From IMG/VR virus record IMGVR_UViG_3300045988_164158: a DNA stretch of 51,657 nucleotides. The stretch is one strand, 5' to 3'. This DNA comes from a virus. This document shows positions 1 to 51,657 of the stretch, in pieces (positions within the stretch are counted from its first letter, which is position 1; the number at the start of each line of letters is the position of its first letter). Made by a program: the position numbers and the translations under genes. The notes beneath the pieces are model-generated. The model was given only the letters and a program-made list of their open reading frames with translations. It did no database searches and was not told the DNA's origin.

Positions 1-81
1 AACCGGAGCAACCGGAGCAACCGGAGCAACCGGAGCAACCGGAGCAACCGGAGCAACCGGAGCAACCGGAGCAACCGGAGC
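1..81. repeat. Tandem 9-bp repeat (AACCGGAGC) x about 9 at left window end, identical to the array at the right end
   Basis: Direct reading. On the minus strand it encodes (APV)n in frame with flanking coding sequence. Confidence 0.9.
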
Positions 82-372
82 AGAGAGAGTCTGTAGTTCA
101 GCTTTAACACGATTGTACTCTACATCACTGATACCACGTCGACGCTGCCAAACACCGCCGGAAGTCATTTTATGATTTGAACTGTGGATTCTTTCATCCC
201 ACGGCAAACCTTCTTTATCCAAAGTCGTAGCTTCACATTCTTCATCAGTTTCTTCACAATGTACCAGAGCAACCGGAGCTATTTTCTCAACAGAATTAAC
301 CGGTTCCTCAGTTAAAACTTTTGCAATTTTTAACAGCTCATTGACTGTCAATTCTTCAAGTGTAATTTTCAT
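1..372 (-). CDS. N-terminal part of a repeat-containing hypothetical protein that continues beyond position 1 and resumes at the right window end (51301..51657). First gene of the minus-strand replication operon.
   Basis: ATG at 370-372 (minus) with AAGGA Shine-Dalgarno 8 nt upstream. Open frame MKITLEELTV...GLPWDERIHSSNHKMTSGGVWQRRRG...LSAPV(APV)n runs into the terminal repeat. The frame is continuous with the right-end segment. Confidence 0.6.
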   Translation of the reverse strand, partial: MKITLEELTVNELLKIAKVLTEEPVNSVEKIAPVALVHCEETDEECEATTLDKEGLPWDERIHSSNHKMTSGGVWQRRRGISDVEYNRVKAELQTLSAPVAPVAPVAPVAPVAPVAPVAPVAPV

Positions 373-387
373 TTCATTTCCTTATAG

Positions 388-422
388 TTAATGTTGACAT
401 TTAACATTAACTGTTTTACATT
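388..422 (+). promoter_or_regulatory. Divergent promoter region with an operator-like 8-bp inverted repeat overlapping the -35
   Basis: Inverted repeat TTAATGTT(388-395)/AACATTAA(403-410) flanks the TTGACA (394-399). A 17-nt spacer is followed by the -10-like TACATT (417-422) upstream of the 457 gene. The palindrome reads identically on the minus strand, toward the replication operon. Confidence 0.4.
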
Positions 423-456
423 GTTGTTAAACAGATTGCAAGAGGAAAATTTAAAA

Positions 457-1053
457 ATGTCAAAAATTGTTATAAAAAGTGAAGATTTATATAGATTTTC
501 AAAGCTTGTGGATAACGAAGAATACATAAGAATAGAAATTAAAGACCGTAAAGCTTTTATGATTGCAAGCAACGAGATTATAGCCTGTGTAAAATATTTA
601 AAAGGTTCTTTCGGTACTGACGAAATTATATATATTAAAGTTGATGAAAATTTCAGAGAGAGAATGAAATTTGATTCAAAATTTTCAACATCTGTAATAT
701 TAGAAACTGTACCGGAATTTGGCCTTGCAACATTAAAAACAGATAAAGATATTTCCGAATCACTCATATATCTTGATGAAACTTTTTATGATGAATGGCG
801 TTCTTGGTTTGTCGAATCATCAGAGAATAAAGGGTTTATGTTTTGGGATACTTATCAAATAATTAAATTGTTTGAATGTAGTCCTTCGGGACAAATAACA
901 TTTCCGGCAGTTATAAACAGCTCTAGACCTGTTTTATTAAGAGATATTACCGATTCAGAGTGGGTTGGAGTATTTATACCTACCGCAAAAGATGATAAGA
1001 AAAGTAAACCCGCTGAATTGCCGGAGTGGTTAAAAGATGCCGATAAAGCTTAG
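457..1053 (+). CDS. hypothetical protein, first gene of the plus-strand helicase operon
   Basis: ORF with AGAGGA Shine-Dalgarno 10 nt upstream of the ATG at 457. Its end overlaps the helicase start. No recognisable motif. Confidence 0.45.
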   Translation: MSKIVIKSEDLYRFSKLVDNEEYIRIEIKDRKAFMIASNEIIACVKYLKGSFGTDEIIYIKVDENFRERMKFDSKFSTSVILETVPEFGLATLKTDKDISESLIYLDETFYDEWRSWFVESSENKGFMFWDTYQIIKLFECSPSGQITFPAVINSSRPVLLRDITDSEWVGVFIPTAKDDKKSKPAELPEWLKDADKA

Positions 1054-2683
1054 AGATTATCAGCAGGAGGCTGTCAATAAAATTTATGACAGTTGGAATC
1101 AAGGGAATCGAAATGTATCTTTAGTGATGTGTACGGGATTAGGTAAATCTGTCTGTATGTCTTCTATAGCCCTTAATTTTGATAACCAACACAAACCTGT
1201 TGCAGTTGTTGCACATCGTAACGAGCTTGTCAGTCAAATGTCCTGTCATTTAGCACGTGTGGGTCTTTATCATCGGATAATAGCTCCAAGAGCTGTTGTC
1301 GGGCAAATTTCAAGAAAACATAAAATTGAATTTGGAAAATCTTTTATTAATCCATCGGCATTATCGGCAGTTGTTGGTGTTGATACATTAATGGCACGAG
1401 CCGATAGTTTAAAAAATTGGGCGCAGCAAATAGCTTTGTGGGAGGTTGACGAACAACATCACATTACTCGCGGCAATAAGTGGGGTAAAGCTGTTGAAAT
1501 GTTTGTCAATGCCCGTGGGCTTGGTGTAACTGCAACACCGAATCGAGCTGACGGTCAAGGATTAGGTCGATGGGTCGATGGTGTTATGGACGACATGGTT
1601 TTAGGTCCTTCAATGCGTTGGGCTATTGAAAATAATTTTCTCGCAGATTACGAAATTGTCTGCCCTAAATCAGATTTAAATGTTGAAGACAGCCCGTTGT
1701 CTGCGAATGGCGATTGGTCTAGTCAAACTTTGCGTAAAGCTGCTAAAAAATCACGAATCATCGGGGATGTAGTAACAAATTATATTAAATATGCTTTCGG
1801 TCGAAAAGCTATCGTTTTTGCTACTGACGTTGAAACAGCTGAAGAAATTTCAAGAGATTTTAACGCTCACAATATAAGAGCGGTTTCACTCAACGGTAAA
1901 TCGTTACCGGCATTTAGAGAACAAAGTTTAGATAATTTTCGAGATGATAAATTACAGGTACTTGTCAATGTAGATTTGTTTGATGAAGGATTTGACGTTC
2001 CGAGTTGTGATGTTTGTATTATGGCCCGTCCCACTGCTTCACTTGGTAAATTTTTACAACAAGTAGGTCGTGTATTGCGTCCTGCACCTAATAAAACAGC
2101 TCTTATTATCGACCATGTTAGCAACGTTATTCGACATGGTTTGCCGGATATGCCCAGAGAATGGTCCTTAGAACGGCGACAAAAAAAAGCTAAATTAACT
2201 AAAGACCCGGACGAAATAGAACTTACGGTTTGTAAAAAATGTCTTAAACCTTATGAAAAATTTAGAACTCAATGCCCTTATTGCGGGGCTGAGCTACCTG
2301 TACCAGAATCAAAATCTCGTACAATTGAAATAGTTGCTGGTGATTTGGTGTTATTAGATAAAGCAACCTTACAGCGCTTGCGGCAAAATGCAATGTTAGA
2401 AAGTCCGGGAAATATAGCCGCAAGAGTCGCAAAAGCCGCTGGACCAATAGCTGGTAAAGCCGCTGCAAATCGTCAAATGGAAAAGATAGAAGCTCAGAAT
2501 GAATTAAAAGATACTATTGCTCAATGGGCAGCTATCGAACGTGAAAAAGGATTTAACGACAGAGAAATTTATCGGCGTTTCTATTTGTCGTTAGGTATGG
2601 ATGTGTTAACCGCTTTAAACGGTACTAGAACACGTCAAGATTATTTAACAACAGCTGAAAGAATTAAAGGATGGTATGAATGA
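1037..2683 (+). CDS. superfamily 2 DEAD/DEAH-type helicase with a C-terminal zinc ribbon
   Basis: Motifs seen: LRDYQ (Q motif), CTGLGKS (Walker A/motif I), EVDEQHH (motif II variant), VTATP (motif III) and QVGRVLRP (motif VI). A C-terminal CxxC...CxxC (CKKCL...CPYCG) is also present. Confidence 0.85.
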   Translation: MPIKLRDYQQEAVNKIYDSWNQGNRNVSLVMCTGLGKSVCMSSIALNFDNQHKPVAVVAHRNELVSQMSCHLARVGLYHRIIAPRAVVGQISRKHKIEFGKSFINPSALSAVVGVDTLMARADSLKNWAQQIALWEVDEQHHITRGNKWGKAVEMFVNARGLGVTATPNRADGQGLGRWVDGVMDDMVLGPSMRWAIENNFLADYEIVCPKSDLNVEDSPLSANGDWSSQTLRKAAKKSRIIGDVVTNYIKYAFGRKAIVFATDVETAEEISRDFNAHNIRAVSLNGKSLPAFREQSLDNFRDDKLQVLVNVDLFDEGFDVPSCDVCIMARPTASLGKFLQQVGRVLRPAPNKTALIIDHVSNVIRHGLPDMPREWSLERRQKKAKLTKDPDEIELTVCKKCLKPYEKFRTQCPYCGAELPVPESKSRTIEIVAGDLVLLDKATLQRLRQNAMLESPGNIAARVAKAAGPIAGKAAANRQMEKIEAQNELKDTIAQWAAIEREKGFNDREIYRRFYLSLGMDVLTALNGTRTRQDYLTTAERIKGWYE

Positions 2684-3009
2684 TAATAAACGATAATTCA
2701 ATAATGCTTAACAAAATCCGGTGGGACATTAAATTTGTCTCTGAAAACAATGATGTTTTGGATGGTAACAGAGGTGTGTGTTGTTACAGAACTTCAACAA
2801 TTTATATATTAGAAAGTCTAAAACCTAGTGAAAAATTATTCACTTTATTTCACGAATTGGCTCACGCTCTTTTAGCAGAAACTGATTATAATATAGAAAT
2901 TAAAGAAAATTTAGGTAACAATTATGAAAAATTTGTTTCTTTATTAGGCGCTAGAATATATGAACTTTGTGAACAAATAGAGCTATCTCAATGCGTGAAT
3001 CAGCGGTAA
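2680..3009 (+). CDS. SprT-like/ImmA-like HExxH zinc metallopeptidase domain protein
   Basis: HELAHALL motif preceded by GNRGVCCYRTSTIYILESL, which resembles the SprT-like core. Start overlaps the helicase stop (ATGA). Confidence 0.45.
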   Translation: MIINDNSIMLNKIRWDIKFVSENNDVLDGNRGVCCYRTSTIYILESLKPSEKLFTLFHELAHALLAETDYNIEIKENLGNNYEKFVSLLGARIYELCEQIELSQCVNQR

Positions 3010-3374
3010 CATCTCATATTCGCCTCGCGGCTGCACAGCTTAATTGCCCTCTTTGGCGCAATAACTGTGGGGGATTTTATGATGATACCGGTCGTTTTGT
3101 TCGATACGGTTTAGGGTCGGAAGCTAAATTAGCTTCCAGTGATTTTATCGGTATTCGTCCGGTGCTTATAACACCTGAAATGGTTGGACAAGTTTTAGGC
3201 ATATTTACAGCCGTTGAAATGAAAGCTGAAAATTGGCATTTTAACAAAAATGACAAACACCTCTTGCAACAAAAACAGTTTATTGATATTATTAAACAAT
3301 ACGGGGGGTTAGCAGGATTTGCAACAAGTGTTGAAGATTTTTATAGGATTATAAAATATGTCGATAACAAATAG
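2991..3374 (+). CDS. VRR-NUC domain nuclease (PD-(D/E)XK superfamily)
   Basis: SDFIGIRPV...VEMKAENW...QQKQF...GGLAGFATSVEDF pattern is typical of VRR-NUC. This domain is commonly paired with SNF2/SF2 helicases in phages. Confidence 0.55.
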   Translation: MRESAVTSHIRLAAAQLNCPLWRNNCGGFYDDTGRFVRYGLGSEAKLASSDFIGIRPVLITPEMVGQVLGIFTAVEMKAENWHFNKNDKHLLQQKQFIDIIKQYGGLAGFATSVEDFYRIIKYVDNK

Positions 3375-3645
3375 TATGAAAAAACAAGGTGAACAAACAA
3401 GAGAATCCATCCTTGAAACTGGATTAAAACTTTGGCCGAATGTTACACCTACAAGTATTGCTAACACCTTAAACATTTCTCATGGAACGGTAATTTATCA
3501 TTTCCCGGATATAAAAAATGCTGTGGCGGAATATGCTGTTAAAACGGGGAACTCTCGAGTAATTGTACAATTACTTGCGATGCGACACAAAGCTGTTAAA
3601 GATATGAACGCCGTTGAACGCATAAAACATTTTACAGCCATATGA
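3358..3645 (+). CDS. short TetR-family-like HTH DNA-binding protein
   Basis: TRESILETGLKLW...TSIANTLNISHGTVIYHF resembles the TetR N-terminal HTH. The protein is only 95 aa, so it lacks a full ligand domain. Confidence 0.4.
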   Translation: MSITNSMKKQGEQTRESILETGLKLWPNVTPTSIANTLNISHGTVIYHFPDIKNAVAEYAVKTGNSRVIVQLLAMRHKAVKDMNAVERIKHFTAI

Positions 3646-4201
3646 TTTCCGGTCTACCTGTAAATCCGTGCATCCATATAAACCATGCGTAACAAACCGC
3701 GCTTTTTTCTTTAACCGGAAAGAGGCCGTTTTTGCTCGATGGTATTCGTTCAGTGAATACACACACATATCGAGGGGGAAACCTGTCAAAAAATGCCTTG
3801 CGTTTCACAGATTCTAAAAATCTTATGTTTAAAAAATGGCAAGCAACAGGTACGAGTTCTATTGACCGTTTAACGCATTCTAAAGCGTGAGAATAAGGTG
3901 GATTAGTAATTATAGCATCAAAAGGTAAAGAATCATATAAAGTAGGTTTAAGAAAATCAACACCGCCGATGCCATATCCACGATTGATTAAGTCAGTAGA
4001 TACTACTTTATGACCGAAAGTAATAAGAGCTTCTGAAAGATGACCCCGTCCGGCACATGGTTCCCAAATGTATTTACCGCCATCGAGCCAACTAAGCACG
4101 GATAATAACGGCGGAATTGCTGAAGGGTGTGTAGCGTAGAAATCATATTCTTCGCGTTTTTCACCCTCTTTCCGATATAAACCGTGCATGTTACCGCTCA
4201 T
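3632..4201 (-). CDS. DNA N6-adenine methyltransferase
   Basis: Motif I-like IWEPCAGRGHL and catalytic motif IV IITNPPYS are both present. Confidence 0.8.
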   Translation of the reverse strand: MSGNMHGLYRKEGEKREEYDFYATHPSAIPPLLSVLSWLDGGKYIWEPCAGRGHLSEALITFGHKVVSTDLINRGYGIGGVDFLKPTLYDSLPFDAIITNPPYSHALECVKRSIELVPVACHFLNIRFLESVKRKAFFDRFPPRYVCVFTERIPSSKNGLFPVKEKSAVCYAWFIWMHGFTGRPEIIWL

Positions 4202-4231
4202 TTATATATTCTCTCCGATATTATTGTCTGA

Positions 4232-4271
4232 TTGTAAAATGTATAAGCGTAAACTTCCTTACATTTTACAA
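4232..4271. promoter_or_regulatory. 12-bp perfect inverted repeat (TTGTAAAATGTA ... TACATTTTACAA) with a 16-nt spacer immediately upstream of the methyltransferase gene. Candidate operator or 5' hairpin.
   Basis: Direct reading. No flanking T-run on either strand, so it is not a canonical terminator. Confidence 0.4.
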
Positions 4272-4304
4272 AATAAAATATAACTTTATTACCGTTTATA
4301 AATT

Positions 4305-4547
4305 TTACGATTTATCCACATTATAAGTACTTCCACAAGCTACTATCAAATCTTCATCGTATGTTGGATTTTTACCTTTTCCACATCCGATATATTTTTT
4401 AATTTCATCGGTTATGGTATCTTTAACAGTAACAATACCTATACATTCTATTTCACCTTTATTAATATAACAGTATGTAGTAACAGGAAACCAGATAGAA
4501 TCTAAAACAATTAAATGTTCGTAACCAGCTTGTTGACATTTTCGCAT
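4305..4547 (-). CDS. hypothetical protein
   Basis: ORF whose internal ATG at 4547 has a GGAG Shine-Dalgarno 10 nt upstream. The track ORF's first ATG lacks an SD. Confidence 0.35.
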   Translation of the reverse strand: MRKCQQAGYEHLIVLDSIWFPVTTYCYINKGEIECIGIVTVKDTITDEIKKYIGCGKGKNPTYDEDLIVACGSTYNVDKS

Positions 4548-4699
4548 ATTAAAAATTCTCCTAACAATTACCAACACCTTATAACCCTTATTATTCGCTG
4601 TCAAGTATAAAATTATGCAATAATGTATAAAAATGTAATTGACAATGATTAATAACAGTTATAGGGTGTTAGTAATTGTTATTAAATTTGAGGTATAAA

Positions 4700-4885
4700 A
4701 TGGATAAAAAAACATTAAATCTCACAGAGTTATCAATCTATATCGGCATCAGTCGCCGAACTCTCTATAACATGATACAGGACGGTCGATTCCCCGTTCA
4801 ACCAATTAAAGGTTTAGAACCTAAACGTTGGAGTGTTGAAAAAGTTAATGAATGGATAGAGAGTAAAGGGAATGATAACAATTAA
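4700..4885 (+). CDS. AlpA-family HTH transcriptional regulator / excisionase-like protein
   Basis: LTELSIYIGISRRTLYNMIQDGRFPVQPIKGLEPKRWSVEKVNEWI matches the AlpA/Xis-type HTH signature. A TAAATTTG motif and possible TTGACA lie upstream. Confidence 0.6.
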   Translation: MDKKTLNLTELSIYIGISRRTLYNMIQDGRFPVQPIKGLEPKRWSVEKVNEWIESKGNDNN

Positions 4886-4977
4886 CGAACTTTTTTCGGG
4901 ATTGGGAGCACAGATTGCCGCTTTCAAACGTCTTAATATACCCTGTGAAGTAGTCGGTATTTTTAAGGGGTTATTCG

Positions 4978-7236
4978 ATGACAGATTTTAACCTTACAAC
5001 AGCTTATATTACCTCTCTTACCGGTAGTCCTGATACATCTTGTTTTTGGCTGCTGATAGACGAACATAATAAAAAAAACCCGCCGGTTATTATTTGCGAT
5101 TCGTTTGACAACTGTAATCAAATTTTGAAACTTTATAATGATTCTGGTTATGGTGTTTTTATAGCTATTAACTCTATTCGTTCCGGCTGTCCGAGAACAC
5201 TTGAAAATGTTGAACATGTTCGAGCACAAGTAGTTGATATTGACAACCCGTTGCAAATGCAAGACAGTTATAACAGAGCTATACAATCGGCTTGCCCACC
5301 GCATTTTGCCGTTCAAACATCGCCCGGTCACATTCATCTTTATTGGTTAATAGAACCATATGTAGGAAATGATTTTTTCAAAATTCAACAACAAAAACTT
5401 AATCAGCTTTATAATGGGGATATGAATGTTACTGACGCTACAAGAGTCATGCGCGTTCCCGGGTTTAATCATTGTAAAAGCGTACCGCAACTTGTAACAT
5501 GTTGGGGGATTCATAGCAATCCACGATATACAACGGAACAGATGCAAAATTATCTCGCGGATGTTAACATTGTTGAACATAATTTTGGGCTTCGTAAAAA
5601 ACTTGGTAACGAAATGTTACAGGCACCAAATTTTGAATTGTTGTTGAAAGCTTTGTATGATATTGACCCAAATGAACTTTTTCGAGATGAATGGTTGTCT
5701 GTTAGTGCATCGTTCAAACAAGCCGGGTGGTCGTTAACAAACGAGAATAACCTTTATACCGAATGGCTTAAATGGTGTTCAAATTATAAAAACAATAATC
5801 CAAAAGAAAACAAAACACTTTGGAACTCATTGAAAGAAACTCAAATCGGTTGGAAAAGTTTGCTCAGAAAAACTGAAAATATTCAACCTGTTGTTTATTT
5901 TGGTGAACGAGCTGAAGAAGACGAAAAAGAAATTGAAGTTTTAGGCAATGTGCTCGATGAACGCGGTAAAAAAATATGGTTTAAAAATTGTTATTTTGTC
6001 GAAAGTGAAGGGCGTATTTTTACTTCCAGTGGTCGATTTATGAATCAAATACAATTCAATGGGCGATACGGCGGCAAGGAATTTACAATTAAAAGCGCCG
6101 GAACAAAGCTTACAGACAATCCATGGAAAGCCGCTTTAAGCAGTGTTGACTGGTCCATACCAAAAGTCGACCATTGTCGTTTTTTACCTCAAGAACCTAC
6201 TTTTTCAATCATTCATGATGATTTAGGTCGCAAGGGACTAAATACATATATTCCAGCAAAGATAAAATCTATCGAAGGCGATGTTAGTAAATGGAAGGAT
6301 TATTTGTCAAAAGTATTTAATACACCAGAGGATGTTAAAATATTTGAAGATTACATTGCTCATTGTATAAAATTTCCCGGTGATAAAATTCCTTGGTCTG
6401 TTTTATTACAGTCAACCAAAGGTGTCGGTAAGCAAATGATAGGCGACGTGCTTAAACATTCAATTGGTGAAATATATACTTACCAGCCTGATGCTGAAGA
6501 ACTTGTTAGCGGTGTTAGTCAGTTTAACGGTTGGATGCGTAATAAACTTATGATATTAGTCGATGAAGTGCGTGTCGGTGACCGCAATGAACTTATGAAC
6601 GGGCTTAAAACTATCATCACTGACCGAAGAATTGCTGTAGAATCTAAAGGTGTCGATCAGCAAATGGAAGATAACGTCGCTAATTGGATATTTTTTAGCA
6701 ACTTCAAAGATGCTTTTCCAATCGACGAAAACGAGCGACGTTATTGTATATTTTACAGTAAATTACAATCAGCCTTGCAATTAGAAGAAGTTGGGATGAA
6801 TAAAAATTACTTCGATTCAATGTATAACTGGCTTGAATGTGAACATGGATTTGAAAAAATTGCATGGTATTATCTAAATTACCCGATTGAAAAAGGTTCC
6901 TTGTCGCATAGGGCACCACATACTTCAAGTTACGAAGAAGTGTTGAGAATCGGTAGAAGCCCCTTGCGTGTTATTCTTGACGATAAAATCGAAGCTGAAG
7001 AACGCGGATTTCGTGGTGGATATGTCAGTTTTGTGATGTTTCAAAAAGCCGTTTTAGACAGTTCTATGCGTACTAAACCTGCCGAGCATACATTGAAAGC
7101 TATTCTTGAAGGAAGGGGTTATCACGAGCTTGGACGGACGATAAAACCTATCCCGGGTGAAGATTTAACACATCCGAGTTTGATATTCGGTTTAAAGGGC
7201 AAAAGTATTGATGGATATGAAGATGCGCAAGGATAA
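4978..7236 (+). CDS. bifunctional primase-polymerase (PrimPol) / SF3 (D5/P4-alpha-like) helicase
   Basis: N-terminal PrimPol motifs VVDIDN, SPGHIHLYW and RVMRVPGFNHCK. C-terminal Walker A STKGVGKQ with downstream SF3 helicase architecture. Confidence 0.8.
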   Translation: MTDFNLTTAYITSLTGSPDTSCFWLLIDEHNKKNPPVIICDSFDNCNQILKLYNDSGYGVFIAINSIRSGCPRTLENVEHVRAQVVDIDNPLQMQDSYNRAIQSACPPHFAVQTSPGHIHLYWLIEPYVGNDFFKIQQQKLNQLYNGDMNVTDATRVMRVPGFNHCKSVPQLVTCWGIHSNPRYTTEQMQNYLADVNIVEHNFGLRKKLGNEMLQAPNFELLLKALYDIDPNELFRDEWLSVSASFKQAGWSLTNENNLYTEWLKWCSNYKNNNPKENKTLWNSLKETQIGWKSLLRKTENIQPVVYFGERAEEDEKEIEVLGNVLDERGKKIWFKNCYFVESEGRIFTSSGRFMNQIQFNGRYGGKEFTIKSAGTKLTDNPWKAALSSVDWSIPKVDHCRFLPQEPTFSIIHDDLGRKGLNTYIPAKIKSIEGDVSKWKDYLSKVFNTPEDVKIFEDYIAHCIKFPGDKIPWSVLLQSTKGVGKQMIGDVLKHSIGEIYTYQPDAEELVSGVSQFNGWMRNKLMILVDEVRVGDRNELMNGLKTIITDRRIAVESKGVDQQMEDNVANWIFFSNFKDAFPIDENERRYCIFYSKLQSALQLEEVGMNKNYFDSMYNWLECEHGFEKIAWYYLNYPIEKGSLSHRAPHTSSYEEVLRIGRSPLRVILDDKIEAEERGFRGGYVSFVMFQKAVLDSSMRTKPAEHTLKAILEGRGYHELGRTIKPIPGEDLTHPSLIFGLKGKSIDGYEDAQG

Positions 7237-7253
7237 AATAATATAAATAAAAA

Positions 7254-7290
7254 CCCCCTTCAGGCGGATTCGAAAGACCTAAAAAGGGGG
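7254..7290 (-). terminator. rho-independent terminator (bidirectional hairpin, T-run on minus strand) between convergent primase gene and early minus block
   Basis: CCCCCTT...AAGGGGG stem with A-run before and T-run after when read on the minus strand. Confidence 0.5.
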
Positions 7291-7353
7291 TTAAGCGCGC
7301 TTTACATTTTTATATTAACTTAAAATATTTAAAATGTCAAGAAATATATAATG

Positions 7354-7815
7354 TTAAACAGTTTTCCATCGTTTAATAGGTTTCCATTTTGTCGAACATT
7401 CTTTTCGTCCGTTATCATATCTAAAGCCTGTTTTTTCATAGATATTAACATGTTTAGGTAAAATTTTAGGCCGGTAACATTCTTTAGGTTGATAATCATT
7501 TTCGGATATTTTTTTTGCCAAAGCTATATCCTCTTCTGTTATAGATTTTATATGATATTCGATAGTTGTATGATTAAATTTAGCGACGTCCCCTGCAGCA
7601 AGTTTCGGTAACTTTTCAATTACACAACATATATAACAATAAATTCTTTTAGGTTTTGTTTGATTACTATAACGCCCTGAAAATACTAATTGAAAGTAAT
7701 TTTCAACTTTTTTTAATATTTTTTCACATTTTTTTCTTGAATATTCTTTTCTACATTTCATGGAACAATAATTTTTATCAAAAGATGTTTTCACACCACA
7801 GTTAAGACATTTCAT
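7354..7815 (-). CDS. Cys-rich protein whose C-terminal half resembles the IS1595 transposase C-terminus (HTTIE...LPKHVNIYEKTGFRYDNGR). Probably the displaced 3' part of a decayed transposase.
   Basis: Motif resemblance to the hTNtiE / fRyNnR tail of ISXO2-like transposases. The ATGA overlap with the upstream ORF suggests a former single gene. Confidence 0.4.
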   Translation of the reverse strand: MKCLNCGVKTSFDKNYCSMKCRKEYSRKKCEKILKKVENYFQLVFSGRYSNQTKPKRIYCYICCVIEKLPKLAAGDVAKFNHTTIEYHIKSITEEDIALAKKISENDYQPKECYRPKILPKHVNIYEKTGFRYDNGRKECSTKWKPIKRWKTV

Positions 7816-8507
7816 TTCCCCTCACTTTCGCCGTTTAAGGCTTTATTAATCATATACGCAAGCCCTTCATCTTTAGCAAATTTTACTGCTGGGATACATT
7901 GCTTAAGTAAATCTTTAAGCTGGTTAATCTCTTTAGTTAATGACGGAGCTTGAACATTATCAACCTGTTTGGCATTTAATTTACCTTTTCTTTCAACCAT
8001 ACCAACAACCGGTATTTTATCTTTTGTGCTACGTCCTTGAGATTGTTCTACCTTTTTACAAGAATGTCTGTTTTTATTTTTCCCACCGATATAAGTTTCA
8101 TCAATTTCAACATCGTTATCTAAATGATTATCATTTTCAATACCGAAGCACTTGCGAATCCGTTGTAACATAAACCAAGCTGTTTTCTGGGTTACATCAA
8201 TATCCTTAGCAAGTTGAACGGACGATATTCCTTTTTTATGAGATGTTATTAACCAGATGGCTAAAAACCATTTTTTAAGAGGAATTTTAGTATTGTCAAA
8301 AAGTGTACCTGTTTTTACATTGAAATATTTTCCACTATTTGCACAACGATACCGATTGTTTTTACATTTATAAACTTTTGAAGAAGAATCAAAAGGGCTT
8401 GTAACATATCCATTCCAACGTAAATCTTCCAGATGAACAATCATGTATTGTTCATCTGGAAAAGCTTGCATTAGTTCTAATATTGAATTAAAATCTCTAT
8501 TAATCAT
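7812..8507 (-). CDS. IS1595-family transposase, N-terminal part (Zn-ribbon plus start of DDE domain), truncated
   Basis: YKCKNNRYRCANSGKYFNVKTGTLFDNTKIPLKKWFLAIWLI (Zn_Tnp_IS1595-like), then VEIDETYIGGKNK...IPVVGMVERKGKL (start of the ISXO2-like DDE domain). Ends before the remaining catalytic residues. Confidence 0.55.
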   Translation of the reverse strand: MINRDFNSILELMQAFPDEQYMIVHLEDLRWNGYVTSPFDSSSKVYKCKNNRYRCANSGKYFNVKTGTLFDNTKIPLKKWFLAIWLITSHKKGISSVQLAKDIDVTQKTAWFMLQRIRKCFGIENDNHLDNDVEIDETYIGGKNKNRHSCKKVEQSQGRSTKDKIPVVGMVERKGKLNAKQVDNVQAPSLTKEINQLKDLLKQCIPAVKFAKDEGLAYMINKALNGESEGK

Positions 8508-8554
8508 AGTGTAGATCCCTTTTGTTTGTAGTAATAATGCCGTTTAATTTTGTC

Positions 8555-8815
8555 TCATGAGTTGTCATTTTTTACCTCAAAAATACGTTTAACATCAGTG
8601 ACCGAGTAACCAACAAAGCAATACCGGTCAATTATTTCATCAAAATACTTTTCGCTAGTATAACCTTTTTCAATGAGTATTTTCACAAATCGTTTATCAA
8701 CGCCTCTAATTTTCTCATCGTAAATATCAAGCACAACAGATTGACGCTTTGACGTTGGATTAAAAATAATCATTCCGGGCGTTGGCAATAAACCGATTTC
8801 AGTTAGTGTTTTCAT
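8555..8815 (-). CDS. hypothetical protein
   Basis: ORF with a strong GAGGGG Shine-Dalgarno before the ATG at 8815. Confidence 0.35.
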   Translation of the reverse strand: MKTLTEIGLLPTPGMIIFNPTSKRQSVVLDIYDEKIRGVDKRFVKILIEKGYTSEKYFDEIIDRYCFVGYSVTDVKRIFEVKNDNS

Positions 8816-9230
8816 CCCCCAACCCCTCAAAATTCCAAAAACTAATATTGTCCTCGCATTCGTCTTTAAGTCCCCAAACCGGGAAATGACACCAAGTATT
8901 ATCTTTCAACATAATGGCAATAAATTCGTCATCATTACGAGGACGCGCTAATACCCTTGACGACGGACACCAGCCTATAATATCTTTTCGTATAAATTCC
9001 TTGTTAGTATCCAAGTCAAAGAAATTTTCACAATATCCCGCATTCCAATTTTCAAAGATAAACCGGTTGGCCGGAAGTTTCGGAATTGGTTTATTTTTCG
9101 GCGCTTTATTTGTTTTCATCGTTACCACTTCTCCGTTTTTAAGCTCACACAATAGGCACGCGCCTCTTTGTAAGACCGGGCAAAATTTGTCGCAGCCATG
9201 AGCCATCCCGTATTTATAACACTCGTTCAT
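8799..9230 (-). CDS. Cys-rich hypothetical protein
   Basis: ORF in the coupled minus-strand early block with many Cys/His (CDKFCPVLQRGACLLCE). Confidence 0.4.
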   Translation of the reverse strand: MNECYKYGMAHGCDKFCPVLQRGACLLCELKNGEVVTMKTNKAPKNKPIPKLPANRFIFENWNAGYCENFFDLDTNKEFIRKDIIGWCPSSRVLARPRNDDEFIAIMLKDNTWCHFPVWGLKDECEDNISFWNFEGLGDENTN

Positions 9231-9516
9231 CTGTCACCTCTTCAAAAACATTTCTTAAACCTTGGCAGCGTTGACCGTTGTTCCAATAATCCCGATAAGG
9301 GTCTTTAATAAATTTGCTGTCTTTCTTGGCTAAAACCGAATAATCAGGCGTTCCAATGTCCATATTGATACAATTAGTGTCCAGCTGTTCAAGCAGCTTA
9401 ACAAAATCTTTCTGCCACTCAACCGGCATTGATTGCAATATTGAGCGCGGCAACACCAAATATTTAGCATAACTTAAGCCAAACCAAGCATGAATTGGTG
9501 CATTTTCGTTATTCAT
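9214..9516 (-). CDS. hypothetical protein
   Basis: ORF. The ATG at 9516 overlaps the stop of the upstream small gene (ATGAATAA) with a GAGG Shine-Dalgarno. Confidence 0.4.
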   Translation of the reverse strand: MNNENAPIHAWFGLSYAKYLVLPRSILQSMPVEWQKDFVKLLEQLDTNCINMDIGTPDYSVLAKKDSKFIKDPYRDYWNNGQRCQGLRNVFEEVTDERVL

Positions 9517-9649
9517 CGACAACCTCCGCACAAACAAAAGTTTGGTCTGTGAAAAATTTTCTAAAAAGCTGATGTTCAGTAATAATTAAAATTGATATTA
9601 CTATTCCAGCAGCAATCCCAATGCAAAACCATGAAAATTTATCAATCAT
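9509..9649 (-). CDS. small membrane protein (46 aa), not in the ORF track
   Basis: GGAGG Shine-Dalgarno 6 nt upstream of the ATG at 9649. Hydrophobic core FSWFCIGIAAGIVISILII. Translationally coupled on both sides. Confidence 0.45.
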   Translation of the reverse strand: MIDKFSWFCIGIAAGIVISILIITEHQLFRKFFTDQTFVCAEVVDE

Positions 9650-9845
9650 CTAATTCCTCCCCGGCCTTTTTAATCGACTTAACAACCCCCTTGACAACGC
9701 TTGAAGTTCCTAAAGTTACGATTGATAGCATACCGTCTGTTTCGTCCTTCCGGTCGTCTGACAAGCTTGATAAATCTTTGCCAAGCTCACCTAAACACCT
9801 GATTGGTGTTGAAGCTAAAGTTACTAAACTCTTAAATATACTCAT
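9642..9845 (-). CDS. hypothetical protein
   Basis: ORF starting MSIFKSLV with a GGAG Shine-Dalgarno. ATGA overlap with the upstream DUF2829 gene. Confidence 0.35.
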   Translation of the reverse strand: MSIFKSLVTLASTPIRCLGELGKDLSSLSDDRKDETDGMLSIVTLGTSSVVKGVVKSIKKAGEELDD

Positions 9846-10033
9846 TCCACAATCTCCCAATCATCAGCCAAAAGATATTCATCTTTAATACCATAAATTG
9901 GCAATAAGTTCATTCCGTCGTTAACAAAAAATCTTTTAGTCCATGGTTCAAGCTCAAATGTGTTCGGGCTTAAAGATAGACAACGAACTTTCTTACCTTC
10001 TCGCATAGCTTTCAAAGCGTCTTCAAATTTCAT
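9842..10033 (-). CDS. DUF2829-family protein (Tad2-like, candidate anti-Thoeris sponge), copy 1
   Basis: MKFEDALKAMREGKKVRCL... ending LLADDWEIVE. This matches the remembered DUF2829 hallmark: N-terminal MxFxeAlxalKxGkkVaR and C-terminal LAEDWEvv. Confidence 0.5.
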   Translation of the reverse strand: MKFEDALKAMREGKKVRCLSLSPNTFELEPWTKRFFVNDGMNLLPIYGIKDEYLLADDWEIVE

Positions 10034-10034
10034 T

Positions 10035-10286
10035 TTACACTCTCCATGCAATATCTTTTATTATATCGTCGAGAAAATCTCTCTTACGGCAAAGCCTGTC
10101 GACATACTCTCCAAAACTTTCCCAATCGGAAACACATTTAGTCATCTCATTAGGAATAAATTCATTTCCTAATTGTGTTTTATATTTACCGTCAGAATCT
10201 AAATAAATAAAACAACGGGAACCCCATATTTTACGTCTAACTTTTTTCCCTTGTTTTAACAATTTTTCAGCACCCTTAAATTTCAT
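10035..10286 (-). CDS. DUF2829-family protein (Tad2-like), copy 2
   Basis: MKFKGAEKLLKQGKKVRRKIWGS...CVSDWES shares the N-terminal DUF2829 signature with the neighbouring gene. A GAGG Shine-Dalgarno precedes it. Confidence 0.45.
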   Translation of the reverse strand: MKFKGAEKLLKQGKKVRRKIWGSRCFIYLDSDGKYKTQLGNEFIPNEMTKCVSDWESFGEYVDRLCRKRDFLDDIIKDIAWRV

Positions 10287-10291
10287 CTCAA

Positions 10292-10456
10292 TTACCTCAT
10301 TATAAAATAAACAATACCTGAACAAGCCCACATTATAAGCAGAATTACGGTTACAATAGCCGTCTCAATCCCTGCAAAATTTCCCTCATCCTGATTTGCG
10401 ACATAGACAAACGAAACTATGCTAAATATGCCTAATATCCAAAAGTAATAACTCAT
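10292..10456 (-). CDS. small membrane protein (54 aa), not in the ORF track
   Basis: AAGGAG Shine-Dalgarno 8 nt before the ATG at 10456. Two hydrophobic segments. Confidence 0.45.
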   Translation of the reverse strand: MSYYFWILGIFSIVSFVYVANQDEGNFAGIETAIVTVILLIMWACSGIVYFIMR

Positions 10457-10468
10457 TACTTAAACTCC

Positions 10469-10639
10469 TTACATAAAACCTAGATATAAAAGAAAGACCA
10501 TCTCAATTAATGCTTCTAAAAATCCAAAACATTCAATTCTTTCTGCTAAAGTTCTCTTAATTGTCCAGCATGTTCCAGTAACTACATACCAAATATTTGC
10601 TAAAATAAAAAAACAAAGCGCAAGTAACAGTGTAATCAT
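10469..10639 (-). CDS. small membrane protein (56 aa), not in the ORF track
   Basis: GAGGAGG Shine-Dalgarno. The ATG overlaps the stop of the 10636..10950 gene (ATGA). Hydrophobic core LLLALCFFILANIWYVV. Confidence 0.45.
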   Translation of the reverse strand: MITLLLALCFFILANIWYVVTGTCWTIKRTLAERIECFGFLEALIEMVFLLYLGFM

Positions 10640-10950
10640 TCCTCCTCACTTTCGTCGTTTAAAGCTTTTCTTGCGTGCTGTATTGCTTCATCGGCGGTTT
10701 TACAAAATCCGCAAGCTATGTAGTTCAAATCATTAAAAAGTTCCATATTTCTGCCCTTAAGCCGGTCAATCTCTGCTTGCTGTTCTTCTATCTTTAATTT
10801 TCTGTTATAAGAAAGCTTAAACATTTCATTAGCTCTTTTACTTTTTTCTAAAATAATTTCATTCTTACTTTTTATCAGGATTTCAAGACTTTTTATAATT
10901 TCTTTCTGTTCATCACATAAGATTTCACACATCAAATATTTCATTCCCAT
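10636..10950 (-). CDS. coiled-coil hypothetical protein
   Basis: ORF containing KIEEQQAEIDRLK, paralogous to the motif in the next gene. Confidence 0.4.
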   Translation of the reverse strand: MGMKYLMCEILCDEQKEIIKSLEILIKSKNEIILEKSKRANEMFKLSYNRKLKIEEQQAEIDRLKGRNMELFNDLNYIACGFCKTADEAIQHARKALNDESEEE

Positions 10951-11132
10951 CCTGCAATCTCCAAAAGTTTACTCTCATCTTCTGTTTTGAAAAACAAATC
11001 AACGGCTTGTTTCGCAAATTCGATTCTTTGTTTTAGTTGTTTAATTTCGAATTGCTGTTCTTCTATCTTTTCTTTTAAATTTTTAATCTTTGAACAAGCA
11101 TATAAGTTTGTGCAATTCCTTCTACTCATCAT
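10941..11132 (-). CDS. coiled-coil hypothetical protein (paralogous motif KIEEQQFEIKQLK)
   Basis: ORF with a motif shared with the 10636..10950 gene. Confidence 0.35.
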   Translation of the reverse strand: MMSRRNCTNLYACSKIKNLKEKIEEQQFEIKQLKQRIEFAKQAVDLFFKTEDESKLLEIAGWE

Positions 11133-11551
11133 TCCACCTCGAACAAATCATCAATATTTGCTTTGCTTTTCCCAAGATATTTAAACTTATTTGACATAGG
11201 GCTTTTTGCATCTATCAACCTTATGTTTTTAGTTTCTTTGCTGTAAGCAACAAAATCATTGCTTGTGGGGTTAAAGTCTAGAATAATGAATTTTATGTTA
11301 CTTTCCTCTTTCAACCACACATCCCTAATCTCTGGTTTTTCTTTACTCATTTTGTTAACTCCCAACAAATTAACGATAATATTCTTCATTTGTTCATATG
11401 AACGGTTTGCGGCAATAAACTCGCCACCATCTTTTGTAATTTTTCCGCTCTTATAAAAAACAAAATCCTCGATTACAAAAGCATTTTTTACCATAGCAAA
11501 ATGTTCGCATTCAAAATTTTTGGCAAAATTTAAAAGTTCCTCCCAAATCAT
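11129..11551 (-). CDS. hypothetical protein sharing a C-terminal KFKYLGKSKANIDDLFE motif with the 12861..13091 gene
   Basis: ORF. Paralogous C-terminal tail. Confidence 0.4.
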   Translation of the reverse strand: MIWEELLNFAKNFECEHFAMVKNAFVIEDFVFYKSGKITKDGGEFIAANRSYEQMKNIIVNLLGVNKMSKEKPEIRDVWLKEESNIKFIILDFNPTSNDFVAYSKETKNIRLIDAKSPMSNKFKYLGKSKANIDDLFEVE

Positions 11552-11667
11552 TGCTTAAGCCTCTCAATATCAAAATACCAAATATTCCAACCGGCAAAAA
11601 CTATTGCCGGAATCCCGATAATCAAGCCGATTGTCCATAATACCCAAACTGGAATAGAAAAAATCAT
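11548..11667 (-). CDS. small membrane protein (39 aa), not in the ORF track
   Basis: MIFSIPVWVLWTIGLIIGIPAIVFAGW. Its stop overlaps the ATG of the downstream gene (ATGA). Confidence 0.35.
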   Translation of the reverse strand: MIFSIPVWVLWTIGLIIGIPAIVFAGWNIWYFDIERLKQ

Positions 11668-11682
11668 CTTACACCTACTTTC

Positions 11683-11820
11683 TTACCCTAAATTTCTTTT
11701 TGCCCTTCCACACTTATTGCATATTTTGCAAAACTTACTATCTAGCCTCATCAAATCCGCGCAGCGCGAGCACCAGCGCACGTTGCAAAAACCTAGCCAA
11801 CAAAGCAACCGTCTAATCAT
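11683..11820 (-). CDS. small zinc-ribbon protein (45 aa), not in the ORF track
   Basis: GGGAGG Shine-Dalgarno before the ATG at 11820. Paired CxxC motifs (CSRC ... CKICNKC). Confidence 0.4.
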   Translation of the reverse strand: MIRRLLCWLGFCNVRWCSRCADLMRLDSKFCKICNKCGRAKRNLG

Positions 11821-12014
11821 CTTAAAGTCCTCCCAAACAAATACGCAGCAAAAAAGAACATGACGGTAGTAAGGATGTCTGACAGGTTTTCTCCAATTTC
11901 AATCATTGTTTTTTTCCTTTTGCATTTGTTCCGTTTCCGCGATAATCAGCATCGGGTAATTTTTATGCAGACAATTAAAAATTTTACTCAATGCCTACTT
12001 CTGGCGAATGTTTT

Positions 12015-12437
12015 TCAGTCATTCTCTTTTTCCTCTTCTTCCCATTGTTTCATAATTTTCAATGAATCCCCTATTAAGAACTGTTTTTCAAACACCTCAT
12101 CAAAAGGTAAATCTGTCCAACCATAATAAGCGAAAATATCTTTAACTCGTTGTCTACACTCCATCATGTTGTCCTCTAAGAGCTCTATACACCAAAGGCT
12201 TCTTAACGCTATTTCGGCTTTTGCTCGGTCATTTTTGCATCGGTTTAGCTTACGTCTATATATTTCAACAACAAAATTGCCAGTACCACAGGTTGGCTCG
12301 AGAAAAGTTTTACCAACGTCAGAAAAAGCATCTGATTCTTTTTCTAATTCGTCAAGCATTTCATTTACAACCCAGATAGGCGTAAACACTTCACCGAAAT
12401 CCTTAACCCTTTGTTTTGATTTTATTAATTTAGCCAT
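12015..12437 (-). CDS. orphan N-terminal fragment of a gamma-class N6-adenine DNA methyltransferase (motif X/I only, no NPPY/NPPF)
   Basis: FGEVFTPIWVVNEMLDEL and FLEPTCGTGNFVVE match the Eco57I/TaqI/PglX-type SAM-binding N-terminus. The protein ends after 140 aa without a catalytic motif IV. Confidence 0.45.
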   Translation of the reverse strand: MAKLIKSKQRVKDFGEVFTPIWVVNEMLDELEKESDAFSDVGKTFLEPTCGTGNFVVEIYRRKLNRCKNDRAKAEIALRSLWCIELLEDNMMECRQRVKDIFAYYGWTDLPFDEVFEKQFLIGDSLKIMKQWEEEEKEND

Positions 12438-12864
12438 AGATTAAATCCCATTTATTACCAAACAACGAAACTTTTTTAGAGTGTCCATTTCTATATCTTT
12501 GGATAGCTCTTCTGTATTGTTGATATGTTTCACACAGCTCACGAAAGGATTTGCCATTATAAAAATGAATGGCTCTTGCTCTACCTTTATTGATAGGGGT
12601 TAAACTTTCATCTACTGTTTTGTTATAGTTTTTAATTCTCCAGAGACAAGCTCTATATTCAGAAATAGTATTACATTTCTTAATTAAAGGGACACCATCT
12701 GAACACAATAAATAACTCTTATTCATTTTAGGTGTGGTCATAGCTTGTTCAATAGACATCTTTTTGTTTTTTATTCTTTTTACAACTGTGTCATAATTAA
12801 GGTTATGTTCTTTACAGTATTTTCTTAAGGTCGTTCCTTTATAGAGATATTTTAATTTCATCAT
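12430..12864 (-). CDS. DNA-binding protein with two NUMOD/HTH-like repeats
   Basis: Two repeats, KGTTLRKYCKEHNLNYDTVVKRIKN and NGKSFRELCETYQQYRRAIQRYRNGHS, resemble homing-endonuclease-associated HTH modules. Confidence 0.35.
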   Translation of the reverse strand: MMKLKYLYKGTTLRKYCKEHNLNYDTVVKRIKNKKMSIEQAMTTPKMNKSYLLCSDGVPLIKKCNTISEYRACLWRIKNYNKTVDESLTPINKGRARAIHFYNGKSFRELCETYQQYRRAIQRYRNGHSKKVSLFGNKWDLIYG

Positions 12865-13091
12865 TCCCCCGTTTCAAATAAATCTTTAATACTGGCTTTG
12901 CTCTTGCCGAGGTATTTAAACATTTTAATAAAATGTCTTTCTCTGGCGGAATCTTCAAATATTGTGTTATTGCTATTATCGATAAAAACTATTGCTCTTG
13001 TACCGTCTGATAATGTAAATATACGGCTAATATGCACCGGACCTTTTGAGTCTTCCCACACATCGCCGATTTCTGGTTTTAATGCACTCAT
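12861..13091 (-). CDS. hypothetical protein (C-terminal FKYLGKSKASIKDLFE paralog)
   Basis: ORF. Tail motif shared with the 11129..11551 gene. Confidence 0.4.
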   Translation of the reverse strand: MSALKPEIGDVWEDSKGPVHISRIFTLSDGTRAIVFIDNSNNTIFEDSARERHFIKMFKYLGKSKASIKDLFETGE

Positions 13092-13252
13092 TTTGTTAGC
13101 TCCTTAATCTCAACATCATACCAACCCTCATCTTCGGCTTCAGCTTGTGCTTGCCAAGCCTCGAGGTATGTTTCGGCTTTAGCATAAATAGCAAGTTCCA
13201 TTTCATCGCAATACCTGCCAACAATTTTATATTTTTTTTCATCCAAAGTCAT
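13088..13252 (-). CDS. small acidic protein (54 aa), not in the ORF track
   Basis: GAGGTG Shine-Dalgarno. ATGA overlaps with both neighbours. Confidence 0.35.
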   Translation of the reverse strand: MTLDEKKYKIVGRYCDEMELAIYAKAETYLEAWQAQAEAEDEGWYDVEIKELTK

Positions 13253-13776
13253 TTCAGCACCTCTTTTATTCTGGTTAAAAGCAAAGTCGCTTCATCTGCG
13301 TTTTTAGTGAAATATGTATCACCGTCTGATAAATATTCTTTGCACTCTTTCAGCAACTGGCGGAGCTGTTTGTTTTTCTCCGTGGCTGCCTTTCCCTCAT
13401 TAAGCAGCTTTCCAATTATCATGTCCCCTTTGTCGACTTCTCTTTTAAGTCGTATAATCTCTTGATAAACTGCCTCATAATCCCCGAACTCATCAACCAA
13501 GGCTTGACCGTGCGCTATGTCTACCGCCTGCTTACTTTCCAACAATTTGTAGTTATTGGTTAGATTTTCGACATCTTTTTCAAGTCCTTTGACCTTTTCG
13601 GTAAGTTCAACAAAATGGTCGAAATCGCACGGTGCTAAAACTTCCGTAACCTTAAGTGCATAATCGTCAAAATCATCATCAAAACAAAGTGCGGGAAACA
13701 CGGCGTCATTTTCATAAAGACAGAAATACCACCCATTTTTAAGTTTTCCATCTTTCCAGTCATCCGTTAAGCTCAT
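13249..13776 (-). CDS. coiled-coil hypothetical protein
   Basis: ORF. The ATG at 13776 has a GAGGAG Shine-Dalgarno. The track start at 13791 is a TTG. Confidence 0.4.
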   Translation of the reverse strand: MSLTDDWKDGKLKNGWYFCLYENDAVFPALCFDDDFDDYALKVTEVLAPCDFDHFVELTEKVKGLEKDVENLTNNYKLLESKQAVDIAHGQALVDEFGDYEAVYQEIIRLKREVDKGDMIIGKLLNEGKAATEKNKQLRQLLKECKEYLSDGDTYFTKNADEATLLLTRIKEVLK

Positions 13777-14065
13777 CGCCCATCTCCTCAATTTTCATTT
13801 CAGAAAAGACTTCCGGCTCTATGTCGCTAATTCCACCCATCGTTTCCATATACTCTTCTTTTTTTTCGGCACACATTTCATTTAAGTACACCCACTTTTT
13901 ACACCAATTTTGTAAATGTGTTTTTCTTGGATATGCTTTAGATGAGGAAAATCCAAAATAATAAACATATCCCTTAAAATAAAAACCGATATGATTTTGG
14001 TCGCCTAAAATATAGCCATTAACTTTCGGCGCATCCGTATTGTCGTGAATTTTCATTTTTTTCAT
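13760..14065 (-). CDS. hypothetical protein
   Basis: ORF in the coupled block. Confidence 0.35.
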   Translation of the reverse strand: MKKMKIHDNTDAPKVNGYILGDQNHIGFYFKGYVYYFGFSSSKAYPRKTHLQNWCKKWVYLNEMCAEKKEEYMETMGGISDIEPEVFSEMKIEEMGDELNG

Positions 14066-14090
14066 CCTAAAATAGTTAAAGAGTTAAAAA

Positions 14091-14456
14091 TTACAAAGCT
14101 AGCACCGGGCGAACGTAGTAACCGTAGTCCTTATAGTCCCAGCCCAAACCGCAACTGCTGGAAAAGGTAGAGAGCCACGCGTAGCCGTAATAGTACTCCG
14201 ACGAAGACCAATACCAGTCTCTTTTAAGCGGCTCCCCGCCGGCGCGAATTAACGCTTTGTTTACAGCGTCTAAATTTTCAGCAATCGCCATCCATTCTTC
14301 CTTGCTCGGAATGCCTACTTTGACGGCGTCATACCAATTCATTTGTTTTTGCTCGTCGCGCAATCCCAGCACAATCGCCCGGCCGTTTATTTGGGCGGCG
14401 CGGACGCCGATTGGGCGTCCGTTCTTTTTAACAATCATAACTCTGAATTTTTTCAT
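14091..14456 (-). CDS. DUF1566 (Lcl C-terminal-like) domain protein, paralog A
   Basis: ...DWYWSSSEY..AW..F..G....YVRPV fits the DUF1566 signature. Locally GC-rich DNA. Shares near-identical DNA stretches with the 16006..16371 gene. Confidence 0.45.
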   Translation of the reverse strand: MKKFRVMIVKKNGRPIGVRAAQINGRAIVLGLRDEQKQMNWYDAVKVGIPSKEEWMAIAENLDAVNKALIRAGGEPLKRDWYWSSSEYYYGYAWLSTFSSSCGLGWDYKDYGYYVRPVLAL

Positions 14457-14474
14457 GTTGACCTCATTTGTATT

Positions 14475-14705
14475 CTATTTTATTAAATTTTCCAAAATTA
14501 TTTTCATTTGCTCCGGGGTACGATTAACCGCTATACAGGGAATTACAAGATTACCGTCAATATCGTAAGTATCTACATGCAGATAAATATCCCCTGTATC
14601 AAAAAATTCTAAATCATTTGCGATAATACAATAATTGTCATATATTTCTACACCATCAATTTCTTTGGCCCATTCAACCAACTCAAACCATGTGATAGTA
14701 GGCAT
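14475..14705 (-). CDS. hypothetical protein
   Basis: ORF. Confidence 0.35.
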   Translation of the reverse strand: MPTITWFELVEWAKEIDGVEIYDNYCIIANDLEFFDTGDIYLHVDTYDIDGNLVIPCIAVNRTPEQMKIILENLIK

Positions 14706-14738
14706 AAAACTAAATTATCATTATAGTCCGGCGTGTTG

Positions 14739-15224
14739 TTACTCATCTTTCAATCCTTTCAATTTATCAGACCAGTGTTTTATTAGTTTTAAGTCTTCTT
14801 CTCGCTGCTTGCTACTATAATACATGTCATTTTCGCATTCGTGCATATACTCTTGATTTACAGCCCACTGAAAACCGTTTAATACATCCTCCAAACTTTC
14901 GACTATCGCGCCGCCGGCAGTTTTATAATGCGGTTTCCCTTTAAGAATATTTGTAATTATAACAGGACTCACGCCTAAAAATTTTGCAGCATCGGAAGCG
15001 GTTTTAAAAACCTCTGTTTTACCGTTCTGCAAGTGTAATAGTACCCCGTTTGTCTGTGTAATAGTACTTGCGTCAACAAGTAAAGGTAGTAAACCAGCTT
15101 TAAAAGTTTCATGCGTTGTAAGTGTGATAGTATCACCAAGAGAAAGTTTAATACATTTCAAATTTTTAGTTACCATTCGAGTTTTAAACCCGTTCGCGTG
15201 CGTAATGGTACAGCTGTAAAACAT
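14739..15224 (-). CDS. NUMOD1-like DNA-binding protein (no nuclease domain evident)
   Basis: KTEVFKTASDAAKFLGVSPVIITNILKGKPHYKTAGG matches the NUMOD1 pattern. Start at the MFYSC ATG, with an AAAGGA Shine-Dalgarno 9 nt upstream. Confidence 0.4.
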   Translation of the reverse strand: MFYSCTITHANGFKTRMVTKNLKCIKLSLGDTITLTTHETFKAGLLPLLVDASTITQTNGVLLHLQNGKTEVFKTASDAAKFLGVSPVIITNILKGKPHYKTAGGAIVESLEDVLNGFQWAVNQEYMHECENDMYYSSKQREEDLKLIKHWSDKLKGLKDE

Positions 15225-15238
15225 TTTACACATCCTTT

Positions 15239-15814
15239 TTATTTGTGAAGTTTAACCGTAAAGCCGAAACTTTCAGCTTCCAATAAGTTTTTTGTTGTAA
15301 ATAAAATATTGCCGAAATCGTCTAAAACATCCCAGTCAGTTGTTTTAATATCCCCCGGTTTTAAATTTAAAGGCTGTAATAATGCCGCCTTTTTTTTATC
15401 ACGACTTTCTAATAAAATAGCGTTGTCAGCTCTTGACGGAATTAAAAGCCGTGAATCATTCCCGATAAAATTTAAAGCAATTTTAAAATAACTTTCCTTA
15501 ATTAAAAAATTGTCAATCTGTGCGAGGCCGGCTGTATATTTTATTCTATCAAGCTGCCAAAGTCGCCGAACGTCTTCTTTTGCCAAATTATATACAATTT
15601 TCCAATCGGCGAGAGGTTTTAAGTCGGTCGGAGCAGGCACGGGCATTTGAAGACGCCAGCAAAGCGAAAGTTGACCGCCGCCGCTGTCATCAATAAGCAT
15701 AATCATCCCGTCAGACGCTATATATTTCCCGTCTGTATCTTGATAAACATATTGTAGCGCCGGCCTGTCCATTAAACGACTTGTCACTTTGTCAAGCTCG
15801 CACGAGTAAAACAT
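15239..15814 (-). CDS. hypothetical protein (N-terminus MFYSC paralogous to the 14739..15224 gene)
   Basis: ORF. The internal ATG at 15814 has an AAAGGA Shine-Dalgarno, and its leader is similar to that of the neighbouring gene. Confidence 0.4.
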   Translation of the reverse strand: MFYSCELDKVTSRLMDRPALQYVYQDTDGKYIASDGMIMLIDDSGGGQLSLCWRLQMPVPAPTDLKPLADWKIVYNLAKEDVRRLWQLDRIKYTAGLAQIDNFLIKESYFKIALNFIGNDSRLLIPSRADNAILLESRDKKKAALLQPLNLKPGDIKTTDWDVLDDFGNILFTTKNLLEAESFGFTVKLHK

Positions 15815-15816
15815 TT

Positions 15817-15981
15817 TTAATAATCCTTTAAAATTGTTAAACATTCCGTCTTTGACAAATCTTTTAAACAAATAAAATATTCTGTTTCAGCCTCATAATA
15901 AGCATTTTGCCGATGAAAGCCGCTATTTGCGGCGATAAGAATCGCCGCAAATATTAAAACCGTTGTAAAATATTTAAACAT
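15817..15981 (-). CDS. small secreted/membrane protein (54 aa) with N-terminal hydrophobic signal-like segment, not in the ORF track
   Basis: AAGGA Shine-Dalgarno. MFKYFTTVLIFAAILIAANSG... Confidence 0.35.
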   Translation of the reverse strand: MFKYFTTVLIFAAILIAANSGFHRQNAYYEAETEYFICLKDLSKTECLTILKDY

Positions 15982-16005
15982 TTTGGTTATTTCCTTACGT
16001 AACCA

Positions 16006-16371
16006 TTAAAAATTTACAATTACGCGGACATTATGTCTAAACGGTTTTTCATCAAAATTTAAACCGGATATTCTGTTAAAATCATAATAAAGCGCGTAAT
16101 CGTGCCTGGCTTCCGACGCCGACCAATAACAGTCTCTTTTAAGCGGCTCCCCGCCTGCCTGCTCGCATGCGTCATTGATAGCGTCAAAATTTTCACTAAT
16201 CGCAAACCATTCTTCAATTGACGGGATTGCTTGATATGAAGCGCTAAACCAATTCATCCGCTCCGGCTCATCTTGAAGCGCAAGGGTAATTATCCGGCCG
16301 TTTATTTGGGCGGCACGGACGCCTACCGGTTTGCCGTTTCTTTTAACAATTTCAACTTTAAATTTTGTCAT
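16006..16371 (-). CDS. DUF1566-like domain protein, paralog B
   Basis: ...CYWSASEARHDYALYYDF...VRVIV. DNA stretches (CCGGCCGTTTATTTGGGCGGC.CGGACGCC and TCTCTTTTAAGCGGCTCCCCGCC) are nearly identical to paralog A. Start at MTKFKV with an AAGGGG Shine-Dalgarno. Confidence 0.45.
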   Translation of the reverse strand: MTKFKVEIVKRNGKPVGVRAAQINGRIITLALQDEPERMNWFSASYQAIPSIEEWFAISENFDAINDACEQAGGEPLKRDCYWSASEARHDYALYYDFNRISGLNFDEKPFRHNVRVIVNF

Positions 16372-16375
16372 CTCA

Positions 16376-16567
16376 TTACCCCTTAAAATTAATTTCAGCA
16401 CCGTCGACACAATCAACAGCTTCGCGCAGATATCCCGGCAAACCGTCAACCATGTCGCAAACCCATTGATTGTTATATCCGTAAATTTGGAAACTTATTG
16501 AATCTTTCCCGGAATTTATGGCTTTTTCAACCATACTTTTAAAATCACTTGAATCAATTTTTTTCAT
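16376..16567 (-). CDS. hypothetical protein, first gene downstream of early promoter copy 1
   Basis: ORF. The ATG at 16567 is preceded by the conserved leader and an AAAAGGA Shine-Dalgarno. Confidence 0.45.
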   Translation of the reverse strand: MKKIDSSDFKSMVEKAINSGKDSISFQIYGYNNQWVCDMVDGLPGYLREAVDCVDGAEINFKG

Positions 16568-16627
16568 GTTCGAATCCTTTTCTTGTGTTTATACTTAATA
16601 TATAACATAAATTATTAAAATTGTCAA
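16568..16627 (-). promoter_or_regulatory. early sigma70-type promoter copy 1 (TTGACA-17-TATATA) plus conserved 5' leader
   Basis: On the minus strand: TTGACA (plus 16622-16627), a 17-nt spacer, then TATATA (16599-16604). The leader TAAGTATAAACACAAGAAAAGGATTCGAAC is near-identical to the copy at 17895-17955. Confidence 0.6.
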
Positions 16628-16648
16628 TAGGCTTTTTAATGATTTATG

Positions 16649-16951
16649 TTAAAAACTCCACGGTCCTTTGATGATTTTACTGTTGCCCGTGCCGGGTTTG
16701 TACCAGACAAAACCCCCACCCGCCGCGCCTTGTCTCCATTTTGTGCAGCTTAATTGATTGTCAATAAATATTTTACCATCCGGCCGCAATTCTACAACAT
16801 CAGCGTCCCAAAAATTTTTTATTTTGTCAGCCAAGTCTTGCAGCGTCGACGCCGTGTCATTTACTTCTTCGCGCTGTAATTCAATTTCATAAGCTGTTTT
16901 TAGCTCCGTGATGTCTCGATTCGTAAGTTTTGCACGATTTAAAATTTGCAT
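16649..16951 (-). CDS. hypothetical protein
   Basis: ORF. Confidence 0.4.
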   Translation of the reverse strand: MQILNRAKLTNRDITELKTAYEIELQREEVNDTASTLQDLADKIKNFWDADVVELRPDGKIFIDNQLSCTKWRQGAAGGGFVWYKPGTGNSKIIKGPWSF

Positions 16952-16955
16952 GGCG

Positions 16956-17087
16956 TTAACTTCTGATACTTTTAATATAAGCGCGCGCCGCTGTCGTCGC
17001 TTTGGACTCTGGTGTTTGACTGTTTGACTGTTTGAAGTTTTGAAAGCGGTTGAAAGCGTCCGCGGCTTTGTAACTAATATCTTTCAT
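16956..17087 (-). CDS. small protein (43 aa), not in the ORF track
   Basis: GGAGGA Shine-Dalgarno 8 nt before the ATG. Its stop overlaps the start of the 16649..16951 gene. Confidence 0.3.
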   Translation of the reverse strand: MKDISYKAADAFNRFQNFKQSNSQTPESKATTAARAYIKSIRS

Positions 17088-17112
17088 TTTTGAATCCTCC
17101 ATAAATTATTAA

Positions 17113-17568
17113 TTAGCCAAAAATTTCAACAATTTGATATTTTTTAATTTTTAACATTTTGCAAAGTGATTCTAACACAAATTTATTATCACCACTGCCG
17201 CCGAAGCTTGGAAAGTTAAAAATTCCCGCGTTGTTAATCGCTTCTTCAAACGCCGCGCTTTGTCTGTTATAACCATAACCGCCCGCGCAACCACTGCCGC
17301 GCGTGTCGACGCCAACGCCGTTGGCGGTTATCCACAAGCAACAATAACTTGTAGATTTAGTGTTATAAAATCTAACGTCAATTGCTTCCACAAAATTCCC
17401 ATTGCAATTTTTTTCTTCGAAATTGAGAACTTTATAACCGGAGGTGAAATTATTTTCTTTTCTGAATTTAACGTTAAATTTTTGCCGGGCTGGGTCAATG
17501 TCAACTTTTATCATTTTTTCATCAGCTGCCCAACATGACGGTTTATTTTTAAATTTAAGTGTTATCAT
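17113..17568 (-). CDS. hypothetical protein (Gly/Cys-rich)
   Basis: ORF. Confidence 0.4.
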   Translation of the reverse strand: MITLKFKNKPSCWAADEKMIKVDIDPARQKFNVKFRKENNFTSGYKVLNFEEKNCNGNFVEAIDVRFYNTKSTSYCCLWITANGVGVDTRGSGCAGGYGYNRQSAAFEEAINNAGIFNFPSFGGSGDNKFVLESLCKMLKIKKYQIVEIFG

Positions 17569-17591
17569 TGTTTTTAACCTCCAAATATGTT

Positions 17592-17894
17592 TTACATTAA
17601 TTTACTATCAACTTGTTCGCGTATAACCGCAATAGCTTCTTGATTTAAAGCCGTTTTTAGCAATTCAACGATAGGACCAATATCCAAATCGCCGCTGAAG
17701 TCTATTATTTGGACAAGTAGCGTCGTCTCTAAAACTCGAGTCCCGTCGGTATGCGTATAAAGCCCCTTGCCCTCTGTTATCGTGCAATCTCCGACAATAC
17801 CGCCAACAATTTTATAAGCATCTGTTGTTAAAATTTCTTGCTGTTTGGTGTCTTTGTCGTTAAGCCCTATATACAAATTAAATTTTGTAAACAT
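17592..17894 (-). CDS. hypothetical protein, first gene downstream of early promoter copy 2
   Basis: ATG at 17894 follows the conserved leader with an AAAGGA Shine-Dalgarno. Confidence 0.45.
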   Translation of the reverse strand: MFTKFNLYIGLNDKDTKQQEILTTDAYKIVGGIVGDCTITEGKGLYTHTDGTRVLETTLLVQIIDFSGDLDIGPIVELLKTALNQEAIAVIREQVDSKLM

Positions 17895-17955
17895 TTTTCG
17901 AATCCTTTCTTTATGTTTATACTTAATATATAACATAAATTATAAATGTTGTCAA
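17895..17955 (-). promoter_or_regulatory. early sigma70-type promoter copy 2 (TTGACA-17-TATATA) plus conserved leader
   Basis: On the minus strand: TTGACA (plus 17950-17955), a 17-nt spacer, then TATATA (17927-17932). Roughly 50 nt are identical to copy 1. Confidence 0.6.
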
Positions 17956-18007
17956 GTGTTTAGTGTTAATTTTTTGGTTAAAAATTATTAAAAGCTGCTG
18001 TTAAAAA

Positions 18008-18056
18008 ACTCGAATCCTCTAAAACCGTTGATATACTTAGGATTCCGAGAGTTGTC
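18008..18056 (-). promoter_or_regulatory. candidate third minus-strand promoter (TTGACA-17-TATATC) embedded in a hairpin (CTCGGAATCCT/AGGATTCGAG) followed by T6. Possible attenuator or insulating terminator.
   Basis: Direct reading of the minus strand. Confidence 0.3.
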
Positions 18057-18070
18057 AATTTGCTTTGCAT

Positions 18071-18275
18071 TGTTGAAACAACAAACAACGACAACTTACA
18101 ACTTTTAAAATGCGAAAAAAAAGTCCTCCAAACCATTAACCAACGCACGCCAACGGAGTTTTATAGTATAAAATGTTTATAGTGTTAAGAGTTTGTATAC
18201 AAGCCAATGGTTTTTAAAGAAGGGGGTACCCCCGGGCTGTTTCGGGCTGCTCTTACCCCAACACCCGAAACACTG
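18071..18275. promoter_or_regulatory. structured divergent intergenic region. It contains ACAAC iteron-like repeats (18071-18101), the 12-bp palindrome GGGGGTACCCCC (18222-18233) and an 8-bp inverted repeat GTTTCGGG/CCCGAAAC (18239-18271). Candidate ori and/or pac/cos site.
   Basis: Direct reading. The elements are GC-rich within an AT-rich spacer between the early and late transcription units, about 1.2 kb upstream of TerS. Confidence 0.3.
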
Positions 18276-18344
18276 AAAACATCAAAAACTCTTGACAACA
18301 TCTAAAGTTTATAATAACATTCATAACAAAAGGAGAAAAAACCC

Positions 18345-19121
18345 ATGTATTTAACGATAGATAGTCCAAACAAATGGCGACTTTATAAAGTGTATGATGA
18401 CAAGGGAGAACTTGTTTATATAAATATAGCGAAGCTCCCTGACATAATTACCCTGCGCAACATTTCCTGCGCAAGGTCTTTCAACCCTTTAACGACATAC
18501 GAAGTTATTATCGAAGAGAAGGAGTATGAAAACAAAATTGATGCGCTGAATGCTCTTACTCGTGCTCGTCCTTACAAAACACCTAAATTTAATCTGGAGG
18601 TTAAAGGGTATATGAATGACAGTCTCATTATCTGCGAGCAGACAAACGAAAAGTTTAAGAATCAAAGCGACGTATGCCAAAGATACGGCATTGACAAATC
18701 GAATTTAAGCAATCATCTGCGTAACAGAGATTTGAAAAAAAACATTAAAGGATTGTCGTTCCATTATTACAATGCGTTGGACGAGCAGAGAGAACTGATG
18801 CGGAAATGGACGCCGCTTATGTTTAATGTGGATCCACAGTATTGGGGAAATTTTGACGCGGATGTGGTTTACATGAGCTATAAATACCGACATCCGCTTG
18901 ATTTAAAATCGATTGACAAGCCGGTGTTCAATTACACGCCGTGGGCGCCTATCATTCCCGACGGCGACGACCCTATCCCGCCTGAAGCGCTTAACTTCCC
19001 CGTCCCGGGACAGGTCCCCTTGCCTGTACGGCACTGCAACCTTCAGGCCTTGTATGCGACAGAGGAGCTGCCGTGGCACAAGCCGGGGAGCAAAAGACCG
19101 CCTATTAAGTTAGACGATTGA
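18345..19121 (+). CDS. homing-endonuclease-like protein with NUMOD1 DNA-binding motif and a degenerate GIY-YIG-like N-terminus
   Basis: KFKNQSDVCQRYGIDKSNLSNHLRNRDLKKNIKGLSFHYY is NUMOD1-like. The N-terminal RLYKVYDDKGELVYIN has GIY-(10)-YIG spacing but lacks the glycines. AGGAG Shine-Dalgarno. The 3' part lies in the GC-rich island. Confidence 0.4.
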   Translation: MYLTIDSPNKWRLYKVYDDKGELVYINIAKLPDIITLRNISCARSFNPLTTYEVIIEEKEYENKIDALNALTRARPYKTPKFNLEVKGYMNDSLIICEQTNEKFKNQSDVCQRYGIDKSNLSNHLRNRDLKKNIKGLSFHYYNALDEQRELMRKWTPLMFNVDPQYWGNFDADVVYMSYKYRHPLDLKSIDKPVFNYTPWAPIIPDGDDPIPPEALNFPVPGQVPLPVRHCNLQALYATEELPWHKPGSKRPPIKLDD

Positions 19122-19136
19122 CTTAGGAGATAAACC

Positions 19137-19496
19137 ATGTTATTAAATAACAGAGATTGGTATATATTTATCAGAGACGGTGAGTACATAGTCGGCAAAC
19201 TGCCTTATGCTCTCAAAGAGGGGAGGGATATAGAGGTGCTGGGTCATGCGACCGCCAAACCTGAGGCTTATCGGCTGCTTGAGATGCTTGTTGGCTATCG
19301 CCCCCTCCGGCGGCACAAACAAGGTGTACCGGTGGAGTGTATAGACACAGGGGAGAGATTTGTCAATGCCAGAGAGGCGTGTGAGAAATATGGAATCTCT
19401 CAGCCTCTTATGAGTTTTCATCTCAGCGGCAAACCTTGCTATGCTACATGCAAGGGGCTGCGCTTTAAATATGTAGACAACGACACAGAGGTATAA
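19137..19496 (+). CDS. NUMOD1-like DNA-binding protein
   Basis: IDTGERFVNAREACEKYGISQPLMSFHLSGKPCYATCKGLRFKY matches NUMOD1. GC-rich. Confidence 0.4.
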   Translation: MLLNNRDWYIFIRDGEYIVGKLPYALKEGRDIEVLGHATAKPEAYRLLEMLVGYRPLRRHKQGVPVECIDTGERFVNAREACEKYGISQPLMSFHLSGKPCYATCKGLRFKYVDNDTEV

Positions 19497-20113
19497 TGAC
19501 ATCCTGTTATCCTACAAGTGCTTATGACATGATAACCGAGGCGGAGAGAGCCGTGCTCGAGGAGTATGTTAGCTATGCCGTGACAGAGCAGCAGCGCAAA
19601 CATCAACGGGTAGACCTCGCGCTTAATCTTCCGGTGCCTGCCGAGTTCATGCGCAAGGGGAGAGAGTGCTTTGCCAAGCCTGTGGTGCTTGCGGCATTGC
19701 GTGAGCGCCTGCTTGAGGAGAGTGCCAGACGCGACATATCGCCTGACAGAGTGATAAGAGAATACGGCAAAATAGCTTTCAGTGACATAAGCGACTATCT
19801 TGAGCAAGGGTCATGGGGGACCGTGCAACTGAAAGACTTTGCGAATATTTCGGCTGATAAACTCGGAGCAATCAAAAGTGTAGAGACACGTATGGGGAGC
19901 AATGGTGCGACACAGGTCAAACTCGTGTTGCATGACAAATTTCCGGCGCTTAAGGCGCTTGCCGAGCTTATGGGGCTGGTAGCTCCTGACGCTCCTCCGG
20001 CGCTTGAAGGCTATGTCAAACAAGAGATACGGTCGATGGAGCAAGCGGCGCTGCAAGCTCCTGAGGCAGAGTATGAGGAGCTGCTGGAGGAGGTCAACCG
20101 TGGGGACGACTAG
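19496..20113 (+). CDS. terS: terminase small subunit (Terminase_2/P27-like)
   Basis: Located directly upstream of TerL. ISPDRVIREYGKIAFSDISDY...FPALKALAELMGL resembles P27-family TerS. Confidence 0.6.
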   Translation: MTSCYPTSAYDMITEAERAVLEEYVSYAVTEQQRKHQRVDLALNLPVPAEFMRKGRECFAKPVVLAALRERLLEESARRDISPDRVIREYGKIAFSDISDYLEQGSWGTVQLKDFANISADKLGAIKSVETRMGSNGATQVKLVLHDKFPALKALAELMGLVAPDAPPALEGYVKQEIRSMEQAALQAPEAEYEELLEEVNRGDD

Positions 20114-20117
20114 CAGC

Positions 20118-21842
20118 ATGAGAGCGTTGACGGCTGCGCGCGCATCAACTGGACCAGTGCGCCCTTGGCATCCTCAACCGCTCGACAACGGCACATGGCC
20201 TCCTGACTACAAAGCGGTGTACGCATGGCGGACAGCTATGCTCCGCAGGCTTCGCTCAACGCCCGGTGCGCTTGAGGCGGCCCGGGCTTATTATAGTACA
20301 CGGCCGGGCAATTTTATAATGGACTGGATAGACACATATGACCCGAGACGTCAACAGGACAAATGGGTGCCTTTCATCTTCTTCAAACGCCAACAGGAGG
20401 TGATAGACTTTTTTGAGAGCTGTGCGGCAGACAGAGAGAGCGGGCTGGTGGAGAAATGCAGGGACTTCGGCTTGACATGGCTTGCTTGCGCTTATTCCGT
20501 ATGGCGATGGCTTTTTATTAAAAATGATGCTGTCGGGTGGGGGAGTCGCAAAGAAACGCTTGTCGACAAACCCGGAGACCCGGACAGTATATTTGAGAAG
20601 ATAAGACTTATTTTACACAGACTTCCGCGCATTTGGCTGCCTGAAGGCTTTAGCTTCGGGCGCAATTGTACTTATATGAAATTGCTTAATCCGGCTACTG
20701 GCGCCATTATTGCCGGAGAGGCCGGTGACAATATCGGCCGTGGTGGTCGACGGAGTTGTTATTTTTTAGACGAAGCAGCGCATTTGGAGAGAGCGGAGAA
20801 AGTAGAAGCGGCTTTAGGGGACAATACTAATGTCCGTATCGATATTTCATCGGTCAACGGCGTCGGTAATGTTTTTCATCGGAGACGCGAGAATGGTATT
20901 GTATGGACCCCGGAGCGAAAGGAGTATCCAATCGGTTATGTCAGGGTGTTTGTAGCAGATTGGCGAGACCATCCGACTAAAACGCAAGAATGGTATGACG
21001 CTCGTAAAGCTCGATATGAACGAGAGGGTATGGCACATATTTTTGCACAGGAGGTTGATAGGAATTATGCAGCTGCCGTAAGCAATACTGTTATCGTTTA
21101 CGAATGGATATTGGCGGCTGTCGACGCGCATATCAAACTTCCGTGGCTGGGAGAAGCTGTAGAAGCACATAAAAACGAATGGACGGCCGGGCTTGATATA
21201 GCAGACGAGGGAAATGACCGTAACGCTTTAGCCATGCGGGAATATGTCGTGTGGCGTCAAGTGGATGAATGGGGCGAGAGAGATCCGGGGATTTCCGCTC
21301 GCAAGGCTGTATTGGCATGTCGCCCACATGCGGGAAATATTACTTGTCAATATGACTGTATCGGTGTAGGAGCGGGTGTTAAAACAGAGTACAACAGACT
21401 TGCGATAGACGACGAGGTAATAGATGCAAAACGCATACCTTTTATTCCGTGGAATGCGGGCGCTGCTGTAGAAAGACCTTTTGAAAGAATTATACCTGAT
21501 GATAATGAAAGCTTGCAAAATAAAGATTTTTTTGATAATTTGAAAGCACAAGCTTGGTGGTCTATGCGCACAAGATTTTATAAAACCTATAAAGCTGTAA
21601 CGGAAGGTGTAAGATATAAACCGGAAGAACTTATATCTATAGACAGTTCAATGCAGCTTTTGGAACAGGTAAAAAAAGAACTTATGCAACCGACGGTCGG
21701 ATATAGTTCTCGGCTTAAAATGTTGATAGAAAAGAAACCGAACGGGATGAGATCGCCTAACTTAGCTGACAGTGGTGTTATGGCTTTCTTTCCTCTGTCG
21801 GAGAATACAAATTACAGTGTGGTTGGTTCATATGGGATATAA
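20118..21842 (+). CDS. terL: terminase large subunit
   Basis: Walker B-like SCYFLDEAAH with ATPase architecture, followed by a nuclease half. Precedes the portal gene. ATG at 20118 sits 5 nt after the TerS stop. Confidence 0.85.
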   Translation: MRALTAARASTGPVRPWHPQPLDNGTWPPDYKAVYAWRTAMLRRLRSTPGALEAARAYYSTRPGNFIMDWIDTYDPRRQQDKWVPFIFFKRQQEVIDFFESCAADRESGLVEKCRDFGLTWLACAYSVWRWLFIKNDAVGWGSRKETLVDKPGDPDSIFEKIRLILHRLPRIWLPEGFSFGRNCTYMKLLNPATGAIIAGEAGDNIGRGGRRSCYFLDEAAHLERAEKVEAALGDNTNVRIDISSVNGVGNVFHRRRENGIVWTPERKEYPIGYVRVFVADWRDHPTKTQEWYDARKARYEREGMAHIFAQEVDRNYAAAVSNTVIVYEWILAAVDAHIKLPWLGEAVEAHKNEWTAGLDIADEGNDRNALAMREYVVWRQVDEWGERDPGISARKAVLACRPHAGNITCQYDCIGVGAGVKTEYNRLAIDDEVIDAKRIPFIPWNAGAAVERPFERIIPDDNESLQNKDFFDNLKAQAWWSMRTRFYKTYKAVTEGVRYKPEELISIDSSMQLLEQVKKELMQPTVGYSSRLKMLIEKKPNGMRSPNLADSGVMAFFPLSENTNYSVVGSYGI

Positions 21843-21844
21843 AC

Positions 21845-23323
21845 ATGGTTAAAAAATCAGAGATGTTAAAACGGTCGCCGGATATTGAATGTATGGTGCC
21901 GTATTGGGATAAAGTAACAGATATTCTCAATGGAAAAGAAGCTATAAAATCTGCCGGAACGGCTTATATGCCCGCATTCCCTGACGAAACAAGCAAAGAT
22001 TATAATTTCAGATTGCAAATCAGTAAGTTTACGAACATTTATCGTGATGTTGTTGAAGGTCTCGCTAGTAAACCGTTTCAAAATGAAATAACACTTTTGG
22101 GTGGTAATAACATTTCAAAAGAATTGCTTGATTTTGTTGAGAATGTAGACGGAGCGGGTAATAATCTAACAAGTTTTGCGGCTTTGACATTTTTTAACGG
22201 TATTAATTATGCTCTTGATTGGATATTCATTGATTATCCTTCTATACCAAATTCTGAAGTTATTACGGTTGCTGAAGCTAAAAATATGAATTTACGCCCG
22301 TTTTGGGTACATATTTTAGCTAAAAACGTGCTTGAAATTAAAACGGAAATGCAAGGTTCAGAACAGATTATAACATACTTTAAACACATGGAACCGGGTT
22401 TTGGAAATGACCCCATGCACGTCAGAGAGTTCGTTAAAAATAAGAACGGGCAAATTGAATGGAAACTTTATGTTGAAGTAACAAATGATAAAAATGAAAC
22501 AGAATTTGTTGTAGAACAGGAAGGAGTGTTAAGCATTGATTTTATCCCGATGGTGCCGTTTGTAACTGGTCGTCGGGATGGTAAAAGTTTTAAGTTTTAT
22601 CCGCCGATGTCAGATGCTGCAGATTTGCAGATAACACTTTATCAGAATGAATCAGCTCTTGAATATATTAAAATGCTTACAAGTTATCCAATGCTTGCAA
22701 CGGATGGAACAAAAGTACCAATGGAAGCCGATGGTAAAACCCCTAAGAAAGTTGCGGTAGGTCCTAACAGAGTTCTTTATGGTGTACCGCAGGATAACGG
22801 TATCGGAGGCAGTTGGAAGTATGTTGAACCGCAGGCAAATAGTTTGGAATTTTTGCAGAAAAATATTGACAAAACTAAAAACGACCTGCGTGAACTGGGT
22901 CGTCAACCGCTTACTGCGCTGTCAACTCAGTTGACGACAGTTACAACTTCTATTGCTGCCGGTAAAGCCAAATCCGCGGTTACAGCATGGTGTTTTAATC
23001 TTAAAGATACTTTGGAAAATGCTTTATTGGTGACAATGAAGTGGATGAAATCGAATCTTGAACCGGAGGTTAATGTTTATACTGGTTTTGACAATGTACT
23101 TGATAATGAACAAGATGTTGAAGAACTAGGTAAAGCTCGAGAACGCGGGGATATTTCAATAGAAACTTATTGGGAAGAATTAAAAAGACGTAAAGTTCTT
23201 TCCCCTGAATTTGATATTGAAATAGAGAAAAAAAGATTACTCGAAGATATTCCGGTAGATGAACCGGATATTAATTCTGGAAATAAAGCAATTGATAATC
23301 TTAACCAAAAAGAGGAAATGTAA
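21845..23323 (+). CDS. portal protein (by position and size)
   Basis: 492-aa ORF immediately after TerL and before the scaffold and capsid genes. Confidence 0.55.
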   Translation: MVKKSEMLKRSPDIECMVPYWDKVTDILNGKEAIKSAGTAYMPAFPDETSKDYNFRLQISKFTNIYRDVVEGLASKPFQNEITLLGGNNISKELLDFVENVDGAGNNLTSFAALTFFNGINYALDWIFIDYPSIPNSEVITVAEAKNMNLRPFWVHILAKNVLEIKTEMQGSEQIITYFKHMEPGFGNDPMHVREFVKNKNGQIEWKLYVEVTNDKNETEFVVEQEGVLSIDFIPMVPFVTGRRDGKSFKFYPPMSDAADLQITLYQNESALEYIKMLTSYPMLATDGTKVPMEADGKTPKKVAVGPNRVLYGVPQDNGIGGSWKYVEPQANSLEFLQKNIDKTKNDLRELGRQPLTALSTQLTTVTTSIAAGKAKSAVTAWCFNLKDTLENALLVTMKWMKSNLEPEVNVYTGFDNVLDNEQDVEELGKARERGDISIETYWEELKRRKVLSPEFDIEIEKKRLLEDIPVDEPDINSGNKAIDNLNQKEEM

Positions 23324-24081
23324 TGAGTAGAGGATGGAAATTTGATGATGCTGGAAATATTATTGTAAAAGATGGTAATCCGGTTTACATTAACACAAAC
23401 GGCGATGAACAAACTGTATCCGTAGATACTATTGCCAATTTGAACAGAGAAGCAAGGGATAACAGACTTGCAAAAGAAGAAGCTTTAGACAAGCTTAAAG
23501 TTTTTGAAGGTATTGACCCTGTAAAAGCTCGTGAAGCTTTAGATGCTTTTAATAAAATTGATAGCAATAAACTCATTGAAGCAGGCAAAGTAGATGAGCT
23601 TAAAGCTCAAATTACTTCTCAGTTTCAAACTCAGATTGATGAAAAAACCAAAGCTTTAAGTGAGTTACAGAGTAAATATGAAAATATGATTATTAACAAT
23701 GTATTCGCAAACAGCGATTTTATTCGCAATAATGTTGCCGTCCCGAGAGATATGTTTGAAGCTAAGTTTCGTGAGAATTTTAAAGTTGAGAATGGTCAAG
23801 TTGTTGTTTACGGTAACGACGGAAATCGTTTGTACAGCAAAGAACATGCTGGCGAATATGCAACCCCGGAAGAAGGTTTGCGGATTTTAACTGAAAATCA
23901 TCCTCAGCATGAGAGTATTCTTCGTGCTAATGCAGGGAATGGTACAGGAAGTTCTGGGGCTGGCGGCAGTACCGGTAGTTCACGGTATATGCAACGAGCA
24001 CTTTTTGAAAAACTTTCGCCTCAGCAGCAGTTGGAATATGCTAAGAAAATGGCAAATGGTGAAATTACCTTGACAGATTAG
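23323..24081 (+). CDS. scaffolding protein (coiled-coil, between portal and capsid)
   Basis: Position. Helical, charged sequence. ATGA overlap with the portal gene. Confidence 0.5.
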   Translation: MSRGWKFDDAGNIIVKDGNPVYINTNGDEQTVSVDTIANLNREARDNRLAKEEALDKLKVFEGIDPVKAREALDAFNKIDSNKLIEAGKVDELKAQITSQFQTQIDEKTKALSELQSKYENMIINNVFANSDFIRNNVAVPRDMFEAKFRENFKVENGQVVVYGNDGNRLYSKEHAGEYATPEEGLRILTENHPQHESILRANAGNGTGSSGAGGSTGSSRYMQRALFEKLSPQQQLEYAKKMANGEITLTD

Positions 24082-24125
24082 AAAGTAACTGTTAAAGTAT
24101 AATTGCTTTTTTCTAGGATTAGATA

Positions 24126-24217
24126 AGCGCATCAGGTTGGATGACCTATATCAATCAATCGGTGCGCTTTTTTTACGCACCAAATAAAGTTTAACAAAAT
24201 TTGAAAGGTGCTGATTT
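24126..24217 (+). promoter_or_regulatory. conserved late 5'-leader element, copy A (AGGTTGGATGACCTA..AATCAATCAATCGGTGCGC-T7-ACGCACCAAATAAA...TTTGAAAGGTGCT-ATG)
   Basis: About 80 of 90 nt are identical to the copy at 28329-28409. It contains the stem-loop GGTGCG/CGCACC with a T-rich loop and a shared Shine-Dalgarno, GAAAGGTG. A TATAAT lies at 24098-24103 upstream. Confidence 0.55.
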
Positions 24218-25363
24218 ATGAGCAATATTTTGACTAAACTCATCCCTGACCTGTATCAGAATTTGGATGAAGTTTCTCGTGAGCTTACCGGTTTTTTGCC
24301 GTCTGTAGCTCGTAATTCTTCCGCCGTCCGTGCTGCTCTTGGTGAATCTGTTATTGTACCGGTAAGTACGGCTATGGAATCTGGTAATGTTACTCCGTCT
24401 ATGACTGTTCCTGAACCGGAAGATTTTACCATGGATAACGTTGCGATTCAGATTACGAAATCTCGTAATGTTTCCTTTGGTTTGACCGGTGAAGAATTTC
24501 AGGGTGTTAACAATGGTGTTGGAGCTAATTATATTCTCGGTGAAAACATCAAGCAGGCCGTTCGTACGTTGGTTAATGAAATGGAGAAAGATGTAGCGAT
24601 CGAAGCTGCTGTCGGCAGTTCTCGCGCATTTGGTACGGCTGGAAGTACCCCGTTTGCAAGTGATTTGACCGATGCTGCTCACATTAAGAAAATTCTTGAT
24701 GATAACGGAGCACCGATGGGTGGACGTTCTTTAATTATCGACAGTACCGCTGGTGTTAATCTTCGTTCTTTGACTCAGTTGACTAATGTTGGTGATGCTG
24801 GTACCAATATGACCTTGCGTCAGGGTGAACTGCTGAATCTTTTTGGTTTTTCCATCAAAGAGTCAGCTGGTATTTACAATGTTGCTCAGTCGTCTATTGA
24901 AGGCGTTACGCTTAGTGCCGCTGAAATCGGTGCTAATGAACTGACGATTAAAGCAGCTACTTCTGGTTCTCTGAAAGCCGGGGATGTTATTACCATCGCT
25001 GGTGACGATAATAAATATGTCGTTGCTGAATCTAATTCTTCCCTGTCTGCCGGTAATAAAATTAAAATTGCCAAACCGGGATTGCTTCATGCAGTTGCTG
25101 ACGGTTCTTCAGTTACTGTCGTTGCCGCTTCTGCTCGAAACATTGCTTTTACGAAGAACGCTATTCAGTTGGTTACTCGTGCTCCTGCCCTTCCGGCCGG
25201 GCGTGATGCAGCTATCGATAGTTACATTCTGACCGACTCACGTTCGGGTATGGCTTTTGAAGTCCGTGTATATCAGGGCTACAGAAAGATGCGTATGGAA
25301 GTTGCCTGCGCATGGGGTGTTAAGGTTATTAAACCTGAACACGTCGCAACCTTGCTTGGTTAA
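24218..25363 (+). CDS. major capsid protein (HK97-fold, inferred)
   Basis: Position after the scaffold gene. 381 aa. Codon usage typical of a highly expressed gene. Preceded by the conserved leader and followed by a strong terminator. Confidence 0.65.
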   Translation: MSNILTKLIPDLYQNLDEVSRELTGFLPSVARNSSAVRAALGESVIVPVSTAMESGNVTPSMTVPEPEDFTMDNVAIQITKSRNVSFGLTGEEFQGVNNGVGANYILGENIKQAVRTLVNEMEKDVAIEAAVGSSRAFGTAGSTPFASDLTDAAHIKKILDDNGAPMGGRSLIIDSTAGVNLRSLTQLTNVGDAGTNMTLRQGELLNLFGFSIKESAGIYNVAQSSIEGVTLSAAEIGANELTIKAATSGSLKAGDVITIAGDDNKYVVAESNSSLSAGNKIKIAKPGLLHAVADGSSVTVVAASARNIAFTKNAIQLVTRAPALPAGRDAAIDSYILTDSRSGMAFEVRVYQGYRKMRMEVACAWGVKVIKPEHVATLLG

Positions 25364-25373
25364 GGTAAAAAAA

Positions 25374-25406
25374 GGGGGGCGGGTTTCCCCGTTCCCCTGA
25401 TTTTTT
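25374..25406 (+). terminator. rho-independent terminator after the capsid gene
   Basis: GGGGGGCGGG-TTTC-CCCGTTCCCC stem followed by TGATTTTTT. Confidence 0.6.
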
Positions 25407-25413
25407 ATGGAGA

Positions 25414-25599
25414 ATGAAAATGACTGTTTTACCGATTATGAAAGTGAAACATAAAAAATACGGGATTGAAATGATTATCAATCAGTCTGATTTTGACGAA
25501 ACCGTTCATGAAAATTTGACTAAAAAACCTGTCGAATCAAAAAAGAAAAAAGCTGATAAAATTGATGATGAACTGAAAGCCCTTATGGGAGAAGAATGA
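25414..25599 (+). CDS. small hypothetical virion-module protein
   Basis: ORF with GGAGA Shine-Dalgarno. The true start may be the second ATG (25420). Confidence 0.3.
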   Translation: MKMTVLPIMKVKHKKYGIEMIINQSDFDETVHENLTKKPVESKKKKADKIDDELKALMGEE

Positions 25600-26108
25600 T
25601 GTTTTACGGCAACGTTGACGATTTTAAAAGTTATTGTACGTTAAGAAATAAAGATTTATCTGAAACGTGGAGTGACGAATTAATTGAATCAGCGTTGCTG
25701 ATTTCTTCCGAATGGCTTGATGGTAAATATGAAAATATTTTTATTGGCTATAAAGCTGATGGGTATAAACAAGAAAGAAGTTGGCCGAGAGAAGCGGCAG
25801 TTGTTCAATCTTATCCGTATTATTTATTTGCGAAAGATGAAATCCCGGAACAAATAAAAAAAGCGACTTACGAAGCTGCTTTTCGTAATTTAATTTCCCC
25901 GGGTTCTTTAGAAACTGATTTTACACCCAATCAATATAAATCAGTTAGAGTTGAAGGAGCTATTTCAGTTGAGTATAATTCATCTTTGACATATGCTTCA
26001 GATATACAAACAGAAATACCGATTATTCAAACTTTAATGAGTGACTTAATCGATTATGATAAACCCGGTTCGTTTAGTCGAGTATCCGGGAGAGCGAGTC
26101 GTGTATGA
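25596..26108 (+). CDS. head-tail connector (gp6-like) protein
   Basis: Position and size. N-terminal pattern resembles gp6-like head-tail connectors. Confidence 0.4.
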   Translation: MMFYGNVDDFKSYCTLRNKDLSETWSDELIESALLISSEWLDGKYENIFIGYKADGYKQERSWPREAAVVQSYPYYLFAKDEIPEQIKKATYEAAFRNLISPGSLETDFTPNQYKSVRVEGAISVEYNSSLTYASDIQTEIPIIQTLMSDLIDYDKPGSFSRVSGRASRV

Positions 26109-26470
26109 GCATTTACAACGATTTACAAAAAGTTGCTACAGGATTGTTAAAGGAATTTAAACAAGGGTCAATAGAACTTGTTCAATTTGTTCATTCTGAA
26201 AATTCGACACCTGATAATCCCGGAAAACTCGAAGAGGTTGTAACACCTTTAGATGCCGTTGCCAATGGTGAACGTTTTAAGTTTATGAATACAAGTTTTA
26301 TAAACTCTTCTGATATTGAGGTTATAACAGCAGTTGTTGAGGGAATAATTCCTTCGGTAAATGATTTTATCAACATTGACGGTGTGAAATACAAAGTAAT
26401 ACAATTTAATCCGTTACCTGCCGCAGGGACGGCTTGTGCATGGAAGTTTATTGTTCGCAAGGGGGGTTAA
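26105..26470 (+). CDS. head-tail joining / head closure protein
   Basis: Position and size. Confidence 0.35.
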   Translation: MSIYNDLQKVATGLLKEFKQGSIELVQFVHSENSTPDNPGKLEEVVTPLDAVANGERFKFMNTSFINSSDIEVITAVVEGIIPSVNDFINIDGVKYKVIQFNPLPAAGTACAWKFIVRKGG

Positions 26471-27472
26471 ATGGCTACTACCCTTGATACACTTTATGCT
26501 TTACAAATTCCTCAAGTTCAAGAGCTTTTTATTCAAGCAATGGAAAATATTGTTGACCGTGCTGTTATTGAAGATATGATAGAAGCGATTGAAAATAACG
26601 ATATTGAAGCTCTTTACGCCGCTTCAGGATTTACTCCAGTTGTTTTGAATACTGTTGTTAATCAAATTGAACAGATTTATAATGAAGCTGCAAATATTAC
26701 AACAAGTTTTTGGCCTAAACGACTTCGGGCAGTTTTTAATATTCGTAATCCTAAAGTTGAAGAACAATTGTCGGAATATTCAAGTAATTTTATTACAAAC
26801 ATTTCCGACGAGATAAAAGCAAATATTAGAACAATTTTAACAGACGGGCAGACAAGAGGTATAAATCCGAAAGAAACAGCACTTAATATTGTTGGTCGTA
26901 TTAATCCTGTAACGAAAAAACGTGAAGGTGGAGTAATAGGGCTTTCGACAAATCAAGTAGAATGGGTTTTCAATGCCAGAAAATATTTAGAAAATTTAGA
27001 TAAACATTATTTTACATTGGGATTAAGGGATAAGCGTTTTGATTCATTAGTTCAAAAAGCGATTGATGAAAAAAGAAAGTTATCAAAAAATGAAATTTCT
27101 CGATTGATAACCGCTTATGAAAATAAAGCACTGCGATTTCGTGGTAACGCAATATCTCGTACCGAAACCATGCAAGCTATTAATCGCGGCGAATATGCTG
27201 CTATTCTTCAAAATATTGAAAATGGTTTAATAAACGAAAATCAAGTGAAAAAATGGTGGGATGATACTCGTGATGGACGCACGCGTTTAACGCATATAGC
27301 GCTCGGCAATACTTATAGTCAAAAAAAACCTATACCGTTTAATGAACCTTTTGTTACTACAACTGGACAACAATTGCTTTATCCGGGAGATAGGTCTTTA
27401 GGTGCCGATTTGCATGAGATTGTTAATTGTCGTTGTAAAGCTCAATATAAAATTGATTTTTTAACGAGGTAA
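26471..27472 (+). CDS. Mu F-like (SPP1 gp7 family) minor head protein
   Basis: C-terminal LHEIVNCRCKAQY (NCRC hallmark). RTETMQAINRGEY... and WWDDTRDGRTRLTHIALGN conserved segments. Confidence 0.6.
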   Translation: MATTLDTLYALQIPQVQELFIQAMENIVDRAVIEDMIEAIENNDIEALYAASGFTPVVLNTVVNQIEQIYNEAANITTSFWPKRLRAVFNIRNPKVEEQLSEYSSNFITNISDEIKANIRTILTDGQTRGINPKETALNIVGRINPVTKKREGGVIGLSTNQVEWVFNARKYLENLDKHYFTLGLRDKRFDSLVQKAIDEKRKLSKNEISRLITAYENKALRFRGNAISRTETMQAINRGEYAAILQNIENGLINENQVKKWWDDTRDGRTRLTHIALGNTYSQKKPIPFNEPFVTTTGQQLLYPGDRSLGADLHEIVNCRCKAQYKIDFLTR

Positions 27473-27476
27473 ACGA

Positions 27477-27911
27477 ATGGCTGATTTTAATGCTGTAATA
27501 GATAACTTTGTTGCCAATAGTAAAGAGAAAATGCTTGCGGTTGTTAAAAACAGCATTCAAGAAGTTGTACAGAATGCTCAAACGCCTATTGCTAAAGGTG
27601 GTAAAATGCCTGTTGATACGGGTTTTTTACGTTTTTCAGGTACTGCAAATTTAAATAATGTCCCGTCTGGTAAAACACTTGGTAGAAACCGTTTAATCGG
27701 GGAAGAGGGTGTATTACCTGATTACGCATTAGATGATAACGCAAGTTATCTTAGTGACATACTTGTTAAAATGAAAATCGGGGATACGTTTTTTTTCGGT
27801 TGGACCGCTGTTTACGCTAGTCGTCAAGAAGTTTATAACGGTTTTATGGAATCAGCAATTATGAATTGGCAGAATATTGTAAATAATCAGATTAGGAGAT
27901 TGCAGAAATGA
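27477..27911 (+). CDS. HK97 gp10-like neck/tail-completion protein
   Basis: MPVDTGFLRFSGTAN matches the gp10-family PvDTGnLrrS motif. Confidence 0.5.
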   Translation: MADFNAVIDNFVANSKEKMLAVVKNSIQEVVQNAQTPIAKGGKMPVDTGFLRFSGTANLNNVPSGKTLGRNRLIGEEGVLPDYALDDNASYLSDILVKMKIGDTFFFGWTAVYASRQEVYNGFMESAIMNWQNIVNNQIRRLQK

Positions 27912-28309
27912 TTGAATCTAAAATCGTTAGTCTTTTGCAAAAACAAGTTACCAAAGCCGTTAACGGTCTTTTTCCGGTTAAATATTTGAATACTAATATT
28001 GAAGTAACTGATTCGTTTTGGGAAATTGTTTACATCCCGAACAATATTGAAAATGAATTTTGGGACAAAGGAAAAACTTATCAAGGTATTTTAAGATTGA
28101 TATTACATTGGCCGGCGGACAATACTGGTATTTACAACCCTCTTCAAGAAGCTGAAAGAGTTGCTGGTGAATTTTCCAAAGGGCTTGAATTATTTGGTGA
28201 TGACATCAAGGTTATTATTACTGATAATCCAAATTTAACCAGTCTGAATGAAGATGACGGAAAGTTGTTAATACCCTTGACAATTCGATATTTGTGTTTT
28301 AAGCTATAA
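27908..28309 (+). CDS. tail terminator-like protein (gpU-like, by position)
   Basis: Position before the major tail protein gene. About 130 aa. Confidence 0.3.
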   Translation: MIESKIVSLLQKQVTKAVNGLFPVKYLNTNIEVTDSFWEIVYIPNNIENEFWDKGKTYQGILRLILHWPADNTGIYNPLQEAERVAGEFSKGLELFGDDIKVIITDNPNLTSLNEDDGKLLIPLTIRYLCFKL

Positions 28310-28328
28310 TCGCATGGAAATACCTCCG

Positions 28329-28409
28329 GGCGCACTAGGTTGGATGACCTAAAAATCAATCAATCGGTGCGCTTTTTTACGCACCAAATAAAATTTTAAT
28401 ATTTGAAAG
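28329..28409 (+). promoter_or_regulatory. conserved late 5'-leader element, copy B
   Basis: See copy A. TATAAT at 28305-28310 upstream. Confidence 0.55.
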
Positions 28410-29165
28410 GTGCTAAAAATGGCAAATACAAACGCATTCTCGAAAATTTATGTTTGCCCTGATTCACAGAATGATGAATTGACTGCTGATGATTACGCAG
28501 GGTTAAATTGGGTTTTGATTAAAGGTGTAGGCAACCTTGGTGAAACTGGTAAATCTACTAACATTTTGAGTTATCCTACATGGGAAACCAGTGTATCAGA
28601 TAAAGCCAAAGGTATTACTGATGCGGGTTCCCCGACTCTTGAAGTTGCTCGTGACCCGAAAGATGAAGGTCAGAAAATTCTCAATGCCGCTAGTGCTGTT
28701 GGTAATAATAATAACTATGCTTTTAAAATTGAACGTGCAGATGCCCCGGTTGGTGGTATTGGTACAATTTTGTACAATCGCGGTCTTGTTGCTGGACCGA
28801 CTCGTCCGAACGGACAGAATGAAGATTTTGACTTGGAAGTTTTTACTCTTGCATTGGTTCAGGAAGAAATTGTCGTCCTTCCGACAACTGGTGTTGAAGC
28901 CCCGGTATTGACCGCAGCCCCGAGTATTAGCGGAACGGCAGAAGTCGGAGAAACTTTAACTTGTTCGACTGGTACGTTTACCGGTACGTCTCTTACTTAC
29001 AGTTATCAGTGGTTTGCGAACGGTCTTGTTGTGTCAAATGCTGTTGAAAATACTTATGAATTAACTGAGGCAGATAAAGGTAAAGTCTTTTCTTGTCGTG
29101 TAACTGCTCGAAACAACGGTGGTTCTGCTACTGGTTTTTCAAATACTACAACAGCTGTACTTTAA
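28410..29165 (+). CDS. major tail (tube) protein with C-terminal Ig-like domain
   Basis: Position before the G/GT chaperone genes. High-expression codon usage. The C-terminal 90 aa (SISGTAEVGETLTCSTGTFTGTSLTYSYQWFANG...FSCRVTARN) are Ig-like. Confidence 0.6.
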   Translation: MLKMANTNAFSKIYVCPDSQNDELTADDYAGLNWVLIKGVGNLGETGKSTNILSYPTWETSVSDKAKGITDAGSPTLEVARDPKDEGQKILNAASAVGNNNNYAFKIERADAPVGGIGTILYNRGLVAGPTRPNGQNEDFDLEVFTLALVQEEIVVLPTTGVEAPVLTAAPSISGTAEVGETLTCSTGTFTGTSLTYSYQWFANGLVVSNAVENTYELTEADKGKVFSCRVTARNNGGSATGFSNTTTAVL

Positions 29166-29179
29166 AAAAGGATTGAAAA

Positions 29180-29557
29180 ATGGATATTGCAAAACTTAAA
29201 CCAGCGGAAAGAATAATTGAAATCATTCATCCGGCAACTGGTGAAAATGTTGGTATTAGAGTTACTGTGATTTCACTTGTCGATGAGCGAATGAAAGCTG
29301 TTAGACGTAGATTTCAGAATAAAAAAATCGAGCTTGAAAAACGAGGAAAAACATTTAAAGCCGATGATTTGGAAGAAAACGCAACCGAGCTGCTTTTGAA
29401 TGCTATTACAGGTTGGGATTGGTATGATGCCGAGTTCAACGGTGAAAAACCCGTTTTTAATGAGAAAAATGTTAAAACGGTTTTGAATGAACTTTCATGG
29501 TTTAAGAATCAGATTGTGGAGGCTATCGACGACGAAAAAGCTTTTTTTCAGAGTTGA
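29180..29557 (+). CDS. tail assembly chaperone (gpG-like)
   Basis: Position between the major tail protein and tape measure genes. Followed by a -1 frame ORF with a slippery T7 run. Confidence 0.5.
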   Translation: MDIAKLKPAERIIEIIHPATGENVGIRVTVISLVDERMKAVRRRFQNKKIELEKRGKTFKADDLEENATELLLNAITGWDWYDAEFNGEKPVFNEKNVKTVLNELSWFKNQIVEAIDDEKAFFQS

Positions 29558-29955
29558 AAATAAATTTGAAGGAGGCCGTTCGAATATTTGTTCGTTACGA
29601 CCTCCCAAACGAAAAAGAAGATACTCGTAGAGCATTGAATGAAAGAGTTGGTGTATATACACCGCCTTTTGAAATTCCTGAAGACGGTATATATCTTTGG
29701 AATTGGTTTATAGATATAAACAACAGTGTTTCTCGAATTGATTTTAACGGTTATTATTGTTTAATACCGCCGTCCGAGTTTCTTGCATGGTCGACACTTA
29801 CAGGAAATGCGTTATATCCAGAAGAATATGACATCTTAAGAAATATGGATGCGGTATATTGCAAAGAAGTAAATGCTGAAATACAGTTTAAACGAGCAAG
29901 AGAGGAAGAAGCTCGAAAAAATGAAATAAAAAGTTCAAGAGTGCGGAGAAGATAA
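29554..29955 (+). CDS. tail assembly chaperone GT-extension ORF (expressed via -1 frameshift at 29542-29548)
   Basis: -1 frame relative to G. No ATG; the track start is TTG. Classic G-T arrangement. Confidence 0.45.
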   Translation: MKINLKEAVRIFVRYDLPNEKEDTRRALNERVGVYTPPFEIPEDGIYLWNWFIDINNSVSRIDFNGYYCLIPPSEFLAWSTLTGNALYPEEYDILRNMDAVYCKEVNAEIQFKRAREEEARKNEIKSSRVRRR

Positions 29956-32307
29956 ATGTCCACAGATATTGCAAGAATAGGTTTCGGGGTTGAAACTTCT
30001 CAGCTTGAAAAAGGTGTTTCAGCTCTTAGTACTTTTAGTACATCTGCGAAATCTGCAAATTCAAATGCTCAGGCAATCGGAACAGCAATGAATAAAGCTG
30101 CTGTTACTTTTGCCGGGGCCGTTGCAGGTATGAGCAGAAGTATTGCCAGTTTGGTATCTGCTACTAAAACAGCAACAGTTGAAGAAATCGCCGCTGCTAA
30201 AGAAGCTTCTAATTTTGCCAGTAATATTTATCGTGTTGCACAAGCTCAGGATACCTTAACAGTTAGTACGCAAAAAAGTACCCGCAATTTACAGAACATG
30301 TATTCGGCAATGCTTAAATTAAGTTCTGGTGAATCTATTTTGGAGAGAATCAATAGAATTACCGGAGTTAGTGGGTTGAGTAATAAATCGGCCGAATATT
30401 CCGCTGAATTTTTTAAGCGTTCTACGACTAAAGAAGAATGGAATGCTATGACTGGCAGTCTTGCCAGAGACCAGATGCCTAACAGATTTAACACTGCTAA
30501 TATTGCCGCACAATTTCAAGACATTGCTGTCACTGCTGCAATGGGCATGAATCCTTTAACTGTTGCTTTACAGCAGGGTACTCAATTATCCGCCGTTTTG
30601 AATACAATGGAAAGACCTTTAGAAGGTATCGCTCAAGCATTTAAATCTATTATTAATCCTGTTTCATTAATCAGTATCGGTTTAACAGCTTTAGTTGTTG
30701 CCGGTATTCAAATGGTTGATTGGAGTGAAACAGCGGACAGTGCTTTAAATTCTTTATCTTCCTCTTTTGATTTTGTTACAGAACATGTCGAAGGTTTTAC
30801 AGTAGCTTTAATTGGTTTAACTGCTGCCGGAGTTATTACAACATTTTCATCTTTAGGTGCAGTTGTAAGTAATTTGGGAAAAGTTTTAGGACCTGTAATA
30901 ACATTTTTCACAAAATTTATCAAAATAATAGGTACTGCGTTAACAAGTAAATTTACCATTATAGCATCTGTTATTACAGGTTTAGTATATGGTTTTTCGA
31001 AGTTGAGAGAGTATTTGGAAAATACAACCGGGTTTGATATAACTTTCGGTCTTTGGGATAAATTGACAGGTTTAATTGATAAAGCAGCTGAAGCTCTTAA
31101 AAACTTTTTTAGTATATCAAGTAAAAAAGAAGAATGGGAAGCGTTATCTAAAGGGGCTTTGAGTAATATAGATGATTTGATGACCGAATATTACTCTTTG
31201 TCAATGACCGAAAAAGAAGCCGATAAATATCTTAAAAAGATGGAACTTATTAAAAAAGCTTCTGAAGAAAAAATACCTTTAGAGAATACTTTTGGATTAA
31301 ACGGAAAAACAGGTTATCAGCTTATTGATGAATTAGCTGAACGATATGCTAATTGGAATGAAAAAATAAGACAGACAAAAGATAATATAGAGGAAGCTAA
31401 AAAAGCGGCCGAGGGTTGGGATAAAATATTAAAAAACCACGAGAAAACTGTTGAAGATTTGACCTTAAAAACTCAAACAATAGGTCTTGGTACATACGAT
31501 ACTACTCGTTTGCAAACTCAACTTGATATGTTGAGAAAATTGCAAGAAGTTGGTATTAATAAAACTGATATTATGGACGAAAGTACAGGGCAGACTTATC
31601 TTGATTGGGTAAACGATGCTTCGAGCAAACAAGGTCGATTAGCCGAAGAAAATAAAAAATTAGCTGATAGTTTTGACTTTGCCAAAGATGCTACCAAAAG
31701 CTTTTTTTCTGACATGCGAGAAGGATTGAGAGAAGGTCAATCCTTGTGGGAATCTTTTGGAAATGCAGTTACAAATGTTCTTGATAAGATTCTTGATAAA
31801 ATTATGAACATTGGTGTTGATTATTTATTTGATGCTTTAGGTGGTATGGGTACTAAAGGCGGTAAAACAAGTTTTTCATGGGGAAATATAGCTTCTAGCA
31901 TAGGGGGTTTTTTTGGTGGTAGTACATCTGCGTCTACACCCGCCCCTGCGGCTAAAGGCGGTGCTTTTACGAATGGTGTTTATAGTTCGCCAACATTATT
32001 TAAGTTTGCTAACGGTGGACAGTTTGGTGTTATGGGTGAAGCCGGTCCTGAAGCTGTTATGCCTTTGCGTAGAGGGTCAGACGGTTCTTTAGGTGTCGAT
32101 GCCGAAGGTATAGGCGGTAATAATGTAGTTGTTAACGTTATTAATAATTCAAATGCTCAGGCAAGTGTAAATCAACGAGAAACTAGACAAGGAACTGAAA
32201 TTGATGTATTGATAGACCAAACAGTTGCTCAAAAAATGACTCAACAAGGTTCTTATTCAAATAATGCTTTAAATGCTTATAGTAACCGTCGATTAGTTAT
32301 GAGGTAA
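29956..32307 (+). CDS. tail tape measure protein
   Basis: 783 aa, helical/repetitive, internal hydrophobic segments. Located after the chaperones. Confidence 0.85.
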   Translation: MSTDIARIGFGVETSQLEKGVSALSTFSTSAKSANSNAQAIGTAMNKAAVTFAGAVAGMSRSIASLVSATKTATVEEIAAAKEASNFASNIYRVAQAQDTLTVSTQKSTRNLQNMYSAMLKLSSGESILERINRITGVSGLSNKSAEYSAEFFKRSTTKEEWNAMTGSLARDQMPNRFNTANIAAQFQDIAVTAAMGMNPLTVALQQGTQLSAVLNTMERPLEGIAQAFKSIINPVSLISIGLTALVVAGIQMVDWSETADSALNSLSSSFDFVTEHVEGFTVALIGLTAAGVITTFSSLGAVVSNLGKVLGPVITFFTKFIKIIGTALTSKFTIIASVITGLVYGFSKLREYLENTTGFDITFGLWDKLTGLIDKAAEALKNFFSISSKKEEWEALSKGALSNIDDLMTEYYSLSMTEKEADKYLKKMELIKKASEEKIPLENTFGLNGKTGYQLIDELAERYANWNEKIRQTKDNIEEAKKAAEGWDKILKNHEKTVEDLTLKTQTIGLGTYDTTRLQTQLDMLRKLQEVGINKTDIMDESTGQTYLDWVNDASSKQGRLAEENKKLADSFDFAKDATKSFFSDMREGLREGQSLWESFGNAVTNVLDKILDKIMNIGVDYLFDALGGMGTKGGKTSFSWGNIASSIGGFFGGSTSASTPAPAAKGGAFTNGVYSSPTLFKFANGGQFGVMGEAGPEAVMPLRRGSDGSLGVDAEGIGGNNVVVNVINNSNAQASVNQRETRQGTEIDVLIDQTVAQKMTQQGSYSNNALNAYSNRRLVMR

Positions 32308-32309
32308 GA

Positions 32310-32642
32310 ATGACGACTTGGCCTTCACATTTTAAAATATTGAGAAATAATTTTCAATTGTTACCGGTTAGCCGTGTTTTAAGTTCTGATATGGATATTG
32401 GACCGGCAAAAAAACGGCGGCGTACAGTTATAAAATTAACAAATGTTTCATTTTCAATGTATATGAAACAAAGTGATTTTGATGAATTTATGGATTTTTA
32501 TTATGATAACGATTCGACTGTATTTTATTTCCCCCGTCCTGATACAAAAACTACAGTCTCTGCTCGTTTTACAGCCGCACCTACAGCAACATTTAACGAA
32601 ACATTATGGCAAGTTTCTGTTCAATTGGAGTTTTTACCGTGA
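32310..32642 (+). CDS. minor tail protein (lambda gpM-like)
   Basis: Position and size (110 aa). Confidence 0.45.
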   Translation: MTTWPSHFKILRNNFQLLPVSRVLSSDMDIGPAKKRRRTVIKLTNVSFSMYMKQSDFDEFMDFYYDNDSTVFYFPRPDTKTTVSARFTAAPTATFNETLWQVSVQLEFLP

Positions 32643-33136
32643 TTACAGATAATTTACGACAAGTTTCATATGCACAGGAGACAGATGTCGCTGTTATTAT
32701 TTTATTAACTTTAAAAACAAAAGATTTATCTGATACGATAAGAATTTCTAGTATCCCGGTTGAAAAGTTTGCCGATTTAGGGGAAAATGTTTATGGATGT
32801 ACAAGCAATGGGAAAAGATATATATTTTTACCTTTTGACATTACATTACCACAAGACGATAAAACAGGGGCTGTTACAGCAAAATTAACAATAGACAATG
32901 TTAATAGACAAATTGTACAATATGCCAGACAAACAAAATCAGCAATTAATGTTGATATTCAATTAATTTTGTCTAATGATTTAGATACTGTGGAAATGGA
33001 ATTTAAAGATTTTAAACTTACTAATGTTAGTTATGATGCTTTTACAGTTTCTGGAGATTTGTCAGTTGATTATCTTGGACTTGAACCATTTCCTTGTGGT
33101 CGTTTTACCCCATCAGGTTTTCCGGGATTGTTTTAA
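32606..33136 (+). CDS. minor tail protein (gpL-like)
   Basis: Position. Confidence 0.4.
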   Translation: MASFCSIGVFTVITDNLRQVSYAQETDVAVIILLTLKTKDLSDTIRISSIPVEKFADLGENVYGCTSNGKRYIFLPFDITLPQDDKTGAVTAKLTIDNVNRQIVQYARQTKSAINVDIQLILSNDLDTVEMEFKDFKLTNVSYDAFTVSGDLSVDYLGLEPFPCGRFTPSGFPGLF

Positions 33137-33531
33137 TGTGGAGTGACAAGTATATTTCCATACCCTTTGCCGACCATGGTCGTTCTAAAAATGGCTGTGA
33201 TTGTTGGGGATTGGTAACTGTCGTATATAAAGAAAAATTTAAGATTGATTTACCTTTTTTGTTAGATTATGATAATGTAAAAGATGTTCGACATATAACT
33301 ACTTTGTGTAAAAATGAATGTGAAAACTGGGAAGAAATATCTAAAAACGAGGAACAACCTTATGATGTATTGGTTTTTAACATTTTGGGCGCTCCTTGTC
33401 ATGTTGCGCTTGTGGTTGAAAAAGGTTTAATGCTGCATACAGAAAAAGGTATTGGTACACATATTAGCGATTATAAACGAGATAAACAATGGTGTAATCG
33501 TTTAGCAGGGATTTACAGATATGTTAAATGA
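33136..33531 (+). CDS. NlpC/P60-family tail assembly protein (lambda gpK-like)
   Basis: GCDCWGLV (catalytic Cys) and CHVALVV (His). The ATG at 33136 overlaps the upstream stop (TAATG). Confidence 0.6.
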   Translation: MWSDKYISIPFADHGRSKNGCDCWGLVTVVYKEKFKIDLPFLLDYDNVKDVRHITTLCKNECENWEEISKNEEQPYDVLVFNILGAPCHVALVVEKGLMLHTEKGIGTHISDYKRDKQWCNRLAGIYRYVK

Positions 33532-36500
33532 AGATATAATCGTTCAAAAATCTGTTTTACCGTTTAGACAGAATTTTGAAACTTTACGATTGCAGGATTG
33601 TAAAACACCTCAAGAAATTGTCAATAAACTTGTACCTTTTAACTTTGTGAATTGCAAGCTTGTTGTAACTCTCGATGGTGAAATATTATCAAAAGACAAA
33701 TGGAATCAAAAATTAAAAAAAGGGCAAATTGTCAGTCTTAATTACGTTCCTACCGGCGGCGATGATGGTAAAGCTGTTATGCAAGTTGTTATAACCATAG
33801 TAGCTATAGTAGCAACTGCATATTTAGGACCCATAGCAGGAGAAGCAATTGCGGCGGGTAATTATGGAACAGCTGCTTTGGCTGGGGCTGGTATTGTAGC
33901 TGTTTCTATGGTTTATAGTATGGCTATGAATGCACTTATGACAACCCCAAAACAATCAGACGGTACATTAGGTTATAAAGATTCTCAAACTCAATTTATT
34001 GAAGGAGCGAGTAATTCTATTAACAAGTTTGGGGTTATACCTGTCAATCTTGGAACAAATAAAATGTTCCCTCCTCAAGCAGCGTTACCTTATACAGAAA
34101 CGTCCGGTAACGACCAATATTGCCGACAGTTGTTTACTTATGGATATGGTAAAGTAACCGTCATTGAACGTAAGTTAGGTGAAACGATTTTAGATGATTA
34201 TGATTATGTGGAAGTTGAAGACAAGCTTAACGCAGATTTAAATTCCGGTACGTCTTTATATGCCAATGACATATATCAGGAAGATTTTAGCATTAAAGTT
34301 ACAAAAGAAGAATCTCCTTTTATTCGTACAACTCAAAAAGATTGTGACGAATGTATCTTAGATTTTACTTTTCAGGGCTTAGTCAATGGTATTACTCAAG
34401 GTAAGTACGCAGGATTAAAACTTAAAACAAGTGTTCAATTTGAAATCCAATTTGCTCCTATAAATACAGAGGATTGGAGTACATCTATTAACGGGGCTAC
34501 AATTCAAGAACAGTCAATAAATGCTGACATAAGTGTTTATTTGTTATACAGATTTTTAAATACTTGGGTTTGCCGTCGTTATTTTCTTGCTTTAAATACA
34601 CAAACCGGTGATATAAGTATTCATTCTGTTGATTCTAAAGTTAACAGACTTGAATATCCGTCTTTGTCTTCTGAATATGTTTATCTTGGTTATTATGAAA
34701 ATGGTTCTTTTCATGATTTAAGACAAAATCTTGTTGGTTCATCAATTGAAAGTATTGATAATTTTATTGTTACTACAGATGTTTCTGATAAATCTAATGC
34801 TTTAATAACTGTCGGAAGTGGTAACATTCTCGGTAGTACTTCAATGATGACGGTAACAGATGCAACATCAAGAGTTTTAAGAGTATCTCGACGAATAGTT
34901 TTTCCAGCAAGAGGTCAATATCAGATAAAAGTAAATCGTTTAACAGACGATTCAAACATTGATAGTTTATTAAATGATTCTTACTGGACGGCTTTAAAAT
35001 CAATTACTTATCGAAACCCTGTTAATTTTCCGAATATTTCAGGTACAGCTATGAGAATTAAAGCTACAGACCAATTGAACGGTACTGTAAATTCTTATAA
35101 CGCCATTGTTTCAACGCTTATGAAATCGTATAATCCTGATAAAGATTTATGGGTAGATGATGTTGCAACCTCCAATCCTGCTGATATTTTTCGATATGTT
35201 TTGCAATCTCCAGCTTTTGCAAAATATGAACAAATTACAGATGATAAAATTGATTTAGAAAAATTAAAAGAGTGGTGGATTTATTGTAATTCATTAAATT
35301 TAACTTTTAATAAAGTTATAGATTCGGATACAAGTATTGATGATGTTTTAAATGATATTTGTGCCGCCGGTGTCGCGACATTATCAAAAGTTGATAATGT
35401 CTTCAGTGTTATTATTGATAACGAACGTCCTTATGTCAAAGGACTAGTAACACCTCGTAATAGTTGGGATTATAAAGGAAATATCAATTATCCAGAACTT
35501 CCTGATGCACTTCGTGTTGAATTTCGTAATGCTGAGATAGGTTATAGTACCGATGAACGTATTGTTTACATGGACGGATTTGACGAAAATAATGCAAAGT
35601 TGTTTGAACGTTTAGAATTTTCAAGTTGTACAAACGCTGATTTGGCTTATTGGTATGGTAGACGATATTTTGCTACAGCTTTATTACAACCCGAAACTCA
35701 CACTTTCAAAATGGATTTTGAACATTTAACTTTTAATCGTGGGGACAGAATCAATCTCGTTAACGATGTCATTCTTGTTGGTGTCGGACAAGGACGTATT
35801 AAAGAGCTTATCACAGACGATGAAAATAATGTTACCGGTTTTGTTATTGATGACGAAGTAAATATTCCTACTAGTAAAAATTTTGCGGTTCGTATTAGAG
35901 ACAATAACGGCAAGGGGTTTAATTATTATTTGTTAAAACAATTTGTCGGAGTTAGCAATAGTTTTACTTTTGCACAATCTTTAACGGCTGAAAATGCCCC
36001 CGCTATTGGAAGTCTTTGCGCTTTTGTTGAAGACGGTAAAGAGCTTGATTTAATCATAACACAGATAAAAACTACCAGCAATGAAACAGCAACTATTACC
36101 GCTGTAGATTATGCTCCTGCAAGATTTACACCTATCGAAGAATTTCCTGAATGGTCAAGTAATATTACAATTCCGGGAGATTTTTATAAACCTTATGCTC
36201 CTGAATTGAATGGTGAAATTAAATCAGATGAATCTGTTATGATTAGAAATTCTGATGGTTCTTTAACTTCAATTATGATTATACCTCTTAAAAATCGTAA
36301 TGAAAATTCGGTAATCCCGGTAATACAAGTGAAAATTACAGGAGCTACTGAATGGTTTATACCAAACACTTTGAAAAACGATTCAAACGAGTTGGTTTTA
36401 ACAGGGCTTAGTGACGGTTCATATTATGATATAAGCATTCGTTATCAGCGTCAGACAGGTTTGCAGTTGCTTTCAGATGCTTTGTATATTAATAACGTTA

Positions 36501-37561
36501 AATTTGTCGGCGGTTCAACACCTCCAAAAGATGTTGAAAATTTTAGAGTTACTGTTACAAACGGATTAGCGCTTTTTGAATGGACTCCGACTGATGATGT
36601 TGACATATCTCATTATGTAATTAAATATTCTTTGGATACAGAAGATGTTAGCTGGGAAAGTGCACAGACAGCTGTTGCAAGAGTTACCAGCAATACGGTT
36701 ACCATGATTATACATCGAGGTATGTATCTTATTAAAGCAGTTGATTTAATGGGTTTTGAAAGTAAGAATCCAACTACTATTATTTCAATTGACAGCGGTG
36801 CTTATAAAAATGTTGTTGAAGAATTGATACAGCATCCAAATTGGGAAGGGAGAAAAGAAAATACATACGCAAGTGGTGGTATTTTAACTTTATCTCCTGA
36901 AAAATCCCAAGGATATTATTATTTTAATCCAGAACCTTTAGATTTAGGAGAAGTATACGAATGTTCTTTAACAGCTGATGTTAAAAGTAATGCTGGAAAC
37001 CGTTCGCGTGTTAGAGATATAGTTTCGGTTCGTTCTGTGGAATCAATTCGAAATTTTAATCTTTATTATCAAATAAGAACTGTTGAAAATATTAGAGCTT
37101 TGGAAGAAATTCGTACATTTTCATCGGCAAATTGGGAAACTCGTCTTGAGATGAATTTAAGCGATGATAATGTAAATTGGACAGGGTGGCAACAGTTTTC
37201 CGCTTCTCAACATACGTTTAGATATTGTAAATTTAGAATATTTTTATTTATTGATAATTTATTTTTTACTCCGAATGTATTAAAAGCGACTGTTACTGTC
37301 GACATGCCTGATAGATATGAAAGCGGTGAAGATATTGTAATAGCAAATGCGGAACTTGGACGTAGCATAACATATGAAAACGCTTTCTGGAACAATCCTT
37401 CAGTTAATGTAACGGTTCAGGATGGTGCTGTTGATGATAGAGTTGAATTTATTAATAAAGATAATAAAGGCTTTACAGTTAAAATTTTTAATGCTACCTT
37501 AAACTCATATGTTACAAGGTCTTTTGACTATATTTCGGCAGGTTACGGAAAGGTTGTTTAA
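33521..37561 (+). CDS. tail tip / host specificity protein, gpI-gpJ-like fusion
   Basis: 1346 aa. The N-terminal 150 aa (a beta-grasp-like segment then the hydrophobic stretch AVMQVVITIVAIVATAYLG) resemble lambda gpI. The remainder is gpJ-like with FN3-type repeats. Confidence 0.7.
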   Translation: MLNEDIIVQKSVLPFRQNFETLRLQDCKTPQEIVNKLVPFNFVNCKLVVTLDGEILSKDKWNQKLKKGQIVSLNYVPTGGDDGKAVMQVVITIVAIVATAYLGPIAGEAIAAGNYGTAALAGAGIVAVSMVYSMAMNALMTTPKQSDGTLGYKDSQTQFIEGASNSINKFGVIPVNLGTNKMFPPQAALPYTETSGNDQYCRQLFTYGYGKVTVIERKLGETILDDYDYVEVEDKLNADLNSGTSLYANDIYQEDFSIKVTKEESPFIRTTQKDCDECILDFTFQGLVNGITQGKYAGLKLKTSVQFEIQFAPINTEDWSTSINGATIQEQSINADISVYLLYRFLNTWVCRRYFLALNTQTGDISIHSVDSKVNRLEYPSLSSEYVYLGYYENGSFHDLRQNLVGSSIESIDNFIVTTDVSDKSNALITVGSGNILGSTSMMTVTDATSRVLRVSRRIVFPARGQYQIKVNRLTDDSNIDSLLNDSYWTALKSITYRNPVNFPNISGTAMRIKATDQLNGTVNSYNAIVSTLMKSYNPDKDLWVDDVATSNPADIFRYVLQSPAFAKYEQITDDKIDLEKLKEWWIYCNSLNLTFNKVIDSDTSIDDVLNDICAAGVATLSKVDNVFSVIIDNERPYVKGLVTPRNSWDYKGNINYPELPDALRVEFRNAEIGYSTDERIVYMDGFDENNAKLFERLEFSSCTNADLAYWYGRRYFATALLQPETHTFKMDFEHLTFNRGDRINLVNDVILVGVGQGRIKELITDDENNVTGFVIDDEVNIPTSKNFAVRIRDNNGKGFNYYLLKQFVGVSNSFTFAQSLTAENAPAIGSLCAFVEDGKELDLIITQIKTTSNETATITAVDYAPARFTPIEEFPEWSSNITIPGDFYKPYAPELNGEIKSDESVMIRNSDGSLTSIMIIPLKNRNENSVIPVIQVKITGATEWFIPNTLKNDSNELVLTGLSDGSYYDISIRYQRQTGLQLLSDALYINNVKFVGGSTPPKDVENFRVTVTNGLALFEWTPTDDVDISHYVIKYSLDTEDVSWESAQTAVARVTSNTVTMIIHRGMYLIKAVDLMGFESKNPTTIISIDSGAYKNVVEELIQHPNWEGRKENTYASGGILTLSPEKSQGYYYFNPEPLDLGEVYECSLTADVKSNAGNRSRVRDIVSVRSVESIRNFNLYYQIRTVENIRALEEIRTFSSANWETRLEMNLSDDNVNWTGWQQFSASQHTFRYCKFRIFLFIDNLFFTPNVLKATVTVDMPDRYESGEDIVIANAELGRSITYENAFWNNPSVNVTVQDGAVDDRVEFINKDNKGFTVKIFNATLNSYVTRSFDYISAGYGKVV

Positions 37562-38098
37562 ATGTCACAAACGTTAGTAGATTTTTCAGGAAATCCTTCT
37601 GGTGCAGAATTGATGGATGATTATCTGACACCAATGCAAGAAAACATTTTAACATCTAACAGCGGCACAACCCGTCCTGATTATGCCAAAGAAGGAACTA
37701 AATGGATTGATAAAACTCAAACCCCTTGGCTTTTAAAACTTTATGATGGTTCACAAGATATTGTTCTCGGAGAACTTGACCCTAACAAACATTCTTTTGT
37801 AGCAACAGACCCGATGACGACAGCGGGTGATTTGATTGTTGAAGGCAATGATGGAATCCCGGTAAGATTAGCTGCTGGAACGGCAGGGCATGTTTTAACA
37901 TCTAATGGTCCGGGAACTTTGCCAAGTTATCAATTAGGTGTTTATGCAAATACTGATTTAAGTAATTTAACTGACGCAGGTAATACTGTTATTGATAATC
38001 GCGTAATAAATCTTATGAATAGTCGTCTTCAGGTAGTTAATAGTTTACCAGAAAATCCTGATTTAGATACGTTTTACTTTATTAAAGAGAGTATTTAA
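37562..38098 (+). CDS. tail fibre protein
   Basis: Position. Ser/Thr/Gly-rich. Confidence 0.45.
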   Translation: MSQTLVDFSGNPSGAELMDDYLTPMQENILTSNSGTTRPDYAKEGTKWIDKTQTPWLLKLYDGSQDIVLGELDPNKHSFVATDPMTTAGDLIVEGNDGIPVRLAAGTAGHVLTSNGPGTLPSYQLGVYANTDLSNLTDAGNTVIDNRVINLMNSRLQVVNSLPENPDLDTFYFIKESI

Positions 38099-39699
38099 TG
38101 ACTGTTTATAAAAGCTCATCGAAAATTGCCGATACTGGCGTTCATGGTATTAATTTCGGGAGTCAGCAAATCAAACAGATTTTTACGGCTCCGAGAACAA
38201 ACGGAATTACTTATATTCCGCAGGACATAAAATTTGAGATTGTTGATGGTACAACGCCGACCCTGTATGCCGGAAGCGAAGTCTGGGTTCCTTATGGCCG
38301 TAACGCTCCTGAATATTCAATCGGCGACAGTCTGAACAGTGGCATTATCACGGCTATAAGCTGGGACGGTTCGGCTTTGTTTTATAAGGTTCGTTATGAT
38401 ACAGACCTTAGCATTGACATCACTTCAGACCCGGCGATTGCCGAGTTCGTGACTTCAATATCTCCATCCTACAGTTTCTGGTGGTTCAATCCCACCTACA
38501 GTCAGGATACGGCGCCAAGCGGCTTCGGACAGTATGCGCTTTGGTACGATACGGCGGAAAATATTGTAAAAATTACGATTGATTCCGGTTCAACGTGGCA
38601 AAATTACGCGTCGCTTCCTGTTGGTGTTTTTACAATGGCTGGCACCGGCGCCACAAAGACGCTTAAATATGTTTTTAACGGCGTCGGCTATATCGGCACG
38701 ACGGTTTTTGCGGTTCCGGGCGTGAAGGGGCTGATGGCCGACGGGTTGAACGAGGACGGCAGCTATAAAACTATTTCCAGAACTATTGAATATATGACGT
38801 ATCGCAATTTGAATTTTTCGAGAGAAAAATTTTATTGTTTCATCAGAATGGATTTGCACGGAATCGACGGCGAACATTACATCGAAGCGGACGAGTTACC
38901 GGAGACGGCAAAACAGTACACAGTTTGTTACCGAAAAACAGATAATACCCTTTGGTGGACGACAGAAGCCAACAGCACTTCATGGTTTCAGATTTGGGCT
39001 ATTCCGGTTGGTTTTATATCATGCGACGACACAAAAATAACATCTTGGGAACCGGCTAAAAACTTTATAAAGGTTTATCAATACAATTCCTATGAACCGC
39101 AACAAATACTTGTTAACATAAGCGGTACTGCGTCAACCGACATTACATTCAAGAGAGGGGTATACTACATCCGGGCGCAGGGCGCTGGCGGTGGCGGCGG
39201 TAATTATGCATATCCTTATGGTAATGGTAACGGCGGTGGTTCTGGCGCAGGTTTTGAAGGATATATTTATGTAAGAAAAGAATTTTCATCGAGTGTTACT
39301 ACAGGAGTTGGTGGAGGTAGCGCATCCGCTGGCGCAAACACTCAAATAAACGGGGTTATGCTGTTAGGTGGTGGTCAAGCCGGTCCAACCACTTCGGGAG
39401 GAACTGTTGACCCATCTGGTGTACCCGGTACTATTACTATTGATAGTAATAATTTGAATAATCTTTTTACTATTGTATCGGCTACCGTAAATCGTAACGG
39501 TAATTACGGTTCCAAAGCCATTGGCGGCAATAGCGTATTAACTAACTCAGGTGCCGGTCAATCTGGCGGTGGTGCCGCTACTGCACCGGGTGCGGGTGGC
39601 GGTGGAACGTCATCCATTGGCGGCAAGGGCGGTCCCGGTGGCGATGGAGAATGCCTTATTCAGTATATTGGTTATGAACCCGAGGGGGGGGGTAACTAA
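38098..39699 (+). CDS. tail fibre protein, Gly-rich C-terminus, terminated immediately after a G9 homopolymer
   Basis: 533 aa. GAGGGGGNYAYPYGNGNGGGSGAG repeats. Locally GC-rich. The stop lies 7 nt after the G9 tract (39684-39692). Confidence 0.6.
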   Translation: MTVYKSSSKIADTGVHGINFGSQQIKQIFTAPRTNGITYIPQDIKFEIVDGTTPTLYAGSEVWVPYGRNAPEYSIGDSLNSGIITAISWDGSALFYKVRYDTDLSIDITSDPAIAEFVTSISPSYSFWWFNPTYSQDTAPSGFGQYALWYDTAENIVKITIDSGSTWQNYASLPVGVFTMAGTGATKTLKYVFNGVGYIGTTVFAVPGVKGLMADGLNEDGSYKTISRTIEYMTYRNLNFSREKFYCFIRMDLHGIDGEHYIEADELPETAKQYTVCYRKTDNTLWWTTEANSTSWFQIWAIPVGFISCDDTKITSWEPAKNFIKVYQYNSYEPQQILVNISGTASTDITFKRGVYYIRAQGAGGGGGNYAYPYGNGNGGGSGAGFEGYIYVRKEFSSSVTTGVGGGSASAGANTQINGVMLLGGGQAGPTTSGGTVDPSGVPGTITIDSNNLNNLFTIVSATVNRNGNYGSKAIGGNSVLTNSGAGQSGGGAATAPGAGGGGTSSIGGKGGPGGDGECLIQYIGYEPEGGGN

Positions 39700-40195
39700 G
39701 CTAGAGTATTTTCAAACCCCAACATTAACTGCGTCAATAACCCCTGTTGCAGAGGGTAATATTGTCGTAACCTCAAGCTACAATAATACGAGTTCTTGGA
39801 ACAATTTGTGCAACAACAGTTATATTATGAGGAATACTATTTCAACTACCTCTGATAGCGGTTATTGGCAGATGAATGGTTCTAATACTCAATGGCTGCA
39901 AATTAAATTTCCCTATACATTGATAATAAAGGGAATGACAATCGCAAGCCGACCGAATGATAATTATACCGGAACGGTAACGGCCTATACGAACGCCGAT
40001 AAAATCGTTAATATGGGTTCGGTTACGACCAACGCTAAAGCAACCAACTTTACATTAACTAACATAGGAATTGGAGCTTTTGTAACAGATACAATTTATC
40101 TTTATATTACGGATATGAATGAATGGTACGGTTTGCAGAATTTGCAGATAAGAGGATATAAGGTTTTAGACAAATCTCTCTCTCTCTTTCTCTGA
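39551..40195 (+). CDS. tail fibre C-terminal module in a shifted frame (out of frame with the 38098..39699 gene because of the G9 tract). Coding sequence probably begins only after 39693.
   Basis: Downstream of the G tract the frame-2 translation (KLEYFQTPTLTASITPVAEGNIVV...) is fibre-like. The upstream 140 nt of the track ORF overlap the Gly-rich gene in another frame and are unlikely to be coding. Confidence 0.45.
   Translation: MPVNLAVVPLLHRVRVAVERHPLAARAVPVAMENALFSILVMNPRGGVTKLEYFQTPTLTASITPVAEGNIVVTSSYNNTSSWNNLCNNSYIMRNTISTTSDSGYWQMNGSNTQWLQIKFPYTLIIKGMTIASRPNDNYTGTVTAYTNADKIVNMGSVTTNAKATNFTLTNIGIGAFVTDTIYLYITDMNEWYGLQNLQIRGYKVLDKSLSLFL
39684..39692. repeat. G9 homopolymeric tract at the junction between two tail-fibre reading frames
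   Basis: Only G/C homopolymer of 8 or more in the window. A change of -1 or +2 G fuses the 38098 ORF to the downstream fibre domain. Confidence 0.9.
40175..40193. repeat. (TC)n dinucleotide tract (TCTCTCTCTCTCTTTCTCT) at the 3' end of the fibre module, ending in its stop codon
   Basis: Direct reading. Adding one TC unit puts the downstream 40218 ORF in frame. Confidence 0.85.
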
Positions 40196-40217
40196 GCCAG
40201 ACCCAGAGCCAAGTGAA

Positions 40218-40502
40218 GTGACTTATTATTGCTATGATGATACGGGAAGTAATTACACTTATTTGTATACAACGACAACCAATTTTGTAGTTGGCAAACC
40301 TGTTACTTTTCATATCAATAAGCAAATAAAAGATAATGTTGCGTATACAGAGTTGGCGACTTCTTCCGCCGATTTTAACGATACTGTTTCAGTAACCCCG
40401 ACGAACTTGGGAACAAATACTTTTAAATATGAATTATTAATGTCTGGATATTACTTAACTTATGAATTCAAACGAACCCCTGATTATGATTTTACAGAAT
40501 AA
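40218..40502 (+). CDS. hypothetical fibre-associated protein / possible distal fibre domain (GTG start)
   Basis: ORF in frame 0. The frame is open for 48 nt upstream, back through the TC tract. Confidence 0.35.
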   Translation: MTYYCYDDTGSNYTYLYTTTTNFVVGKPVTFHINKQIKDNVAYTELATSSADFNDTVSVTPTNLGTNTFKYELLMSGYYLTYEFKRTPDYDFTE

Positions 40503-40504
40503 TT

Positions 40505-40803
40505 AGGCAGTTCTCTCCCAGATATTAACGGCCAAATTTGTTCTGGTTATTGTCGCTTTAAGACCTGATTTGGTAGAATCGGTAGTTACGCCGTAGATTC
40601 CTCGACTGACACCAGTACCAGCAGATGAAGAAAGAACTTCACTAGCGTTTCTACCATAAGCGGTTTTTTCAGCATATAAAACATCGTTTGTACCTTGAAT
40701 AATGCCATATTTGCCATTGGGATTTGCAGAAACATTTACAGGACCTTGTAAGCCAAGAGCTAAACCATTACCTGCAACACTTGCGGATGTATTAACATCA
40801 ATA
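40505..40803 (-). pseudogene. start-less antisense ORF fragment (about 100 aa) resembling a tail-fibre C-terminal segment
   Basis: Minus-strand open frame IVIDVNTSASVAGNG...NIWERTA with no ATG/GTG/TTG start (TGA immediately upstream). Its N-terminus resembles TITIDSNNL...NGNYG of the 38098 gene. Confidence 0.35.
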
Positions 40804-41006
40804 ACAATATTTCAGAACGTCATAAAATTATCATTAAATCCAGATATATCGACAAGCTTAAATTTAAGCAAATACCTGATGTTAAAGGTGTTAATTGTGA
40901 ATTAAGACATGTCATGAATTTGCATAAAGAAGTCATAGACAAACTTATAAATCTTTAAAATCAATACTTTATCTTTACATATTTTCAACATTTTAAATTT
41001 TATACA

Positions 41007-41050
41007 ACCTTGCTACTTTACAAATGGAGAGCAAGGTTATTTTGTACTTT
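41007..41050 (+). terminator. rho-independent terminator closing the tail-fibre region
   Basis: AACCTTGCT...AGCAAGGTT 9-bp stem followed by ATTTTGTACTTT. Confidence 0.55.
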
Positions 41051-41101
41051 ATCAATTCTTTCAAAATTATCCTCTCTCTGTATTTTAAAGGGAGTTAAAC
41101 C

Positions 41102-41503
41102 ATGTTTGAAAATAATACATTAAATCAGTACAGCTCAAACAATCAAAGTTTTATCGGCTTTGTACAAAATGGAAAAATATTTAATTCTTATGGGCAGCAG
41201 CTTGGTTATATCACAGATGAATACAATAAAGCTATTGAAACAGCTAAAGGTTTTCAACAGAAATTGATAGAAGCCGGAATACTTGTAAAACCTAAAACAC
41301 CTGAAGAAATAAATCAGGAATTACAAGAAACGTTAAAACAAACTCAAACAATGATGACAGAAATGTCCAATACTATCATTTCCTTAAATGAAAAAGTCAA
41401 TAAATTAGAGGAGAAGAAAGATGTTCAACAAGCAGTCAATCCTGTCAATGGCAGGACGATTCTTACCACAAGAAAAGATTCAACTCCTAAGTCAGGCGTA
41501 TGA
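41102..41503 (+). CDS. hypothetical protein
   Basis: ORF with AAGGGAG Shine-Dalgarno. Confidence 0.4.
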   Translation: MFENNTLNQYSSNNQSFIGFVQNGKIFNSYGQQLGYITDEYNKAIETAKGFQQKLIEAGILVKPKTPEEINQELQETLKQTQTMMTEMSNTIISLNEKVNKLEEKKDVQQAVNPVNGRTILTTRKDSTPKSGV

Positions 41504-41768
41504 TTTTGCTAATAAAATAACTGACATTACGCAAAACCCGAAAGAAGCTTTAGAAAAAGCCGGTGTTACTCGAGAAGATTTGGAAAAAGCGAAAAAACTT
41601 ATAAACAATCCTATGGCTGGTTTTTTTCTCGGTGATAAAAAACAATCAGTTATTGACGGATTAAATAGAGCCGAATCGTTATTCGATAAACAAGTTAACT
41701 CATTATCTGAACAAGCCCCGGTTAATGAGTTAGAGCAATTGCAAGCTAATCTTGCAAGGCTTAAGTAA
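41421..41768 (+). CDS. hypothetical protein (overlaps the previous ORF in another frame)
   Basis: GAGGAG Shine-Dalgarno 7 nt upstream of the ATG at 41421. Confidence 0.4.
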   Translation: MFNKQSILSMAGRFLPQEKIQLLSQAYDFANKITDITQNPKEALEKAGVTREDLEKAKKLINNPMAGFFLGDKKQSVIDGLNRAESLFDKQVNSLSEQAPVNELEQLQANLARLK

Positions 41769-41793
41769 TGTCGGGCTTAACGGAGAATATATA

Positions 41794-42369
41794 ATGGATA
41801 AAGAATCTTATAGTTGGGGAGGGATTGGTTTTCTTGCCTTGTTCTTCCTGATTATCATTGCTTTTTGGGGCCGTGGTGGTAACGGTTTTGGTTGGGGTAA
41901 TAACTGCGGTAACGGTTTTGCCCCTTTTGGTGATGGTATTGGTTTCGGTGCTTCTAGTTATGGTTTCCAGAATTATCGTGCAACCTGTGATGCTGAAAAA
42001 TCTGAAATCATCAATACCGCCCGTACTCAGTATCTGGTAGAACAGCAGGCTGCTGGCACTCGTGAGCTGGTTAATGCAACGGCTAATGCAACTCAGACCA
42101 AAATTGATTTTTATGCTTATCAGGCAGAACGTGACAAAGTTGCTGACCGTGACCGTAGAATTATGTCTTTGGAAAATCAGCTGTTTATGAAAGACCAGCT
42201 TGCAGCGTTGACGGCTTCAATTGCTGATATTCGTTGCAACATGCTTACCCGTCCGAATATTACCGGGGTTGGTGCGGTTTGCCCGAATGCTGGTGTTTTG
42301 AACGGTTTAGGAATTGACCGTTTCACTGGTTGCGGCTGTGGTTGCAACAGTAACAGTGTTCTAGTTTAG
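41794..42369 (+). CDS. membrane protein with N-terminal TM helix and glycine-zipper-like Gly-rich segment
   Basis: Start at MDKESY with GGAGA Shine-Dalgarno. GIGFLALFFLIIIAFWGRGGNGFGWGNNCGNGF. C-terminal CGCGC. Confidence 0.4.
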   Translation: MDKESYSWGGIGFLALFFLIIIAFWGRGGNGFGWGNNCGNGFAPFGDGIGFGASSYGFQNYRATCDAEKSEIINTARTQYLVEQQAAGTRELVNATANATQTKIDFYAYQAERDKVADRDRRIMSLENQLFMKDQLAALTASIADIRCNMLTRPNITGVGAVCPNAGVLNGLGIDRFTGCGCGCNSNSVLV

Positions 42370-42382
42370 TTAACTCCCGTTC

Positions 42383-42415
42383 GGGGGCTGAAATACGCCC
42401 CCTGATTTTTCTTTT
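42383..42415 (+). terminator. rho-independent terminator
   Basis: GGGGGC-TGAAATAC-GCCCCC followed by TGATTTTTCTTTT. Confidence 0.65.
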
Positions 42416-42429
42416 ATTGGAGAAATAAA

Positions 42430-42825
42430 ATGACTTGTAATTGTGATATTTTAACTATCAAATCAACTTCTATTGCTATGGCTGGAAGTCAATTGTTAAT
42501 CAATATTCCTGCTGTAACATTGGCAAATCATCAAGAATTTAGACTTATTTTATGTCAGCCGATTCCAACAGCAGCTGGTGTTAGTCAGGTTCTTTTGCAG
42601 ACCCCTACACAAACTATTGAAATGCGTTTACGCACGGGTAACTATGTAAGAGCAGACCAAATTAAATGTCGCAGATGCTATGATATGGTCTACGGCAATA
42701 ACCCTGTTCATGCTTCAATGCTTTGTTTGTTGAAAAAAAGTTGTTACGACGTAGCATTTCCAACTGGGGCGGCAACGTCTACAGCAACGGCTGCTGCAAA
42801 AACAAATGTAACTCAAAAGGTGTAA
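42430..42825 (+). CDS. hypothetical protein
   Basis: ORF with GGAGA Shine-Dalgarno, set between terminators. Confidence 0.4.
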   Translation: MTCNCDILTIKSTSIAMAGSQLLINIPAVTLANHQEFRLILCQPIPTAAGVSQVLLQTPTQTIEMRLRTGNYVRADQIKCRRCYDMVYGNNPVHASMLCLLKKSCYDVAFPTGAATSTATAAAKTNVTQKV

Positions 42826-42828
42826 GAA

Positions 42829-43005
42829 ATGCAAGGGCTTGGTAAATTTATCATAGGCTATATTTTAGGTAATGAAAAAGCTAGAAATTGGTGTATTGAA
42901 AAAATATGCCAAGCCTCTTGTATTATTGAAAAAGAATTAAAAAAGACACCTATCGCAAAACTCGTAAATAAGGAGAGTAAAGATGAAATTTCAGGAAATA
43001 ATTAA
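42829..43005 (+). CDS. small hypothetical protein (58 aa), not in the ORF track
   Basis: AAGGTG Shine-Dalgarno 7 nt upstream of the ATG. Overlaps the start of the next gene. Confidence 0.25.
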   Translation: MQGLGKFIIGYILGNEKARNWCIEKICQASCIIEKELKKTPIAKLVNKESKDEISGNN

Positions 43006-43426
43006 AGAATATACATGCTCCGATTCTGAAAAAGATATGTATATTTTAACTGAAATGATTGATGATTTTATTTGTGAAGTTAAAACTCTTCATCCTGAAA
43101 TAGTTAATCATTTTTTAAGAAATTTGCAAATGTATCAGCATCCTTTGCGTGACAGGGAGACGGCTGAATATGCAGTTTCAAAACTTAAAAATGAAGACGG
43201 TTCCGTTGGGGAACATTGGGATTTTGAAACAACGTCTAAACTTGCTGACAAATATGAAATACACGATAAACCTGCGTTCTATTATGTACTCAATATGATT
43301 TACAGTGATTTATATGAATCAGGCCGGTCCGATTCAGAGTATGTTAAAGATGCTGTAAAATTTATAAATGATAAGGATGCTCCTCATGATAAAGCTGAAA
43401 GATATTATCGTGCTATGAATTATTAA
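42983..43426 (+). CDS. hypothetical protein
   Basis: ORF with AAGGAGAG Shine-Dalgarno. Confidence 0.4.
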   Translation: MKFQEIIKEYTCSDSEKDMYILTEMIDDFICEVKTLHPEIVNHFLRNLQMYQHPLRDRETAEYAVSKLKNEDGSVGEHWDFETTSKLADKYEIHDKPAFYYVLNMIYSDLYESGRSDSEYVKDAVKFINDKDAPHDKAERYYRAMNY

Positions 43427-43445
43427 TGTTGACATTTTCATTGAT

Positions 43446-43476
43446 AGGGGCTACGCTAAAAACAGCCCCTTTTTTG
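43446..43476 (+). terminator. rho-independent terminator
   Basis: AGGGGCT...AGCCCCT stem followed by TTTTTTG. Confidence 0.6.
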
Positions 43477-43492
43477 TCAAAGGGTATAATTT

Positions 43493-43858
43493 ATGAGAAG
43501 TAAATCAATGACACAACCTCAACAAAGAGTAGCTCTTGACATGATATTAGCCGAAGAAAATCACGGCGGTCTGTCATCGGCAGCTTTGTTGCTTCATCAA
43601 AAACAGGCTGAAGATGCCGAAAAAATGGATAAAAGAATGTGTGAAATTGAAAAAAAAGTCGATACCCTTGATAAAAAATTTGATTCTCTCGATAAAAAAG
43701 TTGATGAAATAAAAGATTTAATAGCCAAAAAAACAAGTTTTATAGAAAATATAAAAGAAATTTTAAGTAATAAAATTTTTATTTACCTATTGATAATTAT
43801 CACTGCCTCCGCCTGCGGTGTTCAAGTTGCAGATTTAGGAACGTTTTTATTTAAATAA
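43493..43858 (+). CDS. coiled-coil protein with C-terminal TM helix (lysis-associated or holin-like candidate)
   Basis: KKVDTLDKKFDSLDKKVDEIKDL coiled coil, then IFIYLLIIITASACGV. Confidence 0.35.
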   Translation: MRSKSMTQPQQRVALDMILAEENHGGLSSAALLLHQKQAEDAEKMDKRMCEIEKKVDTLDKKFDSLDKKVDEIKDLIAKKTSFIENIKEILSNKIFIYLLIIITASACGVQVADLGTFLFK

Positions 43859-44152
43859 AAAAGAAAGGGTTGATAATGAATGTTGGAAAAGTAACTTTAA
43901 ATAAAAACATGGCGATTTAAATCTGTTTATACTGGTAATGTTTGGAGAACTGCTGTAGCTACTCCGTTAGCAAATATTAAAGCAGGGGATACAGGTATTA
44001 CAAGTATTAATTATATCGGATATAGAATTTTAGACGATGATAATATTGCACACAAAAGTGATATTGAATCGTTAACTAATCTTATAAACGATTTAACAAC
44101 TAGATTAACAGCTTTAGAAAATAAAACATAGTTATAACGAAAAGGGGGTAAT

Positions 44153-44734
44153 ATGATTTATCTGATTTCATTGGGAATTGTCGTTATTTCGGCGCTGTTA
44201 TGGCGCATTCGCGGCGGACTTTGGAAAGAATATATCCCGGAAAATAAAATCTGGTATGCGCTTTTTTTCGGCATTTTGGGGTATTTTTATTTTGGAAACA
44301 GCCTCGAGAAAGCCGTTGTCGGCTGCATTGCTTGTTTCACGTCTTATAAGCTTTATGGCTGGGGACTGTATATCGGTCGGCTGCTGGAGGGCGGCCAGCT
44401 TAATCCGAACCTTGTGCAATATCGGGAGTGTGAGCTGATAGACGATTTGCTTTATTCCTGCCGAATTACTTTTAAAGGCAAAACTATCTGGTTGTATGAA
44501 TATCCGAAACTGTTCGGCTTTTGCGGTACGACGTTGACCGGTCTAATCATTACATTTTTGTGGGGTTTGTATTTTGGCAGCCTGCCGCTAATGCTTTCCG
44601 GTATTGCAATGGGTGTGTGTTACTGGGGTGGCGGTTTGCTTGAGAAACTTAAAGCGCTGGGAAAATCCGGCTGGAATTGGGGGGAATACATCTTCGGTGC
44701 TTATCTCGGCGGCTGGCTGGTGTGGATAATTTAA
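44153..44734 (+). CDS. multi-pass membrane protein, probable holin
   Basis: Four or more hydrophobic helices immediately upstream of the endolysin gene. The gene is a local GC-rich island. Confidence 0.45.
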   Translation: MIYLISLGIVVISALLWRIRGGLWKEYIPENKIWYALFFGILGYFYFGNSLEKAVVGCIACFTSYKLYGWGLYIGRLLEGGQLNPNLVQYRECELIDDLLYSCRITFKGKTIWLYEYPKLFGFCGTTLTGLIITFLWGLYFGSLPLMLSGIAMGVCYWGGGLLEKLKALGKSGWNWGEYIFGAYLGGWLVWII

Positions 44735-44735
44735 T

Positions 44736-45161
44736 ATGTACAGAAATAAAGATGTAGATATTCTTGCCAGAACTATATACGGGGAGGCAAGGGGAGAAGC
44801 AAAAATTGGTAAATGTGCCGTTGCATCGGTTATTTTAAACAGATATAAAGCACATAAATGGTTTTCGGGTAAAACTATCGCGGATACATGCCAATTTTGC
44901 GTCAAAGGCTCAAAATACCATCAATTTAGTTGCTGGAATGAGGATGACCCGAATTTTACCTTAATTAATCGCATTTCTGAAAGTGATAAAGTCTTTTGCG
45001 AATGTATAGATATAGCAGAGAAATATATATCTGGAATTTATAAAGACGTGGTTTGCGGAGCCTGCCATTATTGCGCTGTTGGGGTTAACCCTGCGTGGGC
45101 AAAAGGAAAAAAACCTGATTTACGAATCGGTCGTCATTTATTTTATTGTGAGGTTGAATGA
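44736..45161 (+). CDS. endolysin, SleB-like cell-wall hydrolase (Hydrolase_2 family)
   Basis: LARTIYGEARGE...AVASVILNR...QFSCW motifs. Confidence 0.75.
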   Translation: MYRNKDVDILARTIYGEARGEAKIGKCAVASVILNRYKAHKWFSGKTIADTCQFCVKGSKYHQFSCWNEDDPNFTLINRISESDKVFCECIDIAEKYISGIYKDVVCGACHYCAVGVNPAWAKGKKPDLRIGRHLFYCEVE

Positions 45162-45373
45162 AATATGCGATTTTTGTTGGTATTCTTCTCCTTGTTATTA
45201 GTGGAACTTATTATACTGGCTATCGGGTGGGAAGTTCTGACACAAAAATTGAATATATAGAAAAAGAGGTTATTAAATATGTGGAAGTTGAAAAAGCGAA
45301 GTCGGCAATTTATTCTTCTGCTAATATTGACCGTGATACTGCTTTGCGGATGTACTCAGAAAATAAATTCTAA
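45158..45373 (+). CDS. i-spanin (Rz-like)
   Basis: N-terminal TM followed by a charged periplasmic domain. Contains an embedded, out-of-frame lipoprotein ORF. Confidence 0.5.
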   Translation: MKYAIFVGILLLVISGTYYTGYRVGSSDTKIEYIEKEVIKYVEVEKAKSAIYSSANIDRDTALRMYSENKF

Positions 45374-45512
45374 CCCTTGTCCTGTATATCCAATAGGGGG
45401 AGAAAAAGTAGGTAAAGAATTGACCAATATCCCATATAATGGTTATGAGAATTTTTGGGAACATCAAGCAAGACTTTATAAATTAAAACAGGAATTAGAT
45501 TTATGTAAATAA
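45279..45512 (+). CDS. o-spanin (Rz1-like lipoprotein) overlapping the i-spanin gene out of frame
   Basis: Lipobox ILLCGC, then a Pro-rich mature region NPCPVYPIGG. Confidence 0.5.
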   Translation: MWKLKKRSRQFILLLILTVILLCGCTQKINSNPCPVYPIGGEKVGKELTNIPYNGYENFWEHQARLYKLKQELDLCK

Positions 45513-45541
45513 AAAGCCCGGTAGGCACCCACCTTCCGGGC
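45505..45541 (-). terminator. hairpin (GCCCGG...CCGGGC) with a T-run only on the minus strand
   Basis: Direct reading. The plus strand has an A-run before the stem. Confidence 0.3.
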
Positions 45542-45602
45542 AAATGAGTAAATGTTATCGCAAACGCCAATAACACGCATAGTATATGATAAAATTTGGC
45601 AG

Positions 45603-46028
45603 ATGTCAATGCAAATTTGGGTAGACGGGGCTTTTAATTGTAAAACGAAAGATGCCGGATTAGGAATTTTAATTCGGGAAATGATACCAAACGGCACTAA
45701 AGAAACCAGATTACATATAAAAACTAAAGCTGAAGATAATAATCAAGCAGAATTGCTCGCCATATATCACGCCCTTCAACATATTAAAGGATGTAAACCT
45801 AAAGAACCTGTTTTTATTATTACAGATAGTCAAATTGCTATTGATAGTATAAATAATCCAGAAAACAAAAAACTTAAATATAGAGAGATAGCGGAAAGAA
45901 TACGAGCTATGTTATATTGTGAAAAATGGAAAATATATCATAAAAAAGCACACACTGGTGGGAAAGATAGATATTCAATTTATCAAAACCTTACAGATAA
46001 ACTTGCAAAAAAAATTGATTTACAGTAA
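45603..46028 (+). CDS. RNase H (type 1)
   Basis: QIWVDGAF (D), NNQAELLAIYHAL (E), IITDSQ (D), KAHTGGKDRYSIYQNLTDKLA (H/D). Confidence 0.7.
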   Translation: MSMQIWVDGAFNCKTKDAGLGILIREMIPNGTKETRLHIKTKAEDNNQAELLAIYHALQHIKGCKPKEPVFIITDSQIAIDSINNPENKKLKYREIAERIRAMLYCEKWKIYHKKAHTGGKDRYSIYQNLTDKLAKKIDLQ

Positions 46029-46062
46029 AATGTTAGTACTAACTCCATATGGTAACTGACAA

Positions 46063-46125
46063 GCCCTCCTGCTTCAGGCATCATTAGAAATAATGATATA
46101 CAGCTTCTCGGAGGGCGTTTTTTAT
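46063..46125 (+). terminator. plus-strand terminator between convergent transcription units (GCCCTCC...GGAGGGC followed by GTTTTTTAT; long loop)
   Basis: Direct reading. Confidence 0.4.
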
Positions 46126-46355
46126 AAAAGACCGTTTCTTTCTTTACAAACAATTTCGGCAGTATGTAAATCAAAGAAAATATCATTTATGTTAGTATAT
46201 ATTTTATGATTTTCAGATTTGATAATAATTTCTAGTTTATTATTGGTTATATTAACACCTTCGATATGCCAATCTTCTTTGCTGACTACCCAGCCGTTAT
46301 CAATCCACCAATCATAATCTTCTTGAATGTAAAAAACTTTATCCCCAATTTTCAT
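46122..46355 (-). CDS. hypothetical protein
   Basis: ORF. ATGA overlap with the upstream gene. Confidence 0.4.
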   Translation of the reverse strand: MKIGDKVFYIQEDYDWWIDNGWVVSKEDWHIEGVNITNNKLEIIIKSENHKIYTNINDIFFDLHTAEIVCKERNGLL

Positions 46356-46561
46356 TTTAACAATCCCATGTTATTTTTAAGTTCACGATGATAACCATAA
46401 ATAATACCGTCGACATCTTTAACATAAACATCCATGCCGTAAGGTAAAATTTCCAAAAGTTCGTTTAAATTTTTTTCAAATTTTATTTTCGAACATTTTT
46501 CAATCATTGTTAAAGGCGGTAAACCAGTTTCAACATATTGTCCGATATAAAAAGTATACAT
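46352..46561 (-). CDS. hypothetical protein
   Basis: ORF. Confidence 0.4.
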   Translation of the reverse strand: MYTFYIGQYVETGLPPLTMIEKCSKIKFEKNLNELLEILPYGMDVYVKDVDGIIYGYHRELKNNMGLLK

Positions 46562-46570
46562 AACATCCTC

Positions 46571-48601
46571 CTATATAATAAGTTTTTGAGCTTCTTGAAT
46601 GTACCAATCGTAATTGATATTATTCCATTTAAAAGTTTCAATATCGTTAACAACTGTGACTTTATATCCGGCCGCTAATCCTGTAACACGTTCCTCGTAT
46701 TTTGATTTATTCTTTGTGCAAACTCTTTCATCCCATTCACCGCCTGTTTCAGCCATGACCCTATTATATTCCGTTTCAGTAATACCATTTCGACGTTTAT
46801 AACAACCTACCGGACCGGCAGGGGGCATAACTTTTGATAAAAATTCCCCATCTGTACTGATATAAAATCTTGTATTTTTTTGGACATGTTTATTACCCCA
46901 AAACAGCTTAGAACCGCCGGTAGCTTTAACTGCGCAACAAAAGTCAAACGGATTGAAGCAACTGCGAATGTATGTTTCAATATCAACACCATCAACCATA
47001 TTTGCAACAGCCGCCCGCGTGCTGACAACGTTTGAAAAGTTTTTATGCCATGCAGCGGGTTGTGATGATGCTATTGATTCGTGATAATCAAGAGCATCAG
47101 GTGTCCAATAGGTACCTTTGAGTTTACATTTTCCATCCGTACCGACGGCGATATAGTTATTAACATCGCGAATATACATTTTGGCATATCTAGCTTCTTC
47201 GAGGTCCAGATGTGTTAATTGTTCCCATCGTTTACAAATCTCTTGTGTCTGTTGATAATAATCTTTGTGAATGTAAAATGTAATACCATCTGTATTGGCT
47301 TGAATAACTTGCAATGTCGGAACATCTGTCAGCCATTCGAGCAACATTGACAACATTAATTGACCGTTGATAGTAATTGTCATGGTAAATTGCGGGTCAT
47401 ACATCACGCTGAATTTGGAGTTTGATTTACCATAAGCACCATTGAGAGCGAGTTTGATAGCGTTGGCTTCCGTGCATTTTTTACCTTTTTCTTTTTGCCA
47501 TTTTTTACGTTCTTTTTTAAGGTCACCGTAAATGCTTGCGAATCTATCTCCCAAATGTTCGGGATGCAAGCCGTTTACAATAGCAATTGACGGATATAGA
47601 CTTGATACGTCAACATCAACAATCCACCAATCGTCTGTAGCTTGTATGCGTTTCTTTTCAACAGAACCGTGAATACCACCAACTCCATAATGATATTCAA
47701 CGCCGTTGACAGTCGCTGTAAGATTTTCAAACACACCTTTGGTTTTAATATTTGTACTTTCTTCGCCAGCTGCATTGATTTCTTCACTTCTCAATACCTG
47801 AGAACACATATAATCGTAGATATGCTTAAATTCAGGCTTTTTTAATTTTACATAAGAAAAAATAATATTTTTAAGTGGTATTTGCGTTCTTGGTGTTTGA
47901 CGCATCTGTCGGTAACCTGTGGAGACATCATAACATACTTCATCACCAAGACGGGATATGATAGTTTGTTCGCCGATTTTTGTATCATTCCAGTTATAAA
48001 CGTCGATACCAAATTGTGATTCAAGCCCTTGTCTAAATTCAACAGCGTGATGCGCATATTCAGCAAATCGCTTAGTTTCCTGTACGTCATGTATGTTATA
48101 AGGGATGAGTAAAGTTTCAATTTGTTCTTTGGTAAGCACAGTTCCATCTTTAATCGGCATGTCTTGAACAAATGGTGCACGCATATTTATTTGTAAAGCT
48201 TTTAATGAAGTAGATTTAGCTTTATTATCAAAATGGTGCATTTTAAACAAATCCACTTGAGGTGCAAAACGGTCAGATGCCCATATAATATGACCGAATT
48301 TACTCTCGGCGTTAATAATGTCCATGGCTTTTGTGTAAAGTTGCTGATAAGTTGCTGAAGGATTATTCCAAAGAAAATGGATTACCGGATAGTCAAAATT
48401 AATATTATTAAAACCTATCATAGGTGTCTGAGTTATTGAAAGTTCTTTAAAAAATGCTAAAAGTTGCTTACGGTCATCACGATATTCAGAAATTTCCCAA
48501 ACTGAACGAACATTAGAATTTAACATTTCCATTGATAATGTAAAACAGTTCGGGAAAGTTTCAATATCGTAGACTATAGCGTTAGTAAAGTTAAGAGACA
48601 T
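46571..48601 (-). CDS. family B DNA polymerase
   Basis: Exo I YDIETFPN. Motif A VDVSSLYPSIAI. Motif B KLALNGAYGK. Motif C QANTDGITFY. Start at MSLNFT with a GGTGG Shine-Dalgarno. Confidence 0.8.
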   Translation of the reverse strand: MSLNFTNAIVYDIETFPNCFTLSMEMLNSNVRSVWEISEYRDDRKQLLAFFKELSITQTPMIGFNNINFDYPVIHFLWNNPSATYQQLYTKAMDIINAESKFGHIIWASDRFAPQVDLFKMHHFDNKAKSTSLKALQINMRAPFVQDMPIKDGTVLTKEQIETLLIPYNIHDVQETKRFAEYAHHAVEFRQGLESQFGIDVYNWNDTKIGEQTIISRLGDEVCYDVSTGYRQMRQTPRTQIPLKNIIFSYVKLKKPEFKHIYDYMCSQVLRSEEINAAGEESTNIKTKGVFENLTATVNGVEYHYGVGGIHGSVEKKRIQATDDWWIVDVDVSSLYPSIAIVNGLHPEHLGDRFASIYGDLKKERKKWQKEKGKKCTEANAIKLALNGAYGKSNSKFSVMYDPQFTMTITINGQLMLSMLLEWLTDVPTLQVIQANTDGITFYIHKDYYQQTQEICKRWEQLTHLDLEEARYAKMYIRDVNNYIAVGTDGKCKLKGTYWTPDALDYHESIASSQPAAWHKNFSNVVSTRAAVANMVDGVDIETYIRSCFNPFDFCCAVKATGGSKLFWGNKHVQKNTRFYISTDGEFLSKVMPPAGPVGCYKRRNGITETEYNRVMAETGGEWDERVCTKNKSKYEERVTGLAAGYKVTVVNDIETFKWNNINYDWYIQEAQKLII

Positions 48602-48760
48602 TTTACCACCACCCAAAAACACGCCCATAAATTGGTAAAATCACGGATTGTACAAATATCCAAGCTATAAAACCGTGGGTAGTTGTACAGTGACTGACAG
48701 CTTGAAGATAAGCGACGAAAAACCAGAAAATAGCGGTGTAAATAACAATCCCATCCATTT

Positions 48761-49138
48761 TTAATCCTTTCTCTCTGCATTCGATGAATCGACATGATGA
48801 TAACTGCCTTCAGTAGTTTTTTGCCATACTCGGATTTTATTTTTCTGATGTTTATTGTAAACTTGTTTATAAAAAACATCGTTATAATGAGTTATGTCAT
48901 TTAACAACCCTAAACTGATAATTCTTCCTGTAATTGAATGCCAACGTGAGAGACCACAACAAACAATAAAAACATCGGCGAGTTCTTTTCCAGAATCTTC
49001 AACGGTTACAGCTTCTTTCCATTCCCTAAGCTCTTCTTCAAGTTTTAAAAGTTGCCCGTCAAGTGTAGCATCTGGAAAACAATTTAAATGCCATTCGGTA
49101 ATTTCTACAGCTAATTCAATCCATTTTTCTCTGTTCAT
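48761..49138 (-). CDS. MazG-like nucleotide pyrophosphohydrolase
   Basis: HLNCFPDATLDGQLLKLEEELREWKEA...KELADVFIVCCGL fits the MazG EExxE/KELxDV pattern. Confidence 0.5.
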   Translation of the reverse strand: MNREKWIELAVEITEWHLNCFPDATLDGQLLKLEEELREWKEAVTVEDSGKELADVFIVCCGLSRWHSITGRIISLGLLNDITHYNDVFYKQVYNKHQKNKIRVWQKTTEGSYHHVDSSNAERKD

Positions 49139-49379
49139 TTTCTAAACCTTCTAACATTCGTGGACGTACTTGAGATTTATAAATGCTATCGGCGTTTATA
49201 GCAATTTCATCACTTGTTAAAATTTTCAAATCCTCAAGCATTGCAATTAATGTCATAAGAATTACAAAATTTCGTAATCCCATATCTCTTAAATCACTAA
49301 AATTTTCTGGTAACATAAAAACCTCCGTTAATTTATTAAATGAGCAGACTTTGACCGGTCTGCCAGCGGTTATCAACAT
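49116..49379 (-). CDS. hypothetical protein
   Basis: ORF. TAATG overlap with the upstream stop. Confidence 0.35.
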   Translation of the reverse strand: MLITAGRPVKVCSFNKLTEVFMLPENFSDLRDMGLRNFVILMTLIAMLEDLKILTSDEIAINADSIYKSQVRPRMLEGLENEQRKMD

Positions 49380-50224
49380 TAATACGGTATTCTATCATTA
49401 ACCAACGTAGAAAACGGTTGACCCGATGCAGGCTGAGCAGTCGGCACACCTTGCGCATTGTTAACAAAATCATAAGCAGGGGCGGGCATAGGAGCCTGCG
49501 GCATTACAGGAGCCTGCGGCATTACAGGAGCCTGCGGCATTACAGGAGCCTGCGGCATTGGCATCTGTGCTGTGCCAGGTGCTGAACTGATAGGTGTTGC
49601 CGATGCTCCGACAGGTACAGCAGACACCTGACCGCCAAACAATTTCATCGGGTCGGCATTTACCGAACCTTTAATCGCCTGACCGTATCCAACAATTTCA
49701 TAAGCGTTTGGATTCCAATAAATACCCCCGTCTTTTTCAGTATGTACGGTCAAATTGACGCTTGTAACAACATAATCGCCGGTTTTAACTTCCCCTGCTT
49801 CAACTTTACGGTAAGCTCCGTTTTCAAACTTGTAAGTCGAAGGACAGAAAGCCGATGTACGAATTTTGATGACATAACAACCTTTGTAACCGTCACGGGT
49901 ATTGTACGGTACATTTGACCCTTGCGGACAAGCAGGGCTGTCACCGTTAATGATTTTCCAAGCAAATCTCGTCATTTCAAGCTGTTCAGGATTTACATTT
50001 GCGTATTGCGGATAGATTTTTGCAACTTCCTGAACAACATAAGGCCAAACATTCTGCATAAATTCAGCTTTAGGAATGGCAAGGTCGATACGATGTTCTT
50101 TGACAGGTTGACCGTTTTTATCCGTTTTAGGCTGTTTGGTATAAAAATCAATCGCCTGTTCAAATTTATTAGGATCGCCGCCGACAATACGACCAGCCGG
50201 CAATTTAAAGCATTCTAACGTCAT
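49379..50224 (-). CDS. DUF2815-like putative ssDNA-binding protein with a Pro-rich (PQAPVM)n repeat linker and C-terminal PAPAYDFVNN...DRIPY tail
   Basis: N-terminal GRIVGGDPNKFEQA...RIDLAIPKAEF resembles the DUF2815 rlsYphlFep...llIPK pattern. Located in a DUF2800/polymerase module. Contains a 21-bp tandem repeat. Confidence 0.4.
   Translation of the reverse strand: MTLECFKLPAGRIVGGDPNKFEQAIDFYTKQPKTDKNGQPVKEHRIDLAIPKAEFMQNVWPYVVQEVAKIYPQYANVNPEQLEMTRFAWKIINGDSPACPQGSNVPYNTRDGYKGCYVIKIRTSAFCPSTYKFENGAYRKVEAGEVKTGDYVVTSVNLTVHTEKDGGIYWNPNAYEIVGYGQAIKGSVNADPMKLFGGQVSAVPVGASATPISSAPGTAQMPMPQAPVMPQAPVMPQAPVMPQAPMPAPAYDFVNNAQGVPTAQPASGQPFSTLVNDRIPY
49485..49565. repeat. 21-bp tandem repeat (GGAGCCTGCGGCATTACAGGA, about 3.7 copies) encoding (PQAPVM)n
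   Basis: Direct reading. Confidence 0.85.
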
Positions 50225-51297
50225 TTCTTTTCTCCAAAATATTTTTCTGCAATTTTAGTTTCATCAACTGCAACAAGTTTCAAACCGTTATCCGGTCTAT
50301 AAGTGCATTCGGCTATAAATTCCTTCGGAACACCGGCTTTTTTAGCCTGTGCAGGTGTCATAAGCTTTTCAACATGAACATCAATACCCGTCATTGCTTT
50401 AATAAATTCAGCATTAATATCTTTATTCCACGTTGTTTGTCCTAAACTCGGAGAGATTGAGTAACCTTTAACACTTTTACCTTCAGACAGTCTGTGTTTT
50501 GCCAAATCCTCATAAGCATCGCAAGATTGTCTTAAGACTTCCTGAGCGCGTTTAAGATTTGTCAGCATCCATGAGAGCCGTTCATTGCTAATTTCGCTGT
50601 CAAAAGCTAATTCAGCAACATCTATGGCATTCATAGCTGCTATTTGTGCCGCGGGGCATTGAGAGAGTGACTGACACTTATAACATTGTGCACCGCTGCA
50701 AACGGTTGAAGAGGGGTTGACAAGTGTTTGTGTTAACTTATCGTACAGCTGCATCAACTCGTTATAATTTATCTGCCACTCTCTTATACACCCTTGCGGA
50801 TGATATGGTCGGGGTTGAAAAATCTTAAACACTATTAGATTCGGGTAATGATTTTCATGTTGTTTACACCATGCGATTGCGTGACTAATCAATGTCCAAT
50901 TCATTTTTGGTTCAACAATCCGCCAACCATATTTCAAATCCGCAATGATTAAAACGTTGTTGTTATATTTAATGCAATCAGCACGTCCGCGAATTTCCCA
51001 ACCGTTTCCAGAGTGAGAAGTATCTGTTTCAACTTCGGCAGAATCTGAACTGATAAATTTGAAATAATTCTGACAATTTTCAACCATTTCATCAGTTATA
51101 AACAAATTGTTCGAAGCCGATTGTCCGATTAATGTTTCAGGATTGATACCGCCTGCAACCTGTTCAGCAAGCCAGTGAACAGCCTTGCCTTCGTCAGTCA
51201 GTTCGGTTGAAGAATCAAAAGGTTGTATGTTACCTAAAGATTTATAACCGTTACAAGCCATAAAACGCGGGAGTTCTGTTGCAGTTAATGATAACAT
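50221..51297 (-). CDS. PD-(D/E)XK nuclease, Cas4/DUF2800-like, with a Cys cluster
   Basis: IADLKYGW (D..K core). CSGAQCYKCQSLSQC Cys cluster. Typical phage replication-module neighbour of DUF2815. Confidence 0.55.
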   Translation of the reverse strand: MLSLTATELPRFMACNGYKSLGNIQPFDSSTELTDEGKAVHWLAEQVAGGINPETLIGQSASNNLFITDEMVENCQNYFKFISSDSAEVETDTSHSGNGWEIRGRADCIKYNNNVLIIADLKYGWRIVEPKMNWTLISHAIAWCKQHENHYPNLIVFKIFQPRPYHPQGCIREWQINYNELMQLYDKLTQTLVNPSSTVCSGAQCYKCQSLSQCPAAQIAAMNAIDVAELAFDSEISNERLSWMLTNLKRAQEVLRQSCDAYEDLAKHRLSEGKSVKGYSISPSLGQTTWNKDINAEFIKAMTGIDVHVEKLMTPAQAKKAGVPKEFIAECTYRPDNGLKLVAVDETKIAEKYFGEKK

Positions 51298-51300
51298 AAA

Positions 51301-51657
51301 TCACAAACCTTTTTTAACCAATTCGTTAATTACATAACTAAGAGCCTGTGCATTACCTCTCAATTCAGCAGCTCCTTGATAAGAAGTCCCATAAGTAGCA
51401 TTAACACCGGCAATCACATTTTGCATGAAATTAGCATCAAGCACTTTCATCTGTAAACCGTTACGTAACTGTTCGAACATTCTGTTGTAAAGAGCTTCCG
51501 GGTCTTCTGCAACAGAAGACGTTGTGGCTTCAACAGGTGCCTGACAAGCGACGGTATTATTAATGAAATCATATGCCGGAGCAACCGGAGCAACCGGAGC
51601 AACCGGAGCAACCGGAGCAACCGGAGCAACCGGAGCAACCGGAGCAACCGGAGCAAC
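51301..51657 (-). CDS. C-terminal part of the repeat-containing protein that starts at 372 (wraps around the window ends)
   Basis: Frame ...(APV)n-APAYDFINNTVACQAPVEATT...VINELVKKGL*, with a TGA at 51301-51303. The repeat is in the same frame as the left-end segment. Confidence 0.6.
   Translation of the reverse strand, partial: VAPVAPVAPVAPVAPVAPVAPVAPVAPAYDFINNTVACQAPVEATTSSVAEDPEALYNRMFEQLRNGLQMKVLDANFMQNVIAGVNATYGTSYQGAAELRGNAQALSYVINELVKKGL
51577..51657. repeat. Tandem 9-bp repeat (AACCGGAGC)n at the right window end
   Basis: Direct reading. Identical unit and phase to 1..81. Confidence 0.9.

Follow-up and report, generated by a model that had tools for sequence, protein, structure and literature searches.

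Why should two proteins encoded in one viral operon carry the same short peptide, PAYDF[VI]NN, in Pro/Ala-rich linkers built of DNA repeats? The question is raised by a stretch of 51,657 nucleotides (IMG/VR virus record IMGVR_UViG_3300045988_164158), referred to here as the window. In its six-frame translation APAYDF[IV]NN occurs only twice, once per protein. Each copy follows directly on a repeat, as the sequence-only reading of this DNA had stated. That reading had further described two adjacent replication proteins sharing a conserved tip, and had suggested that both dock to one partner. The genes are in fact separated by that of a DUF2800 nuclease, and of the two motif-bearing proteins only one, an SSB (a protein that binds single-stranded DNA, ssDNA), is an identified replication protein; the other, whose gene runs across the window ends and which is called the wrap-around protein below, belongs to an uncharacterised family.

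The SSB, the wrap-around protein, and their operon

The SSB gene (49379..50224, minus strand) encodes 281 amino acids and its product is, by predicted fold, an ssDNA-binding protein of the T7 gp2.5/DUF2815 type. The protein matches PHROG 7011 ‘Gp2.5-like’ (E=6e-46), and residues 1-185 form a folded OB-type N-terminal domain in the AF2 model (pLDDT ~90). Foldseek matched this model to 4klk (E=2e-8), 5odl (3.5e-7), and 1je5 (8.5e-6), all with prob 1.00, which are structures of DUF2815 proteins, Enc34 ORF6, and T7 gp2.5; the variant OB fold common to gp2.5, Enc34 ORF6, 4klk, and 4jg2 is present in the SSB according to the model and these matches. No match to Pfam DUF2815/PF10991 (Enc34_ssDNA-bd) was obtained at E<=0.1 and none in a PDB sequence search, so that the identification comes from the fold search and PHROGs only. 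The earlier label ‘DUF2815-like’ is thus apt for the PHROG assignment and the fold, and not for the Pfam family, which syntenic relatives in JH01 and Mulvp2 do match. The protein is predicted to bind ssDNA and probably to anneal strands.

Between the two motif genes lies the gene for a DUF2800 PD-(D/E)XK (Cas4-like) exonuclease (50221..51297, minus strand; PF10926, E=4.9e-25; PHROG 69 exonuclease). The DNA polymerase gene (46571..48628, minus strand) encodes a divergent, weakly family-B-like enzyme (PHROG 1252, E=7.5e-178; NCBIfam Pol II palm region, 1.8e-6). The window thus presents the gene order duf2800, gp2.5-like, pol, without a separate ssb gene. This order has been described as a conserved module (PMC8093625), and the synteny of the window module is found in 12 cultured phages; Escherichia phage PTXU04, Rhizobium phage P106B, and Acinetobacter phage Scuro are examples of cultured relatives that have the module. 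Elsewhere in the window lie genes for a helicase (1037..2683) and a primase (4978..7236).

The wrap-around gene is the first of the operon, 1.1 kb from the SSB gene, and extends on the minus strand from an ATG at 372..370 to a stop codon at 51303..51301. Its N-terminal part (1..372, minus strand) encodes a helix (aa 10-20), an acidic disordered stretch, a small module that is conserved, and the beginning of (APV)n. Its C-terminal part (51301..51657, minus strand) runs through (APV)n and APAYDFINN to a short linker and a helical C-domain, after which comes the stop codon. In the AF2 model, the order is accordingly helix, small module, linker, motif, linker, and C-terminal helical domain; the linker is disordered (pLDDT 40-50), and the C-domain consists of helices at aa 155-217 (pLDDT 78-90). 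A palindrome with 9-bp arms is located at 387..411, in the divergent promoter region adjoining the gene.

The protein has no Pfam, NCBIfam, or PDB-sequence match, and Foldseek returned nothing at E<1 from the PDB and only uncharacterised phage proteins from BFVD. Its small module (85..222, minus strand; aa 51-96, LDKEGLPWDERIHSSNHK...GVWQRRRGISDVEYNRVKAEL) is the distinguishing feature of a phage family that is widespread and uncharacterised: the WDERIH…W-x-RRRG pattern recurs in 1837 representative clusters at E<=1e-3 (phmmer), and tblastn matches were found in 30 phage records, with no Pfam match. Wrap-around-like proteins of JH01, B8b, Silvanus, and B2 bear the label ‘RecT,’ which in Silvanus traces to BLAST similarity to B8b. 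A RecT/Redbeta annealase was considered and rejected, as the wrap-around protein has no match to RecT PF03837; no Pfam family is matched by the ‘RecT’ of JH01 or by five further relatives. The family is mislabelled ‘RecT’ in several GenBank records.

Variable linkers around a conserved internal peptide

The C-terminal tail of the SSB comprises 96 residues, rich in P/A/V/Q/M and neutral (3 acidic and 2 basic residues). It is disordered throughout in the AF2 model (pLDDT 42-55), and the motif lies inside a region of pLDDT <55. The long acidic C-terminal tail expected of the T7-type SSB group is absent; the paper on Enc34 gives acidic tails as characteristic of this group (PMC5686142). The tail contains a perfect 18-bp tandem repeat (49490..49559, minus strand; TRF) of 3.9 copies with 100% matches, in frame inside the 281-aa ORF, which encodes (PQAPVM)n; the peptide unit was read correctly from the sequence alone, and the period is 18 bp, not the 21 bp then given. 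In the wrap-around gene, the claimed perfect 9-bp repeat encoding (APV)n was recovered at both window ends (1..82 and 51576..51657, minus strand; TRF), each with 9.1 copies and 100% matches, and the terminal overlaps are in phase up to 75 nt. This array breaks every short-read assembly examined: contigs L003 and L004 end in at least 13-14 copies, and L001 and L002 carry N-gaps. The 18-bp array has 3.9 copies in the window vs. 1.9 in L001, an almost identical genome from another sample, and, apart from 2 substitutions, all that distinguishes the SSB genes of the two is an indel of two units (36 bp), which bears out the proposal that linker length varies by repeat slippage.

The motif itself is internal in both proteins and not a tip as had been supposed. 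The SSB copy, APAYDFVNN (49457..49483, minus strand), is the core of a conserved M-P-x-P-A-Y-D-F-V-x-N-A-x-G and is followed by 28 residues, whereas ~90 residues, including the folded helical domain, lie beyond the wrap-around copy, APAYDFINN (51556..51582, minus strand, in the joined-end translation). The suggested architecture of N-domain, linker, and tip therefore describes the OB domain and disordered Pro-rich tail of the SSB, and neither the position of the motif nor the layout of the wrap-around protein. The 28 residues that follow the SSB motif include a second conserved motif at the C-terminus, QPFSTLVNDRIPY (49382..49420, minus strand), one of two alternative tips in the family; among 120 homologues, 41 end in ...DR[IV]P[YFH] and 73 in a PFATTFPxR-like sequence.

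In the SSB family, the motif is nearly invariant. Residues P247, P249, A250, D252, F253, N256, A257, and G259 are identical in 59 sequences of 52-95% identity, and [YFW][DE]F is exact in 116/120 homologues, the other four having HDF or TDF. Sequence varies freely in the linkers that flank it, whose lengths range among homologues from 35 to 83 and from 22 to 69 aa. The motif is thus a conserved island in disordered, fast-evolving flanks, as expected of a short linear motif (SLiM), and is under strong purifying selection in this family. In AF2 monomer models of the two motif proteins, confidence rose slightly at the motif, which was not docked with confidence in either. Phages of Rhizobium, Enterobacter, Acinetobacter, and Pseudomonas have related forms in their SSB tails (PATDFV, PAPDFL, PATDLLV, and PARDLV), and the distribution of DF-type forms across these phages speaks for a partner that is either phage-encoded or universal. 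A peptide version of the motif is MPAPAYDFVNNAQG.

Conservation in relatives, which had been anticipated for both proteins, is clade-restricted in the wrap-around family. There, the motif is present in ~35 of 120 homologues among the matches listed, which form the closest clade; these ~35 cluster representatives keep PAYDF[VIA]NN[AT] while both flanks change. Across the wider family it is rare, a more distant relative (P0255) having PAPAYDFV. Four near-identical natural variants of the wrap-around protein (L005, P0151, P0154, and P0156) are without the motif, and L005 has an identical SSB. The motif is hence not essential in the wrap-around protein, and its copy there may, judging from these variants, be dispensable. 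A ‘SYDF’ in Rhizobium phage P106B was rejected as a third copy of the motif after alignment placed it in the first helix of the C-terminal domain.

At the DNA level, 21/27 nt are identical between the two window copies, with 5 synonymous differences, which indicates that the wrap-around motif is not a fresh DNA copy; this divergence is consistent with selection on the peptide. In L013, the two copies are identical at 28/30 nt. An 8-of-9 identical stretch between two proteins arose in 13% of residue-shuffled proteomes of the window, so that the match within this genome is weak when taken alone, and the significance of the shared motif derives from its conservation in homologues.

Exchange between these two genes can be seen in other phages. 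In JH01, a 118-bp identical stretch (41 aa) is common to both genes, the sole case of recent DNA-level exchange among 21 genomes examined, and in MR14 one ‘GWT’ mini-domain occurs in both proteins. Permutation tests of linker k-mers gave p<=1e-4 for all genomes and p<=0.0025 with the window and JH01 excluded. Similarity exceeded that of composition-matched tail shuffles in only 6/18 genomes, and with DNA exchange confined to JH01, general concerted evolution of the two linkers was rejected. The linkers are best described as matched in composition with occasional exchange, which is not the rule.

Likenesses to the tails of known SSBs

The closest known parallels come from phage T7 and phage Enc34. 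Like the window SSB, T7 gp2.5 belongs to this fold class and contains an Asp-Phe element in a C-terminal tail that is disordered, and in T7, as in the window, a second protein carries the tail element, there the gp4 helicase-primase of the replisome; the ‘DTDF’ peptide of gp4 and the tail of gp2.5 have been modelled at one polymerase site (PMC12339929). The T7 tails are short and strongly acidic and end in a Phe carboxylate, whereas the neutral 96-residue tail of the window SSB is made of tandem repeats, with an internal motif and then a second conserved tip. The second motif-bearing protein also differs, being a helicase in T7 and an uncharacterised protein, not a helicase, in the window. ORF6 of Enc34, an Enterobacter/Hafnia phage, resembles the SSB in fold (5odl, 5odj, and 5odk), and its gene likewise stands in an operon next to those for a DUF2800-type nuclease and a polymerase. 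In the ORF6 crystal, the tail inserts in the β-sheet (OB) groove of a neighbour (PMC5686142), the last visible residues being ...SDAYD by residue count. The C-terminal ends of Enc34 ORF5 and ORF6 are ...AYDDEDEDDDEV and ...AYDEDEDEWDEDEV; tails ending in ...(D/E)EV are common to ORF3, ORF5, and ORF6, and AYD is found in two of them. The tail of ORF6 has A-Y-D, as does the SSB motif. Unlike the window SSB, ORF6 (DUF2815) matches PF10991 and its tail is short and acidic (16/29 residues), and no protein with the WDERIH module is encoded in the first 16 kb of Enc34. Homology of Enc34 ORF3 to the wrap-around family was considered and is unsupported by BLASTP or PHROGs. The shared tail tips of T7 (gp2.5 and gp4) and Enc34 (ORF3, ORF5, and ORF6) make shared docking of the two window proteins plausible.

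The parallel that had been drawn with bacterial SSB holds for overall architecture, in which a disordered linker rich in Pro joins a folded domain that binds DNA to one or more conserved peptides, and fails for the fold and the acidic C-terminal tip. Bacterial SSBs are another OB-fold family, matching the window SSB model only at Foldseek E 0.1 or worse, and PAYDFVNN is neither C-terminal nor acidic. The consensus of the bacterial tip is DDDIPF, and the C-terminus of the window SSB, ...NDRIPY, partly resembles its D-D-I-P-F. Known tips of gp2.5-type and bacterial SSBs are strongly acidic and depend on a free C-terminal aromatic residue, whereas the window motif has one acidic residue and is internal. 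A more distant likeness is offered by HSV-1 ICP8, a viral SSB/annealase in whose disordered C-terminal tail an aromatic-polar-aromatic tripeptide (FNF) docks on the adjacent monomer, driving both annealing and cooperative binding (PMC12409425). Fold and virus are unrelated to those of the window, and that motif is not known from a second protein.

Proposed role of the motif and competing explanations

For the shared peptide, we propose that PAYDF[VI]NN is a docking motif for one receptor site, displayed by both proteins in disordered Pro/Ala-rich linkers that are prone to slippage, a reading to which we give about an even chance of being correct. In the SSB, the motif would do the work that the acid-plus-aromatic tip does in the tails of gp2.5-type SSBs, here in a tail that would have lost its acidic character and that has the motif between two variable spacers. 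By such a tail the OB domain, while bound to DNA, could be tethered to a receptor site on one of the phage’s replication or recombination proteins. The likeliest receptors are the DNA polymerase, a candidate partner, or the OB-fold groove, on its concave side, of an adjacent SSB, the two that are known for gp2.5 and Enc34 tails. In the clade of the window, the Pro/Ala/Val linker of the wrap-around protein would have gained a copy of the motif, through which this protein could occupy the receptor site of the SSB, either as its competitor or in succession to it. Replication slippage at the perfect 9-bp and 18-bp repeats would alter linker length in frame.

A more elaborate arrangement is suggested by the polymerase, whose C-terminus includes a segment resembling the wrap-around module in permuted order (46709..46807, minus strand; aa 608-640, GCYKRRNGITETEYNRVMAETGGEWDERVCTKN; BLASTP E=3e-6). 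An HMM of the module matches the polymerase of every locus that has one, always at HMM positions 24-48 followed by 1-21. The module shared by the wrap-around family and the polymerase C-terminus might itself be the receptor for the DF motif of SSB tails. On this view the wrap-around protein would mimic the polymerase and, as an adaptor, capture SSB tails. With its own motif as a pseudo-ligand, the protein could also work as a hand-off switch, autoinhibited or self-associating, and the tails of the two proteins would be kept matched by recurrent exchange between their linker-coding repeats. We regard this combination as improbable.

The motif might instead be functional in the SSB only, its wrap-around copy being a neutral by-product. 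Non-allelic recombination or gene conversion between the Pro/Ala-rich, repeat-laden regions that encode the linkers would now and then bring part of one tail into the other, where it would drift and be lost without harm. Exactly such an event is seen in the 118 bp shared by both genes of JH01, the L013 copies are nearly identical, the motif is patchy in the wrap-around family with the four losses described above, and the phage’s own pair of exonuclease and annealase would promote recombination at short homologies. Against this, the window copies differ synonymously at 5/9 codons with the peptide kept, the motif persists in the ~35 representatives although both flanks have changed, and it reappears in the more distant P0255. 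A neutral copy is an explanation to be taken seriously, if a rather doubtful one. A host protein as the partner was proposed in the sequence-only reading. Both phage proteins would then hijack a host factor, for example the sliding clamp, a protein that interacts with the host SSB, RNA polymerase, or the replicative helicase. In their tails, phage SSBs can imitate the tips of host SSBs, and the likeness of ...NDRIPY to the bacterial consensus points the same way. The occurrence of related DF motifs in phages of very different hosts fits a phage-encoded receptor better, however, and the motif does not conform to the clamp-binding consensus QL[SD]LF. The clue to the host is limited to two rumen MAG contigs labelled Alphaproteobacteria, and a host partner seems unlikely.

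Repeats can also act as DNA, as do the origin iterons inside the replication gene O of lambda, and the 9-bp array is found in the first gene, beside the divergent promoter region with its palindrome, while the contig ends that fall inside this array might point to an assembly artefact; the similarity of the peptides would then be incidental. GC skew tracks gene orientation and locates no origin. Each array keeps the reading frame, its unit being a multiple of three; at this position homologues carry degenerate Pro/Ala/Val linkers that no DNA repeat encodes; arrays recur independently in contigs of other samples; and the motif is conserved in peptide and not in DNA, all of which makes either of these explanations very improbable.

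T7-type SSBs are thought to act through short acidic tails. The clade of the window represents a different solution, in which the tail is long, neutral, and built of repeats, its constant parts are two short peptides, and one of these has been copied into another of the operon’s proteins. Should the motif dock as proposed, it would provide a handle for mapping the interactions within a module that many phages possess, consisting of the uncharacterised protein, the DUF2800 nuclease, the gp2.5-like SSB, and the polymerase, and a route to a role for the large uncharacterised family now labelled ‘RecT.’ It would likewise offer a natural system in which linker lengths changed by slippage tune tethered interactions, with relevance to recombineering with gp2.5-type annealases.

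Architecture of the replication operon and its two motif-bearing proteins

The window (51,657 bp, GC content 37%) appears to be a complete phage genome, with the assembly broken within a tandem repeat. The wrap-around gene, named for crossing the window ends, lies on the minus strand from its ATG at 372..370 through position 1 and on from 51657 to a stop codon at 51303..51301; a simple end join gives a protein of 242 aa with the junction (APV)8-V-(VAP)..., in which the real copy number may differ. The minus-strand operon continues with a DUF2800 PD-(D/E)XK nuclease gene (50221..51297; Pfam E=4.9e-25), a 281-aa gene (49379..50224), two small ORFs and a DNA polymerase gene (46571..48628; PHROG 1252), with the helicase divergent from it. 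The two genes encoding the motif PAYDF[VI]NN, the wrap-around gene and the 281-aa gene, had been described as adjacent in the sequence-only reading; the nuclease gene stands between them. Between the wrap-around gene and the divergent helicase operon, the short intergenic region holds a perfect inverted repeat with 9-bp arms (387..411; GTTAATGTT, 7 nt, AACATTAAC), a candidate operator or origin element. Elsewhere in the window, paralogous 121-aa ORFs (14091..14456 and 16006..16371, minus strand) have long identical peptides in common (MxKFxVxIVKxNGxPxGVRAAQING...), and heptapeptides are common to two more ORF pairs.

The 281-aa protein had no Pfam match and no PDB sequence match, and it was matched by PHROG 7011, 'Gp2.5-like ssDNA binding and annealing protein' (6e-46). 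In the AF2 model, aa 1–185 are confidently predicted and aa 186–281 disordered, and Foldseek returned, at probability 1.00, DUF2815 structures (4klk, 4jg2), Enc34 ORF6 (5odl, 5odj, 5odk) and T7 gp2.5 (1je5). By this predicted fold and by the duf2800-gp2.5-pol gene context of T7-type SSBs (PMC8093625), the protein is a predicted T7-type SSB. An acidic tail is described as characteristic of the gp2.5/DUF2815 group (PMC5686142), whereas the 96-aa tail of the window SSB has three acidic and two basic residues and consists chiefly of P, A, V, Q, G, S and M. The motif is also not the C-terminal tip that it had been taken for: the protein ends in QPFSTLVNDRIPY (49382..49420, minus strand), which resembles the bacterial SSB tip D-D-D-I-P-F. 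Two mutually unrelated conserved ends alternate among the homologues, ...DR[IV]P[YFH] (41/120) and a ...PFATTFPxR-like end (73/120; e.g., ...TAPFATTFPTR), independently of the motif. The only SSB relatives in the genome collection were L038 and L039, phage-sized contigs binned in rumen MAGs (yak, roe deer) labelled Alphaproteobacteria, a weak hint at the habitat and host of the phage.

For the wrap-around protein, nothing similar was found in Pfam, NCBIfam or PDB, and its BFVD matches are uncharacterised phage proteins; the description of both proteins as replication proteins thus stands for the SSB, while the wrap-around protein is without a characterised match. Its AF2 model starts with a short helix and an acidic, disordered stretch, after which come a small module (aa 51–96; β-hairpin and helix, pLDDT 63–74), the (APV)n linker, the motif, another 20 aa of linker and, at the C-terminus, a domain of four helices (pLDDT 78–90). 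The module (GLPWDERIHS...G-x-W-x-RRRG...; 85..222, minus strand) defines a large family of 1837 representative clusters (E<=1e-3). In the cultured phages compared (of Rhizobium, Alteromonas, Stenotrophomonas, Escherichia, Vibrio, Burkholderia, Pseudomonas, Enterobacter and Acinetobacter), the family slot is constant: the member is the first gene, oriented away from the helicase and followed by the genes for the DUF2800-type nuclease and gp2.5-like SSB. A further copy of the module lies in the C-terminal region of the DNA polymerase (aa 608–640; 46709..46807, minus strand; BLASTP E=3e-6), where the order is permuted, W/Y-x-RR-x-G-I...EYNRV...AE preceding WDER[IV]; the module HMM matches the polymerase at every locus that has one, always with HMM positions 24–48 followed by 1–21.

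Three wrap-around-like proteins carry the GenBank label 'RecT' or 'RecT-like ssDNA annealing protein' (L010:3782-4744, L027:4800-5468, L036:4159-4920). No RecT domain was found by Pfam in the window protein and six relatives, a scan that took in JH01 (L010) as the only one of the three; the Silvanus label, by its record's own note, derives from a BLAST match to phage B8b. Rhizobium phage P106B (L009:6815-7551) has its homologue split between two overlapping ORFs: P106B_54 encodes the module plus a Gln/Pro linker, P106B_53 the C-terminal domain. A tRNA-Leu gene stands between its nuclease and SSB genes. In Enterobacter phage Mulvp2 (L032:3664-4971), an N-terminal Rv2179c-like 3'-5' exonuclease domain (PF16473, 9e-40) is fused to the wrap-around-like protein.

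Conservation of the motif

APAYDF[IV]NN occurs only twice in the six-frame translation of the window. Two different proteins had a nine-residue stretch with at least eight identities in 13% of residue-shuffled proteomes of this genome; judged within this genome alone, the match is only weakly beyond chance, and its weight rests on homologues. Among 120 SSB relatives (53–95% identity), [Y]-[DE]-F, set in MPAPAYDFV[NQA]NA, was present in 116, with HDF or TDF in the other four. In an alignment of 59 SSB sequences, P247, P249, A250, D252, F253, N256, A257 and G259 show no variation and M246, Y251 and V254 almost none, with spacers of 35–83 aa before the motif and 22–69 aa after it across homologues. 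The SSB motif is a conserved island within a fast-evolving disordered tail. Conservation is narrower for the wrap-around protein, PAYDF[VIA]NN being found in only about 35 of 120 listed homologues, the closest ones (at least 62% identity). Close relatives P0151, P0154 and P0156 are without it, homologues at 40–50% identity have different linker sequences, and PAPAYDFV appears in P0255 only among 147 representatives of the wider family.

Tandem repeats and the relation between the two linkers

As had been reported, (APV)n is encoded by a perfect 9-bp repeat, the same array being found at both window ends (1..82 and 51576..51657, 9.1 copies each, overlapping in phase up to 75 nt), and each repeat leads directly into APAYDF[IV]NN. 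The repeat encoding (PQAPVM)n (49490..49559, 3.9 perfect copies, within the SSB ORF) has a period of 18 bp rather than 21 bp. The proposed variability of linker length was borne out: the SSB gene of L001, a contig from another sample, differs from that of the window by two substitutions and one 36-bp gap, exactly two 18-bp units, and so has 1.9 rather than 3.9 copies. The 9-bp array breaks all short-read assemblies examined; scaffolds L001 and L002 have N-gaps inside it, L003 and L004 start with 13 and 14 full copies, respectively, and others end inside it or just past it. Because the Pro/Ala/Val linkers of relatives at about 70% identity are degenerate and have no DNA repeat, the perfect arrays are read as having expanded recently. 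They form GC-rich islands (GCT CCG GTT) in a 37% GC genome, and base composition was rejected as their source.

Deletions are also seen in the wrap-around gene. L005 is a natural variant of the window phage in which (APV)n leads into APEAPEAPEALYNRMF (L005:1-140), with loss of PAYDFINN plus 24 residues and with three copies of a new 9-bp unit (CCGGAAGCT); its SSB is identical to the P0001 form of L001–L008, with 95% identity to the window SSB. In P0158 (133 aa; contig of 51,912 bp), ...EKIAPVA is fused directly to PVAPVAPAYDFINN and the whole module is gone; the APV array seems to have recombined with the 'IAPVA' codons (window about 262..280).

The nine motif codons of the two window genes are identical at 21 of 27 nt, the mismatches being five synonymous changes and a Val/Ile replacement, which argues that the peptide has been kept while the DNA drifted, at least in this lineage; in L013, ten shared codons are identical at 28 of 30 nt. 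In other phages the two genes do exchange sequence. Alteromonas phage JH01 has an identical 118-bp stretch (41 aa, Pro/Ala-rich) in its wrap-around-like 'RecT' gene (L010:4242-4359) and gp2.5-like SSB gene (L010:6743-6860). Pseudomonas phage MR14 has the same ~25-aa 'AAGWT..L...GY' mini-domain in both proteins (L031:4003-4944, L031:6465-7352), and this mini-domain also terminates the SSB tails of JH01, PTXU04, D63, BcepB1A, Mulvp2, Scuro, B2, L023 and L024. In a comparison of 18 genomes, 3- to 5-mers of the wrap-around-like protein recur more often in the SSB tail encoded by the same genome than in tails from the other genomes (permutation p <=1e-4 overall; <=0.0025 leaving out the window and JH01). 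Exchange between linkers as a general rule was rejected, since sharing exceeded composition-matched tail shuffles in only 6/18 genomes and JH01 alone stands out at the DNA level; the sharing is read as matched linker composition plus occasional exchange.

A putative shared docking peptide

The motif has features expected of a docking peptide, being predicted to be disordered, short and conserved amid variable flanks, and it contains Asp paired with an aromatic residue, as is typical of the tips of SSB tails. In T7, a basic patch of the polymerase binds the gp2.5 tail, and the gp4 'DTDF' peptide is placed at the same site (PMC12339929). The tail of Enc34 ORF6 enters a concave β-sheet groove of the neighbouring SSB, burying 842 Å² (PMC5686142), and by residue count its last ordered residues are ...SDAYD. 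Enc34, a Hafnia/Enterobacter phage (L037:3681-6420), likewise has a shared-tail theme, with acidic tips common to three consecutive replication-module proteins (ORF3, ...EEEEV; ORF5 nuclease, ...GAYDDEDEDDDEV; ORF6 SSB, ...DAYDEDEDEWDEDEV); the WDERIH module was not found in its first 16 kb. The FNF motif of ICP8 is a further analogue, involving tail-mediated cooperativity (PMC12409425).

These docking-peptide properties, with the receptors known for such tails, favour shared docking, at about even confidence: both copies would dock on one putative receptor of the phage replisome or recombination machinery, which would be the polymerase or the OB groove of the SSB. The main rival, in which linker recombination produced the wrap-around copy as a neutral side effect, is possible but doubtful; the JH01 stretch, the L005 deletion and the motif-free close relatives can be set beside it, and the synonymous differences between the window copies argue for retention of the peptide. 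A host protein as the partner is unlikely. Phages that infect unrelated hosts have related peptides in their SSB tails, among them PATDFVQNAG (P106B), PAPDFL (Mulvp2, Scuro), PATDLLV (L020, L022) and PARDLV (MR14), which points to a receptor that is phage-encoded or universal. A DNA-level role of the repeats, or an artefact, is highly improbable. The interpretation in the sequence-only reading is reasonable, with good precedents and partial support, and its observation holds once the length of the repeat, the order of the genes, the placing of the motif and the identity of the proteins are corrected. The feature is a predicted T7-type SSB whose tail is neutral, built of repeats and furnished with an internal putative docking motif, which is duplicated in a neighbouring uncharacterised protein that has a module in common with the polymerase.
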